Of a stretch of DNA of 64,000 nt, positions 1 to 64,000 are shown one piece after another (the first letter of the stretch is position 1; each line of letters starts with the position of its first letter). The stretch is from an uncultured Acidobacteriota bacterium. Its GTDB lineage: Bacteria; Acidobacteriota; Terriglobia; Acidiferrales; UBA7541. The stretch is taken from the NCBI GenBank assembly GCA_963731535.1, contig CAVSWI010000014.1, positions 4,017 through 68,016 of the forward strand, given 5' to 3'. Both the position numbers and the translations under genes were made by a program. The notes beneath the pieces were generated by a model. That model saw only the letters and a program-made list of their open reading frames with translations, searched no databases and had not been told where the DNA came from.

Positions 1-472
1 TGGTGGGATCGAATTGCCCTTCCACCGAAAGGCCCACTTTCTTTTCCTTAAACGCGTCCAGAATGTCCGACTCCGTGATCGATTTGTTCCCCTTGTACTC
101 GATCCTTCGAATAATCGGCCGCTCTTTCAAATAGAAGACCACGATTTTGCCGTCCGGCTGATCCGCACTGTCTTCCACTTCCAGCCGCACATCCTCGAAG
201 AATTGCGTATTCCAAAGCGCTTGGAAATCGCGGCGAACCGCTTCCTCACTGTAAGGATCTCCGGGACGCGAAAATATTCGCGCGCGTAAAGTATCCGACT
301 GAATACGGCGATTCCCAATGAACTCGATGCGTTGAATAACATACTGCCGCCCGGTAGGCGCTTGCACCTGTTGACCCCAAAGAGGATACGCATACGCGAC
401 GATGCACAAGCACACAACCACAGGGATTTGAAACAGGCGCACAAAATTTTTCTTGCTCGCGGCCTCGGTCAA
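1..472 (-). CDS. bamA: Outer membrane protein assembly factor BamA, N-terminal POTRA region (partial, continues past the left edge)
   Basis: Absent from the ORF track because no stop lies in the window. My minus-strand translation gives a signal peptide (RLFQIPVVVCLCIVAYAYPLWGQQ). It continues YVIQRIEFIGNRRIQSDTLRARIFSRPGDPYSEEAVRRDFQALWNTQFFEDVRLEVED...VVFYLKERPIIRRIEYKGNKSITESDILDAFKEKKVGL, the POTRA1/2 pattern of BamA. Start uncertain (TTG 472 or GTG 442). Confidence 0.7.
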   Translation of the reverse strand, partial: MTEAASKKNFVRLFQIPVVVCLCIVAYAYPLWGQQVQAPTGRQYVIQRIEFIGNRRIQSDTLRARIFSRPGDPYSEEAVRRDFQALWNTQFFEDVRLEVEDSADQPDGKIVVFYLKERPIIRRIEYKGNKSITESDILDAFKEKKVGLSVEGQFDPT

Positions 473-546
473 GGCCGCAGATTCCCGCCCAAGATTATGT
501 GCTCCCCCAACCGGAACCGCTCCCGTCCGGCTTGCGCGTAGGATTC

Positions 547-2976
547 TTAGTGGGCCACTGGGGTTGCTTCAACTGCGGGTCGGAACGAAAGTCCCTCTTC
601 ACCGGAAAGAAAAACTTCCAGCGTCGCTGGCCGTTGTAATCCACCCTGAATCAAAGCTTCCGACAATGGGTCTTCGACATACTTCTGTAACGCGCGCCGG
701 AGCGGCCGCGCGCCATAATTTCGATCGCTGCAAGTTTTCTCTAGAATCCACTGGCGCGCTTCCGGAGTCAGTGCAATCTGCACTTGGCGGTGCACCAATG
801 TTTCGTTGATCTGTCCGACCAGCAAATCGATGATCCGCAACAGATCGTCGTCCGTGAGCGAGTTGAACAATATCACTTCATCCAGACGATTGAGGAACTC
901 GGGATTGAAAACCCGCTTCACCTCGCTCATCACCATGTCATCTTGACTCTTCGCCATGGAGTCGAGCTCTTTCGACGCGAAACCGAGGCCGGCCTGTTTT
1001 TGCAGTTGCCGTGCGCCCAGGTTCGAAGTCAGTATGATAATTGTGTTGCGGAAATCTACCGTGTTGCCCAGCCCGTCCGTCAGCTGTCCATCTTCAAAAA
1101 CTTGCAGCAAGATGTTGTACACGTCTGGGTGCGCTTTTTCAATCTCGTCCAGAAGAATTACGGAATAGGGAGTTCGGCGCACGCGCTCGGTCATTTGTCC
1201 GCCTTCCTCGTAGCCCACGTATCCTGGAGGCGCTCCGATCAATTTCGACACAGAATGCTTCTCCATGTATTCCGACATGTCGAAGCGAACCAGAGACTTC
1301 TCGCTACCGAACAAAAATTCCGCCAATCTTCGTGCAACTTCTGTCTTGCCCACGCCAGTCGGTCCCAGGAACAGGAAGCATCCCACCGGACGCCCGGGAG
1401 CCTTCAGCCCGGCGCGGCTTCGTCGAATCGCCCGCGCCAACGCCGTGATCGCCTTGTCCTGGCTGATCACGCGACGGTGCAGCTCTTCTTCGATGCGCAA
1501 CAGTTTCTGTTGTTCATCTTCCTTGATCGCCGAGACCTGAATTCCAGTCCAGCGCGCCACTACCTCTTCGATGTCTTCGCGCGTCACGATCCCGGTGGAC
1601 GAATCGTCAATCTTCAGTTTTTCCCGAAGCATGCGCAGATGCTCTTTCTCCTTGCGCTCTTCTTCGGAATAAAACCGTGCCTTTTCGAATTCGTGATTGG
1701 CGATGGCCGTTTCCATCCGGTGCGTAATGAATTTAACGCGCTTCTGCACCTCGGAAACCTCGTCTGGCAGCATTGCTTGGCGCAGTTTCACTCGCGAACC
1801 GGCCTCGTCCAGCAGGTCGATGGCCTTGTCCGGCAGAAAGCGGTCGGGAATATACCGGTTCGATAGATATACCGCGTATCGAATAGCTTCGTCCGTGTAG
1901 CTCACTGCGTGGAACTTTTCGTAGCGGTCGCGAACGCCTTGCAGCACGCGAATGGCTTCTTCTTCATTCGGCGCCGAAACTTTTACTGACTGAAACCGCC
2001 GCTCGAGCGAACGATCCTTCTCCACCGACTTGCGATACTCCGCCGGAGTCGTGGCGCCGATGCACTGAATTTCGCCGCGGCTCAGCGCCGGCTTCAAAAT
2101 GTTAGCGGCGTCCAGCGAACCTTCTGCTGAGCCTGCGCCCACCAGTGTGTGCAATTCGTCGATGAACACGATCGCGTTCTGGCTTTCCATCAGCTCCTTC
2201 ATGATGGTCTTCAGCCGCTCTTCGAACTGCCCGCGATATTTTGTTCCGGCAACGATCAAGGAAAGGTCGAGCGAAAGAATGCGCTTGTCGGCGAGAAATG
2301 GCGGAACGTCTCCGTCGGAAATTCTTTGCGCCAAGCCTTCGACGATGGCAGTTTTCCCTACGCCTGGTTCGCCAATCAAGACCGGGTTGTTCTTCGTGCG
2401 GCGGCAAAGGATTTGAATGGCGCGTTCGAGTTCTCGGTCACGGCCAACCAACGGATCAAGCTGACCTTCCATCGCCGCTTGCGTCAAGTCGCGGCTGAAC
2501 TCGGCTAGCAGTGAAGCCTCTTTCGGACGGTTGACTGGCACTTTCTCTCCTGCGCTGCGCGTCAACTCCTCCCGCACAGCTGAAAGACGCAATCCACGCT
2601 CCTGCAAAATCTCCGCGCCAAAGGATTTCTCCTCGCGCAGGACTCCTAACAGGAGGTGCTCGGTGCCCACATGCTTGTGGCCCAATCTTTCTGCTTCTTC
2701 CGCCGCGAAGTTCAGGATGCGTTTGCACTCCTGGCTTAGAGGCACTTCCACCGATGTGGAAATTCGTTCGCGCACGGTGATGCGCGCTTCGATTTCTTTT
2801 CGGATCGATTCAATCGAGCCGTGCGAACGCAAAAACCGGTTCGCCAGCGCCTTGTCCTCGCGGAGAAGTCCTAACAGCAAGTGCTCGGTCTCGATGTAGG
2901 GGCTGCCATACTGGCTCGCCTCGTAGCGCGCAAAAAAGATTACGCGCCGAGCTTTTTCTGTATAGCGTTCAAACAC
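547..2976 (-). CDS. clpC: Clp/Hsp100 ATPase ClpC
   Basis: 809-aa ORF. Duplicated Clp_N repeat ([11 protein letters not shown] / [11 protein letters not shown]), two Walker A loops ([16 protein letters not shown]) and a UVR-like linker between the two ATPase domains. Confidence 0.92.
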
Positions 2977-3808
2977 GAGTCACCTGCACTCTCCCAAGGT
3001 CGTGGTCGGGGCCTGTTGAAACTGCTCCTGCTCCTGCGGAATCTGCGTGCACGTTGGTGGCCGCCGCCAGCTTGCCTCGTTCCAACAGCACAACGCGGCC
3101 GGTTCGCCTTGCCAGCGATAAGTTGTGAGTGGCCAATACCGAGGTTAGATGGTGAGAAGTATGAAGACGCTGCATTAGCTCAAAAACATTTTCGGCGCTG
3201 CGTTCGTCCAAATCCCCGGTAGGTTCATCCGCGAGTAGCAATGCGGGGCCATTCACCAGCGCGCGCGCAATCGCCACGCGCTGCTGCTCGCCTCCGGAAA
3301 GTTCACCGGCACGCTGTTCGGTTCGACTGGCCAACCCCACCTCTGCGAGCCATCCGCCGGCCGTTTGGAGCGCCGGCCCCAACGCCACGCCCCGAACCAG
3401 CAAAGGCATCGCTACATTTTCCGCAGCCGTAAAATCCGGCAGCAGGTGATGACGCTGCCAGACTAGCCCAACGGCGCGATTGCGATACTCCGCCAGCTCC
3501 GCCTCGGAAAAAGACCGGAGCGAATTCCCGCCGAAGTATACTGTACCGCTCGTCGGAGTGTCCAGCGCAGCGAGGATGTGCAGCAAAGTACTTTTGCCCG
3601 TTCCTGACGGACCCACAATCGAAACCATCTCTCCACGCTGAATCGAAAAATCCAACCCGTCGATTGGAACTATTTCTTGCGCACCAGAGCGGAATGATTT
3701 CCGCAGATCGTCGCAGCGCAGAAGTGTCTCGCAGGCAGCCAGGCCATTAGGGGCCCGTTCTTGACCGACCGCGGCACGCGAATTCAACTGCGTCTGCATA
3801 TCTGGCAA
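2969..3808 (-). CDS. lolD: ABC transporter ATP-binding protein, LolD/MacB type
   Basis: Walker A GPSGTGKS, ABC signature LSGGEQQR, Walker B LLLADEPTG. Downstream of a LolC/E-type permease gene. Overlaps the clpC start by 8 nt. Confidence 0.8.
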   Translation of the reverse strand: MPDMQTQLNSRAAVGQERAPNGLAACETLLRCDDLRKSFRSGAQEIVPIDGLDFSIQRGEMVSIVGPSGTGKSTLLHILAALDTPTSGTVYFGGNSLRSFSEAELAEYRNRAVGLVWQRHHLLPDFTAAENVAMPLLVRGVALGPALQTAGGWLAEVGLASRTEQRAGELSGGEQQRVAIARALVNGPALLLADEPTGDLDERSAENVFELMQRLHTSHHLTSVLATHNLSLARRTGRVVLLERGKLAAATNVHADSAGAGAVSTGPDHDLGRVQVTRV

Positions 3809-4040
3809 TAACCTATCTCAATTAGGATGCCGAACCCGAAGTTCTGTATGTCCTTACTTTACAGCCTGCTAGCCAGCTGCCGCCCGGCAACGGATAGCTT
3901 TGATTCTAATGAATTTCACTTTTTGCCCGTACTGTTACCACGTCCACACTTTCGTCCCTTATTGGGCTTTGTTTATCTCTGCCGACACTTCGCCTCTTTT
4001 TCGATTCTAACACGTCTGGAAAGGAACAAGTTTCTGGGAA

Positions 4041-5267
4041 TTATTCGAAGCGGAGAATTTGCACAGGCAGGATTTTCGCAGCGGCACGGGCAGGAACAAT
4101 TGTTGCCGCAATGCTGATGGCGAACGCCGCGGCGGCAATCCACACCGAGTCCAGTGCATTCGCGTGAAACGGGACGTATGAAATCGCATAGACTTCCGGA
4201 TTTAGTGGGATTAATCGCCAGGTATCGGCGACCCACGCCAAGGCGTAACCGAGCAACAGTCCCGCCGCCGTGCCGGTAATGCTCACAACGATCCCTTGCA
4301 CCATGAAAATCTTACGGATCTGCGCGCTTCGCGCTCCCATCGCCATTAGCACAGCGATATCCCGCGCGCGCTCCGTCACCGTCATCGTGAGTACCACAAG
4401 AATATTCAAGCCCGCCACAAAAGTGATCAGCCCGATGAACAGCGCGGTGACTAGTTTTTCCAGGCTCAGCGCGCGGAACAGGGCACGGTTCTCGTCCATC
4501 CATGTGCTAGTAGTGAATCCATCTCCGGCGCGGCGCAAAAGCGTGTCGGCAATAGCGGGTGCCTCATCCATATTCGTTACGCGCACTTCGAGCAGGCTCA
4601 CCACATCGCCGATTCCAGCAAGCCCCTGCGCTGATTGCAAGTTTACGAATCCCCAGTTCGCATCGTAATCGTAGAAGCCGGAGTCGAATATTCCTGCGAT
4701 GCGAAACCGTCTTGAACGCGGAAGCATTCCAAATGGAGTCAAATTTCCCTGCGGGCTGGTCAACGTCACATACTCCCCGGCGGAAAGCCTCATGTCATCC
4801 GCGAGCATGCGTCCCACTAAAAGCGCCGGGATTCCGTCCGCATCGGGGGCGAAGTCAGGCGACCCGGCCACGATATGGTGCAGCGCTTCGCTCGCGCGCC
4901 GCTCCAGTTCTGGGTCCACGCCTTTCAGCACAATGCCACGTGCGTGCGGACCGGAAGACAGCAGAACCGTATCGTAAATGGCCGGCTCGATAGAACGCAC
5001 ACCGGGCGTTCCGGCTAGGTGCTCTATCAATTGTCGGTAATTGCGAATACCTTCCGAGCCGATAGGCTTCAGGTTCACATGCGCGGTAACGCTCAACAGT
5101 CTGTCGCGGATTGCCTGGCGGAAACCCGTGTTCATGGAAAGAGCGATGACCAGCGTGGTGACACCAGCCGCTACCCCCAGCACTGCCAGCAGCGTCACGA
5201 TTCGCAGCACCGCAGGCCGGTTCGGCGAGCGCAAATACCGTAGCGCCACCAGCCATTCAAAAGTCAT
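4041..5267 (-). CDS. LolC/LolE-family (FtsX/MacB-type) permease
   Basis: 408-aa ORF. N-terminal TM, large periplasmic loop and three C-terminal TM helices. The start MTFEWLVALRYLRS is typical of LolC/E. 4-nt overlap with the lysS stop. Confidence 0.8.
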   Translation of the reverse strand: MTFEWLVALRYLRSPNRPAVLRIVTLLAVLGVAAGVTTLVIALSMNTGFRQAIRDRLLSVTAHVNLKPIGSEGIRNYRQLIEHLAGTPGVRSIEPAIYDTVLLSSGPHARGIVLKGVDPELERRASEALHHIVAGSPDFAPDADGIPALLVGRMLADDMRLSAGEYVTLTSPQGNLTPFGMLPRSRRFRIAGIFDSGFYDYDANWGFVNLQSAQGLAGIGDVVSLLEVRVTNMDEAPAIADTLLRRAGDGFTTSTWMDENRALFRALSLEKLVTALFIGLITFVAGLNILVVLTMTVTERARDIAVLMAMGARSAQIRKIFMVQGIVVSITGTAAGLLLGYALAWVADTWRLIPLNPEVYAISYVPFHANALDSVWIAAAAFAISIAATIVPARAAAKILPVQILRFE

Positions 5268-6835
5268 TTCGCATCACCGCTGTTCTCCGCGGCCGGCGGC
5301 TCTTCCGCTTCGCTACCTTGGTTGCGCAACAGCGGGAACAAAACCACTTCGCGAATCGTGTGGGAATCCGTCAGCAGCATCACCAGACGATCGACTCCCA
5401 CGCCTTCGCCCGCGGTTGGCGGCATTCCATGCGAAAGCGCGCGAATGTAGTCAGTATCCACTTCCTTCGGTAACTCCAGACCTCCCTTCTCCACCTGCTG
5501 GCGAAAACGTTTCTCCTGCTCGAAGGGATCGTTCAACTCCGAAAAGCCATTCGCCAGCTCCATTCCCGCGACGAAAAGTTCGAACCGCTCCGTCAGCGAA
5601 GGATCGTCTGCCTTTTGTCTCGAAAGTGGCGAGATGGCCGTAGGAAAATCGTAAATGAATGTCGGTTGCATCAGGTGTGGCTGGGCAACCGCCTCAAAAA
5701 GCTCTCCGATTAACTCTCCCTCAGACAGCTCTTGCACCTTAGCAATTGGCGGCCAGCCGTTCGAATTCGCAAATGTGTTGTACCGTTCCGCAAGAGCGCG
5801 CGGCCCGCCCGCTGCCGTCAGATCCTCCGGCGACGGAGCCGGCGCAACACCGCTCGGCCAATACTTCCGAATCGCTTCCTGCATTGTTAGACGCTCAAAG
5901 CGCCCAAAATCGATCTCGTTTTCTCCATACTTAAACTTCGTGTTCCCGCAAATTTTCACGGCCAGCCCGCGAAACAGTTCCTCCGTAAGATCCATCAGCT
6001 CCCCATAATCGCTGTAAGCTTGGTAAAACTCGAGCATCGTGAATTCGCGCTCGTGGATTGCATCCACACCCTCATTCCGAAAGTTCCGATTGATCTCAAA
6101 CACGCGATCCAGCCCGCCCACCACCAGCCGCTTCAAATAAAGCTCCGGCGCAATGCGAAGATACAAATCCATCTTGAACGTGTTGTGATGAGTCACAAAA
6201 GGCCGGGCCGTCGCACCTCCCAGAATCGGATGCATCATCGGCGTCTCCACTTCCAGATAGCCTCGCGCCTCGAAGAACTGCCGTATTTCGCGGATAATTT
6301 GTGCGCGCCGCAGGAAAGTCTCGCGCGTGCGTTCGTTCACAATCAAATCCACATAACGCCGCCGAAAACGCTGCTCCATATCCGCAAGCCCATGCCATTT
6401 TTCAGGCAGAGGCAATAATGCCTTGCTCAACAACTCGATCTTCTCGACCCACACTGTCAATTCATTTGTTTTCGTACGGAAAAGGTGCCCCGACACTCCA
6501 ATAATGTCGCCAAGGTCCAGAAGCTGAAAAAGTTTGTAAGGCTCTTCGCCCACCGCATCCAATCGCACGTAAATCTGCAGCCGTGCCCCATCGCCCACAA
6601 TGTGCGCAAACGTGGCCTTCCCGTGCGGACGCAGCGCGATGATTCTTCCCGCCACCCGCACATTCACAGGCTCGGCCTTTAACTCCTCCGCCGTGCGATT
6701 CGCAAACTGTTCGCCAATCTGCCGCGACGTGTGCGACCACGCAAAGTTCCGCGGATACGCTGTATGTCCCAGCGCTTCGATATCGCTCAACTTTTTGCGG
6801 CGTTGCTGAAACTGATCGAGTGGCTCAAATTCCAA
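5264..6835 (-). CDS. lysS: Lysine--tRNA ligase (class II)
   Basis: 523-aa ORF. OB-fold N-domain followed by the class II core with FEINRNFRNEGVD...HEREFTMLEFYQAY and C-terminal GVGVDRLVMLLT. Confidence 0.93.
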   Translation of the reverse strand: MEFEPLDQFQQRRKKLSDIEALGHTAYPRNFAWSHTSRQIGEQFANRTAEELKAEPVNVRVAGRIIALRPHGKATFAHIVGDGARLQIYVRLDAVGEEPYKLFQLLDLGDIIGVSGHLFRTKTNELTVWVEKIELLSKALLPLPEKWHGLADMEQRFRRRYVDLIVNERTRETFLRRAQIIREIRQFFEARGYLEVETPMMHPILGGATARPFVTHHNTFKMDLYLRIAPELYLKRLVVGGLDRVFEINRNFRNEGVDAIHEREFTMLEFYQAYSDYGELMDLTEELFRGLAVKICGNTKFKYGENEIDFGRFERLTMQEAIRKYWPSGVAPAPSPEDLTAAGGPRALAERYNTFANSNGWPPIAKVQELSEGELIGELFEAVAQPHLMQPTFIYDFPTAISPLSRQKADDPSLTERFELFVAGMELANGFSELNDPFEQEKRFRQQVEKGGLELPKEVDTDYIRALSHGMPPTAGEGVGVDRLVMLLTDSHTIREVVLFPLLRNQGSEAEEPPAAENSGDAK

Positions 6836-7119
6836 TGGATCGCAATCCTTTCGGCGAGCGGGCTTGCCGGGAACTTCGGGTTTTTTGATGGGTCGGGCGC
6901 AGTATATCGATTGCCTTCCACGAGCGTCAAGAAAACGCCTCCGGGCGAAACCGGTGGTATAATCCGCCCCGCTACTTGGGAGGGCGCGTGCTGGGAAGAG
7001 GGAGGCGGACGCCTGCCGCTGCGCGTCATAGTGTTAGCGAAGACTGGATAGCCGCGCTGCCGCGCGAGAAGGCCCACGTGTATGAAACCACCGTGCGACA
7101 CTGGGAATCATCCTTCGCC

Positions 7120-7704
7120 ATGATGAGCGTGACGCTGGACGGAGCGCTATCCCTGCGCGCCCGTGGCGAACTGGTCTGCGCGCGCCAGCAAGCTTTCGTG
7201 TCAGCCGATCTTCTCGTGCGTGTGGCTGACGCTCTCGTCACTTCTTGCGACGCTCTTTCCGCTCGCGGTCGCCACTTGGCTAATCTTCCTTTGGTCGAGC
7301 CGCTCAAAACTGAATTCTTCCGCGGCGAAACGGCTCAGAACGCCGCTCATTGGAACGCACTTCTCCACCACGTACTTTTTGCCAATCGCTCGCGCTTCTT
7401 CCAGAAGCTGCGCATCCTTACCGATACGGTCGAGCATGTCGTGCGCGAGTTCGATGAAACCGCCGAAGACCTGGGCCAGGGCCTTTCCATCCAACCAGCC
7501 GATAGCTGGAAGAGCCTCGACTGTCTGCACTATGACTTCAATACCTGTCTCTGCGAATCCGAAATCATACTGAAATCCTTTCTCCGCGCGCTTCCGGCCG
7601 AGCAGCTCGCAACCTTTGCCGCCGAGCTGGGTTCTGTCCCAGTGACCAAAGGGATACGGCAGAGGTTGAAGGCGCGCTCTCGCATCATCCGTGCTTCGGC
7701 TTAG
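7120..7704 (+). CDS. Hypothetical protein
   Basis: Part of ORF 6976-7704. The first ATG after an Arg/Gly-rich, non-protein-like stretch is at 7120 (MMSVTLDG...). No recognisable motif. An antisense ORF (7201-7761) looks less protein-like. Confidence 0.35.
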   Translation: MMSVTLDGALSLRARGELVCARQQAFVSADLLVRVADALVTSCDALSARGRHLANLPLVEPLKTEFFRGETAQNAAHWNALLHHVLFANRSRFFQKLRILTDTVEHVVREFDETAEDLGQGLSIQPADSWKSLDCLHYDFNTCLCESEIILKSFLRALPAEQLATFAAELGSVPVTKGIRQRLKARSRIIRASA

Positions 7705-7955
7705 AGGTGCTTTCGCTTTTTCATTTCCTTTCTGAGCGTTCCCGCAGCACCTATAGCTCATGCCCCGGATGGATTCCGCGCTCGTCTAAACATGAACAAC
7801 ACTAGACGCTGGAAGGAATTCCGACGAAAATACCCAAGTATCATAGGCTCGCTACACCATTACTGGGATGGCAGCCTCCTCTGACTGCCGTAAATTGTCA
7901 GCGACGGGAATTTATTGTGCGTTAAAGAACCACAAGTACAACTTCTAAGGCGACC

Positions 7956-7980
7956 GACGCATCGCAGCTAGGGATGCGTC
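7956..7980 (+). other. 8-bp hairpin (GACGCATC-N9-GATGCGTC) 12 nt upstream of the ECF sigma start codon
   Basis: Perfect inverted repeat read directly from the sequence. Its position in the 5' leader of the sigma gene suggests a translational or attenuation role, which is unproven. Confidence 0.3.
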
Positions 7981-7992
7981 CCGACGGGTAGC

Positions 7993-8637
7993 GTGGCCCG
8001 AACGAGACGAACTGATACGGACGAGTTGCCGGAGGCGGAGGCTATCCGGCTGGCCCAGCAGGGCAATGCGCCGGCATTCGAGCGTTTATACCGACTGCAT
8101 AACCGCCGTGTGTATTCGCTGTGTCTTCGGATGGTAGGAAATACGGCCGAGGCGGAGGATTTAACTCAGGAAGCCTTCCTCCAGCTCTTCCGGAAAATCG
8201 CTACTTTCCGCGGCGAATCGGCTTTTTCCACATGGCTACATCGGCTGGCTGTCAATGTCGTGCTGATGAAGTTGCGTAAGAAGTCCGGAACGGAAACTTC
8301 GCTCGACGAAATAACCGAGCCGGACGAAGAATCCGGCGGCCCTCGTAGAGATTTCGGCACTCCGGACTTGCGGCTCAGCGGCTCCATTGATCGCGTGAAC
8401 CTGCAGCGCGCCGTGGAGCAATTGCCTCCGGGATATAAGGCGGTCTTCGTGCTTCACGATGTTCAGGGTTACGAACACAACGAGATTGCTGAAATCATGC
8501 AATGTTCCATCGGTAATTCTAAATCACAGTTGCACAAAGCGCGTATGCGGCTCCGCGAGCTCCTTCACGAAGCCATGCGCGACAAGGCCCGCGAAGATCG
8601 GAAGGCTGCCAGCGCCGAGTCCGGCAGCGAGGATTAA
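7993..8637 (+). CDS. ECF-type RNA polymerase sigma-70 family factor (module A)
   Basis: Region 2 ([29 protein letters not shown]...[13 protein letters not shown]) and region 4 ([42 protein letters not shown]). Confidence 0.9.
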
Positions 8638-8642
8638 AAGAA

Positions 8643-9305
8643 ATGGCCACGATCACTTGTAAAGACTTCATGGACCGCCTCGATTCTTGGATGGGCGGCA
8701 ACCCTCCGTCCGACGCCGAAGCTCATCTTCGCAACTGTCCCAATTGCCGCAGTCTTATTGAAGATCTGAAGGCCATTTGCACAGAAGCGGCAAGCTGGCG
8801 CGCGGAAGACGTTGAGGTTCCGCCGCAGATTTGGGCTTCTCTGCGATCTCAACTTGAACAGGAAGGCCTGATTCACGAAAATCGTCCCGTTGACGCCGCC
8901 AAAACCTCTTGGTTCGGGGGTTGGCTCGCCGCGCTGCCGCGCCCGGCCCTCGCTGGCGCTTACTTAACCTTACTCATCGCGGGAGCCTTTGCCCTGAGCC
9001 GTCCAATAAATAAACAGACCAACGAAGCACGCTGGCTGGCAGCCTCGGAGGATTCCACCCTCCCCTTGCGTGCCCAGCTAACCGCTGAACAAGATTCTTT
9101 CGCTTCTTTCAATAACGCGAACCCGGCAGTCACCGCCTCGCTCAACGAGAACTTAGCAATTGTTGACAACTACATCGCTTTATGTGAAAAAAGTGTGCAA
9201 GAAGAACCCCAGAATGAAGTGGCGCGGGATTATCTCTACGAAGCCTATCAGCAGAAGGCGGATCTGCTAGCGCAGATGACAGAACGCGGAGAAAACAACC
9301 GATGA
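8643..9305 (+). CDS. Anti-sigma factor, zf-HC2 type, single-pass membrane protein
   Basis: N-terminal C...H-x3-C-x2-C motif (CKDFMDRL...HLRNCPNCRSL) and a central TM (LAGAYLTLLIAGAFAL). Immediately follows the sigma gene. Confidence 0.75.
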   Translation: MATITCKDFMDRLDSWMGGNPPSDAEAHLRNCPNCRSLIEDLKAICTEAASWRAEDVEVPPQIWASLRSQLEQEGLIHENRPVDAAKTSWFGGWLAALPRPALAGAYLTLLIAGAFALSRPINKQTNEARWLAASEDSTLPLRAQLTAEQDSFASFNNANPAVTASLNENLAIVDNYIALCEKSVQEEPQNEVARDYLYEAYQQKADLLAQMTERGENNR

Positions 9306-10201
9306 GCACCACTCACTTCGTTCGCAAGCAGTTTACTTGGACCGCAAGCTGGAAGCCGATCGCGGTAATCGTGCCGAGCCTCTTGGTCTGCAGCATTCTC
9401 TCCGCCGACCCGCAACCGCCTCGCCGCCAGGAACAACATTTCAAAGTTGAAGCCCATCCCGTCGTAACCATTCACAATCCCAATGGCTTGATCACCGTGA
9501 AAGCCTGGACCAAGGCTGAAGTGATGGTGATCTCAAATCGCGCGAGCGACAACGTGGAAGTTGACGCCGAACAAATGGGCAATCGCGTGGACGTTTCCAC
9601 CCACGCCGCTTCTGACAATGTCGCGCCCGAGGATATGCGCGCCGATTATCAGATTAACGTTCCGGAAGACGCCGAGCTCCAGATTCACAACGATTCCGGA
9701 GAAGTGAACGTCGCCAACGTCCTGGGCGACATGAACGTTGAGACCGTCGCCGCAGCCGTAGATCTGGAAGATTCCGCCGGCTATGTAACCATCAAGACCG
9801 TGGGCGGCTCTTTCCAGTGCACTCGTTGCGCCGGAAAACTCGAAATTTCTTCTATCAGCGGAAATCTTCGCCTCACCGACATTCACAGCTATCACGTGCA
9901 CGCGCAAACTTCCACCGGCAACATTCTTTTTTCCGGTGAATTCCTTCCCAACGGTATTTATCGCCTGAAGAATTACAGCGGCGTAATTGAAGTCCGCTTT
10001 TCACCCGCGGATTCTTTCGACTTGAGCGCCACTTCGCTGAAGGGAAAAGTAATCAACGAAGCCAGCCTGACGCCCAAGAGCCATCAGCAACATTTCTACA
10101 GCCGGTTCGGCAACAGCTTGTTCGGCACCTTCAATGCCGGCCGCGCTAAAGTTGAACTGACCTCCTTCGATGGTACAATCAATATCCTTAAACGTGATTG
10201 A
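9302..10201 (+). CDS. DUF4097-like beta-helical repeat protein ('putative adhesin' family)
   Basis: Signal/TM segment followed by repeated ~20-aa units ending in SG.(I/V).(V/L) (SGEVNVANV, SGNLRLTDI, TGNILFSG, SGVIEVRF). ATGA overlap with the anti-sigma stop. Confidence 0.7.
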   Translation: MSTTHFVRKQFTWTASWKPIAVIVPSLLVCSILSADPQPPRRQEQHFKVEAHPVVTIHNPNGLITVKAWTKAEVMVISNRASDNVEVDAEQMGNRVDVSTHAASDNVAPEDMRADYQINVPEDAELQIHNDSGEVNVANVLGDMNVETVAAAVDLEDSAGYVTIKTVGGSFQCTRCAGKLEISSISGNLRLTDIHSYHVHAQTSTGNILFSGEFLPNGIYRLKNYSGVIEVRFSPADSFDLSATSLKGKVINEASLTPKSHQQHFYSRFGNSLFGTFNAGRAKVELTSFDGTINILKRD

Positions 10202-10248
10202 TTGCGCCATTCCGCAATTTCTTAAATCCATTACCGGTATCCAGCATC

Positions 10249-10794
10249 ATGATCGCTGAAATACGCGTGCGCAGACTCGTTTGCCTAACCGGATTCATGG
10301 GCAGCGGCAAATCCACCGTCGCGCGTCTGCTCGCGCGTCAGGTTGGCTGGCAGCACGTGGACCTCGATCAGCGCATCATCGAACATACCGGACAATCCAT
10401 TCCTAATATTTTTGCCAAGCTTGGCGAACCCGAATTTCGGCGCATTGAATACGAACAACTCGCGCGCGTTCTCGGCGAGTCCGCCGAACAGCAAAAACCT
10501 CGCATCGTTTCCTTGGGTGGCGGAACCACTGCGCAGCCGCAGAACGTCGCTCTTTTGCGTAGAGCCGACATCGCGCTTATCTGGCTACACTGTCCGGTTG
10601 CGGATCTTTTAAAACGCGCCGCCCGCATCACCGACCGTCCGCTCTTTCGCGATGAAGCCAGTTTCCGCAAGCTTTACGACGAACGCCTGCCCTCTTACGA
10701 ACTCGCCGATTTTAAAGTCGAAGCCAACACCGAGCCCTTGCGCGTGGTCGAACAGATTCTTGGGCTGGGAATCTTTCCCAAGGTGACTGCATGA
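10249..10794 (+). CDS. aroK: Shikimate kinase
   Basis: P-loop LTGFMGSGKSTVARLLA followed by DLDQRIIEHTGQSIPNIFAKLGEPEFRRIE. The ORF opens at 10198, but ATG 10249 gives the usual spacing before the P-loop. Confidence 0.85.
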   Translation: MIAEIRVRRLVCLTGFMGSGKSTVARLLARQVGWQHVDLDQRIIEHTGQSIPNIFAKLGEPEFRRIEYEQLARVLGESAEQQKPRIVSLGGGTTAQPQNVALLRRADIALIWLHCPVADLLKRAARITDRPLFRDEASFRKLYDERLPSYELADFKVEANTEPLRVVEQILGLGIFPKVTA

Positions 10795-11552
10795 ATCCAA
10801 AATTGATTTCTTCGCGCTCCGGAGCTTTGCGCCGCGCCGCATTATTCGTTGCACCGGTATTGCTAGCCGCCGTCATCATCCTTTGCACTGCTCCCTCCCG
10901 TGCAGGACGCTCAAATCGAACGGCCGCTCCTTATGGGTCCGCTGCTTCCCTCATCGTGGCCGACAAAGGGAAACTGCGCATCCTGGTCAATGGACAGCAA
11001 GTCGGCAAGGAAGAATTTGAAATCAGTCCCAGTGGCAGTAACTGGGTAGCTCACGGCACTGCGGAAATTCAAAGCCCGCAGGGAAACTCACACGTGAATG
11101 GAACTCTGGAATTAATGCCGGACGGCACACCCATACATTACCAGTGGTCCACCGAGGCCCCGAAAAAAGCCTCGGCGGTTATTGCCTTCAACGGCCCGAA
11201 AGCCGATATCGAGCTGCATCTCGAAGGCGCCCGGCCTTACAATCAGCAGTTCACTTTCAACTCGCCCCTCGTCATCATTCTCGATAACAACCTCTACCAT
11301 CAATACGCCATTCTTGGCCGGATTTACGATTGGGATAAAAAGGGCGCGCAAACTTTTTCAGTTCTCGTCCCTCAGGAAAACACGCCTGGAAGCATCACCG
11401 TGGAATCGCTAGGCAAACAGCCGGTGGGCAGTGCGCAATTCGAAGAATTAAGCGTGAAGACAGAAGACAATGAAATTGACGCATTTTTCGACGGCCCTAA
11501 GCTGATGCGCCTCGTCGCTCCCGCGGCTAACGCTGAAATAGTTCGCGAATAA
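10791..11552 (+). CDS. Hypothetical secreted protein
   Basis: 253-aa ORF with an N-terminal signal anchor (AALFVAPVLLAAVIILCTAPSRA). ATGA overlap with the aroK stop. No motif recognised. Confidence 0.6.
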   Translation: MNPKLISSRSGALRRAALFVAPVLLAAVIILCTAPSRAGRSNRTAAPYGSAASLIVADKGKLRILVNGQQVGKEEFEISPSGSNWVAHGTAEIQSPQGNSHVNGTLELMPDGTPIHYQWSTEAPKKASAVIAFNGPKADIELHLEGARPYNQQFTFNSPLVIILDNNLYHQYAILGRIYDWDKKGAQTFSVLVPQENTPGSITVESLGKQPVGSAQFEELSVKTEDNEIDAFFDGPKLMRLVAPAANAEIVRE

Positions 11553-11618
11553 GAGCAAGCCCCTTTCACCGCTCGCGATTTGGGCGCCAATACTCGATCG
11601 CTGCGAAGAAGAAAACTA

Positions 11619-11644
11619 AAGGCCCGGGAGCGTGCCCGGGCCTT
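11619..11644. terminator. Bidirectional terminator-like hairpin between convergent operons
   Basis: AAGGCCCGGG-agcgtg-CCCGGGCCTT, a perfect 10-bp GC-rich stem between the stop at 11552 (+) and the stop at 11680 (-). Confidence 0.6.
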
Positions 11645-11679
11645 GGGGTGGGAGTTACAAGTGGATGCTCAGTTTACCG

Positions 11680-12882
11680 CTAAAGCTGCGCGCGGCGAAC
11701 CATATGTGTTGATTCACTAGGTTTAGGTTTTTCGATCGTCACCGCAACGCTCATCTCCGAACCTTTGCGAAGAATTCCCAGGCTCACTGTTTTCTGGTCA
11801 CTCTTGTCGCGGAGTTGCTGGCGCAGCTCGCTGAGCGAACCCACCGGCTTTCCGTTTACCTTGACGATCACATCCCCGGCCTGGAGTCCGGCCTTCTCCG
11901 CGGCGGTGCCTGAGCGGACTTCCCGAACCAGGATGCCTGCCCCGTTCGGTGCGCCGAAATAATCCCCCAGTTGACCCGAAAGATCTTCCGCGCTGATTCC
12001 TAGCGAAGGCGCGCGGCTATCCATGTCACTCAACATTGCCGGCGTGTCGATATGGAAATCAAAGTTTGGATCGCTGAGAACGTAGGCGTTTCCGAAATCG
12101 CGCATTTTGCCTTTCATCTTCTTTTCGTAAAACGCGCTGCGATCTCCCAGTTCCACGGAAACTTCTTGTGTGCTGCCATTGCGCGAAATTGTCATCGAGA
12201 TGTTTCGGCCCGCTGGCGTTTCGCGAACCAGCCGCCGGAATTGAACTGTGCCTTCCACCGCTTGTCCGTCGTAGCGCGTAATTACATCATGTTCTTTCAA
12301 GCCGGCCTTGGCCGCGGGACTGTCTGGTTCGACATCCACCACTTCCACGCCACGGACTTCGGTAAGCTTCAAGTCCTTGGCTTTTTCCGCATTCACTTCG
12401 CCAATTTCCACCCCCAGCCAGCCGTTGCCTTCGTCAGTTGCAGTGGTAAAAACCCTCGGTTCCTGCTCCCCTGTCTCGGCCGCTTTTTCCTGCGCTTGTG
12501 CCGCGAGATCCGCTGCCTGCGACGCAAGCTCCTGCGCGCGAGCTCCCCACTCACCCTGATTTCCCGCTATGCGGGCCGAGAGACCTTGTAACTTGGCAAT
12601 TTGCGGCGCGTTCATCTCGACCTCCTTCGCGATCTTCTCCTGCAGGTCGGCCAGCGGTTCCTGCAATTCCTGTTCGTTAATACGCACGGAGTCCTTCCAT
12701 TGTTCCAGGGAATCTTTTAAATCTGGACAAGCAGTGGCTGGTTCAGAAGGGGTTGACGCGGCGGCTGGGCCGGCTGAGGTTGGGCTTTGGGTTGGGGATT
12801 GCGCTTTTAGCGTTCCGGGCATGCTACCAACCATCAGCAACATGATCCCGAGACTTGCCAACGGATACGGGAACTTCTTCAT
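11680..12882 (-). CDS. Periplasmic double-PDZ protein without a protease domain
   Basis: Signal peptide (MKKFPYPLASLGIMLLMVGSMPGTLKAQ), a coiled-coil/low-complexity region, then two PDZ domains (GWLGVEIGEV...PAAKAGLKEHDVI and GILVREVRSGTAAEKAGLQAGDVIVKVNG). No His/Asp/Ser trypsin-fold region. Confidence 0.8.
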   Translation of the reverse strand: MKKFPYPLASLGIMLLMVGSMPGTLKAQSPTQSPTSAGPAAASTPSEPATACPDLKDSLEQWKDSVRINEQELQEPLADLQEKIAKEVEMNAPQIAKLQGLSARIAGNQGEWGARAQELASQAADLAAQAQEKAAETGEQEPRVFTTATDEGNGWLGVEIGEVNAEKAKDLKLTEVRGVEVVDVEPDSPAAKAGLKEHDVITRYDGQAVEGTVQFRRLVRETPAGRNISMTISRNGSTQEVSVELGDRSAFYEKKMKGKMRDFGNAYVLSDPNFDFHIDTPAMLSDMDSRAPSLGISAEDLSGQLGDYFGAPNGAGILVREVRSGTAAEKAGLQAGDVIVKVNGKPVGSLSELRQQLRDKSDQKTVSLGILRKGSEMSVAVTIEKPKPSESTHMVRRAQL

Positions 12883-12914
12883 GTGATTGTCCTCGCTTTA
12901 GGTAGTACGACCCT

Positions 12915-13679
12915 TCAGACACCTGGCCTTTGCAGGAACAGGCGTATGCCGCCGTTAATCGTGCGAACTGAAATTTGGCCGCCCCCCACTCCGAGTTTCG
13001 CCTGATAGGCGCGTGCCCCGGGGGATCCAGCAGTCGAAGTTACCGGCAAATCCGAAGTCACGTCACCGTTCATGCTCAGCACCTTCAGGTCCGCGCGAGC
13101 CGAAGTCGGCAATCCCAGCACAACCGACCCGTTTACCGTTTCTAGATTCATGGGGCCGCCATCGGACAGTTGGCGAAGCTCCAGCCGTACATTTCCATTG
13201 GTAGTCTTCTCGCTGAACCGCCCCGTGCTGTTGGTCACTTCCACATTCCCATTTACGGAACGCAGCGCTCCGGAGCCTTCTACACCGCGAACGATCACGC
13301 TTCCGTTTACCGTTTCCACGCTTCCCAACAGGATTCGATACGGCACGCGTACGTGATATTCCACCGCTACTTCCGCGCCTTCTCCTTTCGGATAGCGCGT
13401 GTGCACCGCAATCTTGCCCGGCGTGCTGTCCACTTCAATTTTCACCAGCTCCACGTCGTGCTGATCGCTCTGAGAAGTTTTTACCGCCGTCACTTCCACC
13501 TCATCGCGTTCCCAGCCGTCCACCTGCACGGATCCATTCACATTGTCCAGCAGGAAGCTTCCGCCCGGCGGCAGCGGATAGGTTTGTTTGAAAAACTTGT
13601 CAATTTCGCCCGCCGAAGAGTTGGGCGAAAAAAAGAGGATTGCGGCCAGCAACAAAAGAAAGCTCGCTGCAGCTTTCAT
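12915..13679 (-). CDS. DUF4097-like beta-helical repeat protein
   Basis: ORF 12915-13820. The likely start at 13679 (MKAAASFLLLLAAILFF) gives a signal peptide. Repeats NGSV(I/V)V, NGNVEV, NGNVRL, NGSVVL, NGDVTS, NGGIRL. Confidence 0.7.
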   Translation of the reverse strand: MKAAASFLLLLAAILFFSPNSSAGEIDKFFKQTYPLPPGGSFLLDNVNGSVQVDGWERDEVEVTAVKTSQSDQHDVELVKIEVDSTPGKIAVHTRYPKGEGAEVAVEYHVRVPYRILLGSVETVNGSVIVRGVEGSGALRSVNGNVEVTNSTGRFSEKTTNGNVRLELRQLSDGGPMNLETVNGSVVLGLPTSARADLKVLSMNGDVTSDLPVTSTAGSPGARAYQAKLGVGGGQISVRTINGGIRLFLQRPGV

Positions 13680-13849
13680 CGGCCATTGCACATGGGACTG
13701 GCATGGCCTGCTTCGCATCGTCGTTTGCACAGTACGCCCCCTTGAATCTACTGCTTCTCTGCTCTGTGGACGTTCGGCCCTTTTCGGCCGGGAATCTTTT
13801 CGCCCGCACGACCTGGGCAACGCCGCGCCGGGAGGCTTTGTTGCTCCGT

Positions 13850-15238
13850 CTACGGCGCATTCTCGTGCGCTTGCGCTCGCTCGAGTTGCTGCAACTGCAA
13901 ACGTATTTTCTCCTGCATTTGTTCCATTTGCTGTTTGTATAGCTGAACTTGCTTATTCGCGTCACTGGCTACCAGGCGTATGTTTCCCGCCACCGTGCGC
14001 AGATGCAGCACTTCGCCTCCGCCATTCAAGGGGCCTTCTGCGCGAACCATATGCACACCGCTGCTGTCGGACGAGCCGTCATCGCTCATCTTCAACTGAA
14101 ACGCCGGATCGACAATTACGCGATGCTCATCGCCCGATTGAACCTGCGCATCGATCGTCACCGGCAGTTGCCGCGGAAGGTATACAACAATGTCGCCGTC
14201 ATTCGCTTGTAACTCGCACTGGCTCGGTGATTTTACCGGCGCCACAAACCACGCGGTAATAGCTCCCGCTCCCGTGGACGCCTTCACCGGGCTATCCACT
14301 TGCGTCAGGTAAATGCTGCCTCCCACCGTTTCAAGATCGGTTGGCCCCGAAACGCGCACCACACGAATACCGCCTCCGCCTGTTTTCGCCCTTACCAACC
14401 CGGTAGACTCCCCTACCTCAATCTGTCCGCCCGTAGTCTCCGCAGTGAGCGCGCTTCCCGAGTGCTCCACCGTGACGTTTCCGCCCGCAGTCTGCAATTT
14501 CGCCACGCCCTCCACGGACGCCATGCGGATGTGGCCGCCACTCGTGTGCAACGTCGCGCCGCCAGAAACCGCACCGGTCGTGATATGCCCGCCGCCGGTG
14601 TTGGCAAACAACCCTCCGCTCACATTGTTCACCGTGATGTGCCCGCCGCCGGTTACCAGCCGCGCTTCACCGCCAATATTTCCAGCCATGATATTTCCGC
14701 CGGAGGTCAGCACTCTCTCCGGCCCTTCAATGTCATCGCTATCGATGTTTCCGCCGCCGGTGGAAAGATCCAGGCTGTAGTTTTTTGGCACGTTCACCGT
14801 CACCGTTACCCAAAGCCGTCCACTCGATAGCCGAGAGGTTTGCCCACGCAGATAAACTCCATCACCCGTCTCTCGCGCGCTCACCGAAAAATTCTTCAAC
14901 AGTTCTTTCGCATCTTTCTGCGAAGCATCGGTCTCCAGATGAACGGTGTAATCAATCTTTCCTGAATTTTGTGTGTGCACCACGATGTTGCCCAGGTCCA
15001 GCGCGAGATGAAGCCGCAGCCCGTCGCGCGTTGTAATCGTGCCTCTCAAATCGGATTTCAGCCGTGCGCTGGGAGTACGAGGACCATCCGGCGGATCCGC
15101 CAAAGCGGAACCAGCCAGCGTGGTTAGAGCGAACAACGCGAGAAAAGTGATATTGCAGGTAAGAGTTAAACCGGAGAATTCCCTGAAGTATTTCCCGATG
15201 GCGCGCATCGGCCTGGAAGCAAGCCTCGCTCGCGCCAT
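13850..15238 (-). CDS. Large DUF4097-like beta-helical repeat protein with C-terminal coiled coil
   Basis: Signal anchor followed by at least 10 tandem units built on (T/S)GGG.I (TGGGNID, SGGNIM, TGGGHIT twice, SGGHIR, AGGNVT, TGGQIE, TGGGGIR, VGGSIY). C-terminal QQMEQMQEKIRLQLQQLERAQ. Confidence 0.75.
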   Translation of the reverse strand: MARARLASRPMRAIGKYFREFSGLTLTCNITFLALFALTTLAGSALADPPDGPRTPSARLKSDLRGTITTRDGLRLHLALDLGNIVVHTQNSGKIDYTVHLETDASQKDAKELLKNFSVSARETGDGVYLRGQTSRLSSGRLWVTVTVNVPKNYSLDLSTGGGNIDSDDIEGPERVLTSGGNIMAGNIGGEARLVTGGGHITVNNVSGGLFANTGGGHITTGAVSGGATLHTSGGHIRMASVEGVAKLQTAGGNVTVEHSGSALTAETTGGQIEVGESTGLVRAKTGGGGIRVVRVSGPTDLETVGGSIYLTQVDSPVKASTGAGAITAWFVAPVKSPSQCELQANDGDIVVYLPRQLPVTIDAQVQSGDEHRVIVDPAFQLKMSDDGSSDSSGVHMVRAEGPLNGGGEVLHLRTVAGNIRLVASDANKQVQLYKQQMEQMQEKIRLQLQQLERAQAHENAP

Positions 15239-15239
15239 T

Positions 15240-16292
15240 TTAGAACTTTTGCCGCGGCCCTAGATCTTGAATCGCCGCCGCGCTTTGCAGGCGAATGTAT
15301 GTGCTGGGATCTTTGTGCATGCGCTCTCGCAACACGGACAGCAAGTGATCGTCAGATTCCACTTGTCCCTTCGCCGCCATCGCGCGCAACGCGTTGATTG
15401 CTTCCACGCGCACACCGGGATTCTGGTCATCCACCAGCGCATCGAGCAAAGTCTGTTGAATGATGTCTTGCGGCTCCGCGCCGTCCAACGCTTCCAGCGC
15501 CTTCAGTCGCACCGCCGCATTGTGGTCCGTGTGCACTGTCTGGCAAAGCGCTGAGCGAACGTCTGCATCTTTGTTGCGCGCGCGCAGCAAGTCCACCGCA
15601 TTCATGCGAACGTCCGCATCAAAACGCTGGTTGTTGTGCAGCACAAACATCAGAAAATTCTTCACATCGTCGTTGTTCACCGTTCCATGCATGGTGAAAG
15701 GCTGTTGTGCGTTCAAGTGCACTTCCACTTGCGGAGGCTCATCATCCCCGGATGGCAGCACGCTCATCCCAGCCACCTTCGCGGTGTGAAAATCCAACCT
15801 ACTCAGAGAATTGGGATCGTCCGAAGTTGTTCCAACCACGCTGGCGCTCTCCGTATTCACGCCCGTTTGTACAGTATTACCAGCCGCGCGATGCTGCAAC
15901 AGCCTCGGCCCCAGCATCCCCACCGAAAATCCAATCAACAAAAGTAGAGCCGCGCTCCAGGCCGGCGCCGGAGAAATCCAGCTCGTCGGCAGCAAACCAC
16001 CAATCGTGCGCCTTAGCCAGCCATGCTCTTCTTCTGTATCCAACGCATCTTCCAGACTGGCGCGGCATCCCGCCAGCAGCGCCGCATCCGGCTCCGTGCG
16101 ATTCCTTGACAGCAACGCCACCAACGCATTTTCCTGCGCCACCGTGTCATTACACCGCTCGCACTCAACCAGATGGCTTTTCATTTCGGCGAGCTCTGAT
16201 GCATCGAGTTCGCCCGCGGCAAACAGGGTCCACTTCTCTTCAAACCCCTTACAAATCTCAGCCGCCATTTTGTCGTGCTGCTCCTGCTGCAT
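15240..16292 (-). CDS. Anti-sigma factor (zf-HC2) with C-terminal HEAT-like repeats
   Basis: HLVECERCNDT zinc-finger motif and a TM (SAALLLLIGFSVGMLG). The C-terminal ~220 aa carry HEAT/PBS-lyase-like repeats (VRMNAVDLL, AAVRLKALEAL, PGVRVEAINAL, TYIRLQSAAAI). Confidence 0.7.
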   Translation of the reverse strand: MQQEQHDKMAAEICKGFEEKWTLFAAGELDASELAEMKSHLVECERCNDTVAQENALVALLSRNRTEPDAALLAGCRASLEDALDTEEEHGWLRRTIGGLLPTSWISPAPAWSAALLLLIGFSVGMLGPRLLQHRAAGNTVQTGVNTESASVVGTTSDDPNSLSRLDFHTAKVAGMSVLPSGDDEPPQVEVHLNAQQPFTMHGTVNNDDVKNFLMFVLHNNQRFDADVRMNAVDLLRARNKDADVRSALCQTVHTDHNAAVRLKALEALDGAEPQDIIQQTLLDALVDDQNPGVRVEAINALRAMAAKGQVESDDHLLSVLRERMHKDPSTYIRLQSAAAIQDLGPRQKF

Positions 16293-16365
16293 TCCTTTTC
16301 TTCCTCACTGATCAAAACGTATCAAACTTTTCGAACTTGCCCAACCTTACTAAAACTGGCCGCGC

Positions 16366-17163
16366 CTACCTCATGCCATCCAGGCTCGCCCGCAACTTCC
16401 GCGTCGCGCGAAACAAAGAATTCTTCACGGTCTCTTCCGACGTTCCCAACATTTCGCCAATCGCCCGCAATTTCAATCCTTGATAGTGTTTCATCTCGAA
16501 AACCATTCGCTCGCGTGGAGAAAGCCGGTCCAGCGCCGTCGCAATATGCGCTCCCAGCTCTTGACCCAACAAATTCTTCTCCGGATTCGCTCCCGGTCTC
16601 AGTTCCGGCTGACGGTCAAAAAAATCTCGCGTCCCGCCTTCCGCTTCTTCCGGCACCGGTGCTTGATCCTCTCGACGGCTCGTGCGGCGCCGCAAATGAT
16701 CCAGCGCCACGTTGGTCACGATGCGATATAGCCAGGTGTAAAAGCTGCACTCAAACCGGAAACGGTGCAAGTTCCGGTAAACCCGCAAAAAGCTTTCCTG
16801 GTAAATGTCCCGCGCATCTTCGGGACGATGCACCAAATTCAGCGCCAGACGCAGCACGTCGCGGTCGTAGCGCCGCACCAATTCCTCAAACGCCAGACGG
16901 TCTCCCGCCTGTGCGCTTCGCACCAGCGCCTGCTCCTCCGCAAGCTTCACCGCCGCTGCGGCGCGCGCATCTCCTTCCAACGCGACGCTCATCCCCATGG
17001 TGTTTGCCGCCGGTTGGGTTTCCGCTTCGGAGGGCTTCTTCTGTCCGCCATCCCCGTCGCGAACCCCGCGGTCCCCGGACCTTTCTACAAGATTCGAGTA
17101 AATAGACGGTTCTTGTGACCGTTGGTGAGCACCACTTGACGTAGATTTCCCACGATCGGACAT
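16366..17163 (-). CDS. ECF-type RNA polymerase sigma factor (module B)
   Basis: Region 2 (RYDRDVLRLALNLVHRPEDARDIYQESFLRVY...YTWLYRIVTNVALD) and region 4 (RERMVFEMKHYQGLKLRAIGEMLGTSEETVKNSLFRATRKLR). The ORF extends to 17274. The start is uncertain (ATG 17163 or 16998). Confidence 0.85.
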   Translation of the reverse strand: MSDRGKSTSSGAHQRSQEPSIYSNLVERSGDRGVRDGDGGQKKPSEAETQPAANTMGMSVALEGDARAAAAVKLAEEQALVRSAQAGDRLAFEELVRRYDRDVLRLALNLVHRPEDARDIYQESFLRVYRNLHRFRFECSFYTWLYRIVTNVALDHLRRRTSRREDQAPVPEEAEGGTRDFFDRQPELRPGANPEKNLLGQELGAHIATALDRLSPRERMVFEMKHYQGLKLRAIGEMLGTSEETVKNSLFRATRKLRASLDGMR

Positions 17164-17265
17164 AGGTCCCAAAACCTGTCCTCCAGCTGTGATGCACGGG
17201 GTATGTAAGATGTTGTAGCGGATACGTTTAGTCTTTCGAAGTTCGAGTATCCAATCGCGCGAGCT

Positions 17266-17302
17266 GCCGTGCAAAAGTCAGCCGCAAAATGAATTGCACG
17301 GC
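17266..17302 (-). terminator. 9-bp inverted repeat GCCGTGCAA-N19-TTGCACGGC
   Basis: Read directly from the sequence. Lies just downstream of the small minus-strand ORF ending at 17315 and upstream of the module B sigma gene. It could be a terminator or an operator. Confidence 0.3.
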
Positions 17303-17314
17303 ATGCGCCAAAAC

Positions 17315-17527
17315 TCATATCTTCGAGCCCCACCGGATCAGCCCATAGACCGCGACGCAAACCACAAAATCCGTAGCGCTTCCCCCGTCCAACAAAAATT
17401 CCCGATGCCTCAAAGCCTGCGGCAAATGTGGCACCAAAGAAAAATAATAAATCGCATTCCCAACCAAAATAGCAGCCGCGTACTCCACCCACCGTCGAAC
17501 CGTAATCCCCAGAAATTTACGTTGCAT
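17315..17527 (-). CDS. Small hypothetical membrane protein (about 70 aa)
   Basis: From the internal ATG at 17527: MQRKFLGITVRRWVEYAAAILVGNAIYYFSLV...DFVVCVAVYGLIRW, with two hydrophobic helices. Low confidence. Confidence 0.3.
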   Translation of the reverse strand: MQRKFLGITVRRWVEYAAAILVGNAIYYFSLVPHLPQALRHREFLLDGGSATDFVVCVAVYGLIRWGSKI

Positions 17528-18100
17528 GGATGTTGCGCTTGTTCGCCCAACGCGAGCGATGCGAATATAGCCCAACCCCAAGCGAGTCGCAAAATGACAA
17601 ATCGAACATGGCCGGCAGTTTCCGGTGTCTCCGGCTAATCGGGCATTGAGCCATGTGACCACCTTGCAAAAGCGCACCCGCGAGTATCAACAGCATTGGG
17701 GTACTGACGCGAGATGCAAGACGCCGAACATTGTGTAGTCGATAGTTCAGCCGAACGAAGGATTCCTGACGAAGTCTGCCATCTTCGTCCTTGCGATGCC
17801 TCCGGAGGTATCTAAGACGCAGCAGAGTTACCGAAGCCGAGTACGCGGTGTACATGCAAACCAGACCTAAGAGGAGAAGAAAGAGCCGAGTGAAAGGGCT
17901 GAGACCTATGCGATACCACCAATCGGGCCACGCCCAGATGGAACCCGAAGAGTTCAAGTACCATATGTTAATTTGACACCTGAGAGTTTTAACTTGTTCC
18001 GGGAACCTAGCGAGGAGCGTCTGCCGCGCCAACGGTGGTATAAAAGTCCTGCGAGTCCGGATAAGCGAATTAAACAGCAATCCGCAAATACTCTGAACGC

Positions 18101-20218
18101 ATGAGCATCTCCCTGACAACCCCCGTTCAATTTGTTCGCGGCGTCGGTCCCCACCGCGCCGCTATACTCGAAGACCGCGGACTCCTCACCGCTGGCGACC
18201 TGCTCGGCTATCTCCCCTTCCGTTACGAAGACCGGATCCGTTTCACCAAAATTGCCGAAATTATCCCTGGTCAAGTCCACACGATCCTCGCTGAAGTAAC
18301 TTCCGGCGGAGGTGCCACCGTCCGCTTCCGACGTGGTCGCCCCGCCATCTTCCACGCCACGCTTCGCGACGGTTCCGGCACGCTTCACGCGCGCTTTTTC
18401 CACGGCGCGTATCTCGAAGGCCGTATGAAAGAAGGCCAGCGTTTCGTGCTGCACGGAAAAGTGGAAGTCGACCCCTACCGTCCCGCACGCCTCGAAATGG
18501 TGAACCCGCAAATTGAATCGGTCAGCGCAACGGAAGGCGCCGCCACCGATTCCACCGAAGTCGGCCGCATCGTCCCCATCTACGAAGCCATCGGCGCAAT
18601 CGGCTCGCGCATGCTTCGCAAAATTATTTACGGCATCCTCACCAATTTCGAAGGAAACATTCCTGACCCGCTGCCGCCGCAAATTCGCGAACGCTACAAG
18701 TTTCCCTCGCGTCGGGATTCGATCCTCTTCGCCCACTTCCCTGCGAAAGATGAAAATGTCGAGTTACTCAACAGTTTTCGCAGCCCTGCCCAAACCCGCC
18801 TGATCTTCGAAGAATTTTTCTACTATCAACTCGCTCTCGCCCTGCGCCGTTCGCGCGACCACTCTCAGCGCGGCATGGCCATGCGCGTGCGTGAAGAAAA
18901 AATCCGCGATGCCGTGAAACGCATCCTCCCTTTCAAGCCCACCGCTGCGCAAAAACGCGTTCTCGTCGAAATTGCAGCCGACCTCGAACGCCCCTTCCCC
19001 ATGCACCGTCTCCTCGAAGGCGACGTCGGCAGCGGCAAAACAATCGTCGCTCTCGAAGCCGCCACAATCGTTATCGAGAACGGCTATCAGGTGGCGCTGA
19101 TGGCCCCAACGGAAATTCTCGCCGCGCAGCATTATCTTTCCGCACGCCGAATTTTTAAGTCCGCGGGTTATAGCGTCGAACTTGTCGTAAGCGGCAGAAA
19201 AAAATCAGTGAAGGGCGCTGCTCTCGCCAGCGCCGAATCAGGCCAAGCTCAATTGGTCGTCGGTACTCACGCCTTGATCGAAAATCCCGTGATCTTCAAA
19301 CGTCTCGGCATGGTAATCGTAGACGAACAACACCGCTTCGGCGTTCTTCAGCGCAAGCGCCTGATCGAAAAAGGCGCGTCGCCGCACGTTCTCGTTATGA
19401 CGGCTACTCCCATCCCGCGCACTCTCGCTCTCACACTTTACGGCGACCTCGATCTTTCTGTAATTGACGAAATGCCGCCCGGACGCACGCCCATCGAAAC
19501 TCGTTGGAGCGATGATTCACAACTCCCCGGCGTCTGGGAATTTGTGCGACGAGAAATCGCGCGTGGCCGCCAGGCCTACGTCGTTTATCCAGTAATCGAA
19601 GAATCCAAGCAGGAATTGAAAGCTGCCACCGCCGAGTACGAGCGCCTGGCGAAAAACGTCTTCCCTCAATTACGTCTCGGCCTGCTTCACGGTCGCTTGA
19701 AAAATGACGAAAAAGATTCCGTCATGGAACAATTTCGCCGCAACGAAATCCAAATCCTCGTCGCCACCACGGTGATCGAAGTGGGCGTCGATGTCCCTAA
19801 CGCCACCATGATGGTCATCGAACACGCCGACCGCTTCGGTCTCGCTCAACTGCACCAGCTTCGCGGACGCATCGGCCGCGGCACTCAGAAATCTCAATGC
19901 ATCCTCATCGCGCCAAAGAAAATCACCGGCGAAGCGCAAGAGCGCCTGGAAACCATGGTCGCCACTTCCAACGGATTTGAAATCGCCGAGCGCGATCTAA
20001 AACTGCGCGGCCCCGGCGAATTCTTCGGCACCCGCCAACACGGCGACGCCGCCTTCGCTGTCGCCCAGCCTCTGCGCGACCACGAACTCCTGGAAAGGGC
20101 GCGCCGCGAAGCCTTCGCCCTCGCCGAAGATCCGGCCCAAGCCTCCGAAGTAGTGGCCCGCCTCGAATCGCTAAGCGCCGCCTGGCAAAAACGCTACCAG
20201 CTCGCCTCCGTCGGATGA
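18101..20218 (+). CDS. recG: ATP-dependent DNA helicase RecG
   Basis: 705-aa ORF. Wedge/OB N-domain, Walker A GDVGSGKT, DEQHRFGV box and C-terminal LHQLRGRIGRG. Confidence 0.92.
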   Translation: MSISLTTPVQFVRGVGPHRAAILEDRGLLTAGDLLGYLPFRYEDRIRFTKIAEIIPGQVHTILAEVTSGGGATVRFRRGRPAIFHATLRDGSGTLHARFFHGAYLEGRMKEGQRFVLHGKVEVDPYRPARLEMVNPQIESVSATEGAATDSTEVGRIVPIYEAIGAIGSRMLRKIIYGILTNFEGNIPDPLPPQIRERYKFPSRRDSILFAHFPAKDENVELLNSFRSPAQTRLIFEEFFYYQLALALRRSRDHSQRGMAMRVREEKIRDAVKRILPFKPTAAQKRVLVEIAADLERPFPMHRLLEGDVGSGKTIVALEAATIVIENGYQVALMAPTEILAAQHYLSARRIFKSAGYSVELVVSGRKKSVKGAALASAESGQAQLVVGTHALIENPVIFKRLGMVIVDEQHRFGVLQRKRLIEKGASPHVLVMTATPIPRTLALTLYGDLDLSVIDEMPPGRTPIETRWSDDSQLPGVWEFVRREIARGRQAYVVYPVIEESKQELKAATAEYERLAKNVFPQLRLGLLHGRLKNDEKDSVMEQFRRNEIQILVATTVIEVGVDVPNATMMVIEHADRFGLAQLHQLRGRIGRGTQKSQCILIAPKKITGEAQERLETMVATSNGFEIAERDLKLRGPGEFFGTRQHGDAAFAVAQPLRDHELLERARREAFALAEDPAQASEVVARLESLSAAWQKRYQLASVG

Positions 20219-20381
20219 TAAATCTTTGTGGGTGGTGGCTTTAGCCACGACAAAAAGCCGGCTGACTGGTTCGCGGCTTCAGCTGTTGAAGCTCCGCTTT
20301 GAAGATTTTAGACTATCCGCACACAACGTTTCTTTGATTTCCTAACCTGGGGTAAATTATTCAGGAGTTCCTGGGACTCTA

Positions 20382-20942
20382 ATGCGCGTCATCGCCGGAA
20401 AATATCGCAGCCGCCGTCTGAAAACTCCAAGCTCCTTCAAAGTCCGCCCCACCAGCGACCGCCTCCGCGAAACGCTCTTCAACATCCTCGGCCCATCCAT
20501 CGAGGACTCCCTCTTCGTCGATCTTTACGCCGGCACCGGCGCTATCGGAATTGAAGCCATCAGCCGCGGCGCCCGCGAAGTTTTCTTCATCGACCGCGAT
20601 CCCGGCTCCATCAGACTCGTCCGCCAAAATCTAGAGTCTCTGCAAATTTCCATCGGCGTCGAAGTAATCACCGCCGATGCCGAAGGCGGCCTCGACAAAC
20701 TTGCCGCCCGCCACCTCATCGCCGATTTTATTTTCCTGGACCCGCCCTACAACGATGACGGCTGCACGGAAGTCCTAGAATATCTCGACGCCTCGCATCT
20801 CGTCGCTCCCCAAGGCTTCGTCATCGCCGAACACAGCTCCCAGCTCGATTTGCCCGAACGCCTCGACCGCCTGGAACGCACCCGCCTCCTCGAACAAGGC
20901 GATGCCGCCCTAAGCTTCTACCGCCTAGCCGCCGCCGCTTAA
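20382..20942 (+). CDS. rsmD: 16S rRNA (guanine966-N2)-methyltransferase RsmD
   Basis: MRVIAGKYRSRRL...RPTSDRLRETLFN start, SAM motif DLYAGTGAIGIEA and catalytic LDPPY. Confidence 0.85.
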   Translation: MRVIAGKYRSRRLKTPSSFKVRPTSDRLRETLFNILGPSIEDSLFVDLYAGTGAIGIEAISRGAREVFFIDRDPGSIRLVRQNLESLQISIGVEVITADAEGGLDKLAARHLIADFIFLDPPYNDDGCTEVLEYLDASHLVAPQGFVIAEHSSQLDLPERLDRLERTRLLEQGDAALSFYRLAAAA

Positions 20943-20963
20943 GGCAACGTTTCCAGGTACTGG

Positions 20964-21407
20964 CTACTTGCGCGGGTCGATATTCAATTGAATGATTTCA
21001 TCCTTGGTTCCGGACATCGCCGGCTTTGGCAGCAGCACATCGTAGGCTTGGTCGAACTGAAGAAGCTCCAACAAATTCGCGGTGAACTCCTCGCCCCAGG
21101 CGTGCTCCACATGCAGAGCGACTGCATAGGCGCTATATTTCTCAAGAATTTCCGGTGTCCGTCCCGGATTGTTCTCGCGATTCAGTCGGTCGGCGTCGGC
21201 GCGAGACAAAAATTCTCTAAAGTTCTCCAATTCCGCAATTGCTTTGCGGCCCTCTTTGGTAGGCGCTTCCAACCGATGCTGAAAAACGAAGTTGATTATT
21301 ATGAGTGCCACAGCGAGCGTCAGGAACTTCAGTGAAGTCCAGTAAGCCAGAAAACTGAAACCCAGAAGAATAGGACCTATCAAAATAACCGGGATAGCGT
21401 CGTTCAT
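20964..21407 (-). CDS. Hypothetical membrane protein (resembles the C-terminal part of DUF2207-type proteins)
   Basis: ORF 20964-21584. A start at ATG 21407 (MNDAIPVILIGPILLGFSFLAYW...) gives two TM helices followed by a soluble tail (EKYSAYAVALHVEHAWGEEF). Confidence 0.5.
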   Translation of the reverse strand: MNDAIPVILIGPILLGFSFLAYWTSLKFLTLAVALIIINFVFQHRLEAPTKEGRKAIAELENFREFLSRADADRLNRENNPGRTPEILEKYSAYAVALHVEHAWGEEFTANLLELLQFDQAYDVLLPKPAMSGTKDEIIQLNIDPRK

Positions 21408-21508
21408 ATCGAGTGCACGCCTTCTGCGCTTGCTCCCCTTCCCGCAAGCATCAATCCTCATTAGACCATCCATGCCCGCCCTCAACTCCTCTCTCTCGCG
21501 CGTCCATC

Positions 21509-21692
21509 CTAATCGCGAACTGACGTTACAACGAGCATCGGCATCCCGCTTGCCCGGAGCGCATTTGGCAAAGGGAGCGAGCAACGCGATGCGAGGGGTC
21601 TGCTTTGCACTTTCTAATCACGAACTCAATTTATTAGAACCATCGCTAACCCACACAAAACAAACAACCACACCTAGTTCTAATCGCGAACT
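21509..21692 (+). repeat. Three direct copies of the 13-nt motif CTAATC(G/A)CGAACT
   Basis: Copies at 21509-21521, 21615-21627 and 21680-21692, inside the 518-bp divergent intergenic region upstream of the TonB-like gene. Confidence 0.55.
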
Positions 21693-21925
21693 TTCAACCG
21701 ATCAGTGTGACAGCAGTTTCATCCGCTCCGACTTTCGAAGCACAGAACGCTTTAAACGGGAAAACGACGCGTTTTCGCAAAGCGGTTTTACCACTTCTAA
21801 CCGGTTCTAGATTTGCATGGATAGATTTCACCGTTCCGCGCTTTTTCTCACTGGCTTTCGGAATCCAAAGTACAGCCGCATCCGCACTCAACGCATCGTA
21901 TCTCATCGGGTATAATGCCATTCAC

Positions 21926-23635
21926 ATGCCTTCAGGATCTCAGGCCACCCAGCGCGCCCGTATAACGGAGCCCCGAACCGAGTCCCGAAACTCGCTCGAA
22001 GCATTGCCCGTGCACTCTCGTTTGCCTCGTCTCGACCTCGGCGTGGACTGGGAATCCCCGTGGGAAGAGTTTCGCACCAGCGTTCGCGCTTTCTTCCTCG
22101 GCCCGCGCCCAATACGGGATGCCAAAGCCCTGAAAAATCCTCCTCTGCGCGTCGATTGGATCGAAAGCAAGCTGCCACGAAGCGCGTTTGCGGCTTCTTC
22201 TCTCTGGCACGTCGCCATCGTGCTGATCCTGCTGCTTCCCATATGGGGATTCCTGGCCCATGCTCAGCCGACTCTAACCCTGCCCCAAATTGAGTTGACC
22301 TATGTTCCGGCGCAGGACCTTCGGCCAATCTCACTCCCCGGAAATCAGCCGAAACCCAGCCCTACCGACGATCCTGCCAAGCCGCTCCCACGCAGCGGCG
22401 CAGACGCCTTTCATCCGCGTCAGACAATTCTTTCGCAGCCGGTAAAAGTCACGCACCCGCGGCAAACTTTAATCCAGCCGGAAGCGCCGGCAGCGCCGCC
22501 CAAGATGGTGCCGCAAATGCCCAACATCGCGGAGTGGGCCGCCACTTCGCCGGAGCCTAAGCCACAACTTAAAATTGCGCCGTCCGTGGTCGCTCCTCGC
22601 ATGCAACATCGTGCGGTGAGCGACGTCGCCGCGCCCAACGTGGCAGCACCTGAACGAAACGCCGGCCCGTTGAACATCGCGCCATCTCCGCTTGAAAATG
22701 TCCAACCGAAATTGCCGGTGAATCCGATGTCGAACTCCGTGCCAGCCCAGCGCAATGTGCACGCCGACGCTGGGGCAGCTCCCGTAATCGGCGCCACCGT
22801 TTCCGCGGGAGATGACAGTTTGCATCGCCTGATCGCCATCTCTGCCACGCCCGCCCCGCCGGCCCCGGAAGTCAACGTTCCACAGGGAAATCTTTCAGCG
22901 CGCGTCTCGATTTCTCCAGACGGTACCCGTGCCGGCGTGCCGGGCGGTTCGCCGAACGCAACGCAAGGCAACGGAGGCGCAGGTGGTTTGGCAGCAAGCG
23001 CCGGTGGCGCCGGAAAAAATTCAGGGACGAATGCAAATGGACTTCTCTCCGGCGTAAGCATCAGCGGGGAAAATGGTCACTCCGATAGCGCAGGACTTGG
23101 AACCGCGGGAAATCGCTCCAAGCCGCTAATTCTGAAACCTATGCCGAACACTTCCGCGCCGCCCCACGCGTCGCGCAACGAACCAATCGACATAGGAAAA
23201 ATCGATCCAGGCATGCCGCCGGAAAAAATCCTTTCGGGCAAGGAAGTGTTCACTCTGCACGTGGACATGCCTAACCTCACGAGCTCAAGTGGAAGCTGGA
23301 TTCTGAATTTCGCGCAATTAGACAATTACGCGCCCGCCTACCAGCATCCAAAAGGAAAGTTAGCCGCGCCCGTGCCGGTGCGCAAAGTGGATCCAAAATA
23401 TCCGCAGCTCGCCATCAAGCAGCACATCGATGGAGAAGTAATCCTCTACGCCATCATCCGCAAAGACGGCCACGTGGACAGCATTCAAGTGGTGCGGAGC
23501 ATCGATCCGCAACTCGATCAAAACGCCATGGAAGCCCTCTCTCGCTGGGAATTTCGCCCCGCAACCCGTGAGGGCCAGCCCATCGAACTGGAAGCCGTCA
23601 TACACATCCCTTTCCGCTACAACCCTCCCGAGTAG
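21926..23635 (+). CDS. TonB-family energy-transducer-like protein (long Pro/Ala/Gly-rich linker)
   Basis: C-terminal TonB domain (KVDPKYPQLAIKQHIDGEVILYAIIRKDGHVDSIQVVRS...AMEALSRWEFRPATREGQPIE) and a TM (LWHVAIVLILLLPIWGFL). ATG 21926 is preferred over the ORF start at 21707. Confidence 0.8.
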   Translation: MPSGSQATQRARITEPRTESRNSLEALPVHSRLPRLDLGVDWESPWEEFRTSVRAFFLGPRPIRDAKALKNPPLRVDWIESKLPRSAFAASSLWHVAIVLILLLPIWGFLAHAQPTLTLPQIELTYVPAQDLRPISLPGNQPKPSPTDDPAKPLPRSGADAFHPRQTILSQPVKVTHPRQTLIQPEAPAAPPKMVPQMPNIAEWAATSPEPKPQLKIAPSVVAPRMQHRAVSDVAAPNVAAPERNAGPLNIAPSPLENVQPKLPVNPMSNSVPAQRNVHADAGAAPVIGATVSAGDDSLHRLIAISATPAPPAPEVNVPQGNLSARVSISPDGTRAGVPGGSPNATQGNGGAGGLAASAGGAGKNSGTNANGLLSGVSISGENGHSDSAGLGTAGNRSKPLILKPMPNTSAPPHASRNEPIDIGKIDPGMPPEKILSGKEVFTLHVDMPNLTSSSGSWILNFAQLDNYAPAYQHPKGKLAAPVPVRKVDPKYPQLAIKQHIDGEVILYAIIRKDGHVDSIQVVRSIDPQLDQNAMEALSRWEFRPATREGQPIELEAVIHIPFRYNPPE

Positions 23636-23725
23636 AACAGCAATGCAAACCGGGAAAATTCCTAGCGCGCTCAGACGCCGCGCCAACAATTCAATTTACG
23701 GAGTTTCAATTCGACGAACCGAGAT

Positions 23726-24736
23726 TTACGTGCAAGCTTTCTGCGAGTAGGCGCGGCGCTGCTCTGCGGCTTTTTCTTCCAAAAGCTTTACTAACGCGAA
23801 GAGCACAAGATTCACCGGAGTGGCGATGCCAAGTTCCTTGCCGCGACGGACAACGTAACCATTGAGCGAATCGATCTCAGTGCGCTTCCCGCGCGCCAGA
23901 TCCTGGGCCGTGGAAGATGTGGCATCGCTGCCCACGCCTTGGAGGAATTGCAAACCCCGCGAAAGAAAATCCACTTCCGGCAATTTCACTCCCGACGCGC
24001 GTCCTACTGCAACCGTCTCGGCGATCACTTGACTGAAAATGTCGCGTGTCACCGTACTGTGAGCCAAATGCGCGTAACTGATTTGGGTGATCCCAGTGAC
24101 CGCGTTGCCCGCACAATTCATCACAAATTTAGACCAAAGGTCCGCCTCGATGTCCGGTGAAACGCTGCACGGCACGCCCGCGGCAGTGAAGAGCGCGGCT
24201 ATTTGCTGCGCACGTCCAGCGCGCCCCGACGGCGACGACGCGGGAGATTTGGAAGAGCGATCGCGGTCGGGAAACTCGCCCACCGCCAAGCTCCCACCAC
24301 CAGATTGTTTTACATGGCCCGGCTCGGGCATGGCCGCAGCGATGTACACCACGGCAGCCAGCGCGTCGATTCCCGACGCCGCGCGAATCCGAGGAATGTT
24401 GTCCACGCCATTTTGCAAACTGACGACGATCGCATCCGGCGCAAGATAGGGCTTGAGCGACCGAGCGGCGTCCTCGGTGTCGGTGGTTTTCACGCAGAAC
24501 AAAATCACCTCGGCGTCGCGCACCGCGGATGTTTCCGTGGAAGCCTTCACGGCAACGCGTTCCTGAAAAGAAACTGTGTCGAGGAAAAGTTTGTTCGCGT
24601 GGATTGCTTGCACGTGCGCGGCTCGGCCGATCAGTGTGACCTGCACGCCCCAGCGCGCGAGCATGCCGCCGAAATACGAGCCCACTGCGCCCGCGCCCAG
24701 CACAGCAACCCGAATCTGCGTGTTAGCTGGAGTCAT
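23726..24736 (-). CDS. panE: 2-dehydropantoate 2-reductase (ApbA/PanE family)
   Basis: N-terminal Rossmann motif IRVAVLGAGAVGSYFGG and the C-terminal ApbA_C pattern (SSTAQDLARGKRTEIDSLNGYVV). Confidence 0.8.
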   Translation of the reverse strand: MTPANTQIRVAVLGAGAVGSYFGGMLARWGVQVTLIGRAAHVQAIHANKLFLDTVSFQERVAVKASTETSAVRDAEVILFCVKTTDTEDAARSLKPYLAPDAIVVSLQNGVDNIPRIRAASGIDALAAVVYIAAAMPEPGHVKQSGGGSLAVGEFPDRDRSSKSPASSPSGRAGRAQQIAALFTAAGVPCSVSPDIEADLWSKFVMNCAGNAVTGITQISYAHLAHSTVTRDIFSQVIAETVAVGRASGVKLPEVDFLSRGLQFLQGVGSDATSSTAQDLARGKRTEIDSLNGYVVRRGKELGIATPVNLVLFALVKLLEEKAAEQRRAYSQKACT

Positions 24737-24799
24737 AGACTAAAGTCCTCGGCTGCATCATCGAAGAAAAATATCTTGTCTAAGAAATTCTCGAGCGCA

Positions 24800-25486
24800 T
24801 CAAAAGTGGCTGCGCATTTCGCGGAAGCTGTTCAGAATCAAAAGCTTTCCCCCGCCGCTCTCGATCTCGCATTTTTCCAGTTCCCACGTAGCCGAATGCG
24901 GAATGAACACTGCGCTCAGGCCAGCGTGCATCGCCGGGTTGATGTCGCTGCGCGGACTATTGCCCACCATCCAGCCGTGCGTCTTCACAATTTTGAATTG
25001 CTCGATCATGCGTTCGTACAAGCTAGGATCTTTTTCCAGCACGATTTCGATGGAATCGAAATAAGGCTGCAAGCCCGAGCGCTCCACCTTGGCAGCTTGC
25101 TCCGCCGGCTCACCTTTGGTGACCATAATCAAGCGATGATGTTTCGCCAAATATGCCAGAGTCTCCGGAACACCTTCGAGGATGTGCGGTGGCGTGGCTT
25201 CCAACTCCGCGGCCATTCTTTCGATCTCTTTCACAAGCTCGCGCTTCGCGGCGTTTCCTGCAAGCTTTAGGTAGGTATCTTCCAGCGAGCGGCGAAAGCT
25301 GCGCACGCCGTAACCGTGCTGGCGGATATTGCGGCGTTCGGTCTCGTTCAGGATGTGACGGATATATTCGCGCGTGTAACCAAGATGTTCGAGCTGGGTA
25401 ATGAAATGATCGATGGTCTTCTCAAAGAAAATATTGTTTTCCCAGAGGGTGTCGTCCGCGTCGATCAGTATTGTGTGCCTGGCCAT
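24800..25486 (-). CDS. HAD-superfamily hydrolase
   Basis: Motif I IDADDTLW, motif II TKG and motif IV GNSPRSDI. Confidence 0.75.
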   Translation of the reverse strand: MARHTILIDADDTLWENNIFFEKTIDHFITQLEHLGYTREYIRHILNETERRNIRQHGYGVRSFRRSLEDTYLKLAGNAAKRELVKEIERMAAELEATPPHILEGVPETLAYLAKHHRLIMVTKGEPAEQAAKVERSGLQPYFDSIEIVLEKDPSLYERMIEQFKIVKTHGWMVGNSPRSDINPAMHAGLSAVFIPHSATWELEKCEIESGGGKLLILNSFREMRSHF

Positions 25487-25598
25487 AGCAAAGTCTCGCG
25501 CTCTCGCTGAAATAAAGTCAGAAATCTATTTTACCTAGTGCACAGAGAATCTATCTCGCTCGATGGAGGAAATGAACATCCCTCAGCATGCCAAATTG

Positions 25599-25832
25599 TC
25601 AGACGGCGGAAGCTTTGCGCGTCCCGGCCGCGACTTGTTCCAAAATCTCACGCGCGATTTTCTGCAAATCACCAAACCGCGCGAGATACTCCTGAAAATC
25701 GCGGTTCAAATCAAGCGCCAGGTTGGCATCGAGCTTGGTGCGCAAGATCATATCGCGCAGGTGAACCGGGTGCGGCAGAACAGCTTCGTCCCTCAGCTCT
25801 TCGAGCGCTACATTCGGATCGTAGTGATACAT
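25599..25832 (-). CDS. Hypothetical small protein (77 aa)
   Basis: ORF with a plausible helical composition. No motif. The antisense alternative (25563-26294) crosses two minus-strand ORFs and looks spurious. Confidence 0.35.
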   Translation of the reverse strand: MYHYDPNVALEELRDEAVLPHPVHLRDMILRTKLDANLALDLNRDFQEYLARFGDLQKIAREILEQVAAGTRKASAV

Positions 25833-25904
25833 GGTTCCTCCTCAACAAACCGGCGGAAACCACATTCTACTCCGAATCAACGAATCGCGAGAGGTTGGAG
25901 GAGT

Positions 25905-26231
25905 TTAAACCGAGGCGGGAAGAAATTCGTAACGCTCGATGCGAGCGGCGATTCCGGGAGTACCCTTATTCTGATCCACGCGAAGGACGCGGGCGTAGCA
26001 GCGAATATGAACGTCCCCGGCGAGTGTGATCTGTTGGGGCAAGGTAAGGACGAATTCAATGGGGCTGCCAGTCTCGACAATCGCTTCCATCACGAAGTAG
26101 AGGCCGCGGAAGCTGACGTCGCGCGTTTCTCCCTTTTTTTCCAGGATGCCACTGTCGGCCGAGAAGCGAACTTTCATGGGCAGATTCATCGTAAATCTTC
26201 GCGCGGCGCGACGCTCTACATCCGATTCCAT
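25905..26231 (-). CDS. PilZ domain protein
   Basis: RRAARRF...(N20)...TRDVSFRGLYF matches the RxxxR / (D/N)xSxxG c-di-GMP-binding signature. Start taken at ATG 26231; the ORF opens at 26291. Confidence 0.65.
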   Translation of the reverse strand: MESDVERRAARRFTMNLPMKVRFSADSGILEKKGETRDVSFRGLYFVMEAIVETGSPIEFVLTLPQQITLAGDVHIRCYARVLRVDQNKGTPGIAARIERYEFLPASV

Positions 26232-26387
26232 CCGCCCTCCAGGGAGCCGTTCAGCTTTTGCCAAACTACCACCGCCACGCGATTGCCGCAATGAGATTCG
26301 GCGGCAAAAACAAAGAGAAAATCACGTTATCAAATTCATTCGCCTTTGCGATGGGCGAAACGGTCCGTTACACTTGCAGACTCATTT

Positions 26388-27056
26388 ATGGCGGAAGTAT
26401 TTCATCGTGGTATTTTTCTGGAAGGGCAAGCCGGGCGACTGGAGGCCACCTTGTGGACCACGCCGGGAACCGAAGCGCGCTTGGCGGCCGTTGTTTGCCA
26501 CCCGCATCCACTTTTCGGCGGTACCCTGCATAACAAAGTGGTTTATCAGGCAGCGAAGACTTTGCATCGGCGAGGAATACCCGTGCTGCGATTTAATTTT
26601 CGCGGAGCGGGAATGAGTGCGGGGCAGCACGATAAAGGTCAAGGTGAGCGTGAGGATGTTCGCGCGGGATTGGATTACCTAGCAAAAGATTTCCCTGGGC
26701 TTCCAATTTTGCTTGCAGGATTCAGCTTTGGCGCGTGGGTGGGTTTGCAGGTGGGATGCGCGGACGAACGAGTAACTAGCCTGATTGGTTTAGGAATTCC
26801 GGTGGACAGTTCCGATCTCACTTACCTGCGAGGTTGTGCAAAGCCAAAATTCTTTGCGCAAGGCGCCAACGATCAGTTTGGATCGCGAACGAACGTCGAG
26901 AAGCTTTACAACCAACTAGCGGAGCCCAAGAAGCTGGTGTTTGTCGACAAGGCAGATCATTTCTTTACTGGCCATCTCAGCGAAATGGCTGCCGCAATCG
27001 ATAAGTGGCTTGGTGAAACTTACCCGGAGCTACGCAGCAGTTCCGCTGGTCTCTAA
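26388..27056 (+). CDS. Alpha/beta hydrolase
   Basis: AVVCHPHPLFGGTLHNKVV...LRFNFRGAGMSAG and nucleophile elbow GFSFGA. Start at ATG 26388 within ORF 26346-27056. Confidence 0.7.
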   Translation: MAEVFHRGIFLEGQAGRLEATLWTTPGTEARLAAVVCHPHPLFGGTLHNKVVYQAAKTLHRRGIPVLRFNFRGAGMSAGQHDKGQGEREDVRAGLDYLAKDFPGLPILLAGFSFGAWVGLQVGCADERVTSLIGLGIPVDSSDLTYLRGCAKPKFFAQGANDQFGSRTNVEKLYNQLAEPKKLVFVDKADHFFTGHLSEMAAAIDKWLGETYPELRSSSAGL

Positions 27057-28195
27057 CCTCTGGATTCGAATAATTTAAGGAATTGTTCACGTGGGGCGGG
27101 CTCAATCCCCATGAGGCTCAGGTTCTTATCCACGTGAGCGGTCTGGCTCATTCCGACCAGCGCCGTAGTAAGTCCGGGAACAGAGCGCGCGAATTGCAAA
27201 GCGAGCGTGGAATTTTCTTTCACTCCGAGCGCCGAAGACACGAACGCGGGCAAATTCCTGGTGAGTTGGCCTTGCAGAAGCGCGGCGCTGGTAATCAACG
27301 AGATTCCGAGGGTTCGCGCAGCCTGCACCATGGGCACCGGCTTGGCGTCGATCATTTGGTTTGGCCGCGTGAGCGCTTCCGGCATAGCGAGATTGAACGG
27401 CAACTGCACGAAACGGAAATGATGGGCGGCCCCGCCAACTTCGCTCGCGATTCCGGCCATCTCGGCGAGCGACAAGTATCCTACGCCCTGGGGATCCTCG
27501 CGGAATGAATTCCAAGTCGCCATGCCATACGCCCGGATTTTTTTCTCCGCGACGGCGGTTTCCAGAAAAGTGAAGGCCGCACGAATGCGCTGACGGAATT
27601 GCTCGGGCGAAACTTCGCCCAACTGTGTCTCGGGATTGTGCAGATAGAAAACGTCAATGGTTTCGAGGCCTAGGTTGCGCCGGCTGCGTTCGAGCTGATC
27701 GGCAAGATAGGCTGGGGCCAGGCAGTGGCATCCCGCAGCGATTTCTTCCGCGCGAAAAATACCGCGCTCGAGGAATTCGTGCGCGAAGTATTCGTTGGGG
27801 TCGGCAGGCATTTCTCCGTCGGGAGTCAGGAAGCCGGCTTTCGTGCAAACCACAATTTCGTCACGAGAGAATCCCTTGGCGAAAAGCTCTTTCAGCGCGG
27901 CGCGCACGGAACGTTCGCTGCGTTGAAAGCGATAATTAATGGCGGAGTCGATGACGTTGCAGCCATTTTCGACAGCGGAGACTATTGCCACGGTATAAGC
28001 GGCGTCGGTGGCGCTATCGGGCTCGCCGAGATAGGTTCCAATTCCGATGGAAGAAAGAACGAGACCGCCCGGAATTTCACGGAAGTGACCGGCGGCAGAG
28101 CGGCCTTTGAAGCGCGCGGCATAGCGCAAAGTTCCTTCAGGCGTAGCGAAACCGGCTTTGCGTTCTTCCGTTATTGCGGAAGCAGGTGACATCAC
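27053..28195 (-). CDS. Aldo/keto reductase
   Basis: 380-aa ORF with AKR hallmarks (GIGTYLG, NVIDSAINYRFQRSE, CTKAGF, YLHNPE). Confidence 0.85.
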   Translation of the reverse strand: MMSPASAITEERKAGFATPEGTLRYAARFKGRSAAGHFREIPGGLVLSSIGIGTYLGEPDSATDAAYTVAIVSAVENGCNVIDSAINYRFQRSERSVRAALKELFAKGFSRDEIVVCTKAGFLTPDGEMPADPNEYFAHEFLERGIFRAEEIAAGCHCLAPAYLADQLERSRRNLGLETIDVFYLHNPETQLGEVSPEQFRQRIRAAFTFLETAVAEKKIRAYGMATWNSFREDPQGVGYLSLAEMAGIASEVGGAAHHFRFVQLPFNLAMPEALTRPNQMIDAKPVPMVQAARTLGISLITSAALLQGQLTRNLPAFVSSALGVKENSTLALQFARSVPGLTTALVGMSQTAHVDKNLSLMGIEPAPREQFLKLFESRG

Positions 28196-28282
28196 ACCTC
28201 TCTCTTAATATGCACGATGGGAACTGGCGCGCAGTATATCAAACGTTCGGAGATGGTGTTTGCGGACGGGCATTCTCATCGC

Positions 28283-29594
28283 TCAATCGGGTTCGCCAGC
28301 CAAGCCTTGCGCGACTAGCAACTCCCGCGCTTCCAATCTAAGTTTTGGCAAATGCCGCAAGAAAATAAAACCGCCTAGGATCGCTCCGATTCCACCGATG
28401 GCGACAGTCCAAGGGGCACCGATGCGATCAGCTAGAATTCCTGCGAACAGAGCGCCCATCGGCGCCATGCCCATGAACATCATGGTATAGACGGCCATAG
28501 CGCGGCCTCGCAACTCGTCCGGAACCATGGCCTGAATCATCGTGTTGGAGCTGGACATCTGCAACATCACGCTATAGCCCACCGGCAGTAACAACGATGG
28601 CTGACAGCACGAGCCACCTGGAAAACGAAAACAAAACAAGGCTCGCCCCGAATCCAATCGCTGAAAAAGCGATCCACCGTCCCGAGTCCATGAACTCCGC
28701 GACGCATGGCAAGAGTGAGCGCGCCGAACAACGCTCCCAGGCCGCTGACACCCATTAGGATGCCGAGTGCGCGAGCGCCACCGTGTAGAACGCGATCGGC
28801 AAAAATGGGCATCAATACCGAATAGGGTACGGCCACCAGACTGACTACACCAATCAGCAGCATGATGGCCATGATGGGCGCGGTGCGTCGAACGAAACGA
28901 AATCCTTCAGCGATGTGTTCGATGGCCGTGGCTTCCCTGGAAACAAAACGCATGGGACCGAGTTTCATTAGGAGCAAACCGACTAGTACGGCGATGTAAC
29001 TCACGCCGTTGGCGAAAAAGCACCAGCCCTCGCCAATCCAGGCCACCAGCAGACCAGCGATAGCCGGGCCAATTACGCGAGCGCCGTTGAACATCGAAGA
29101 GTTCAGCGCGATGGCGTTCATCAAATCTTCGCGCCCGACCATGTCGATTAGAAAAGATTGTCGGGCGGGAATGTCAAACGCATTCACGGCACCTAGCAAA
29201 GACGCGAGCACTACAATTTCCCAGACGCGCACGACGTGAGACAGCGTAAGAATCGCGAGGATGAGCGCGAGAATCATCGAAGTGGTTTGGGTGCAATGAT
29301 CACACGATGGCGGTTCCAACGGTCGGCGGCCATACCGCCAACGGGCGCGAGCAGGAACACTGGGATTTGTCCGGCGAAGCCGACGACACCCAGGAGCAGC
29401 GACGAGCCGGTCAGCCGATAAACAAGCCAGGCTTGCGCGATGTTCTGCATCCAGGTGCCGATGAGCGAGATTAATTGTCCGCTGAAGAAAAGCTGGAAGT
29501 TGCGATGGCGGAGCGAGCGCACCATGTCGCGTACACGCGAACGATTTTCCGGAGCTGCGGGAATTGATGCTTGATCGAAAGACGCTTTAGCCAT
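28283..29594 (-). pseudogene. MFS transporter (MFS_3/EntS-like) disrupted by three frame changes
   Basis: One continuous MFS homology is spread over three reading frames. The N-terminus (NFQLFFSGQLISLIGTWMQNIAQAWLVYRLTGS) runs in frame A to about 29290. The centre (ORF 28567-29319) is in frame B. A short return to frame A (AFSAIGFGASLVLFSFSRWLVLSAIVVTAGGL, then TAG at 28572-28574) follows. The C-terminus (ORF 28283-28657, SSSNTMIQAMVPDELRGRAMAVY) is in frame C. Confidence 0.7.
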
Positions 29595-29684
29595 CCAGTC
29601 AATTGTACGATGTAAATGGTGAGATGTTATTTTCGATCGGGCGATCTTTCTCCACCTGGACATACCAAAATGCCAGGCACAAGA

Positions 29685-30989
29685 TCAGGTCGCAGATTGA
29701 GTGCCGGGCGGCGGCTCTTGCGGAGGACCTGGCGGGGGCGCAAGAAGGCGGTTGCAGGCGCGCAAGATACGTCGATAGGGCCAACTCCCTTCGCGGAACA
29801 GGATTTCTCCTTCGCGGGGCTTGGAATAAAACCATCGCGAAAGGAGCGAAAGATGTTCGGCGAGTTCTGGAGGCGCTGATTGCAAACCGTACCGCGAGCG
29901 ATTCGCCGAAGCAACGTCGGAGGGTAGGGCCTGGGACTGCGGCGACGCGTTTTCCTCCTGCGGTTGCGCTGATAAGTTAATTTCGGCGGAAGAATCCACT
30001 TTCGACGCCCCTGATTTGCTTCGAGGAAGGCTTGTCGGCGGGTCCAAAACGGATCGCAACATCCCTTCCACGGATTTTGGCTCGGTCGATAGTTCCACAA
30101 AACGCAAAAACAAGGGCTCGGCCAAAATTCCTGCGCGAGTGGGAAAGACTACAATCGTTTTCTCTTCGGCGCTGCGCTGCAAGATTACCGCGTCGATTTC
30201 ATCGATACGGCGCGTCAATTCTCCCCATCCTCGCAATGTGCCGGAAACTTTTTCCAGACGCTTGTGAAGCGCGGCGGCTTTTTCGAAGTTCAAGGCTTCG
30301 CTGGCAGCTTCGCGCTGGGCCTGAATTTCTTTGATCAGGAATGAGCCGCCGCTTTCAAGGGTCTCGAGGACACGGCCAACCTCGACGTCATATTCCTGCT
30401 TGGAGCAGCCGGCGAAACAGGGCGCCAGACACATCTTCATCTCGGAGTAAATACAGCCGGGAAAGGCCGGGTCGCGGCGAATTTTTATCTGGCATCGGCG
30501 AATTTTGAAGAGATCGAGAAACGATTCGCTGAATGCTTCGGCGGCGCGACGGGACGCGAACGGTCCGAAATAAAATCCGCCGTCCGCGCGGATGCGGCGA
30601 GTGACATAGCCCCGCGGATATTCGTTGCGAAGATTGATTTTCAAGAGCGCAGACGGTCGCAAGCGTAACAAACTGCGGTAACGGTATGGAAAATATTTGC
30701 GCGCTTGCTCGTACATCGTAAGGGTTTGTTCGAATTTCGATCCAGTCACACGATAATGAATGCCCGCCACTACGTCACGAAGATTCAGGCGTTTCGACGG
30801 CGCGTCCGGCGTGCCGAGCAATCTTTCCGCGGCGCGTCGAATGTCCGCGGTGCGCGCGAGGTAGGGCTTGGCTTTGGCGTCGCGCATCTCAAGCAAGAGG
30901 ACGCCGGGACCAGAAGGCATGCAGTTGAAAAAGTCCGCATCGAATTCAGGTACGAATGGAAGGCGGCTATCCAGTTCCAACATGCGCAC
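29685..30989 (-). CDS. UvrC-like protein lacking the C-terminal endonuclease/HhH half
   Basis: Collinear with the UvrC N-half: a GIY-YIG-like region (GPGVLLLEM...PYLARTADIRRAAERL), a Cys-rich region (FKIRRCQ...PGCIYSEMKMCLAPCFAGCSKQEY) and a UVR motif (EALNFEKAAALHKRLEKV). Ends at 434 aa with a low-complexity tail. Confidence 0.7.
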   Translation of the reverse strand: MRMLELDSRLPFVPEFDADFFNCMPSGPGVLLLEMRDAKAKPYLARTADIRRAAERLLGTPDAPSKRLNLRDVVAGIHYRVTGSKFEQTLTMYEQARKYFPYRYRSLLRLRPSALLKINLRNEYPRGYVTRRIRADGGFYFGPFASRRAAEAFSESFLDLFKIRRCQIKIRRDPAFPGCIYSEMKMCLAPCFAGCSKQEYDVEVGRVLETLESGGSFLIKEIQAQREAASEALNFEKAAALHKRLEKVSGTLRGWGELTRRIDEIDAVILQRSAEEKTIVVFPTRAGILAEPLFLRFVELSTEPKSVEGMLRSVLDPPTSLPRSKSGASKVDSSAEINLSAQPQEENASPQSQALPSDVASANRSRYGLQSAPPELAEHLSLLSRWFYSKPREGEILFREGSWPYRRILRACNRLLAPPPGPPQEPPPGTQSAT

Positions 30990-31039
30990 AAGAATACACT
31001 GAGGGAAGACTGCCGGGAAAATTGTGCGGCGTTATTTTC

Positions 31040-32185
31040 TCAGTACGCTTTCAGGACCCAAGCGGCGATCACCAGGCGCTGAATTTCGCTGGTGCCTTCG
31101 TAAATTTCCGTGATGCGGGCATCGCGGTAGTTGCGTTCGACGGGATATTCACGGCTGTAGCCGTAGCCGCCGTGGATTTGGATAGCTTTGTGCGCCACGC
31201 GCGTGGACATCTCGCTAGCGAAGAGTTTTGCGATCGACGCTTCCATGGTAAACCGCGCGCCAGAGTCTTGTTTCCAGGCAGCACGACGAGCGAGCAACCG
31301 CGCGGCGTCAATTTCGGTGGCCATGTCGGCAAGCATGAACTGGATGGCCTGAAAATCGGAGATGGGATGACCGAAGGCCTGACGCTGCTGCGCATAGGAT
31401 AGCGCCGCTTCAAATGCGCCTTGCGCAATCCCGGTGGCCTGCGCGGCAATGCCGATGCGGCCACCGTCGAGCGTGGAGAGCGCGACTTTGTAACCTTCTC
31501 CTTCGTTCCCGATGCGATGGCCTACGGGAACTTCGCAATCGGTGAACGAAAGCTCGGTGCAGGCGGTGGCGTTAATGCCGAGTTTTTTTTCCTCTTTGCC
31601 GACGGCAAAACCGCGCGTGCCCTTTTCCACCACGAGCGCGGTAATTCCCTTTTCACCTTTTTCAGGCTGGGTGTTGACGTAAACGATTGCGGCATCGGCG
31701 GCACCACCATTGGTGATCCACGCCTTTGTGCCATTGATTACGTAGGTGTCACCTTTGCGAATGGCTTTGGTGCTGAGAGCGGCCGCGTTGGAGCCCGCTT
31801 GCGGCTCGGTGAGCGCGTAGCACCCGATTTTTTCGCCGCGTGCGAAAGGCACCAGAAATTTCTGCTTTTGTTGGTCGGTGCCAAACCGGAGGATGGGATC
31901 ACAGTACAGCGAATTTTGAACCGACAGGATCACTCCGGTAGAAGCGCAAACGCGTGAGATTTCCTCAATAACGATGGCGTAGCTGACGTGATCCATGCCG
32001 GCGCCGCCGTAATTCTCGGGCACGGCAACGCCGGTAAGTCCCAGTTCAGCGGCTTTCTTGAAATTGTCGCGCGGGAAACGTCCGCTCTCGTCAATTTCCT
32101 TGGCGTGCGGCTTTACTTCCGCTTGCGCAAAATCGCGTACGCTGCGTTGCAGCAGTTGTTGCTCTTCGGTTAGATCCAGATCCAC
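31040..32185 (-). CDS. Acyl-CoA dehydrogenase (short/medium-chain type)
   Basis: 381-aa ORF. CYALTEPQAGSNAA, the FAD/CoA-binding core and C-terminal RITEIYEGTSEIQRLVIA. Confidence 0.9.
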   Translation of the reverse strand: MDLDLTEEQQLLQRSVRDFAQAEVKPHAKEIDESGRFPRDNFKKAAELGLTGVAVPENYGGAGMDHVSYAIVIEEISRVCASTGVILSVQNSLYCDPILRFGTDQQKQKFLVPFARGEKIGCYALTEPQAGSNAAALSTKAIRKGDTYVINGTKAWITNGGAADAAIVYVNTQPEKGEKGITALVVEKGTRGFAVGKEEKKLGINATACTELSFTDCEVPVGHRIGNEGEGYKVALSTLDGGRIGIAAQATGIAQGAFEAALSYAQQRQAFGHPISDFQAIQFMLADMATEIDAARLLARRAAWKQDSGARFTMEASIAKLFASEMSTRVAHKAIQIHGGYGYSREYPVERNYRDARITEIYEGTSEIQRLVIAAWVLKAY

Positions 32186-32261
32186 TGAACGATCCTTATG
32201 GCATGGCGATAACAGCGAATGAAAATTCTAGGCTGCACCGCAGAATTAAGAAAGGGCAATT

Positions 32262-32741
32262 TTATGCCAGGGCTTTGCGGAGCTGTTCGTAGGTGGTGGA
32301 AAGCTCTTCGGGCTCGACGCGAGTCTCACCCACAACGGTCATGAAATTTGCGTCGCCGGACCAGCGCGGAAGGACGTGCAGATGCAAGTGGCCGGTGACG
32401 CCAGCTCCGGCCGCTCGGCCAAGATTCATGCCGAGATTGTAGCCTTGCGGGTGATAGGTGTGTTCCAGAGCGGTGTGCACGCGCTGCGACAGCACCATCA
32501 TTTCGGCGAGGGTGTCCGGGTCGGCAGCGGAAAGATCAGCGACGTGGGCGTAAGGAACGACCATGACATGGCCGGTAGTGTAAGGATAGCGATTGAGGAT
32601 TACGAAATTCTTGGCGCCGCGCAGAACAATCTGAGTCTTTAGGTCATCTCCGGCGGCGATTGCGGCGCAAAAAATACAACCTTCGTCCTTCGACGCGTCG
32701 ACGATATAACGATACCGCCACGGGGTCCACAAATAATCCAT
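32262..32741 (-). CDS. HIT-family nucleotide hydrolase/transferase
   Basis: Histidine triad GHLHLHVLPRW. N-terminal LWTPWRYRYI...CIFC. Confidence 0.85.
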   Translation of the reverse strand: MDYLWTPWRYRYIVDASKDEGCIFCAAIAAGDDLKTQIVLRGAKNFVILNRYPYTTGHVMVVPYAHVADLSAADPDTLAEMMVLSQRVHTALEHTYHPQGYNLGMNLGRAAGAGVTGHLHLHVLPRWSGDANFMTVVGETRVEPEELSTTYEQLRKALA

Positions 32742-32746
32742 TCTGT

Positions 32747-33073
32747 TTAGGCCTGCGCTCCGGGTTCAGACGAGCTTGCCGAAGCGCCGCTGGCTCGCGG
32801 ATGGTTCACGAAATCTTTTAGTTCTTTGCTGGGTTTGAAGAACGGAATTTTCTTCGGCGGAACCTCTACTTTCGCGCCGGTTTTCGGATTACGTCCGGTT
32901 CGGCCGCGGCGTTCGCGGGTGCGAAAACTGCCGAAACCGCGAATCTCAATTTTATCGTCAGACTGCAAAGCCGCAATGATGCTCTCGAAAATTGTCTCGA
33001 CGACTGCCTCCGCCTCTTTGCGAGGCAGTTCGGTGACGCGAGTGACCTCTTCCACGAGGTCAGCCTTCGTCAT
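32747..33073 (-). CDS. HU/IHF-family DNA-binding protein
   Basis: MTKADLVEEV...IEIRGFGSFRTRERRGRTGRNPKTGAKVEVPPKKIPFFKPSKELK. The ORF opens at 33115; ATG 33073 gives the canonical N-terminus. It has a C-terminal Ser/Ala tail. Confidence 0.85.
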   Translation of the reverse strand: MTKADLVEEVTRVTELPRKEAEAVVETIFESIIAALQSDDKIEIRGFGSFRTRERRGRTGRNPKTGAKVEVPPKKIPFFKPSKELKDFVNHPRASGASASSSEPGAQA

Positions 33074-33295
33074 CGTATGATCTTTGTTTTCACGCTCTCC
33101 CGCAGCCTCTGCCATTGGATGAGGCCTCCTTTCGCGATATATGAAGACGCCGAAACATGTGAAGACGTTACGCTATTTACGGGCTGGGGCAACACCGTAG
33201 GTCTTTGCATATCATCAATCTAGCTTAAGGTAAATGATTTTTCCTGCGAAGGAAGGCCTTCCGGAGCCGCCGCCCCCCGGCGCCCAGGAATCCAT

Positions 33296-35368
33296 CTACG
33301 ACGATTGCCGCTTGGCCATTATTGCGTCACCAATTGTGGCGTTGGGTGACGATTTTACCTGCTTGGGCTGCTGCTTGAACGTTTCAATCTCCTGGCGTTC
33401 CACTTGTTTTTGCGCGGCGCGGTAGCTCAAACTGATTTTATGCTGCTCTGGTTCCAGGCGGAGAATCTTGAAGTCGTATTCGCTGCCCGTGTTCAAAACA
33501 GAAGTGATGCGCGCGCCTCTTGCTGGCTTTTGCTTATCGCGGTCCCCTTTTCCTTTACGTTCTTCGATTTCCGAAACGTGGCAGAGACCTTCGATTCCTT
33601 CGGCTAATTCCACAAAGGCGCCGAAATCGGTTGTTCTCGCAACTTTGCCTTTTAAGACGTCGCCGATTTTATGATCTGCAAACCAGTTGGCCCAGATATC
33701 TTTGACCTGCTTGATTCCAAGCGAAAGCCTACGGTTCTGCGAATCAACCTTGAGTACTTTCGCTTCGATGACATCGCCCTTCTTGAATTTTTCGCTGGGA
33801 TGCTTGATGCGCTCGGTCCAGCTAATATCGCTGATGTGAATTAAGCCTTCCATGCCCTCTTCGATTTCAACAAAGGCGCCAAAATCGGCGAGGTTGCGAA
33901 TGCGGCCATTGATGATGGCACCCACCGGATATTTTTCGGCAGCCGCGTCCCAGGGATCTGGCATGGTCTGTTTCAATCCCAGTGAGATGCGGCGCTGGTC
34001 CGTCTTCACTTCGAGTACGGTTACTTCTACTTCGTCTCCCACCTTCACCATTTTCGACGGGTGCTTGGTGCGTTTCGACCAGCTCATCTCGCTGACGTGT
34101 ACCAGGCCTTCGACACCGGGTTCGATCTGCACGAACGCGCCATAGTCGGTGACGCCAACGATTTTTCCCTGGGCTCGCGTACCAACGGCAAAACGCTCGG
34201 GAACAGTCGCCCACGGATCCGGCAAAAGCTGCTTGCGGCCAAGCGAGATGCGCTGTTTGTCCTTATCAAACTTCAAAATTTGCACTTCGATTTCATCGCC
34301 AGGCTTCACAATGGACGAAGGATGCGGCACGCGTCCCCAAACCAAATCGCTGACGTGAAGAAGTCCGTCGATACCGCCGAGATCCACAAACACGCCGTAG
34401 TCTGTTACGTTTTTCACCCGACCGCTGACCACAGAATTTTCCGAGAGAGAAGCCATCAAGGCATCGCGTTTCGATTTCTGCTCTTCTTCCAGGATCGCGC
34501 GACGGCTGACGACAACATTGCCTCGCTTGCGATTCAGTTTTAAAACGCGGACTTCGATATCGCGATCCTTCCAAGTTTCCAAATCGTGCACCGGCCGCAG
34601 TTCGATTTGCGAGGCAGGCAAGAAAGCGCGGACTCCGATGTCCACGACCAGGCCGCCTTTGATGCGCTCGGTTACTTTGCCCGTGATAGTGGCTTGCTCG
34701 CGATAGGATTTCTCGATGCCTTCCCACACGCGCCGGCGATGAGCGCGCACGTGAGACAGCAGAACGTATCCATTCTTCTGCTCGTGCAATCTTTCAACTT
34801 CAATTGTCTGGCCCTTGCCGAACTGGATGGGACTTCCGGAATCGACGAATTCCTGAGCAGGCACCAAACCTTCGAATTTTCCGCCGACGTCCACGATTAC
34901 ACCGAGGTCAGTTACGGCCAAAACGCGCCCGTCGAAAATTTCGCCCTCTGCAATGGCCGGTTCTGGCACGGCGAACTGGTCGAGCAGCTGATCCATGGTT
35001 TCCGAGGATTCGGCCTCCGCAGTTTCGGTCGACTCGCTAGCGAATGTGGGAGCGCTCCCTTTGCTCGTCTCAGAATGATCCGGCGACGGAGATTCCAGAG
35101 CCGCGCCTGCCGAAGATTCAGAATCGTCGCGTTGCGCACCAGACATTTCTTCAGGCGGAACGCTGGTCAGCGGCGAAGCCTCGACACTTTCGGGCGCGCG
35201 AACCACTGCAGTCGCAGCGCCGCTCAAAGAGCTAGAGTTAACGTTAGCGGAAGGAATCTGTGTGGTAGCCTGATCTGATTTCTGATCGCTGGAATTTTCG
35301 CCCGGGACTTCGGTAGTGACAGCTTCCGTTGCGGAAGGTTGGAGATTATTGTCTTGCTCGGCTGACAT
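33296..35368 (-). CDS. rpsA: 30S ribosomal protein S1 with an N-terminal extension of about 150 aa
   Basis: Six S1/OB repeats (for example GEIFDGRVLAVTDLGVIVDVGG, VVSGRVKNVTDYGVFVDLGG, RAQGKIVGVTDYGAFVQIEPG, IINGRIRNLADFGAFVEIEEG, VLKGKVARTTDFGAFVELAEG). They are preceded by a Ser/Glu/Ala-rich segment. Confidence 0.9.
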   Translation of the reverse strand: MSAEQDNNLQPSATEAVTTEVPGENSSDQKSDQATTQIPSANVNSSSLSGAATAVVRAPESVEASPLTSVPPEEMSGAQRDDSESSAGAALESPSPDHSETSKGSAPTFASESTETAEAESSETMDQLLDQFAVPEPAIAEGEIFDGRVLAVTDLGVIVDVGGKFEGLVPAQEFVDSGSPIQFGKGQTIEVERLHEQKNGYVLLSHVRAHRRRVWEGIEKSYREQATITGKVTERIKGGLVVDIGVRAFLPASQIELRPVHDLETWKDRDIEVRVLKLNRKRGNVVVSRRAILEEEQKSKRDALMASLSENSVVSGRVKNVTDYGVFVDLGGIDGLLHVSDLVWGRVPHPSSIVKPGDEIEVQILKFDKDKQRISLGRKQLLPDPWATVPERFAVGTRAQGKIVGVTDYGAFVQIEPGVEGLVHVSEMSWSKRTKHPSKMVKVGDEVEVTVLEVKTDQRRISLGLKQTMPDPWDAAAEKYPVGAIINGRIRNLADFGAFVEIEEGMEGLIHISDISWTERIKHPSEKFKKGDVIEAKVLKVDSQNRRLSLGIKQVKDIWANWFADHKIGDVLKGKVARTTDFGAFVELAEGIEGLCHVSEIEERKGKGDRDKQKPARGARITSVLNTGSEYDFKILRLEPEQHKISLSYRAAQKQVERQEIETFKQQPKQVKSSPNATIGDAIMAKRQSS

Positions 35369-35492
35369 GGAGAGCGGCCTCCGTACGAGTTCGTGCCCGT
35401 CTGCCGAGAATGCAAGCTCGGACTACTCCACCCTAGGGGGTTAGAGCAATGAAGGGGATTGAGCGTCCGTGCTCGGCGCCCACATCGAAAGG

Positions 35493-35522
35493 ATGATACG
35501 CGTGCAGTTTGCGCGTTGTCAA
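35493..35522 (-). promoter_or_regulatory. Sigma-70-type promoter upstream of rpsA (TTGACA-N18-TATCAT)
   Basis: Minus strand: -35 TTGACA (35517-35522), 18-nt spacer, -10 TATCAT (35493-35498). This leaves a leader of about 120 nt before ATG 35368. Confidence 0.45.
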
Positions 35523-35674
35523 CAAACCGTTGCGGAGGAAGCAAAGCCGCTAGATTTTAATTTTCAGTAATTTGCGAATTGTCAAGGCCGGTCTGCCTTG
35601 ATGATCGCCGCGGGGTAGAAGTTTCACGAGTTCTGGAATGCACCGCAAAGTCTCACGCAGAATGCACCGGATTG

Positions 35675-36610
35675 TTAGCAGAAGGCGGCCGGGCGAAAAT
35701 CTTTGCGATAGTCGGGGCCAAAAATTTCGACTGTGCGGCACATTTCATAAAGTCTAGAACGGATTCGTTTGCCTACACGGTCGGTAAGTGTGTCCTCCCG
35801 CGCCGCTCGGATCGGTTCGCCGGAAGGCAGCTTCGGGGTGCGATAGGAGTCAGGAAAGCTAACGTTTCCGCGCGGGCCGACCCCTCCACTAAGGGATTCC
35901 ACATTTCGAGATTGGTCGGCACCTTCGTCTAGGTAGTTTGTGGTAAGCACGGTGACTAGTTTTTCGTTGTAACGTGTGTTGAGTACATGCCCAACGGTCT
36001 CCAGCGCCCAGGTCGAAGGCTTGCTTGATCCCACATCATCCAGCACGAAGATTTCAGCTTTCAGCACAGGATCGAGCACACCCATTTCTGTGGACTGACT
36101 TTCTGGGTTATAGCTGTCCTGAATTTTCTTAAGCAGATCGCGATAATCATAGAAAAGACCGCTATGACCGCGCAGCACAATTTGTTTCAAAGCGGCGACC
36201 GCTAGATGCGTTTTGCCTACTCCACACGAGCCCATTAACATAATTCCGGGCGTGGCATGTTCCCGGACAGGGGTAAATGCCTCGGCGAATCCCTTAACGA
36301 CTAGCTTTGCCTCTGAGAGGCTCCGATTATATCTAGCAAGTTGATCGGACGAGACGCCATCAAGTTCATTATCCGTTTCGAAATTATCGAAATCGCAGTG
36401 GCGATAGCGTTCCGGTACGCGCGCTCGGGCGAGAGCACGCTCCGTCTGGTCACCTTTGGTGCAATCGCAGGGGACCGCCCAAACCAGTTTTGGATTTCCT
36501 TGCGACGAGCTGCCGGGCTTATCGGAAGAGACGGCCTGCGCGCCTTGCGTGTTGCGTTCCACAACTTTCCAGCCGCTGCCCTGGCAATGGGGACAATCTG
36601 GTTGTGCCAT
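35675..36610 (-). CDS. DnaC/IstB-like AAA+ ATPase with N-terminal Cys cluster
   Basis: Walker A GSCGVGKTHLAVAAL, Walker B FVLDDVGS, sensor TTN, and N-terminal CPHCQGSGW...CDC. Confidence 0.75.
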   Translation of the reverse strand: MAQPDCPHCQGSGWKVVERNTQGAQAVSSDKPGSSSQGNPKLVWAVPCDCTKGDQTERALARARVPERYRHCDFDNFETDNELDGVSSDQLARYNRSLSEAKLVVKGFAEAFTPVREHATPGIMLMGSCGVGKTHLAVAALKQIVLRGHSGLFYDYRDLLKKIQDSYNPESQSTEMGVLDPVLKAEIFVLDDVGSSKPSTWALETVGHVLNTRYNEKLVTVLTTNYLDEGADQSRNVESLSGGVGPRGNVSFPDSYRTPKLPSGEPIRAAREDTLTDRVGKRIRSRLYEMCRTVEIFGPDYRKDFRPAAFC

Positions 36611-36742
36611 GGTCGAAGGATAAGCGCGGCGCGCGTGGAGCGCAAGCGCACATCGCTGTGCAAAGCGCGCGCATCTGTGGAAAGCGTCGACATAAGCCGC
36701 AGATTACGATTAAACAGAGCCATCGAGGAGGACGAGGGATCG

Positions 36743-37144
36743 CTATTTCTCAACGCGAATGGCCTGGCGCGGAACCGCGCGGACAATGGCGTGGCGCACT
36801 TTGCGATCGTCAGCAGCCGAAAAACTGCGGGCCATCTCGCTGCGCACGAAACTGATGAAAGACTCCATCTGCGATTGCATGTCCGCCATTTTGTCGCGCA
36901 TATTGAGAATAATTTCAATGCCGGCAAGGTTGACGCCCAGTTCACGCGTCAAGTTGAGGATCACTTCCAGTCGCTCAAGATCAGAATCAGTGTAAAGGCG
37001 AGTGTTGCCTTGCGAACGAGACGGCTTGAGCAAGCCTACGCGCTCATACAAACGCAGAGTCTGCGGGTGAAGCCTGTACAACTCGGCGACGGCGCTGATC
37101 ATATAGCCCGCTTTAGCTTTCTTTTTTGAGCGGCCAGCCATCAT
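36743..37144 (-). CDS. hspR: MerR-family heat-shock repressor HspR
   Basis: MerR HTH (YMISAVAELYRLHPQTLRLYERVGLLKPSRSQGNTRLYTDSDLERL). Directly downstream of dnaJ, as in dnaK-grpE-dnaJ-hspR operons. Confidence 0.8.
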   Translation of the reverse strand: MMAGRSKKKAKAGYMISAVAELYRLHPQTLRLYERVGLLKPSRSQGNTRLYTDSDLERLEVILNLTRELGVNLAGIEIILNMRDKMADMQSQMESFISFVRSEMARSFSAADDRKVRHAIVRAVPRQAIRVEK

Positions 37145-37159
37145 CGTCTCCTTGCAAAG

Positions 37160-38341
37160 TTACACCGTGGCGCGAGAAAAAATTTCGCGGCGCGGATCTT
37201 CCGGATCAATCTTGCTGAGTTCTTTCAAGAGATTGCGCACGCGCTCGTCTTCAGGTTTCGGCACTACCACCTGCACTTCCACAATCTGGTCACCGCGCTT
37301 CCCGGAATGTCGCGCAGAGGGTGCGCCCTTTTCGCGCAGACGAAGTTTTTTCCCGCTGTTGGTGCCAGGTGGAATGCGCACCTGTGCGCGGCCATCGATC
37401 GTGGGAACTTCCACTTTTGCGCCGAGTGAGGCTTCGGGAACTGTGATGGGCACGACGGTAAAAAGATCATCGCCACGCCGCTCAAAAAATGGATGAGGTT
37501 CCACCCTCATCACGATGTACAGATCGCCTGGCGGGCCGCCATGCATGCCCGCATTGCCGCGGCCAGCGACTCGAACGCGTGAACCGGTTTGCGCGCCCGG
37601 CGGTATGCGCACGTCGAGAGTTTCCATACGCGCGACACGGCCTTCGCCACCGCAATTGCGGCACACCGTACGAAGTTTTCCCGTTCCACCGCAGCGCGAG
37701 CAGGTGATCTGGAAGCGCATCTTTCCACTCGTCTGGGTCACCTGGCCCGAGCCACCGCAGGTGGGACAGACTTTTTCGTCACCGGGAGCCACGCCCGTGC
37801 CGTGGCACACGTTGCAAACATCCAGGCGCGTGAAACTTAATTTCTTCACCGTGCCGCGCATAGCCTCAGCGAAGGTAATGTCGATCTGATATTCGAGGTC
37901 ATCGCCGGGCTGGCGTTCGTCGGAAGTTTGTGCCGCGCTGGCTCCGCGGAAAAACTGGCTGAAAAGATCGCGGAAACTTGTGCCGCCGCCCGCGCCGCCA
38001 GCTCCTTGACCCGCCCCGCCGCCGAAATCGAACCCGCCGAAATCGAAATGTATGTCTTCCGGTGAGCCTCCACCGCCGTACCCCGCTCCCGGAGCGCCGC
38101 CACCTTGGCCTGGCAGGTTGAAACCGAACTGATCGTACATCTGGCGCTTCTTGGTGTCGGAAAGCGTGTCGTAGGCTTCCTGAATCTGCTTGAATTTTTC
38201 TTCCGCGGATTTGTCGCCGGGATTCAGGTCCGGATGGTATTTACGCGCAAGCTTGCGGTAGGCTGCGCGAAGTTCTTTCGCGGTTGCTTTGCGCGGTACA
38301 CCTAGGAGTTCGTAGTAATCCTGTTTCGTTGTTGTAGCCAT
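37160..38341 (-). CDS. dnaJ: Chaperone DnaJ
   Basis: J domain with HPD ([10 protein letters not shown]), G/F-rich linker and four CxxCxGxG zinc motifs. Confidence 0.93.
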
Positions 38342-38404
38342 GATCGATTCTTGAAAGTTAACTTCGACAACGTCGAGGCCGCGATTACGTACCGGCCAGC
38401 GTCG

Positions 38405-38785
38405 TTACAGATTCGCCCAGCGCCCGTTCCATTCGGCAATCTCTTGTGTCTCGCGAGCCGCTTCTTCTTTTTTTTGCCGCTGCATCTCTGACGATCTTCC
38501 GGCCATGGAAGCTTCTTTGGCGTTAGCGCGCTCAAGCCAGCGATCGATCCAACCGACTTTTTTCTCCACCGTATTCGGATCGGACTTAAACCGTAGGAAT
38601 GTGCCGGATATTTCCACCGAGCGCGGCGGGAATTCTGGTTGCACGTCCTGTTGCGCGTCATAGAAAAGACGTCGCCAGTCAGCCGTAGGTGATTCAGAGA
38701 TAGAAACCTGCACCAGGAAGAAATTGTCGCGAATTTTCTGTACGGCCTGCGGTGGACCCAAACGCCGGATACCCGTTGTCGTCAA
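38405..38785 (-). CDS. Hypothetical protein encoded between dnaK and dnaJ
   Basis: 126-aa ORF, 84 nt after the dnaK stop and 63 nt before the dnaJ start, on the same strand. Charged C-terminus (EMQRQKKEEAARETQEIAEW). No GrpE-like pattern. Confidence 0.5.
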   Translation of the reverse strand: MTTTGIRRLGPPQAVQKIRDNFFLVQVSISESPTADWRRLFYDAQQDVQPEFPPRSVEISGTFLRFKSDPNTVEKKVGWIDRWLERANAKEASMAGRSSEMQRQKKEEAARETQEIAEWNGRWANL

Positions 38786-38869
38786 ACGCTCTCTCCTCCC
38801 GACACTCTTAAAACAAAATGCAGGGCGAGCGTTTAGACTCGCCCCGCATCCTTAATGCTTACGCAGACG

Positions 38870-40819
38870 TTAGTTCGGCTTCTTTGAGTCGTCCACGTCA
38901 ACGAACTCGGCATCCACAACATCGCTTTGTCCTGAAGACGAAGACTTGCCGTCGCCGGAAGATTGGCCTTGGCCGCCGGGTGCGCCGGCTGCCCCTGCGC
39001 CGGCACTGGCAGCGCTTTGCTGCGCTTTATACATCGTCTCGGCGATGCGGTGCGATACCTTGGTCAGGTTTTCCACCGCCGCGTTCAGCTTGTCGACCCC
39101 GCCTTCCGTCAAGGCTCGCCGCGCTTCTTCCACAGCTTCTTCGCCAGCCTTTACATCTGCTTCGGCCAGCTTCTCGCGGTTCTCCTTGAGGATTTTGTCG
39201 GTTTGATAGACCAAGTTGTCGAGCCGGTTGCGTGCCTCTACTTCCGCCAGGCGTGACTTGTCTTCGTCGGCATGCGCATCCGCTTCTTTTTTCATGCGCT
39301 CCGCTTCTTCCTTGCTCAAGCCGCTCGACGCGGTAATGGTGATCTTCTGTTCCTTGTTGGTGGCGTTGTCCTTGGCCGACACGTTCAGGATGCCGTTAGC
39401 GTCGATGTCAAAGGTGACGTCAACTTGCGGCACACCGCGCGGCGCCGGAGGAATTCCAATGAGATGGAATTTTCCGAGCGAACGATTTCCGCTGGCGACG
39501 GGACGCTCTCCTTGCAGAACGTGAATCTCTACGGAGGTTTGATTATCCGCAGCCGTGGAGAACGTCTCGGACTTGCGCGTCGGGATCGTCGTGTTACGCG
39601 GGATCAGTACAGTAGAGACACCTCCCAGCGTTTCGACTCCCAGCGAAAGCGGGGTCACGTCGAGCAACAGAATGTCCTTCACTTCGCCGCCCAACACACC
39701 GCCCTGAACCGCAGCGCCTACCGCGACAACTTCGTCCGGATTAACGCCCTTGTGCGGCTCTTTGCCGTCGAACAACCCCTTTACGATGTCAACAACGCGC
39801 GGGATTCGGGTGGAACCGCCGACGAGAACTACTTCGTCGATTTTATCCGGCGTCAGTCCTGCGTCGCTCAATGCCTGCTTCACCGGACCCACCGTGCGCT
39901 GCAACAAGTCTTCCATCAACTGTTCGAGTTTCGAACGGGTGAGCTTTAGTTGCAAGTGCTTGGGCCCAGACGCGTCCGCAGTGACGAATGGGAGATTGAT
40001 TTCCGTTTCCATTAATTGGGACAGCTCGATCTTTGCCTTTTCCGCAGCCTCCTTCAGGCGCTGGATGGCCATGCGGTCTTTGCTCAGATCGATGCCCTGC
40101 TCTTTCTTAAATTCAGCTACGATCCACTCGATGATGCGCTGGTCGATGTCGTCGCCGCCGAGGTGGGTATCCCCATTGGTCGATTTAACTTCGACCACAC
40201 CTTCGCCGACTTCGAGGATCGAGATATCAAAAGTTCCGCCGCCGAGGTCATACACAGCGATCGTCTCATCCTTTTTCTTGTCGAGACCGTACGCCAAAGC
40301 TGCCGCAGTAGGCTCGTTGATGATGCGCGGAACTTCAAGACCGGCGATCTCTCCGGCCTGCTTGGTGGCTTGGCGCTGGCTGTCATTAAAATACGCGGGA
40401 ACAGTGATGACCGCTTTCGCGACTTTTTCGCCGAGGAAATCTTCCGCCGCGCTCTTCAGCTTTTGGAGAATCATTGCGGAAATTTCCTGAGGGGTGTAGG
40501 TCTTGCCCAGGATCTCGATGCGCGCGTCATCGTGAGGACCTTTCACGACTTTGTAAGGGACACGCTTGGCTTCTTCCTGAACTTCGTCGTACCGGCGGCC
40601 CATGAATCTCTTGATCGAGTAAACGGTGTTTTCCGGGTTGGTAATGGATTGGCGCTTGGCCACCTGTCCCACTAAACGCTCGCCACTCTTGGTGAAGGCA
40701 ACCACCGAGGGGGTGGTTCGAGCACCTTCCTGGTTGGGAATGACGGTTGGTTCGCCGCCCTGCATCACCGCTACCACCGAATTGGTAGTGCCAAGATCAA
40801 TACCTATAATCTTGCTCAT
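38870..40819 (-). CDS. dnaK: Chaperone DnaK (Hsp70)
   Basis: [38 protein letters not shown] and a C-terminal Gly/Ser-rich tail. Confidence 0.96.
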
Positions 40820-40881
40820 GAAATACGCTCCTGTGACATCCGGCTATTGATAGCCAGAAAACTCTACTAACGAGAGACGTG

Positions 40882-40910
40882 ATAATACATGTTGAGCGTC
40901 CCATTGTCAA
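40882..40910 (-). promoter_or_regulatory. Sigma-70 promoter of the dnaK operon (TTGACA-N17-TATTAT)
   Basis: Minus strand: -35 TTGACA (40905-40910), 17-nt spacer, -10 TATTAT (40882-40887). About 60 nt upstream of ATG 40819. Confidence 0.65.
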
Positions 40911-40911
40911 G
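40891..40911 (-). promoter_or_regulatory. HAIR-like inverted repeat (candidate HspR operator)
   Basis: The minus strand reads CTTGACA-ATGGGAC-GCTCAAC, against the HAIR consensus CTTGAGT-N7-ACTCAAG. That is 5/7 plus 5/7 matches with correct 7-nt spacing. It overlaps the -35 box and spacer. Confidence 0.45.
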
Positions 40912-41161
40912 TATCCGTTTTTTGTCTGTATAATTATGAAATATATAGACTTAACTTTTAAACGGTTAAATTTTGCGTCAAAACTGCTCCTGATGGTCGA
41001 TCAGGGTCGCCCGTTTGTTGGTCGAACCCAACTCCATTGCGCTTAACGTCATCATAGTTTCACTGCTCGAAAAGGAAATCTGGCAAATCAGGGTCGCTGA
41101 GAGACAGCTCGATTCGCGCTACAATGCTGGCATCGCTGGCAACAAATATAGGAGGGCATCA

Positions 41162-41914
41162 TTGATTCGCCGAAATTTTTATCCGCTTAGCGGGCCCATT
41201 CTGCGCGAGTTTGTGATGGTGGGAGCGCTTGCTCTGATTTGCAACGCAGGAATTTCGGCGCAGACGCACACGCGCGCACAAACCCACGCGGTGGCAAATT
41301 CCGATGCAGCCGCTGCGCCTGTGAAATCTTTGGGTAACAGAAATGCTCCGATTACGATGGAAGTTTTCAGCGATTACCAGTGCCCATCGTGTGGCAATTT
41401 CTACGAGAATACGCTGAAGTACATGATTCAGGACCTGGTCGCGAGCGGGCAAGTTTATTTTATACATCGCGATTTTCCCTTGCCCATGCATCCGTACTCT
41501 TACATGGCCGCGCGATGGGCGAATGCGGCGGCCAAGATCGGGAGGTTCGAAGCGGTTGATGCGGCGCTCTGGGATAATCAGCAGGCGTGGTCGGCGGACG
41601 GAAACATAGAAAAATTCGTAGCTGCTACGGTTGGGCCCGCTGACTTCAAGCGCATCAAGAAACTGATGGAAGGGTGCGAGGTAAATCCGAATGCCTCGGC
41701 GAAACCGGCCGCGTTCAAAAATAACGGACAGGAAGATCACGGCTGCGCGCTAGACACCTATATCGAACAGGACCAGCAGCTGGCAAAACAAATTCCGGTG
41801 ACGCAAACGCCCACATCCGTTATTACTGCTAAAGGTCAGCGATATCCGGCTATGCCGGGCTTTGTAACCTGGCCGATTCTGAAACAATTTTTGACTTCAC
41901 TTTTGAGCCAGTAG
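41162..41914 (+). CDS. DsbA-family thiol:disulfide oxidoreductase
   Basis: Thioredoxin-fold CPSC active site (FSDYQCPSCGNFYENT) and a signal peptide. TTG 41162, preceded by AGGAGG (41150-41155), is preferred over the ORF start at 41015. ATG 41216 is an alternative. Confidence 0.75.
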   Translation: MIRRNFYPLSGPILREFVMVGALALICNAGISAQTHTRAQTHAVANSDAAAAPVKSLGNRNAPITMEVFSDYQCPSCGNFYENTLKYMIQDLVASGQVYFIHRDFPLPMHPYSYMAARWANAAAKIGRFEAVDAALWDNQQAWSADGNIEKFVAATVGPADFKRIKKLMEGCEVNPNASAKPAAFKNNGQEDHGCALDTYIEQDQQLAKQIPVTQTPTSVITAKGQRYPAMPGFVTWPILKQFLTSLLSQ

Positions 41915-41927
41915 GAGATCTGCTCCG

Positions 41928-42464
41928 GTGTCTGCGGGAAAACGCGAAACTTGGCGGAGAGTTTTTCTTTTAATAGGGCGTCTTGCGCTCGCTGGGATGT
42001 TTTTGTTTGCGGCCTACGCGAAATTAAAGCCGCAGGCAGCCCTCCCCTGGTCCGTCGCTTCGGTCAGGACTTCCCTATCGATGTTTGCGATGCAAGTGGA
42101 CTCTTACCAATTGCTTTCCCCGCAGGCAGTGAGCATGGCGGCTCACGCATTACCCTTCGTTGAACTGGCGCTCGGATTGTGGCTACTGAGTGGATTGTGG
42201 CTGCGTTATTCAACCCTAGCCACGAGCTTTCTGCTGCTGGGATTTTTTGCCTTGATGGTTCGAACATATTCGTTGGGACTGGAAATCAACTGCGGTTGTT
42301 TTGGTCCCGGCGAACAACTCGGCAAGAAATCACTGCTGCGGGATGGTTCTCTACTGGCTTTCTCGCTTGCGGTCACCATTTGCGCTTTTCTGTCGAAGAG
42401 AAAGCGCAGTGAATCCGCAAACTCCTTACCTGCCACAGCCTCCGAACCTCAGCGGGCAAACTAG
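41928..42464 (+). CDS. MauE/DoxX-family membrane protein
   Basis: Four TM helices with the INCGCFG motif typical of MauE-like proteins. Adjacent to the DsbA-like gene. Confidence 0.68.
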   Translation: MSAGKRETWRRVFLLIGRLALAGMFLFAAYAKLKPQAALPWSVASVRTSLSMFAMQVDSYQLLSPQAVSMAAHALPFVELALGLWLLSGLWLRYSTLATSFLLLGFFALMVRTYSLGLEINCGCFGPGEQLGKKSLLRDGSLLAFSLAVTICAFLSKRKRSESANSLPATASEPQRAN

Positions 42465-42580
42465 TCTGCCACTGTTCTGTCCAATATCCTTGGATATCTC
42501 GCCTCGGCAGCGGACGATTTGACGCATTATCGTGTTGTGCCGGAGCAGTATAATGTGTCGCGTTTGATCAGGAGGCATGG

Positions 42581-44848
42581 ATGCATCGGGTTTCGCGCCG
42601 CGCAGTTCTGCACTTTCTTTCTTTTCTATTCCTAGCCGCAGCTTTCTCTCTGCCGGCATTTGGGCAAGACCAAAATAGCGCGCCCACGGGCAAATCACTG
42701 ACCCTCGAGCGACTCTTCAGCGCGCCGAACCTGAGCGGTCACTTAACGCAAGGCATCGAATGGTGTCCCGACAGCAAGCGTATCTCCTATCTCGAACCGA
42801 AGGGCCTGGGTAAAGACGCCACGGTCGAGCTGTGGACTATGGACGCGGCGACCGGAGAGCGCAAGGTATTGGTTAACGCCGCCACGTTGAAAGCAACCAT
42901 GCAACCGGAAAAAGCGAAAACGACGCAGGCCACCGGACTCGGCCGCGTGCAGGCAGAAAATTATCAATGGGCTCCCGGTGGCGATTCCCTGCTGTTTGTC
43001 GGAAGCAATAGTTTAGCGCTGCTGGATTTGCGCACCATGGCTCCGAAATCTCTCCTAACCAGCGAATCCGAAATTGAGGACCCGAAATTTTCTCCCGATG
43101 GCAACTGGGTCAGCTTCGTTCGCGATTCGAACCTGTGGGTTATCAATAGATCCACGGGCGAAACCAGGGCTCTTACCAAGGGCGGCAGCGAAGAAATTCT
43201 AAAGGGCAAGCTTGACTGGGTGTATCCGGAAGAACTCGATTCGCGCACTGCCTATTGGTGGTCTCCGGATTCTTCGAAGCTTGCCTATTACGAAATGGAC
43301 GAGCGCCCGGTAACACGCTACCCCATCGTGGATATGAGTTCGCCGCTCGGCTCAACGGAATATACCCGCTATCCCCAAGCAGGCGAGCCGAATCCGATCG
43401 TGCGTGTGGGCGTTGTAGCGGTGACTGGCGGCGAAACTAAATGGATGGACACCGGAACGAGTACCGACGTTTATCTCGCTCGCGTTAATTGGCTGCGTGA
43501 TAGCCAACGCGTTGCAATACAACGGTTAAATCGCGCACAAAATCAGCTCGATCTGCTTTTTTGCGAAGCCGCGTCCGGCGCCGCGCAAAATATTCTGACC
43601 GAGAAGGATAAATATTGGATCAACATCAGCGATGATTTGTACTTCTTCTCCGATAACAAAAGGTTTCTGTGGTCCAGCGAACGCACCGGCTTCCGCCATT
43701 TTTATCTTTACGATCTTTCCGGCAAACAACTGGACCAACTGACCAGCGGCGACTGGGAAGTGGGAGGCTTGAGTGGCTTCGGCCCGCACTCCACGCAACC
43801 CGGCGTCGATGAAGAGCATGGCTATATTTATTTTCGTTCGAACAAGGACGATGTATTGGAGAGCCAGCTCTATCGTTTCTCTTTGCGCGACAAGAAGATT
43901 ACGCAGATCACCCATGGAGCGGGGTCACACGCCGCTGAACTTTCGCCGGACCAGATGGAATTTGTAGATACGTACTCCAGCTCCAGGATCCCGCCTCGTC
44001 AGGACCTTTACCGAACGGATGGTTCGTTGGTTGTTGCAATCAACGAAAATAAAGTGCCCGAGCTCTCGGAATATCACCTGTCGCCCGTGGAGTTTTCCGA
44101 AGTTTCCGCGGAGGACGGCACGAAGCTCCACATTTCCATTATCAAGCCGGCGAATTTTGATCCGTCGAAAAAGTATCCCGTGCTGATCAGCGTGTATGGT
44201 GGACCGCACGTGCAGGTGGTACGAAATGCTTGGGGTGGGGGAATTTTCCTTTGGCACGAAATCATGGCGCAGAAGGGGTACATAATTTTTTCGCTCGATA
44301 ATCGCGGGTCGTGGGGGCGAGGGCACGCTTTTGAAACGCCGATCTTTCACCAGCTAGGCAAAGTCGAGTTGGAAGATCAGCTCACCGGCGTAAAATATCT
44401 AAAATCGCTTCCCTATGTGGACTCATCGAGGATCGGCATGTGGGGCGGCAGCTACGGCGGATTTATGACTTTGAATGCCCTGTTCAACGCTGCTGATGTT
44501 TTCAAGGCCGGAGTTGCTGATGCTCCGGTGAGTGACTGGAAACTTTACGACACGATCTACACCGAACGTTACATGGGCCGGCCTCAAGATGATCCGGATG
44601 GCTACAAGAATTCCTCGCCGGTCAACCAAGCTTCACAGCTCAAAGGGAAGTTAATGCTTGCCCATGGCACCGGCGACGACAACGTGCACTTTGCAAATTC
44701 CACGGAATTAATCAACATGCTCATCGATGACGGCCACTATCCCGACCGCTTAATGATTTTTCCGGGCCGCGGACATGGCATCAGCGACCCCGCGGCGCGC
44801 TTTCAACTAATGCAAGGGATCATGAAGTTCCTCTTGGAAAATCTTTAG
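42581..44848 (+). CDS. Dipeptidyl-peptidase IV / S9B prolyl oligopeptidase-family serine peptidase
   Basis: DPPIV N-terminal beta-propeller pattern (DWVYPEEL, WWSPD) and catalytic GGSYGG, with C-terminal GTGDDNVH and GHGI. Confidence 0.9.
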   Translation: MHRVSRRAVLHFLSFLFLAAAFSLPAFGQDQNSAPTGKSLTLERLFSAPNLSGHLTQGIEWCPDSKRISYLEPKGLGKDATVELWTMDAATGERKVLVNAATLKATMQPEKAKTTQATGLGRVQAENYQWAPGGDSLLFVGSNSLALLDLRTMAPKSLLTSESEIEDPKFSPDGNWVSFVRDSNLWVINRSTGETRALTKGGSEEILKGKLDWVYPEELDSRTAYWWSPDSSKLAYYEMDERPVTRYPIVDMSSPLGSTEYTRYPQAGEPNPIVRVGVVAVTGGETKWMDTGTSTDVYLARVNWLRDSQRVAIQRLNRAQNQLDLLFCEAASGAAQNILTEKDKYWINISDDLYFFSDNKRFLWSSERTGFRHFYLYDLSGKQLDQLTSGDWEVGGLSGFGPHSTQPGVDEEHGYIYFRSNKDDVLESQLYRFSLRDKKITQITHGAGSHAAELSPDQMEFVDTYSSSRIPPRQDLYRTDGSLVVAINENKVPELSEYHLSPVEFSEVSAEDGTKLHISIIKPANFDPSKKYPVLISVYGGPHVQVVRNAWGGGIFLWHEIMAQKGYIIFSLDNRGSWGRGHAFETPIFHQLGKVELEDQLTGVKYLKSLPYVDSSRIGMWGGSYGGFMTLNALFNAADVFKAGVADAPVSDWKLYDTIYTERYMGRPQDDPDGYKNSSPVNQASQLKGKLMLAHGTGDDNVHFANSTELINMLIDDGHYPDRLMIFPGRGHGISDPAARFQLMQGIMKFLLENL

Positions 44849-44966
44849 CCGGAAGGCACACAAGAAGAAACATTCTTTCAAAGCAACTGATTTTGTTCTA
44901 GCATACTCGAATATAATGAAGCTGCCAGCGACCCCTTAGCTGCAGTAAGGACCCTACGCGCAAGGA

Positions 44967-45899
44967 ATGGATTTGGGACTATCGATGACGACCCGCCAAA
45001 TGCTGATTGTTGCCTGTATCGCAATGGGGATCTTGCTGTGCCCGAACTTAAACGCAGAATCGCAGGAGACCGGTCAAGCAGATCAGAGCGCGGCGCAGAA
45101 AGCTGCTCCCGCTCAAGGTCCGGTGATGGAAGCCGATCCTTCCACCCAATATCTTGAAAAAGGCTTCCAGCGCTTGTACGAGTTGAACTTCGATGGCGCG
45201 CGTGTGGAGTTCTTTTCGTATCAGAAGAGCCGCCCGGATGACCCGCTGGGCAAAGCCGCAGAAGCCGCCAGCTATTTGTTTGAACAATTCAATGCCAAGG
45301 GCGTTTTGACCTCGGAATTTTTCCTGAGCGATGCAAAGTTCCTCGGTGGCGTAGCGGGGGGAGCAGCCCGAAACCAAAATGCGGCGTTTATAACGGCCAA
45401 CAGCAAAGCCCGGGAAATGGCAAAAACTCGCCTAAAATCCAATCCCCACGACATTCACGGATTGCTTGCAATAACAATCGCAGATGGAATGGAATCTGAT
45501 TACGATGCGTTGATCATCAAGAAGCAGTTGGATGGCTTGAAGATGATGAAGCAAGCGGAAACCGAAGCCAACATTCTGCTGACAATCGATCCGTCGCAAC
45601 AAGATGCGAACGTAGCCTTAGGTATGAGCAATTATGTAATCGGATGCTTGCCTGGATACAAACGCGCTTTTGTGTGGTTCGGCGGGATTCATGGTGACCG
45701 CACCAAGGGCATGCAGTTGATGGAGCAGGCGGCCGACCGCGGACATTACTTACAGCCATTCGCTAAAGTCATGCTTGCTCTGGCCTACGAACGCGAGCAC
45801 CAGATGGACAAGGCACACGATCTGCTCGCTCAGCTTGCTGTGGAGTATCCTTCTAACCCTGTTTTCGCACGAGAACTTACGCTTTGCGTCAAGCGTTGA
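44967..45899 (+). CDS. Hypothetical secreted helical-repeat (TPR-like) protein
   Basis: Signal peptide (MLIVACIAMGILLCPNLNA). Helical composition with a TPR-like C-terminus (ALAYEREHQMDKAHDLLAQLAVEYPSNP). Confidence 0.6.
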   Translation: MDLGLSMTTRQMLIVACIAMGILLCPNLNAESQETGQADQSAAQKAAPAQGPVMEADPSTQYLEKGFQRLYELNFDGARVEFFSYQKSRPDDPLGKAAEAASYLFEQFNAKGVLTSEFFLSDAKFLGGVAGGAARNQNAAFITANSKAREMAKTRLKSNPHDIHGLLAITIADGMESDYDALIIKKQLDGLKMMKQAETEANILLTIDPSQQDANVALGMSNYVIGCLPGYKRAFVWFGGIHGDRTKGMQLMEQAADRGHYLQPFAKVMLALAYEREHQMDKAHDLLAQLAVEYPSNPVFARELTLCVKR

Positions 45900-45938
45900 T
45901 CTTTCCCGATTTGCTTACCGGGCATTGCCGCCCTGCCT

Positions 45939-47456
45939 CTACCGCTTCACGCGAACGCGATAGTCCAGCGTGGCAGTGCCATCCTTCTCCACGGGAATTT
46001 CGAAGCTAATAGTTGTGGCGTCCAACTTCGTCCACTTTAAGTTTGAGTTCACCACTTCCCAGTCGCCGCCTATGGGTTCACGCGCTTCGACGGTAACCGG
46101 CGTATCCTTGTGGTTGCGCAACGTAATTTGAAATTCCATTTCATACAAATTCGTATCGAGCTTCCTATAATCGATCAGCTTCCGCTCGCACACCAGGTCG
46201 AAAGCGTTGCCTACATAAATCTTTAGCGTTTCATCTTTGGGTGTGTGATTGATGCGGTCTTCGCCGACGAATTGGATTCCGCCTTTTGAATCCGCTTGAT
46301 AGACGCGTACGGTACCAGCAGGCAGCGGCATTCCCAACCCGCCTTTTTCTTCATTTTTGAAACGGTAGTAAACCTTCACCGGCTCCGGGATGGGGTTTCC
46401 AATTCCCTGTTGGTTGCGGTAGTAATACGGTTGCCCTTCAACTGCCAGAAACTTTTCTATCGGAATGCCAGTCCCTGAAAGCAGGCTGATCTGCTTGGAT
46501 TCGTTATTTTGGATGGAAGTACGCCGCCCAAGCGTGTACAGATGATATTCAGATATGTTTTCTTGCTGAAATTGAGGCGGCGCTGGAGCGGCTAGCTCCA
46601 TTCTTGCAACCCCTGCGCCTGCAGCAACGACGGGCGCCACCTGATGGATTTCACCCGCAACGAGTTGCAGTTTTGCATTTTCGTACGCCGTGCCGCTATT
46701 GTTCGTTAGTGTCACCCAGCCGTCCAAATCGGCGGTTTCTTCGTTGCGTGACACGGTAAGCACGTAATCCGCGTTCCAATTCATATTATTGGTGAGATAA
46801 GACGCTTCCACTTTTTGCGCCGCGGCGCCGCGATTGTCGAGCGTCCAGACAAGCGTGGGCCGGCTATACAAATTCCCCGGCAACTCCGAGAATCGATACC
46901 AGCTCGTGGGCATCCCTGTAACGATTTCAACACCTATCTTCCATACAGGTTGGTTGTTGTTATCCGCTAGCAATGTGGCTTTCGTTTCGACCCATTTGGT
47001 TGAGCTCGCCTGCTCTTCGCCATGCACCAGCGTAACCTCGCGGCCTACATATTTCTGCAATAGCTTTTGCGCATCGAGAAGATCGTATTCGTAGTTCTGT
47101 TCCACGACCGCCAGCTTTGCAGGCTCGCTAAGCGAACGGAAATGTACGGTGGCCGGCATGATCGCAGCGGCGACGTCTTCGAAACGCAACGGCGAAACGC
47201 CCGAGGCCAGATGAATTTGCCGGACGTCGCGAATCAGAGCGAGGTTCGAGTTGTACACGGTCACGTTCAAATCCACTTGGTCTTTCTGCGTAGTGCTTGC
47301 CGCGTCAGCCGGCAACAAGTGTTCAGCGGGCGCCGATACATCGTTGCCGTTTTGAGGCGCCGCAAATACTCGCGTGACATTTCCCGCAGCCAGGAATGTC
47401 AAAATAAAGCCTGCGAAATTAACTGCGCTAATACATCTGCGTCCGCGTGTGGACAT
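45939..47456 (-). CDS. DUF4139-family (MuiA-like) secreted protein
   Basis: Signal peptide followed by VTVYNSNLALIRDVRQIHL...VEQNYEYDLL and a C-terminal beta-rich region typical of DUF4140/DUF4139 proteins. Confidence 0.7.
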   Translation of the reverse strand: MSTRGRRCISAVNFAGFILTFLAAGNVTRVFAAPQNGNDVSAPAEHLLPADAASTTQKDQVDLNVTVYNSNLALIRDVRQIHLASGVSPLRFEDVAAAIMPATVHFRSLSEPAKLAVVEQNYEYDLLDAQKLLQKYVGREVTLVHGEEQASSTKWVETKATLLADNNNQPVWKIGVEIVTGMPTSWYRFSELPGNLYSRPTLVWTLDNRGAAAQKVEASYLTNNMNWNADYVLTVSRNEETADLDGWVTLTNNSGTAYENAKLQLVAGEIHQVAPVVAAGAGVARMELAAPAPPQFQQENISEYHLYTLGRRTSIQNNESKQISLLSGTGIPIEKFLAVEGQPYYYRNQQGIGNPIPEPVKVYYRFKNEEKGGLGMPLPAGTVRVYQADSKGGIQFVGEDRINHTPKDETLKIYVGNAFDLVCERKLIDYRKLDTNLYEMEFQITLRNHKDTPVTVEAREPIGGDWEVVNSNLKWTKLDATTISFEIPVEKDGTATLDYRVRVKR

Positions 47457-47625
47457 GGGCTGTCTCCTCTCGCTATGAAACTAAAAGATGATACCCGAAA
47501 CGCAAATTTGGGGTTGGTCGCCAGCCATTGCGTTGGTTCGTGAGGTTCATCAAGCAATCGGCCGCATCATGCCTGCTCTAAGGAACGCACACAGCGACAT
47601 AACTTGCATGCGAACCTGATAAGAT

Positions 47626-48198
47626 TTGAAGTTGATGTTCACTTGTCCGGAATGCGAGCAAGCCATAAACCAGGCGAGTGTGGCCTGCCCTTATTGCGGC
47701 GCCGATGTCACTAATGCGCCCGATGGCAGTGAGTTTGCCAACCTCGGCGTGCAAAACAAGAAAATAACACCCGCTCGCATCGCGATTCTCCTTGGAATAT
47801 TTCTTGCGATCTTGGCAGCCACGGCTTGGCTGGCCTTGCCATGGAAAATTTCCGGTACGCAGCCGGATGCGGAGGCCCACGGGCTGGAGGCGCTGGGCAC
47901 CATTCAACAAGCACTCACTACCTATCAAGGCAGCGAAGGCGGTTTCCCTTCGTCCTTGGAAGGCTTGGGAGACCGCGTGCGGTTTGAAGCGGAAAAGGCG
48001 CAGTCCGCGCACTACACGGTGCAATACATCCCGGGAAAACCTGACGCGGAAGGCCGTGTAAAAAGTTACACGCTGACTGCGCGAGCGGGCAATTTCGGTT
48101 ACATAAATTTTTACACAGATGAGAGCGGCGTAATCCGTGGCACGCGCGAGAATCGCGCTGCTAGCGTGCAAGATCCGCCGATCAAACAAAATTTATAA
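47626..48198 (+). CDS. Zinc-ribbon membrane protein, hypothetical
   Basis: CPEC-x13-CPYC zinc ribbon, one TM (IAILLGIFLAILAATAWLAL) and an extracytoplasmic domain of about 110 aa. Start TTG 47626 or ATG 47635. Confidence 0.55.
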   Translation: MKLMFTCPECEQAINQASVACPYCGADVTNAPDGSEFANLGVQNKKITPARIAILLGIFLAILAATAWLALPWKISGTQPDAEAHGLEALGTIQQALTTYQGSEGGFPSSLEGLGDRVRFEAEKAQSAHYTVQYIPGKPDAEGRVKSYTLTARAGNFGYINFYTDESGVIRGTRENRAASVQDPPIKQNL

Positions 48199-48286
48199 GA
48201 TTCTTCATTTTCGGTTAGGACTAGGCCGCTTGTATTAGATATAGGATGCTAGATTGCAAGTCGCGCCGCTAATAGGAGGAAATCGC

Positions 48287-48991
48287 GTGGCCAGAATTTT
48301 GCCGTATAGAAGGCCGAATCCCGACACGCAGCCCCACTATTTACATCCGCCTTACGTATCCACGATCAAGCGCGCACCCGCAAGACCGCCAGTCTATTTG
48401 CCGCAAACTCTCTCTGAAATTACGGGCCCATCCTTTCCAAATGTGGTGACGGACGTAAAAGCCACCGATCTCACCAGTCAGCACCACGGTGACCCTCTTG
48501 GCGAACGCATTATCGTTAGCGGGCGAGTTACGGACGAGGACGGGCGCCCGTTGCGCCAAGCGTTCATCGAAATCTGGCAAGCCAACGCCGCTGGACGTTA
48601 CCTCCATGAGAGCGACCAGCACCCTGCTCCGCTCGATCCAAACTTCACCGGCTGCGGCCATGCCCTCACGGATAATGAAGGCAAATATCGCTTCGTCACT
48701 GTCCGCCCAGGCGCATATCCATGGGGCAATCATTACAACGCCTGGCGGCCTGCGCATATACACTTCTCGCTGTTCGGCGCCGCGTTCGCTACGCGCCTGG
48801 TGACACAAATGTATTTCCCCGGTGACCCGCTCTTGCCTTTCGATCCAATTTTCAATTGCACGGCAGATGAAACCGCGCGCAATCGGCTGATTTCAGTTTT
48901 CGACTGGGAGACCACGATTCCCTCGCAGGCACTCGGCTACCGGTTCGACATTGTAATGAGCGGGCGCGAAGCCACGCCCATGGAGCGCTAG
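48287..48991 (+). CDS. pcaH: Protocatechuate 3,4-dioxygenase beta subunit
   Basis: IIVSGRVTDEDGRPLRQAFIEIWQANAAGRYLH...RPAHIHFSLFG. GTG 48287 lies 7 nt after AGGAGG (48274-48279); the ORF opens at 48254. Confidence 0.85.
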   Translation: MARILPYRRPNPDTQPHYLHPPYVSTIKRAPARPPVYLPQTLSEITGPSFPNVVTDVKATDLTSQHHGDPLGERIIVSGRVTDEDGRPLRQAFIEIWQANAAGRYLHESDQHPAPLDPNFTGCGHALTDNEGKYRFVTVRPGAYPWGNHYNAWRPAHIHFSLFGAAFATRLVTQMYFPGDPLLPFDPIFNCTADETARNRLISVFDWETTIPSQALGYRFDIVMSGREATPMER

Positions 48992-48992
48992 C

Positions 48993-49568
48993 GTGAGTTC
49001 GAACGCCACCACTTCGCAAACAGTTGGCCCGTTCTTTTCCATCGGTATGTGCCGATCGATAAAACAGAATCTCGCAGACGCCAATGTCTCCGGAGAGCGT
49101 GTCAGTATTGAAGGCCGCGTGCTCGATGGAGACGGCCAACCGGTTCCCGACGCGATTCTCGAAGTTTGGCAAGCGAACTCTCATGGAAAGTATGCGCATC
49201 CGGAAGATGATCAGGACAAGCCGCTGGAAGCGAATTTCTCCGGCTACGGACGTATTCCGACGGACGCTGAAGGAAAGTTCCACTTCACCACCATCAAGCC
49301 CGGACCAGTGCCGGACTCGTATGGAAAGCTGCAGGCTCCGCACATCGTGGTATCTGTGTTCGCGAGAGGCTTGCTGCGGCGTCTGGTGACGCGTATTTAT
49401 TTCCCCGACGAACCCGCGAATGACTCAGATTTTGCGCTGAAGCTCGTTGAACCGTCGCGGCGCGGAACCCTAATCGCAAAAAAGCTAGTGGGCGGTGTCG
49501 GCGCGCTTGAATGGAACGTCATCCTGCAGGGCTCCAACGAAACGGTTTTCTTCGACTGCGGACTTTGA
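48993..49568 (+). CDS. pcaG: Protocatechuate 3,4-dioxygenase alpha subunit
   Basis: TTSQTVGPFFSIG...ISIEGRVLDGDGQPVPDAILEVWQANSHGKYAH...APHIVVSVFARGLL. Begins 1 nt after the pcaH stop. Confidence 0.85.
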   Translation: MSSNATTSQTVGPFFSIGMCRSIKQNLADANVSGERVSIEGRVLDGDGQPVPDAILEVWQANSHGKYAHPEDDQDKPLEANFSGYGRIPTDAEGKFHFTTIKPGPVPDSYGKLQAPHIVVSVFARGLLRRLVTRIYFPDEPANDSDFALKLVEPSRRGTLIAKKLVGGVGALEWNVILQGSNETVFFDCGL

Positions 49569-49603
49569 GTCAGAAATTCTTACGGAAGGAATTGTGAGCA
49601 ATT

Positions 49604-50497
49604 TTGGCTATTGTTCGGGAAAACGACATGAATTCCGCCGCTAGGCTCGACACAGAAGGTCTCGTAGCCATCGACACGCACGTCCACATCGAATCCGACA
49701 GCGGCCACTCCGTAAACGAAGCTGCGCGCAAATATTTTGGCGCGAAGGGAGACGCCCCGCGCGGCGCTGCTCTCGCTGAATATTACCGCTCGCGAAAAAT
49801 CGCCTGCGTGGTTTTTTCGGTTGACGAGCGACTGACCGGCAGAAAACAGGTTCCCAACGACGAAGTCGCCGCTCTAGCCGCTGCGAATAGCGACATTATG
49901 ATCGCATTCGCTAGCGTGGACCCCACACGTGGCCCCCAAGCCATAAGCGAAGCTCGCCGATTGATCTCCACTGGAAAAATCCGCGGATTCAAACTGCACC
50001 CACCCATACAGCAATTTCACGCAAACGATCGTATCGCATATCCCTTTTACGAAGTCCTCGCTGAAGCGCGTATGCCCGTGATATTCCACACCGGGCACAG
50101 TGGCATTGGCACCGGCGTGCCGGGAGGAGGAGGCGTGCGGTTGAAGTACGGCAATCCCATGGACATTGATGACGTCGCGGTCGATTTCCCGGACATGCCG
50201 ATCATCATGGCCCATCCGTCATTTCCCTGGCAGGACGAAGCTATTTCCGTCTGTTTGCACAAGCCACAGGTTTATATCGATTTGTCGGGCTGGTCGCCAA
50301 AATATTTTTCTCCGACGCTCGTGCAGTACGCTAACACCTTGCTCAAAGAAAAAGTTCTTTTCGGTTCCGACTATCCGCTGATCACTCCCGATAGGTGGCT
50401 TGCCGATTTTGCAAAAATCGAAATACGAGAGGAAGTCCGGCCGCTGATCCTGAAACAAAACGCTGTCCGCCTACTGAAGCTCGACCAACCGGGTTAA
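49604..50497 (+). CDS. Amidohydrolase_2-family metal-dependent hydrolase/decarboxylase
   Basis: IDTHVHIES metal-binding start, FKLHP, FHTGHSG and MAHPSFPW...GSDYP. ATG 49628 is a possible start. Confidence 0.75.
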   Translation: MAIVRENDMNSAARLDTEGLVAIDTHVHIESDSGHSVNEAARKYFGAKGDAPRGAALAEYYRSRKIACVVFSVDERLTGRKQVPNDEVAALAAANSDIMIAFASVDPTRGPQAISEARRLISTGKIRGFKLHPPIQQFHANDRIAYPFYEVLAEARMPVIFHTGHSGIGTGVPGGGGVRLKYGNPMDIDDVAVDFPDMPIIMAHPSFPWQDEAISVCLHKPQVYIDLSGWSPKYFSPTLVQYANTLLKEKVLFGSDYPLITPDRWLADFAKIEIREEVRPLILKQNAVRLLKLDQPG

Positions 50498-50828
50498 GAG
50501 CTCCCCAGGACATACTATGATCAGGAGTTGACTGTGGTTTGAAAATGCTGGGAATCTGTCCGGGATCTAGCGGCGCGCCCGCGCACAGTTTTGCGGCGAG
50601 TAAAACACCCCTAGTAATACGGCGATGCCTGCCACCCTGCGTAACAACCCCCGAGTGTGCTCGCTGCGTTTCATGGATCGTCTCTTTTGAGGTTCCGATG
50701 CGCCAATCTGCAGACACGCAAGTTTTCAATTGCTTACCGCTTGAATTCGGAGAAATATAGGCCGCCCACACATCCCCTGAAGCGTTCGGTCGGCAAAATA
50801 CCAACAGGAATGCGGCGTCCAAAGCTAT

Positions 50829-52562
50829 TCAGATCAGCCTGATATTCCGTTCGGCCGTCTTGATCACCGCGTCCATCTGGCCGTTCCATACTTGTTTAGC
50901 AAGGCTAAGGGTGAAGCCTTTGGCCGTGTGGAAGGGGACATGCGATGGAAGCGATAGGGCAAACGTATCGACTACCGCGTCGACGACAACGGGGCCTCCT
51001 TTGTGCGCTAGTGCCGCAACAAGTCCTTCCCGTACATCACCTGGCTCTTCGATTCGAATTCCCTTGGCACCCATTGCCTCGGCCACCTTCGCGTAATTCG
51101 GGTTCTTGAATTCCACCCCGAACGGGACGAAACCGGCCTCTTGCTGTTCGATTTTCACGAACTCGAGGGACCCGTTGTTGAGGATGATCTGAACCACAGG
51201 TGTCTTTCGTTCTACCTGCGTCAACAGATCGCCCAGACCAAGCATGGTGAAGCCGCCGTCCCCGCACATGGCGATCGTCTGCCGGCCAGGATATGCCAAT
51301 TGCGCGCCGAACGCGTTGGGCGTGGCATTAGCCAAGGATGCCCATGAAAACGACCCGAAAATTCTGCGGTTTCTGCCGCCGGTGACGTGCCTCGCCATCC
51401 AAATGCAAGCCGTGCCAGTGTCAACGAAGAACATGGCGTCATCGGCGGCCACTTGGCTCAGCGTCGCAGCCAGGAATTCCGGACGGATGGGCTTGATCCC
51501 GGGCCCTTTCACCACGTAGTGTTGTACCAACTCGTGGAACGATTTCGTGTCCGCGACCTGCTTGTCGAGAAAGCTGGCGTCGCTCTTAGCAGTCACGCTC
51601 TTCAGCAAAGTGGTGACAGTCGCTTTGACGTCGCCAACAAGCCCCATATCAACTGCCGTCCGGCGGCCGATATGCTTGGGATTTTTGTCGATCTGGACTT
51701 TTTTCACGCTCTTGCCAGGGAGGAACTCCGAGAACGGGAAGTCCGTGCCGAGCAGAAGCAAGAGCTCGGCCTCATGAATAGCGCCATAGGCTCCTCCGTA
51801 ACCGAGCAGGCCGGACATGCCGACCGCATTAGGATTGTCGTGTTCCAGCCACTGCTTTCCGCGAAATGAATAGCCGACAGGCGCCTTCAATCTGTTCGCT
51901 AGCTGGATCACTTCGTCGTGAGCATCCCTGCAACCATCTCCACCGAAGATAGCTACCGTCTTCGCATCGTCGATCATTTTCACAAGCTGATTCAGATCTG
52001 CATCAGACGGACGCAAAGTGGACGCGCCGGGGATTCTGATCTCGGCAGATTGGTCGGCCGCATCGGCCGACGCAATGTCGCCCGGAATCGAGATTACCGT
52101 AGGTCCCTTTTGCGTCACGGCGGTTAGAATCGCGGTATTAATGATCGCCCGTGCTTGCTTCGGGTTGACGAGGCGCCCGGTGTAGAGGGATGCGACTTCG
52201 AAGAATGTGTAAGGATTAAGTTCTTCGATTGCGGATGTGTCTATCATGCTCGTCTCCACATCTCCCGCAATCGCGATAACCGGGGCTCCCTCCTTGCGCG
52301 CGTCCAACAGTCCGTTGATCAAATGGGTGACGCCTGGGCCGGCCGTTACACACACCGCAACCGGATTGCCTGTGAGGTAAGCCTCTGCGACGGCGGCAAA
52401 AACGCCGTATTCTTCGTGGCGAACGTGTATCAACTCTATCTTCCCGTTGCGGCGCAGTCCGTCAACGACGGGATTTAGAGCGTCTCCAACAATTCCATAG
52501 CAGCGTTTGACTCCGGCATTCGCAAGCATCTCCCACAAGACATCCGCAACATTTCTCGACAT
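50829..52562 (-). CDS. Thiamine-diphosphate-dependent pyruvate oxidase/dehydrogenase (PoxB-like)
   Basis: 577-aa ORF. N-terminal Pyr domain (GVKRCYGIVGDALNPVVD...HEEYGVFAAVAEA) and the TPP motif GDGGFTML...NNG. Confidence 0.85.
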   Translation of the reverse strand: MSRNVADVLWEMLANAGVKRCYGIVGDALNPVVDGLRRNGKIELIHVRHEEYGVFAAVAEAYLTGNPVAVCVTAGPGVTHLINGLLDARKEGAPVIAIAGDVETSMIDTSAIEELNPYTFFEVASLYTGRLVNPKQARAIINTAILTAVTQKGPTVISIPGDIASADAADQSAEIRIPGASTLRPSDADLNQLVKMIDDAKTVAIFGGDGCRDAHDEVIQLANRLKAPVGYSFRGKQWLEHDNPNAVGMSGLLGYGGAYGAIHEAELLLLLGTDFPFSEFLPGKSVKKVQIDKNPKHIGRRTAVDMGLVGDVKATVTTLLKSVTAKSDASFLDKQVADTKSFHELVQHYVVKGPGIKPIRPEFLAATLSQVAADDAMFFVDTGTACIWMARHVTGGRNRRIFGSFSWASLANATPNAFGAQLAYPGRQTIAMCGDGGFTMLGLGDLLTQVERKTPVVQIILNNGSLEFVKIEQQEAGFVPFGVEFKNPNYAKVAEAMGAKGIRIEEPGDVREGLVAALAHKGGPVVVDAVVDTFALSLPSHVPFHTAKGFTLSLAKQVWNGQMDAVIKTAERNIRLI

Positions 52563-52701
52563 AGGAACCTCCGTTTTGAGGTGAAATTCCGATTTTGATC
52601 ACCAGACTCGGCACATTGCGCACGAAACAACAAGTCCGCTACTTTCTTCTCAGCACCATGCCGCTCTCCCCCACCCAGAGATGAAGAGTCGTTTTGCCAT
52701 G

Positions 52702-52860
52702 CTAGACATCCCCACACGCATAAGATAGAAACTGCTCTTCGACATCTACAGAAATTGAGGTCGGCGCTGTTCGTATTCTTTCTTGCTGGAACCCGATGGC
52801 CTGGAACTCTCCCCACTTGGTGGGTAGTCGCGTGGCGGCCACTCGTCGAATATCCGGTAT
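52702..52860 (-). pseudogene. N-terminal remnant of GTP cyclohydrolase II (ribA)
   Basis: The end of ORF 52702-53007 reads IRRVAATRLPTKWGEFQAIGFQQE...EEQFLSYACGDV, then a stop. This parallels the E. coli RibA N-terminus [23 protein letters not shown]...HVALVYGDI. No start codon, and the remaining ~150 aa are absent. Confidence 0.5.
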
Positions 52861-53084
52861 TGGGCAGCTCGTTTCATGATTCGAGAATGAGAAACAGAAA
52901 TTTTCAAAATATATTCGCTGTTGTGTTCGGCCTCCAGCCTCCGCCGCATGTGTTCTCTTCGGAGAATTACCCCCCTTCAGCGACCCTGCAAAATCAGAGA
53001 CCGCCAAATTGCAATTTTGCGTTCATCAAAATGTGCAAGGCGTGTTCACCTTCGCGAGCCAGACTCACATTTCTCCTTGCCTGC

Positions 53085-54086
53085 TCAATCGCCGGCTGAC
53101 GCGTGCTTTTGGTACCGAGTCTCTTCCTCCAGACCCTCGCCGAGTAAGCGAGCCAGTTCCAGTGTCGCCTCCATGCAGCGCTTTGAGTGCGCTGTCATTT
53201 GAATGAAACCGTGTGGCAACTCCGGGTAGTGGACATAGGTAATGTCATTGCCATCCTTCGCTAGCTTCTGCGCATAGGCATGGCCAACATCACGCAGCAT
53301 GTCGAAACCGGTGGTGACAAGAATGGCCTTCGGAAGATCGGCATGGCTCGGTGCATTCAAGGGAGTCACATAAGGCTGTGAGTAGTCCGTGCCTTGTGGA
53401 AGCAACGACCACACAAACAACAAAACTCCGGCGGTATCTACATAGCCACCTGAGCGATTCTCAACGCCCGCGCGCGTATTGAACGGCATCGCCGCTTCCG
53501 GGTAGAGCGGCATCTGTAACGCAAGCTTTGGTCCCTTCTCGTCTCTCAACTTTAGCGAGATGGTGCAGGTCATATTGCCGCCTGCGGAATCACCGCTAAG
53601 AGCGATGCGCTTCGGATCGATGCCGCGCTCAGCAGCGTGCTTGAACAACCAACGGACGACAAACTCACCCTCCTCAATCTGGACAGGCCACTGGTACTCC
53701 GGTGCGAGCTTGTAATCGACGGCATACACCTGGGCACCGCTATTCTCGGAGAGCAAGCGCATCGCGGACTCGAACTGGTCGAGTGATCCGACAATGAAGC
53801 CGCCGCCGTGCAGATAAATCATTGCTGCGCCCTTTGCGGGGCCTGGTTTCGATGGATGGTAAACACGCACTGGAATAGTTCCATGTGGTCCTTCGATCGC
53901 GACAAATTCGACTCTGCCGATCGGTGGTTTCACCTTATCGATGAACGCGTCGTGTTCGCGGCGCTGCACGTGTATGGGTAAGTGCGCACCCAGAACGGGG
54001 CCTGTCGGGAGCCATGCCGCAATCTCCGGCTCGAGTTTGGTGCGTTCGACTTGTGCGGGAATTTGAGACTTTGAGTAAATAGGCAT
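53085..54086 (-). CDS. Alpha/beta hydrolase, hormone-sensitive-lipase-type esterase
   Basis: Oxyanion motif HGGGF and nucleophile elbow GDSAGG, with the C-terminal part of the fold carrying H (LPHGF). SD GGAGG lies 7 nt before ATG 54086. Confidence 0.85.
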   Translation of the reverse strand: MPIYSKSQIPAQVERTKLEPEIAAWLPTGPVLGAHLPIHVQRREHDAFIDKVKPPIGRVEFVAIEGPHGTIPVRVYHPSKPGPAKGAAMIYLHGGGFIVGSLDQFESAMRLLSENSGAQVYAVDYKLAPEYQWPVQIEEGEFVVRWLFKHAAERGIDPKRIALSGDSAGGNMTCTISLKLRDEKGPKLALQMPLYPEAAMPFNTRAGVENRSGGYVDTAGVLLFVWSLLPQGTDYSQPYVTPLNAPSHADLPKAILVTTGFDMLRDVGHAYAQKLAKDGNDITYVHYPELPHGFIQMTAHSKRCMEATLELARLLGEGLEEETRYQKHASAGD

Positions 54087-54094
54087 TGATAGGC

Positions 54095-54340
54095 CTCCTT
54101 TGCTAATTTCTCTTTGTTAAAAACAAGAATCTTGATTGGCGAGTCGCACTGCATCACCCAATCGCCATTCAGAAGAGCATTTCATTTGCCGCGACCGCGA
54201 GACTGATCCACTTTCATGAATTCAAAGGATTTGTGAAATCAGACGAGTAGCGAACCACTTAGTGAAACGTGAAATCTCACGTCGAGCCGAGATACGGACG
54301 CGAAATATCGCGTCCGCTACCTTGAAAGGCTTGAACAGAA
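54095..54340 (-). repeat. Copy 1 of the ~250-bp conserved non-coding element (directly upstream of the esterase SD)
   Basis: Homologous to 59085-59346 in the same orientation. Block 54101-54174 against 59092-59165 is 68/74 identical. The strand is assigned from wobble-compatible substitutions (see findings). Confidence 0.8.
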
Positions 54341-54447
54341 GTGTCGAGGACCGAACGTTACGAGTGCCAGCTGGATTTAATCCCAAGCTTCTTGATGGAG
54401 GGGGTTTACCTTGTAATGAAATAATACCTGTCGCCCGGAGCAGCCGC

Positions 54448-56091
54448 TTACCACGGGTGAAAATGGGTGGGGCCGATCTTGGGTCTTATTCGGGTGACGG
54501 CTATCGAGATTAGGGCGACCACGCCTAGCGTCGCCAGGCCGAAGTAGATATCTATGTAGGAGAGCAGCCTGCTCTGGGTGATCACATTATTTTGAAAGAG
54601 CTGCAATGCTCCCAGCGCGGGATCGCTGGCAGCGCCGCCGTTGCGGTGAATCAGATCGGCATATTGCGCGAGGGTGGATCGAGTGTTGGCGTCCAGACGA
54701 TTGGAGATGTCCAAGAGGCGCGAGGAATGCAGCGTCATGCGGCGATCGAACATGACCGTCGCCGCGGTGACTCCAAAAGTGTTCCCGAGCTGGCGGACAA
54801 AGAAGTAAGTGGTGGAAATATCGTTGACGTCGGCTACGGGCGCGTTGGAGGTGACAACGTTGCCGGCAGCGAGGATAACGGGCGCGACGCAAAAACCTTG
54901 CAGGAAAATTGCGGGAGCCAAGACTACGGTGGGAGTGGTGGGCGTCCAGATGTAGAAGATCGTGACATACGTTGCGATCAAAAGCAGCAATCCGATGACA
55001 AGCGTGCGGACCGGCCCCAAGCGGGGAACGAGCACGTGCAAAGTGAGCTGGAGTCCCAACCCAAGGCCGAGCGTGTACATCGAAATAAAACCGCCCGCCT
55101 GCAAGGCGCTGTAATCCTGGACGAAGCGAAGGTATTGCGGGACGACATAAAGCCCGGCACCGAAGAACGCTCCCACGATCATTATCACCAAGAAGAAGGA
55201 GCGCAGGGACGCGTGCCGCGCGATGATGCGCAAATGAAGTACCGGCGATATGTTTTCGGGGCGATAGTCCCACCAGAGAAACGCGATAAAGAAAATGGCA
55301 GCCGCAACCAGTGCGGTAAGAATCCAGTTCGACTGGAGCCACAGATCGCGCTCGCCGCGGCTGATGGCAATCTCCAGGCAGGCCAGCGAGGCGATCAGCA
55401 GAACTGCACCCCACACATCAACCTGACGCTCTTTCTTGCGCTCAAACAAACGACCTGGTGGAATAATTTTCCAGATAAGAAAAGCGCCGATCGCCAGAAA
55501 GGGAAAATCAACCAGGAAAGCATAATTCCAGTGAAAGGTGTCGGTGACCCACCCCATGACGACCGGATACGGGACTTCAAAAGCAGCAAGAACGAGGTAA
55601 AGCCGGGTGACCGCCGCCATCCTCGCTTTCCCGGGAAACAGCACCCCGGAGAGAATGACGACACGCACCAGAAACGCTCCACCACCGAATCCCATAATCA
55701 AGCGTGAAGCCAGCAGCTGCGCGAGGCTACCCGTGCTCAGCACGCAGCCCATCGCACCCGTAGCATAGATCGCGATGCTTAACAGCAAGTGGCGCCTGGT
55801 GCCAATGACGCGAGTCATCCAAGCCGCCATTGCAATTGAGCAGAGGTAGCCCACATTATAAAGAATGATCACCCAGCTGATTTGATCGGAGCTGGCGCCT
55901 ACGTTGCCCTGCATGTCCGGGAGGAACACGTTGATGGAGAGGCGGTTGGAGATTTCAATGGCGGCAACCATGCCAACGGTCAGGAGCATGGCCATCCGGC
56001 GCCCGTAAGACACGCCCGACAGTATGCTGCTGAGAAACCGCTCCTCTTCGAGTTCCCAGGATTCTGGGGGGCTGCTACTTAGATAGGACAT
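54448..56091 (-). CDS. MFS drug-efflux transporter, EmrB/DHA2 (14-TMS) type
   Basis: 547-aa ORF with about 14 hydrophobic segments. Follows the HlyD-type and TolC-type genes in one operon. Confidence 0.85.
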   Translation of the reverse strand: MSYLSSSPPESWELEEERFLSSILSGVSYGRRMAMLLTVGMVAAIEISNRLSINVFLPDMQGNVGASSDQISWVIILYNVGYLCSIAMAAWMTRVIGTRRHLLLSIAIYATGAMGCVLSTGSLAQLLASRLIMGFGGGAFLVRVVILSGVLFPGKARMAAVTRLYLVLAAFEVPYPVVMGWVTDTFHWNYAFLVDFPFLAIGAFLIWKIIPPGRLFERKKERQVDVWGAVLLIASLACLEIAISRGERDLWLQSNWILTALVAAAIFFIAFLWWDYRPENISPVLHLRIIARHASLRSFFLVIMIVGAFFGAGLYVVPQYLRFVQDYSALQAGGFISMYTLGLGLGLQLTLHVLVPRLGPVRTLVIGLLLLIATYVTIFYIWTPTTPTVVLAPAIFLQGFCVAPVILAAGNVVTSNAPVADVNDISTTYFFVRQLGNTFGVTAATVMFDRRMTLHSSRLLDISNRLDANTRSTLAQYADLIHRNGGAASDPALGALQLFQNNVITQSRLLSYIDIYFGLATLGVVALISIAVTRIRPKIGPTHFHPW

Positions 56092-56106
56092 TGCGCCTCT
56101 TGCCAG

Positions 56107-57423
56107 TCAGCGAGTGTAAATGGTCGCTTCCACATTCATGCCGGGCCGCAGCACGAGATTCGGATTCTTGTTTGGCTTGACCAGAATTTTCACCGGAATG
56201 CGCTGCACGACTTTGATGAAATTTCCGGTCGCGTTTTGGGGCGGCAGCAACGCTTGCCGCGAGCCCGCCGCTCCGGCGATAGAATCTACCACGCCTTCGA
56301 ACTCTTGGCGGTACGTGTCCACGTGGATGCGAACTCTCTGGCCGCGTGCGACGTGGGCCATCTGAGTCTCCTTGAAGTTCGCGGTGACGTACACTTGATC
56401 GAGGGGCACGATGGTGAAAAGCAATTGCCCCGGCGAAACGTACTGCCCCAGGTCCACGGACTTCTGCGTGACTTGCCCGGTGATCGGCGCGGTAATGTGC
56501 GTGTAGGCGAGATTGAGCTCGGCCTGTTGTAGCGCGGCTTTGGCTCGCTCGACGGCGGCGAGCGCCGATTTATAAGTTGCTTCGGCGATGGGCACCTGTT
56601 GCTCGCGCGCTTTGGTCTCCATGAATTGAGACTCCGAGCGCGACACCCGCGCCTGGGCGGAACGTGCATTCGCTCGCGCAATCAGCACGGCTTGTTGCGC
56701 AGCGGAAAGCTGTTGTTCGGCTGCGGCCAGGTCGCTTTTGGCCACGCGCGCGGCGGCTTCGACGGCATCGAATTGATATTTGGAGACGTCGTCAGTGCCG
56801 AGCAGCGGCGTGTAGCGAGCCAGATCGGCCTGAGCGCGATCGTTGGTGGCGCGTTTTGCAGCTACGTTGGCCTCCGCGACCTGAAGATTTGCACTGGCGG
56901 ACTGTTCGAGTTGTGCCTGAGAGCTCGCATAGTCAGCGGCGTCGGATTCCTTCTGATGGACGGCTCCGCTGGTGCTGTGGGTTGTGGTTTCGCGCGTCAA
57001 GCCAATCTGGATTTTCGCGGAATTTGCCTGGGCCTCCGCGAAATCGAGATTGGCTTTGGCCTGCTCTACCTCGGCTTCATAGGTGCGCGGGTCAATCTGC
57101 ACCAGGAGGTCGCCTTCCTTCACGGGCGTATTGTCGTCAATATAAAGGTTAACGACATAGCCCGGAACCTGCGGCGCCATGGCGGTGATATGGCAATCCA
57201 CCTGAGCGTCGTCCGTCGAAACGCGGCCCGTGAACACGTACCACGCAATTGCGAGCAAGAGCAGGACTCCGACGATCGCGCCCTTCACGAAGGGACTCAG
57301 ACCTCGAAACCAGCGGCTCAATGAAAAAGGAGCCGGCGACGGTTGCGCCGGAGGCGGCTGCGGAGTTTCAGGCGACGCGGCCGCGCTGGGCGGTGAAGTT
57401 GGCATTGGAGGAGTGGAACTCAT
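56107..57423 (-). CDS. HlyD/EmrA-family membrane fusion protein
   Basis: N-terminal Pro-rich cytoplasmic tail, one TM, long Ala/Gln-rich coiled coil, and lipoyl/beta-barrel segments (GYVVNLYIDDNTPVKEGDLLVQID, GQVTQKSVDLGQYVSPGQLLFTIVP). Confidence 0.85.
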   Translation of the reverse strand: MSSTPPMPTSPPSAAASPETPQPPPAQPSPAPFSLSRWFRGLSPFVKGAIVGVLLLLAIAWYVFTGRVSTDDAQVDCHITAMAPQVPGYVVNLYIDDNTPVKEGDLLVQIDPRTYEAEVEQAKANLDFAEAQANSAKIQIGLTRETTTHSTSGAVHQKESDAADYASSQAQLEQSASANLQVAEANVAAKRATNDRAQADLARYTPLLGTDDVSKYQFDAVEAAARVAKSDLAAAEQQLSAAQQAVLIARANARSAQARVSRSESQFMETKAREQQVPIAEATYKSALAAVERAKAALQQAELNLAYTHITAPITGQVTQKSVDLGQYVSPGQLLFTIVPLDQVYVTANFKETQMAHVARGQRVRIHVDTYRQEFEGVVDSIAGAAGSRQALLPPQNATGNFIKVVQRIPVKILVKPNKNPNLVLRPGMNVEATIYTR

Positions 57424-57436
57424 AATCTCGTTTCTT

Positions 57437-58777
57437 TTACTTCGTGTACATCGCTTCTATCTGGCCTGTAGCGTGGGCAAGAGCTGCGCGAGACAGATTG
57501 AATTGATACAAAGCCCCAATTCGATTGTCGCTGGCGCGCGCCAAGGCGTCTTGGGCGGTGACGACTTCCACGTTTGTGGTGACGCCCGCTTGAAAACGCC
57601 GCTGTGCTTGGGCCACTTCTTCCTCCGCCAGTTGGTAGCCTAGATTCGCTACCTCCACCGAATTCCGCGCCGCAGCCAGTTCATCGAGAGCGGACTTTAC
57701 ATCATTCACGATTTGCGCTTCAACTTGGCGCCGAACTTCCGCGATATGTTGTTCTTCCAGTCTTGCGTGCGCTTCTTCCGCGCGGATTCGCCCGCTTGTG
57801 AAGAGTGGAAATTGCAGCGAGATTTCGTAGGTGTAGGCCGGAATCCCGTTGTCGAAACGGGAGCCCTGGTAATACCAGAATCCCGAGAAGTCCAATTGTG
57901 GAAGGCGTTGCTCGCGAGCCGAATCGGTCGTCAACTTGGCGATGCGTTGCTGGGAATTCAGCGATCGAATCTCCGGTCGCGAGCTCAATGCCTGATTGAG
58001 CAGCGCCCCTTTTTCCAACACGGGAAGATCATAAAAGTCCAAGCGGTCGGTCACTTCCAGATCCTGGTCGCGAGGCAGATCGAGGAGTTCCGCCAATCCG
58101 TACTTGGTAGTATGAGTCAGTGTTTCCGCGTCGATCAGATTCTGCCGCTCGTTCTGCAATTCGACGTTCGCTCGCACCGTGTCGATATTCAAACCGATCC
58201 CTGTTTTCTGGAGTTCGGTAGCTTGTTCGTAAAGTCGTTGAGCAAGAACGACGCGCGCATTCGCGGCGTCGCGAGTTGCCAGCGCTCGTAGAACCAGCAG
58301 ATATTGGTCCACTACCGCGTTGACTACCGTTTCGCGCGTGGTTTGTTCGTCTGCGCGCGCTTGCCTTGTTCCTTCCCGCCCGATCTGGTATCCCCGAATC
58401 TGCGGCAAATTCAGAATCGTCTGCGAAAAAGTGGGACCAGCTTCGATGAACTGAAAAGGCCCGGCCTCCGTTCGCTTCTCCGACCGCTCAATGCTCTGAA
58501 AATTGTACTGGTTCACTGATCCGGAAGCCGCCATGCTGGCCTGCGGAAGCAGCGTTGCGCGCGCGATCTGGCTATTGCGATCGCTTTCGGAAATCAGCAG
58601 TTGGGCGATGATGCGCTGCGGATTTTGCTTTAGCGCGAGTTGCACCGCTTGCTTCAATGTCAGTTGCAGCACACCCGGTGGCGCCGCCGGGACTTGCTGC
58701 GCGTATGAATCAAGTGGAAACGATACCTGCAGAACCAAAAGAAGCAGCACGGCTATTCGCCGGAAACTCGCGGCCAC
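57437..58777 (-). CDS. TolC-family outer membrane efflux protein
   Basis: Two OEP repeats and a signal peptide (AASFRRIAVLLLLVLQVSFPLDSYAQQ) when started at GTG 58777, with GGAGG 7 nt upstream. The ORF track opens at TTG 58816. Confidence 0.85.
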   Translation of the reverse strand: MAASFRRIAVLLLLVLQVSFPLDSYAQQVPAAPPGVLQLTLKQAVQLALKQNPQRIIAQLLISESDRNSQIARATLLPQASMAASGSVNQYNFQSIERSEKRTEAGPFQFIEAGPTFSQTILNLPQIRGYQIGREGTRQARADEQTTRETVVNAVVDQYLLVLRALATRDAANARVVLAQRLYEQATELQKTGIGLNIDTVRANVELQNERQNLIDAETLTHTTKYGLAELLDLPRDQDLEVTDRLDFYDLPVLEKGALLNQALSSRPEIRSLNSQQRIAKLTTDSAREQRLPQLDFSGFWYYQGSRFDNGIPAYTYEISLQFPLFTSGRIRAEEAHARLEEQHIAEVRRQVEAQIVNDVKSALDELAAARNSVEVANLGYQLAEEEVAQAQRRFQAGVTTNVEVVTAQDALARASDNRIGALYQFNLSRAALAHATGQIEAMYTK

Positions 58778-58882
58778 GGAGGAACCTCCATACAGAAAAA
58801 AAGGAGTCGAGAACAAGCATTATAAGGGAAAGCCAGTCGAGGTAAATACGAACACACATGATCTCCTTTTTCTTGGCGGTCT

Positions 58883-58912
58883 GTCAGGTAGTACTGACGC
58901 GGCCGAAGCCGC
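58883..58912 (-). other. Two adjacent leader hairpins, one with a UUCG tetraloop
   Basis: Minus sense: GCGGC-UUCG-GCCGC (58899-58912), immediately followed by GUCAG-UACUAC-CUGAC (58883-58898). About 105-135 nt upstream of the TolC-like start. Confidence 0.4.
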
Positions 58913-59084
58913 TGCCTTGACGCGGTCCAGCAGCCGGTAGTACGTGTCCGCGAATGGGAAGATGATTTTTCGGTGGGTGTCGTTGAAAAAAAGTTGGCGG
59001 CAACGGGTTCCGTACGGGCAGATGCGACGCACCCCTCGCGCGCTTCAGCAACTGCAACGCCGGTCCAAACGGCGCGACCGAATC

Positions 59085-59346
59085 TCCTTTTTGCTAACTT
59101 CTGTTTGTTAAAAACAAGAATCTTAATTGGCGAGTCGCATTGCATCACCCGATCGCCATTTAGAACGGCAATTCACCCGCTACGACCGCCGCGAGTGGGA
59201 CGCTGATCCACCCTCACGAATTCAAAGGGTTTACAGAAATTAGGCAAGCACCGAACCAGTTGGCGGAATGTCAAAATTTGAGCGCTAGGCGAAATATCGA
59301 CACGAAATACCACGTCCGCTGGTTCGAATATCGGAAAGGACAGAAT
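59085..59346 (-). repeat. Copy 2 of the ~250-bp conserved non-coding element (divergent region between the efflux operon and the ECF sigma gene)
   Basis: See copy 1. Same orientation and a 68/74 identical core. Confidence 0.8.
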
Positions 59347-59409
59347 GTAAATGTGATGCATCTTCCATTCCACCACCAACGGCGCGCCCGTTTCTTGGCA
59401 CTTGGGCCT

Positions 59410-59425
59410 TGGCACGCCAATTGCT
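59410..59425 (+). promoter_or_regulatory. Sigma-54 (RpoN) promoter TGGCAC-N5-TTGCT
   Basis: TGGCACGCCAATTGCT has GG (59411-59412) and GC (59423-59424) separated by exactly 10 nt. It lies 36 nt upstream of ATG 59461 of the ECF sigma gene. SD GAGGAGG at 59444-59450. Confidence 0.7.
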
Positions 59426-59460
59426 TGTTTTCGGGACTGACCCGAGGAGGCGTAGTGATC

Positions 59461-60066
59461 ATGGAACGATTTCCCATAAGCGGGTCACAAAAACACTCCG
59501 ACGCCGCGTTGGTAGCAGCTATAAAGCGTGGAGACGCGCAGGCTTTTGAGAAACTGGCTTTACGTTACAAACAGAGAGTCTTTGCAGTGGAATATCGGAT
59601 AACGAAGAACCGTGAGGATGCCGAAGATGTGGTGCAGCAGTGCTTTTACAAGGTTTATCTTCATCTCGATGACTTTCAAGAAAGATCCCTGTTCTCCACT
59701 TGGTTGATACGCATCGCCGTGAATGAATCGCTCATGGTGCTGCGTCGTACGCGGAAAATTCTGGAAGTCTTCCCAAAGAGTTCGGACGATGTTGAGAACT
59801 CGGTCTCCAAGATATTTGTTGACCGGGCCCCGAATCCAGAAGAGAGCTATCTGCGGCGAGAGCGTATCGAAGTGTTGAGGGAAGCGATCACTCGCCTCGG
59901 TCCAATAATTCGAAGAACGATCTTAGCCCGCTACATGGACGAACGCTCCGTGGAGGAAACGGCTCACACTCTGAGTGCTTCGATCGCCGCGGTTAAATCA
60001 CGTCTTTCTCGGGGTCGGCAGGAGTTAAGCGGAGAAGTGGATCTTGCGCTCTTACAAAGGTCGTAA
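59461..60066 (+). CDS. ECF-type RNA polymerase sigma factor
   Basis: Region 2 (RYKQRVFAVEYRITKNREDAEDVVQQCFYKVY...STWLIRIAVNESL) and region 4 (RRTILARYMDERSVEETAHTLSASIAAVKSRLSRGRQEL). ATG 59461 (or GTG 59455) within ORF 59260-60066. Confidence 0.85.
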   Translation: MERFPISGSQKHSDAALVAAIKRGDAQAFEKLALRYKQRVFAVEYRITKNREDAEDVVQQCFYKVYLHLDDFQERSLFSTWLIRIAVNESLMVLRRTRKILEVFPKSSDDVENSVSKIFVDRAPNPEESYLRRERIEVLREAITRLGPIIRRTILARYMDERSVEETAHTLSASIAAVKSRLSRGRQELSGEVDLALLQRS

Positions 60067-60171
60067 ATTTTGTTAGCGGAACGCAGATGGAGCTTTGAAT
60101 AGAGGATTCGCTATAATTTCGGGCGCAACAGCCGGGAGCGATTCTCGGCAGGGGAAAGGAGAAAAGTCACC

Positions 60172-60756
60172 ATGAAAAGCTTACGAATTCTAACTTCGCT
60201 TTGCGTAATGTTGATGGCGTCCCCGTTGTTCGCACAGACTATCAAGGTCAACTGGAGCCAGACCGCCCCATTTCCAAGTTATGAGACCTACGCTTGGAAG
60301 ATCGCCCCGCGTCAGGCTAACTCTTTTTACACAAGTTGGGTAAAGGCCGATGTTGATGCACGACTCAGTGAGAAAGGACTCACCTTGGCCTCGGGAAAGC
60401 AAGTACCCGATCTTTACGTTACTTTTCACATCCAGACCCAAGAGCTACTCGACGCAACGACAACCGATGACGGATTCGGACCAGGTTGGGGTTGGGGTGG
60501 TGGTCTCTGGGGGGTTTATGGAGGCTGGGGTGGATGGGGCGGTTGGGAAGGAGGCGATTTCTCGGACACAGCGATTACCACAGAACAACCTCGCACAATG
60601 GGAATACTTACCGTCGATTTGTACGATGTCGCCCAGAAGCATCTCGTGTGGCGTGGACAAGCTACCGTAGACAGCGTATCAAACTCTCAAAAAGGCGATG
60701 AAAAACAGACGGAAAAATCAGTGGACAAGATGTTCAAGAAATATCCTCCTAAATAG
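60172..60756 (+). CDS. Secreted DUF4136-like protein with a Gly/Trp-rich insert
   Basis: Signal peptide (MLMASPLFAQT). The flanks resemble DUF4136 (TYAWK...VDARLSEKGL...DLYVTFH...GILTVDLYDVAQKHLVWRGQA). The insert is GFGPGWGWGGGLWGVYGGWGGWGGWEGG. Confidence 0.65.
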   Translation: MKSLRILTSLCVMLMASPLFAQTIKVNWSQTAPFPSYETYAWKIAPRQANSFYTSWVKADVDARLSEKGLTLASGKQVPDLYVTFHIQTQELLDATTTDDGFGPGWGWGGGLWGVYGGWGGWGGWEGGDFSDTAITTEQPRTMGILTVDLYDVAQKHLVWRGQATVDSVSNSQKGDEKQTEKSVDKMFKKYPPK

Positions 60757-60856
60757 TTGTCTTCGTACAGTCCGCTTCCACGGCTACCGCAAAATACGGA
60801 TGCTGATCCGATTCTGTGAACTACAAGAATTTGAACAGAGAAGTCGGTGTTGGTTG

Positions 60857-61975
60857 TTAAGAGCGCCACATTGATTTAATGCCGAGCTTCTTCATGCGAC
60901 TCCGAAGAGTTGACGCTGGCAATCCCAAGACTTCTGCGGCACCGCCCTTGCCTGCAATCAATCCGTCAGTCATCTGCACAACTTCCGTGATGTGTTCTCT
61001 TTCGGCTTCCGCCATAGTGCGCACTCTTCCCGCGCCAAAGTCGCGACTGGGATTTATCGAGCTTGAAGAATCGTTGGGATCTCCACCTAGCGGTGAGCTT
61101 CTTGTGGGAATGGGCTTGGGCGGCGAACCACTGAGCACAGCGCCAGTGGACAGAATCACCGAGCGTTCAATCAGATTTTGGAGCTCCCGGACATTTCCCG
61201 GCCATGAATGCCGCACAAGTGCCGCCATGAATTGCTCAGAAATAGCCGTAATTCGCTTGTGCAATCGAGCAGCGTAATCCATTGCAAAGTGCTGGACTAA
61301 CAAACGGATATCTTCGCGGCGTTCACGCAGTCGAGGGAGTTCAATGGGGAACACGCTGAGTCTATAGAAGAGATCAGAGCGGAATTGATGTTTGTCTACC
61401 ATCTCAGCGAGATTGCGATTTGTAGCGCAGATCACTCGCACATTGGTGTGAATTGTGGCAGTACCGCCTAGTCGCTCGAACTGTTTTTCCTGCACGACGC
61501 GAAGAAGCTTTGGCTGCAACTCCAACGGAAGGTCGCCGATCTCATCCAAGAACAGGGTACCTCGGTTAGCGCGCTCGAAGCGCCCAATACTGCGTGTTAC
61601 CGCTCCGGTATAGGCGCCACGCTCGTGACCAAACAACTCGCTTTCGAGCAAACCGGCCGGAATCGTGGCGCAATTCACTTTTACGAACGGTCCGTTCGAT
61701 CGATCGCTGTACTTGTGAATGGCTTCCGCAATGAGTTCCTTACCGGTTCCCGTCTCTCCGTTGATTAACACCGTGGCATCGGTCGGTGCCACGGCCCGCG
61801 CCAAGCCAAGTACGCGCCGGAGAGCGGCGCTCTTACCGACAATCCGGGGTAGTCGCCTATCGGAGAGTTCGTTGTCGTCGCGCGCAGTCAATGCTGACGT
61901 CACGTCCCCGATCTCAAAGAGCGCATTATGGTTAACTGCGAGTCCTTCATTTGCCCAGCTCATTTGTACCGACAT
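60857..61975 (-). CDS. Sigma-54-dependent transcriptional activator (bEBP) without an N-terminal sensory domain
   Basis: The AAA+ core starts about aa 55 (IVGKSAALRRVL). Walker A GETGTGKE, sigma-54 contact loop GAYTGA (GAFTGA variant), Walker B LFLDEIG and a C-terminal Fis-type HTH (AAEVLGLPASTLRSRMKKLGI). Confidence 0.88.
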   Translation of the reverse strand: MSVQMSWANEGLAVNHNALFEIGDVTSALTARDDNELSDRRLPRIVGKSAALRRVLGLARAVAPTDATVLINGETGTGKELIAEAIHKYSDRSNGPFVKVNCATIPAGLLESELFGHERGAYTGAVTRSIGRFERANRGTLFLDEIGDLPLELQPKLLRVVQEKQFERLGGTATIHTNVRVICATNRNLAEMVDKHQFRSDLFYRLSVFPIELPRLRERREDIRLLVQHFAMDYAARLHKRITAISEQFMAALVRHSWPGNVRELQNLIERSVILSTGAVLSGSPPKPIPTRSSPLGGDPNDSSSSINPSRDFGAGRVRTMAEAEREHITEVVQMTDGLIAGKGGAAEVLGLPASTLRSRMKKLGIKSMWRS

Positions 61976-62361
61976 TTTTCCTCCTTTATTCGTCCGCTGC
62001 GAGAAGTGAACATACTCTTGCGCGGTAAGTAATTCTGGCGCCCGACTGGGAATAGGGTTCGCATGACACTGTTCAACAGTTACTTAAGCAGTTCTTCCTT
62101 TTGACTTCGAACTCCACCTTTACGCTGTCGTGGCTGTTTATTGGGCTTTGATTCGGCTGGGAGTCTGCGACAGGTTCAAGCGGCGTACAACCCTAGATGG
62201 AGCCATCGTCTCCATTATCGGGGAGCCTGCCGACTCCTTCGGGACGCCAGCTTGGGCATCAATGAGTTAAAGCAAAGAAATCTACGCCAAGTGCTTTTTG
62301 TTGGGGAATACAATGTTCGATGTAGGGCACCGAGAACTAGCGGTTCCGAGGCGTAGAATCT

Positions 62362-62918
62362 ATGATGCGGTACCTGGAATCCAGTCTCGGCCTTTTGAAT
62401 TGGTTTTGTGAACCTGACATGGCGCCTGATCAGCGTGCGCTTTCTGGAAAAGCGTGCCCCAATACGAGAATCTCCGGTTAGCCGACTCGGCGATTGGTTC
62501 CTTGTGTTGCATGGACGTCCGGCTCTTGATGTGAACACCGCTCTAGGATTGAGTAGCTCTACACGTCCAAGCGCTTCCCGAAGGGCTTGTGGTACCCAGG
62601 CGGCACGGCGCCTTACAAGTCACCAGCGGCAAGACCCCAGCGGCTCCGCGTGTCGTGCCCATGACGCCGACCGTGCGTGGTATAATTCACGCTCGCTGGC
62701 AGGCAGCCGGGAAATTGCAGGACGGCTGGGTTCGACCTGCGCCGGAAGCTTCTGTGGAACACATGGTTCCAAACTCAATTTACGAACCACACTTGAAAGC
62801 GGTGGTGGCGTCTGTTCGTGTTCTACAATCTGCGCCACACTTTTCTCACTCGACTGGGCGAGAGCGGAGCGTACGCGTGGACGCTGATGAGAATCGCCGG
62901 CACAGCAACATTAAGTAG
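62362..62918 (+). pseudogene. Tyrosine recombinase (phage-type integrase) remnant, frameshifted and truncated
   Basis: Integrase catalytic-domain homology is split over three frames. It reads ...NLTWRLISV..., then SGKTPAAPRVVPMTPTVRGIIHARWQAAGKLQDGWVRPA, then FVFYNLRHTFLTRLGESGAYAWTLMRIAG, followed after a 1-nt slip by HSNIK and a stop. The region with the catalytic Tyr is missing. Confidence 0.55.
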
Positions 62919-63028
62919 AGCGTTTATACTGCCAATCGTGCGACCAAGCGGTACAAGCGGCGAGGAACGCGCTGGTGCGGGGTAGCTACAAAACTGGCTA
63001 CAGTATAAAAACGCAAAAAAGACCAAAC

Positions 63029-63037
63029 TGCTAAAAT
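63029..63037 (+). promoter_or_regulatory. Possible extended -10 promoter (TGcTAAAAT) for tRNA-Ser
   Basis: TGCTAAAAT lies 27 nt upstream of the mature tRNA 5' end. No good -35 box. Confidence 0.3.
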
Positions 63038-63063
63038 CTGCATTCACAAAAGTTTAACACTGC

Positions 63064-63156
63064 GGAGAGGTGCTGGAGTGGCCGAACAGGGCTGCCTGCT
63101 AAGCAGTTATCCTGGCAAAACCGGGATCGGGGGTTCGAATCCCCCCCTCTCCGCCA
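63064..63156 (+). tRNA. tRNA-Ser (anticodon GCU), class II with long variable arm, CCA encoded
   Basis: Manual fold: acceptor GGAGAGG/CCTCTCC, anticodon stem GCTGC/GCAGT with loop CT-GCT-AA, variable arm TCCTGG-CAAAA-CCGGGA, T arm GGGGG-TTCGAAT-CCCCC, discriminator G and CCA. Confidence 0.9.
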
Positions 63157-63432
63157 GATTTAAAAAGTAAGCAAAATCCCCAATAAAATCGAGGAAGTTC
63201 GCATCCGTTCCGCGTACATACCTCGCAAGCACCTGCTGTACTGCTCGTTCCTCGCTCATCGCTTCTCCTTTTTCTTCAGTTCGACCGCATCCAGGTTTCC
63301 TGGTAGCTGGTCCATTTCAAGCGCAGTCCTCACTACGCTCTATATGTATCTATCATTGAAGCATATAAAAGGAGGTTGTGCAATCATCATAGGAACAGTT
63401 AGACTTAATGGAAGGGGGGGAGGGCCTCACCT

Positions 63433-63912
63433 TTGATCGACGTTCGATTTCCTACAGCGCTTCAGATCATGCTCAGCCTGGCGTTGGCGGACCGGAACAG
63501 CGTTTCCCAGCTCTCCTCCGCCGAGTTGGCGAAGAGCCTCGGGGCGAATCCCAGCTTCGTCCGCAAGCTCCTAGTGCCGCTCGTCCAGAGCAAACTCCTA
63601 CGGTCCCAGATGGGCAAGACCGGTGGCGTGCGTCTCGCACGACCAGCAGCAGAGATCACCCTGCGGGACATCTACGGCGCGGTCGTAGCAGATACCAAAA
63701 TCTGGGCGCCTCGAACCGGAATTCCGCATCGCTGCCTGGTGAGTTCCAACGTACAAGGCTACTTCGAAGAGTTGATTGACGACGCGCAGGAGGCGATCCT
63801 CTCCATGCTCGGGCAACGCACTCTGCTACAGGCCCTCACTGAATTGGAGATTCGCGAGAGTGCGAAGAGGACCACCAGCAAAGTTCGGCTATCGGTACAA
63901 AACAAGAGGTAG
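63433..63912 (+). CDS. Rrf2-family transcriptional regulator
   Basis: ALQIMLSLALADRNSVSQLSSAELAKSLGANPSFVRKLLVPLVQSKLLRSQMGKTGGVRLARPAAEITLRDIY is the Rrf2 winged-helix pattern. TTG start. Confidence 0.8.
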   Translation: MIDVRFPTALQIMLSLALADRNSVSQLSSAELAKSLGANPSFVRKLLVPLVQSKLLRSQMGKTGGVRLARPAAEITLRDIYGAVVADTKIWAPRTGIPHRCLVSSNVQGYFEELIDDAQEAILSMLGQRTLLQALTELEIRESAKRTTSKVRLSVQNKR

Positions 63913-63951
63913 AACACATTTGCAAGATGCAGTGGCGCAGCAATAGGAGGA

Positions 63952-64000
63952 ATGATGTCACAGGTTTGGCTAATCACAGGAGTTCACGGGGTCTTGGAAG
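63952..64000 (+). CDS. Start of an unidentified CDS (partial, runs off the right edge)
   Basis: AGGAGG (63945-63950) followed by ATG 63952. It reads MMSQVWLITGVHGVLE..., reminiscent of a Rossmann-fold N-terminus but too short to call. Confidence 0.3.
   Translation, partial: MMSQVWLITGVHGVLE

Follow-up and report, generated by a model that had tools for sequence, protein, structure and literature searches.

A duplicated intergenic block in an acidobacterial contig as the probable control region of a sigma-54-dependent ECF sigma factor gene, with one copy a probable relic

A non-coding block of about 250 bp occurs twice in the 64,000-nucleotide stretch of acidobacterial DNA analysed here, which we will call the window, and the question it raises is what such a block is for and to which gene it belongs. 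Three readings had been proposed from the letters of the sequence before any comparison: a leader or riboswitch-like RNA shared by the genes downstream on the minus strand, an operator or promoter block for one regulator, and a MITE-like repeat. We will argue that the repeat is, very probably, a duplicated regulatory region from upstream of an ECF sigma factor gene, copy 2 standing beside that gene and copy 1 being the relic of another such module. The more complete account, in which this is a sigma-54 ECF control region that works through an enhancer bound by a bacterial sigma-54 activator (bEBP) and of which copy 1 is a relic, we favour with distinctly less assurance. The features on which the argument turns are collected in Table 1.

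Table 1. Coordinates of the two copies of the repeat, their parts and the neighbouring genes in the window.
Feature	Position	Strand	Description and basis
Esterase (Abhydrolase_3) gene	53085..54086	-	Pfam; directly downstream of copy 1
Copy 1, probable orphan control region	54095..54340	-	Between MFS stop and esterase start; without sigma-54 promoter and without ECF gene
3' core, copy 1	54095..54185	-	TGGCGA-N19-TCGCCA, UUGUU/AACAA hairpin and esterase Shine-Dalgarno AAAGGAGG
Conserved core, copy 1	54201..54330	-	Covariance-model hit, 129.5 bits
P1, copy 1	54266..54283	.	AACGTGAAATCTCACGTC; same 18-bp motif as P2, 31 bp away
P2, copy 1	54296..54315	.	GGACGCGAAATATCGCGTCC; perfect 8+8
bEBP gene 3'-end remnant	54358..54399	-	14 codons beside copy 1; blastn and translation
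TolC operon promoter, sigma-70-like	58819..58846	-	TTTACC-16-TATAAT; conserved in L045 and L002
Spacer, copy 2 to TolC promoter	58893..59084	-	No DNA or protein homolog, no Pfam match
Copy 2, probable native control region	59085..59346	-	Intergenic, between divergent TolC-HlyD-MFS operon and sigma-54-dependent ECF gene; alignments
3' core, copy 2	59085..59180	-	Shine-Dalgarno-like AAAAAGGAG, no ORF after it
Conserved enhancer-like core, copy 2	59201..59332	-	P2, P1 and GAATTC block; covariance-model hit, 131.9 bits
P1, copy 2	59270..59282	.	GTCAAAATTTGAG, degenerate; centre about -160
P2, copy 2	59298..59317	.	CGACACGAAATACCACGTCC; centre about -128 from predicted sigma-54 start
Sigma-54 -24/-12 promoter	59410..59424	+	TGGCACGCCAATTGC, perfect; 37 nt before ECF ATG
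ECF sigma factor gene	59461..60066	+	Pfam Sigma70_r2 and Sigma70_r4_2
DUF4136 lipoprotein gene	60172..60756	+	Constant partner of ECF gene; Pfam, synteny
Sigma-54 activator (bEBP) gene	60857..61975	-	Pfam, NCBIfam, translation

The two copies are homologous, in the same orientation and about 80% identical overall by pairwise alignment, and direct-repeat families link them at 86% (D2) and 80% (D4). The sequence-only reading had recognised this pair, and its count of 68 identical positions out of 74 in the ungapped block 54101-54174 against 59092-59165 is exact. A two-copy nhmmer profile run on the window agrees with it, returning both copies and nothing else (E 4e-91 and 2e-83), and a 46-nt purine/pyrimidine pattern likewise finds both copies only, with 0 matches expected in the window. 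The two long palindromes that had been picked out (now P2 of each copy), as well as TGGCGA-N19-TCGCCA (54137-54167) and the short hairpin TTGTTAAAAACAA (54114-54126), lie at the coordinates first given for them, and the ORFs 53930-54157 and 58753-59148 do have a common start, VMQCDSPIKILVFNK, and diverge afterwards. These two had been called the only ORFs crossing the element, which is not so: further mechanical ORFs run over the copies at 54262-54513 (+), 58973-59206 (+), 59173-59415 (-) and 59271-59477 (-). The element is nonetheless non-coding as had been said, because the copies differ by indels of 1 nt and 9 nt and no ORF is kept across 11 distinct homologs. A micro-ORF hinted at by the 9-nt indel (MKVDQSRGRGK, then a stop) has no Shine-Dalgarno sequence and is not kept in the homologs either, and it was set aside.

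The affiliation of the element is given by the company that it keeps in other genomes. It is found upstream of every ECF-DUF4136(-bEBP) ortholog that we retrieved, i.e. in 39 loci that represent 9 distinct haplotypes, the hosts being Acidobacteriota, namely MAGs of Ca. Acidiferrales or resembling Sulfotelmatobacter; the position orthologous to that of copy 2 is occupied in L045, L061-L065 and L072-L104. What is conserved there is the 5' portion of the element in the minus sense, about 130-200 nt directly upstream of the ECF sigma-54 promoter, and the core within it is kept in 10 of 10 ECF-linked sequences (nhmmer E 1e-20 to 1e-39; covariance model 125-149 bits). The far side is occupied variously among these loci by TolC, cox or co-directional AaeAB-like operons. 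As the synteny shows, the block belongs to the gene on its other side, the ECF gene. The sigma-54 promoter of that gene is kept in all orthologs (10 of 10 ECF-linked sequences), and its site is the single one in the 64-kb window that fits TGGCAC-N5-TTGC with zero mismatches. ECF paralogs with 68% protein identity, which sit in unrelated contexts, have the sigma-54 promoter too, and share upstream blocks, among them GACGAAAT..CGACACG at the position of P2, where the right arm that would form a hairpin is missing.

The Pfam search recognised no anti-sigma domain near the ECF gene, whose downstream partner is the DUF4136 lipoprotein gene. The bEBP consists of an AAA+ domain (residues 45-212) with a GAYTGA loop and a C-terminal HTH_8 domain, and its N-terminal sensory domain is absent; it matches Pfam Sigma54_activat at 4.8e-72, in addition to HTH_8, and NCBIfam TIGR02974 at 2.9e-87, a match that lies below the cut-off of that family. 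The bEBP gene adjoins the module in the window and in L061-L063, L072-74, L088-90, L093, L096 and L098. In L045 and in L078-type loci, however, no bEBP gene lies next to the module, and this counts against the enhancer model.

The core contains two palindromes, P1 and P2, at a spacing that is fixed: in 10 of 10 sequences the centre of P2 lies at -126 to -128 and that of P1 at -157 to -160, and 31 nt separate them throughout. In A-type alleles both are instances of a single 18-bp palindrome motif, which the 64 kb contains at no other place (6 strand-hits in the window for 0.3 expected), while at the P1 position B-type loci other than copy 2 carry GTCAATATTTGAC. We hold it slightly better than an even chance that P1 and P2, specifically, are the putative enhancer sites to which the bEBP binds. 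The activator, which like PspF and HrpR/S has no sensory domain, would bind P2 and P1, some 127 and 159 bp ahead of the start, and the bound bEBP would loop to the -24/-12 promoter and remodel the sigma-54 RNA polymerase there, leading to transcription of the ECF gene. Copy 2 would then be the control region in its native place, back-to-back with a TolC-HlyD-MFS operon that would use its own sigma-70-like promoter, further downstream of copy 2. Some features of the palindromes speak against a protein site. P1 differs by type (ACGTGA..TCACGT versus GTCAA..TTGAC), yet the C-terminal HTH of the bEBP is identical in A-type and B-type loci, and two palindrome pairs have undergone double changes from G-C to C-G; such a pattern is seen more typically under selection for base pairing than under that for a fixed protein-DNA code. 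The identity of the HTH region also led us to reject its co-evolution with the palindrome variants. Among the early readings, that of an operator or promoter block for one regulator, such as the bEBP, comes closest, the conserved part being the upstream region, probably an enhancer, of the sigma-54-dependent ECF promoter; what that reading had overlooked is the sigma-54 promoter itself, the lack of this promoter at copy 1 and the bEBP remnant beside copy 1.

It is this remnant, a pseudogene fragment, that gives copy 1 its probable history. In its core, copy 1 shares 92-93% of positions with the cox-linked alleles L061 and L095 but just 72% with copy 2, and the fragment reads ...SIKKLGIKSSWHS and a stop, where the intact gene reads ...RMKKLGIKSMWRS and a stop. 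By blastn, the remnant (54357-54397) matches window positions 60856-60896 (E 1e-5) as well as L062 and L063 (85%, E 1e-6). Copy 1 would be all that is left of another module, whose allele was of a different type: one deletion would have taken the ECF and DUF4136 genes along with the sigma-54 promoter, and another the bEBP gene except for its last 14 codons, an order of rearrangements that we infer. What would remain, fused ahead of the esterase gene, is the enhancer core together with the 3' core and its Shine-Dalgarno sequence. As for copy 1 today, it may be an intercistronic spacer that is merely transcribed, or it may have retained a bEBP-dependent control of the esterase. Two candidate sigma-54 promoters on the minus strand were discarded: the one at the upstream edge of copy 1 (CTGGCAC-TCGTA-ACGT) is the bEBP coding remnant itself (..SWHS and stop), and the one at the upstream edge of copy 2 (TGGAAT-GGAAG-ATGCA) is not kept in B-type loci.

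The enhancer model does not account for the best-conserved part between the copies, the 3' core of about 90 nt, which is common to the window copies only and reaches no more than 43% identity with any further homolog; pattern scans for it gave 0 matches in GTDB representative genomes and JGI metagenomes, neither of which includes the host genome. This brings in the strongest of the rival explanations, to which we would give a minor but real share of belief: copy 1 would be alive, its enhancer core and 3' core together making a promoter and leader of the esterase gene under bEBP or ECF control, and copy 2 would once have been the same, with its gene since lost. A working esterase promoter and leader would account for the identity of the 3' core in both copies, which is 90% when that of the core is 72%, and a canonical Shine-Dalgarno sequence closes the 3' core 7 nt ahead of the esterase ATG. 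There is also a GG-N10-GC motif (TGGGTGATGCAGTGC) on the minus strand of the 3' core, about 130-160 nt from P1 and P2, and bEBP sites are able to serve divergent sigma-54 promoters, as at zraP/zraSR and hyc/hyp. This candidate -24/-12 element, however, fits only about 6 of 11 consensus positions, and both of the substitutions between the copies that fall inside it hit consensus positions; about two GG-N10-GC motifs are expected by chance per 250 bp on both strands, and TGGCAC-N5-TTGC with up to one mismatch is absent there. No sigma-70-like promoter is predicted at this place, recent gene conversion could equally produce the high identity, and every other genome is without the 3' core or has a rearranged version of it. 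The notion of a live copy 1 fits with the origin that our preferred explanation gives to the element.

Simpler links to the flanking genes did not survive. The element is not the native leader of the esterase, as esterase proteins with 88-93% identity are encoded in three other contexts, where the upstream DNA is unrelated; an exact look-up of the esterase protein gave no record. Nor is it the leader of the TolC-HlyD-MFS operon: about 45 syntenic operons are without the element, and in the window and in L045 the element is outside the TolC 5' UTR, because the conserved TolC promoter sits downstream of it. The spacer of 190-225 nt between copy 2 and this operon was considered as a decayed esterase or other gene, and gave no Pfam match, a BLASTP E value of 0.49 and no tblastx matches, while its DNA alignment with the 5' end of the esterase gene was no better than those of shuffled sequences.

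The idea of a leader or riboswitch-like RNA shared by the minus-strand genes finds no support in context, in Rfam or in folding. Of the 9 non-window haplotypes, 4 (the L062, L064, L065 and L098 types, with 25 loci) have no minus-sense gene downstream; there, the minus-sense continuation is antisense to another gene at its 3' end. The Rfam scan that had been proposed with this idea yielded no relevant family (Rfam 15, whole window at gathering thresholds and 53900-59600 at E<=1), and the single-sequence MFE z-scores of the copies, -0.84 and -1.55, indicate no significant folding stability. The strand-specific substitutions that had suggested an RNA fare unequally. In the first helix, P2, the pattern persists in the homologs: read in the minus sense, its cells include 11 of the G·U kind and 1 mismatch, and read in the plus sense 12 mismatches, so that every imperfection of P2 can be taken as G·U if the minus strand is read but not if the plus strand is. 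The second helix is interrupted at one pair in each of L064, L098 and L045, i.e. in 3 of 10 sequences.

A different RNA reading, which we judge rather unlikely, would have the core specify a minus-sense RNA with a structure of its own: a hairpin at P2, another at P1, and a longer helix that closes the GAATTC block. This RNA would be transcribed divergently from the ECF promoter region, as an sRNA, as a 5' leader of whichever gene stands on that side or as a short promoter-antisense RNA that ends at P2. In its favour, 93.4% of the cells of alignment A7 are paired, six pairs have changes on both sides, and the covariation score is 0.332 for 0.229 in shuffles (0 of 500 reach it), far over slid controls. 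RNAalifold gives -18.4 (z -5.5) on the minus strand and -12.2 (z -2.8) on the plus strand, G·U cells number 33 on the minus and 2 on the plus strand, and in L062 the minus-strand P2 is flagged as terminator-like. These figures must be read with the sample in mind, since the sequences form no more than two clades (A and B) with some mosaics, so that each double change stands for about one event, and relatedness is not taken into account by the shuffle control. Helices 3 and 4, moreover, are biased to the minus strand because they were predicted on it, and with the strand-neutral palindromes alone there are about 5-6 events on the minus strand to 1 on the plus strand, which is not significant. 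The folding, Rfam and antisense results above weigh against this reading too, as does the broken second helix, and the 68% paralogs retain the sequence blocks and not the P2 hairpin. Predictions for the window, L061 and L062 place no sigma-70-like promoter on the minus strand, and within the element no convincing candidate emerged for a promoter of either the sigma-70-like or the ECF type. The fully specified version, in which the 130-nt core is a strand-specific RNA (P2 hairpin of 8 bp, P1 hairpin of 5-6 bp, closing helix) transcribed divergently from the sigma-54-dependent ECF promoters, and copy 1 is a second, retained gene for it ahead of an esterase, seems to us a shade less likely still. 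If the RNA reading were true, it would mean an undescribed family of sRNAs or promoter-antisense RNAs inside an enhancer of Ca. Acidiferrales-like Acidobacteriota.

That the block is a MITE-like mobile repeat which landed twice, a proposal drawn from the weak terminal inverted repeat TTCTNTT...AACAGAA and joined by nothing else than the 5 kb between the copies, can be rejected with near certainty, since there is no third copy in the 64-kb window, none dispersed over the 104 related loci (about 1.4 Mb) searched with a profile or over the 0.9 Mb searched with a covariance model, 0 matches when GTDB representative genomes and JGI metagenomes were scanned with patterns, and no target-site duplication, and since all homologs occupy one position relative to one gene and the element is not a discrete unit, its homology boundaries differing between loci. 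The covariance-model search that had been advised for further homologs was equally unproductive, the model of 10 sequences recovering its training copies and their duplicates only.

The reading of the repeat as a probable ECF control region removes a false lead, that of a duplicated, hairpin-rich block near Shine-Dalgarno sequences which resembled a new leader RNA. It also points to a clade of acidobacterial ECF sigma factors that are apparently transcribed by sigma-54 (the orthologs and at least two paralogs, at 68%), and that have in common a conserved layout of the upstream region and an activator without sensor, in what would be a cascade of the HrpRS/HrpL kind. Such a cascade in a poorly studied soil phylum, often beside efflux or respiratory operons, would make its regulon experimentally approachable. 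The orphan copy, for its part, suggests that module decay can leave behind enhancer fragments that may be mistaken for new regulatory elements, or exapted as such.

How does this system compare with those already known? With leader RNAs and riboswitches the element has in common that it is non-coding and conserved, that it has hairpins with some compensatory changes and, for copy 1, that it directly precedes a Shine-Dalgarno sequence; unlike those in Rfam, acidobacterial motifs among them, it has no family match, no steady minus-sense downstream gene and no single-sequence thermodynamic signal. The PspF sites at pspA and the NtrC sites at glnAp2 are pairs of palindromes about three helical turns apart, some 100-160 bp upstream, and P1 and P2 are paired palindromes at a comparable spacing and distance from the sigma-54 promoter; the activator here, like PspF, is an AAA+ domain and an HTH only. 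The palindrome GACRYGRNATAYCRYGTC is unrelated in sequence to those sites, B-type alleles carry another P1 palindrome though the HTH is identical, and no IHF site was identified here.

The nearest parallel is that of HrpR/HrpS in Pseudomonas syringae, where a sigma-54 promoter drives hrpL, an ECF32 gene (PMC8999054). As in that system, the ECF gene has a -24/-12 promoter, the putative activator is a bEBP without an N-terminal sensory domain, and a divergent operon uses the same intergenic region (PMC8999054). At the level of sequence, the likeness to HrpL-type ECFs extends to the predicted sigma-54/bEBP control of a gene beside which no anti-sigma domain was recognised. The differences lie in the setting: this module belongs to Acidobacteriota, it has one bEBP gene rather than a pair, its ECF gene invariably comes with one for a DUF4136 lipoprotein, and its neighbours are efflux or cytochrome oxidase operons instead of type III secretion.

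The element of about 250 bp that occurs twice in the same orientation, at 54095-54340 (copy 1) and 59085-59346 (copy 2), is best explained by two modules of one kind, each joining an ECF sigma gene, a DUF4136 lipoprotein gene and a gene for a sigma-54 activator (bEBP): copy 2 is the region, with its enhancer, that lies upstream of a sigma-54-dependent ECF gene, and copy 1 is the orphaned relic of a second module. Pairwise alignment bore out the homology, and on recount the 68 of 74 identities and every motif quoted in the sequence-only reading were exact. Repeat families within the element reach 86% (D2, 100 nt) and 80% (D4, 45 nt) identity. The element is non-coding, as had been proposed, with 1-nt and 9-nt indels between the copies and no reading frame preserved across homologs; the two open reading frames named earlier do both begin with VMQCDSPIKILVFNK and then diverge, but further mechanical ones cross it too.

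Read along the minus strand, copy 2 is followed by about 190 nt of unassigned DNA, a sigma-70-like promoter, the TolC, HlyD and MFS genes, copy 1, an esterase gene (Abhydrolase_3) and a gene for a TPP enzyme. The two nearest TolC orthologs keep this promoter (L045, 7251-7291, and L002, 7246-7288; L numbers denote homologous loci from other genomes). The unassigned spacer (58893-59084) gave no homolog and no Pfam match, and no intact ORF follows the Shine-Dalgarno-like AAAAAGGAG that precedes it. The bEBP of the window combines AAA+ and HTH_8 domains with a GAYTGA loop and lacks a sensory domain. Elsewhere, repeats in direct orientation spaced 258-261 nt apart (families D1 and D3, 31980-34911) are probably a repeated protein domain within a large gene.

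Features of the window, and genes on the far side of the element
Feature	Position	Strand	Remark
3' core, copies 1 and 2	54095-54185; 59085-59180
Enhancer-like core (palindromes P2 and P1), copies 1 and 2	54201-54330; 59201-59332
bEBP 3'-end remnant, 14 codons	54358-54399	-	between MFS stop and copy 1; DNA match and translation
Sigma-70-like promoter of TolC-HlyD-MFS operon	58819-58846	-	TTTACC-16-TATAAT; prediction
Sigma-54 promoter	59410-59424	+	TGGCAC-N5-TTGC; sole perfect match in window; 37 nt before ECF ATG
ECF sigma gene	59461-60066	+	diverges from copy 2
DUF4136 lipoprotein gene		+	after ECF gene, diverging from copy 2
bEBP gene	60857-61975		convergent with ECF and DUF4136 genes
Far side: divergent TolC operon			window, L045
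Far side: divergent cox operon			L061, L072-77, L095-97, L102-104
Far side: co-directional OEP-YtcA-AaeA-AaeB-like operon, last gene ending at element			L062-65, L078-94, L098-101

Scans anchored on the MFS protein retrieved 53 acidobacterial loci, most with the TolC-HlyD-MFS operon, among which L045 alone carried ECF-DUF4136 and L045 alone carried the element. Esterase homologs (88-93% protein identity) in three unrelated contexts lack it; at L055-L059, where the esterase is 92% identical, 8-mers resembling CACAACTT form a tandem array (CAACTTCACAACTTCACAACTT...) some 100 nt ahead of the gene, immediately before its Shine-Dalgarno sequence. When the ECF protein was the anchor, 38 further loci were found, which together with L045 make nine distinct haplotypes, and the core lies directly upstream of the ECF gene in 38/38. 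Since the core precedes the ECF gene in each of these loci while the far-side gene varies, the conserved unit belongs to the ECF gene, and not to the minus-strand genes to which it had been thought it might be linked.

The sigma-54 promoter (TGGYAYGCYAATTGC) is preserved in all ten ECF-linked sequences, as is the geometry upstream of it: two palindromes keep a distance of 31 nt, the centre of P2 falling at -126 to -128 and that of P1 at -157 to -160 relative to the predicted start. The core exists in two allelic types, A and B; in the A type, to which copy 1 and the cox-linked loci belong, P1 AACGTGAAATCTCACGTC and P2 GACGCGAAATATCGCGTC are the same 18-bp motif, present twice and absent elsewhere in the window (6 strand-hits against 0.3 expected). 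Their position, spacing and pairing are as would be expected for upstream activating sequences of a bEBP. At L078-L087 and L045, DUF4845 and a class A PBP come after ECF-DUF4136 where the bEBP gene would stand, with the promoter, P1 and P2 nevertheless kept; the activator must have its gene somewhere else. In other modules a phage-type integrase (L072, 8414-9649) and an rve transposase (L088, 8364-9512) lie just past the bEBP gene; the neighbourhoods of the module are variable and possibly mobile.

Copy 1 has neither a sigma-54 promoter nor an ECF gene. Its homology to the ECF-upstream region ends at about 54338. After a gap of about 20 nt comes 54357-54397, which aligns with the 3' end of bEBP genes (80% to window 60856-60896, 85% to L062 and L063) and translates as ..SIKKLGIKSSWHS*, where the intact gene has ..RMKKLGIKSMWRS*. 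DNA from about 54390 to 54447 is common to L013 and L035 and represents the native 3' flank of the MFS gene. The succession of element, deletion and bEBP 3' end is exactly that of an intact module which has lost promoter, ECF and DUF4136 and whose bEBP gene has been truncated. With the cox-linked L061 and L095 the core of copy 1 shares 92-93% identity, with that of copy 2 only 72%; copy 2 is nearest to B-type alleles (83%) and is mosaic near the promoter. The two copies are therefore different alleles of one regulatory region. A recent local duplication is rejected on the same grounds.

The 3' core comprises TGGCGA-N19-TCGCCA, a hairpin rich in AT and a Shine-Dalgarno sequence; the copies agree in it at 90%, and nothing else exceeds 43% identity. 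Exact degenerate-pattern scans found no match to it in GTDB representative genomes or JGI metagenomes; L061-type loci carry a diverged version with about 47 nt missing, and in L045 the enhancer core passes straight to the TolC promoter. Its Shine-Dalgarno serves the esterase in copy 1 and precedes no ORF in copy 2, and we found no convincing promoter inside it. The mosaic of similar 3' cores and dissimilar A-type and B-type enhancer cores suggests gene conversion or allelic replacement by recombination; alternatively, the 3' cores may be this similar because they have a role, for instance as promoter or leader of the divergent gene.

ECF paralogs at L105 and L107 (68% protein identity, unrelated neighbourhoods) also have a sigma-54 promoter, at about -66 from the ECF ATG, and have blocks in common with the element: GTTT(T)C.T.GCG just before -24, GCATCTTCCA near -75 and GACG.RAT..C.A.AC at the P2 position, where the hairpin-forming right arm is missing. 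Upstream of the L105 paralog, four CGACAC/GTGTCG hexamers within 50 nt (background 0.2 per 400 nt) form inverted repeats at about 3650-3710 (-310 to -265 from the predicted start), possibly activator sites akin to P2's left half.

The conserved core could also be read as a minus-sense structured RNA, which we consider unlikely. In a 10-sequence alignment, minus-sense P2, P1 and a closing helix have 93.4% of cells paired and six pairs changed on both sides, with a covariation score above 500/500 shuffles and far above slid controls; RNAalifold gives -18.4 (z -5.5) on the minus strand and a weaker -12.2 (z -2.8) on the plus strand, and A-type and B-type loci share an identical bEBP HTH region although their P1 palindromes differ. 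The G·U-type substitutions noted earlier hold for the first helix, P2, whose imperfections are all G·U on the minus strand. Taken as a whole, this is genuine evidence for a hairpin that is read as nucleic acid. However, the sequences form essentially two clades, so that each double change counts as about one event, the strand bias in strand-neutral palindromes (about 5-6 events against 1) is not significant, helices 3 and 4 favour the minus strand because they were predicted from it, and the second helix of the earlier reading is broken in three sequences. Moreover, promoter prediction gave none on the minus strand, that strand continues antisense into another gene in four haplotypes, the L105 and L107 paralogs preserve sequence blocks and not pairing, and a covariance-model search of 0.9 Mb gave no further members. 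The minus-sense MFE z-scores of the copies (-0.84 and -1.55) are not thermodynamically special. In B-type alleles only, the P2 hairpin with its ATATTTCGTC tail (L062, 1985-2004, minus strand) meets simple intrinsic-terminator criteria. A riboswitch-like leader is probably not involved: Rfam 15 at gathering thresholds returned only a tRNA in the whole window and at E<=1 nothing relevant on 53900-59600, and the core tracks the ECF gene. The MITE reading is rejected, as a two-copy profile finds only copies 1 and 2 in the 64-kb window (E 4e-91 and 2e-83) and homologs always lie upstream of ECF genes. Only two things stay unexplained under the enhancer reading: what is left of the structure signal, and the 3' core peculiar to the window.

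The sigma-54/ECF/DUF4136 module is a new case within a regulatory kind already known, with moderate interest for the biology of Acidobacteriota. Its promoter in orthologs and in two 68%-identical paralogs from unrelated contexts suggests that a whole acidobacterial ECF clade is sigma-54-dependent and HrpL-like. The precedent for an ECF gene under a sigma-54 promoter and sensor-less bEBPs is that of HrpRS and hrpL (PMC8999054), which the module of the window resembles in having its ECF gene behind a sigma-54 promoter and a bEBP without a sensory domain nearby.
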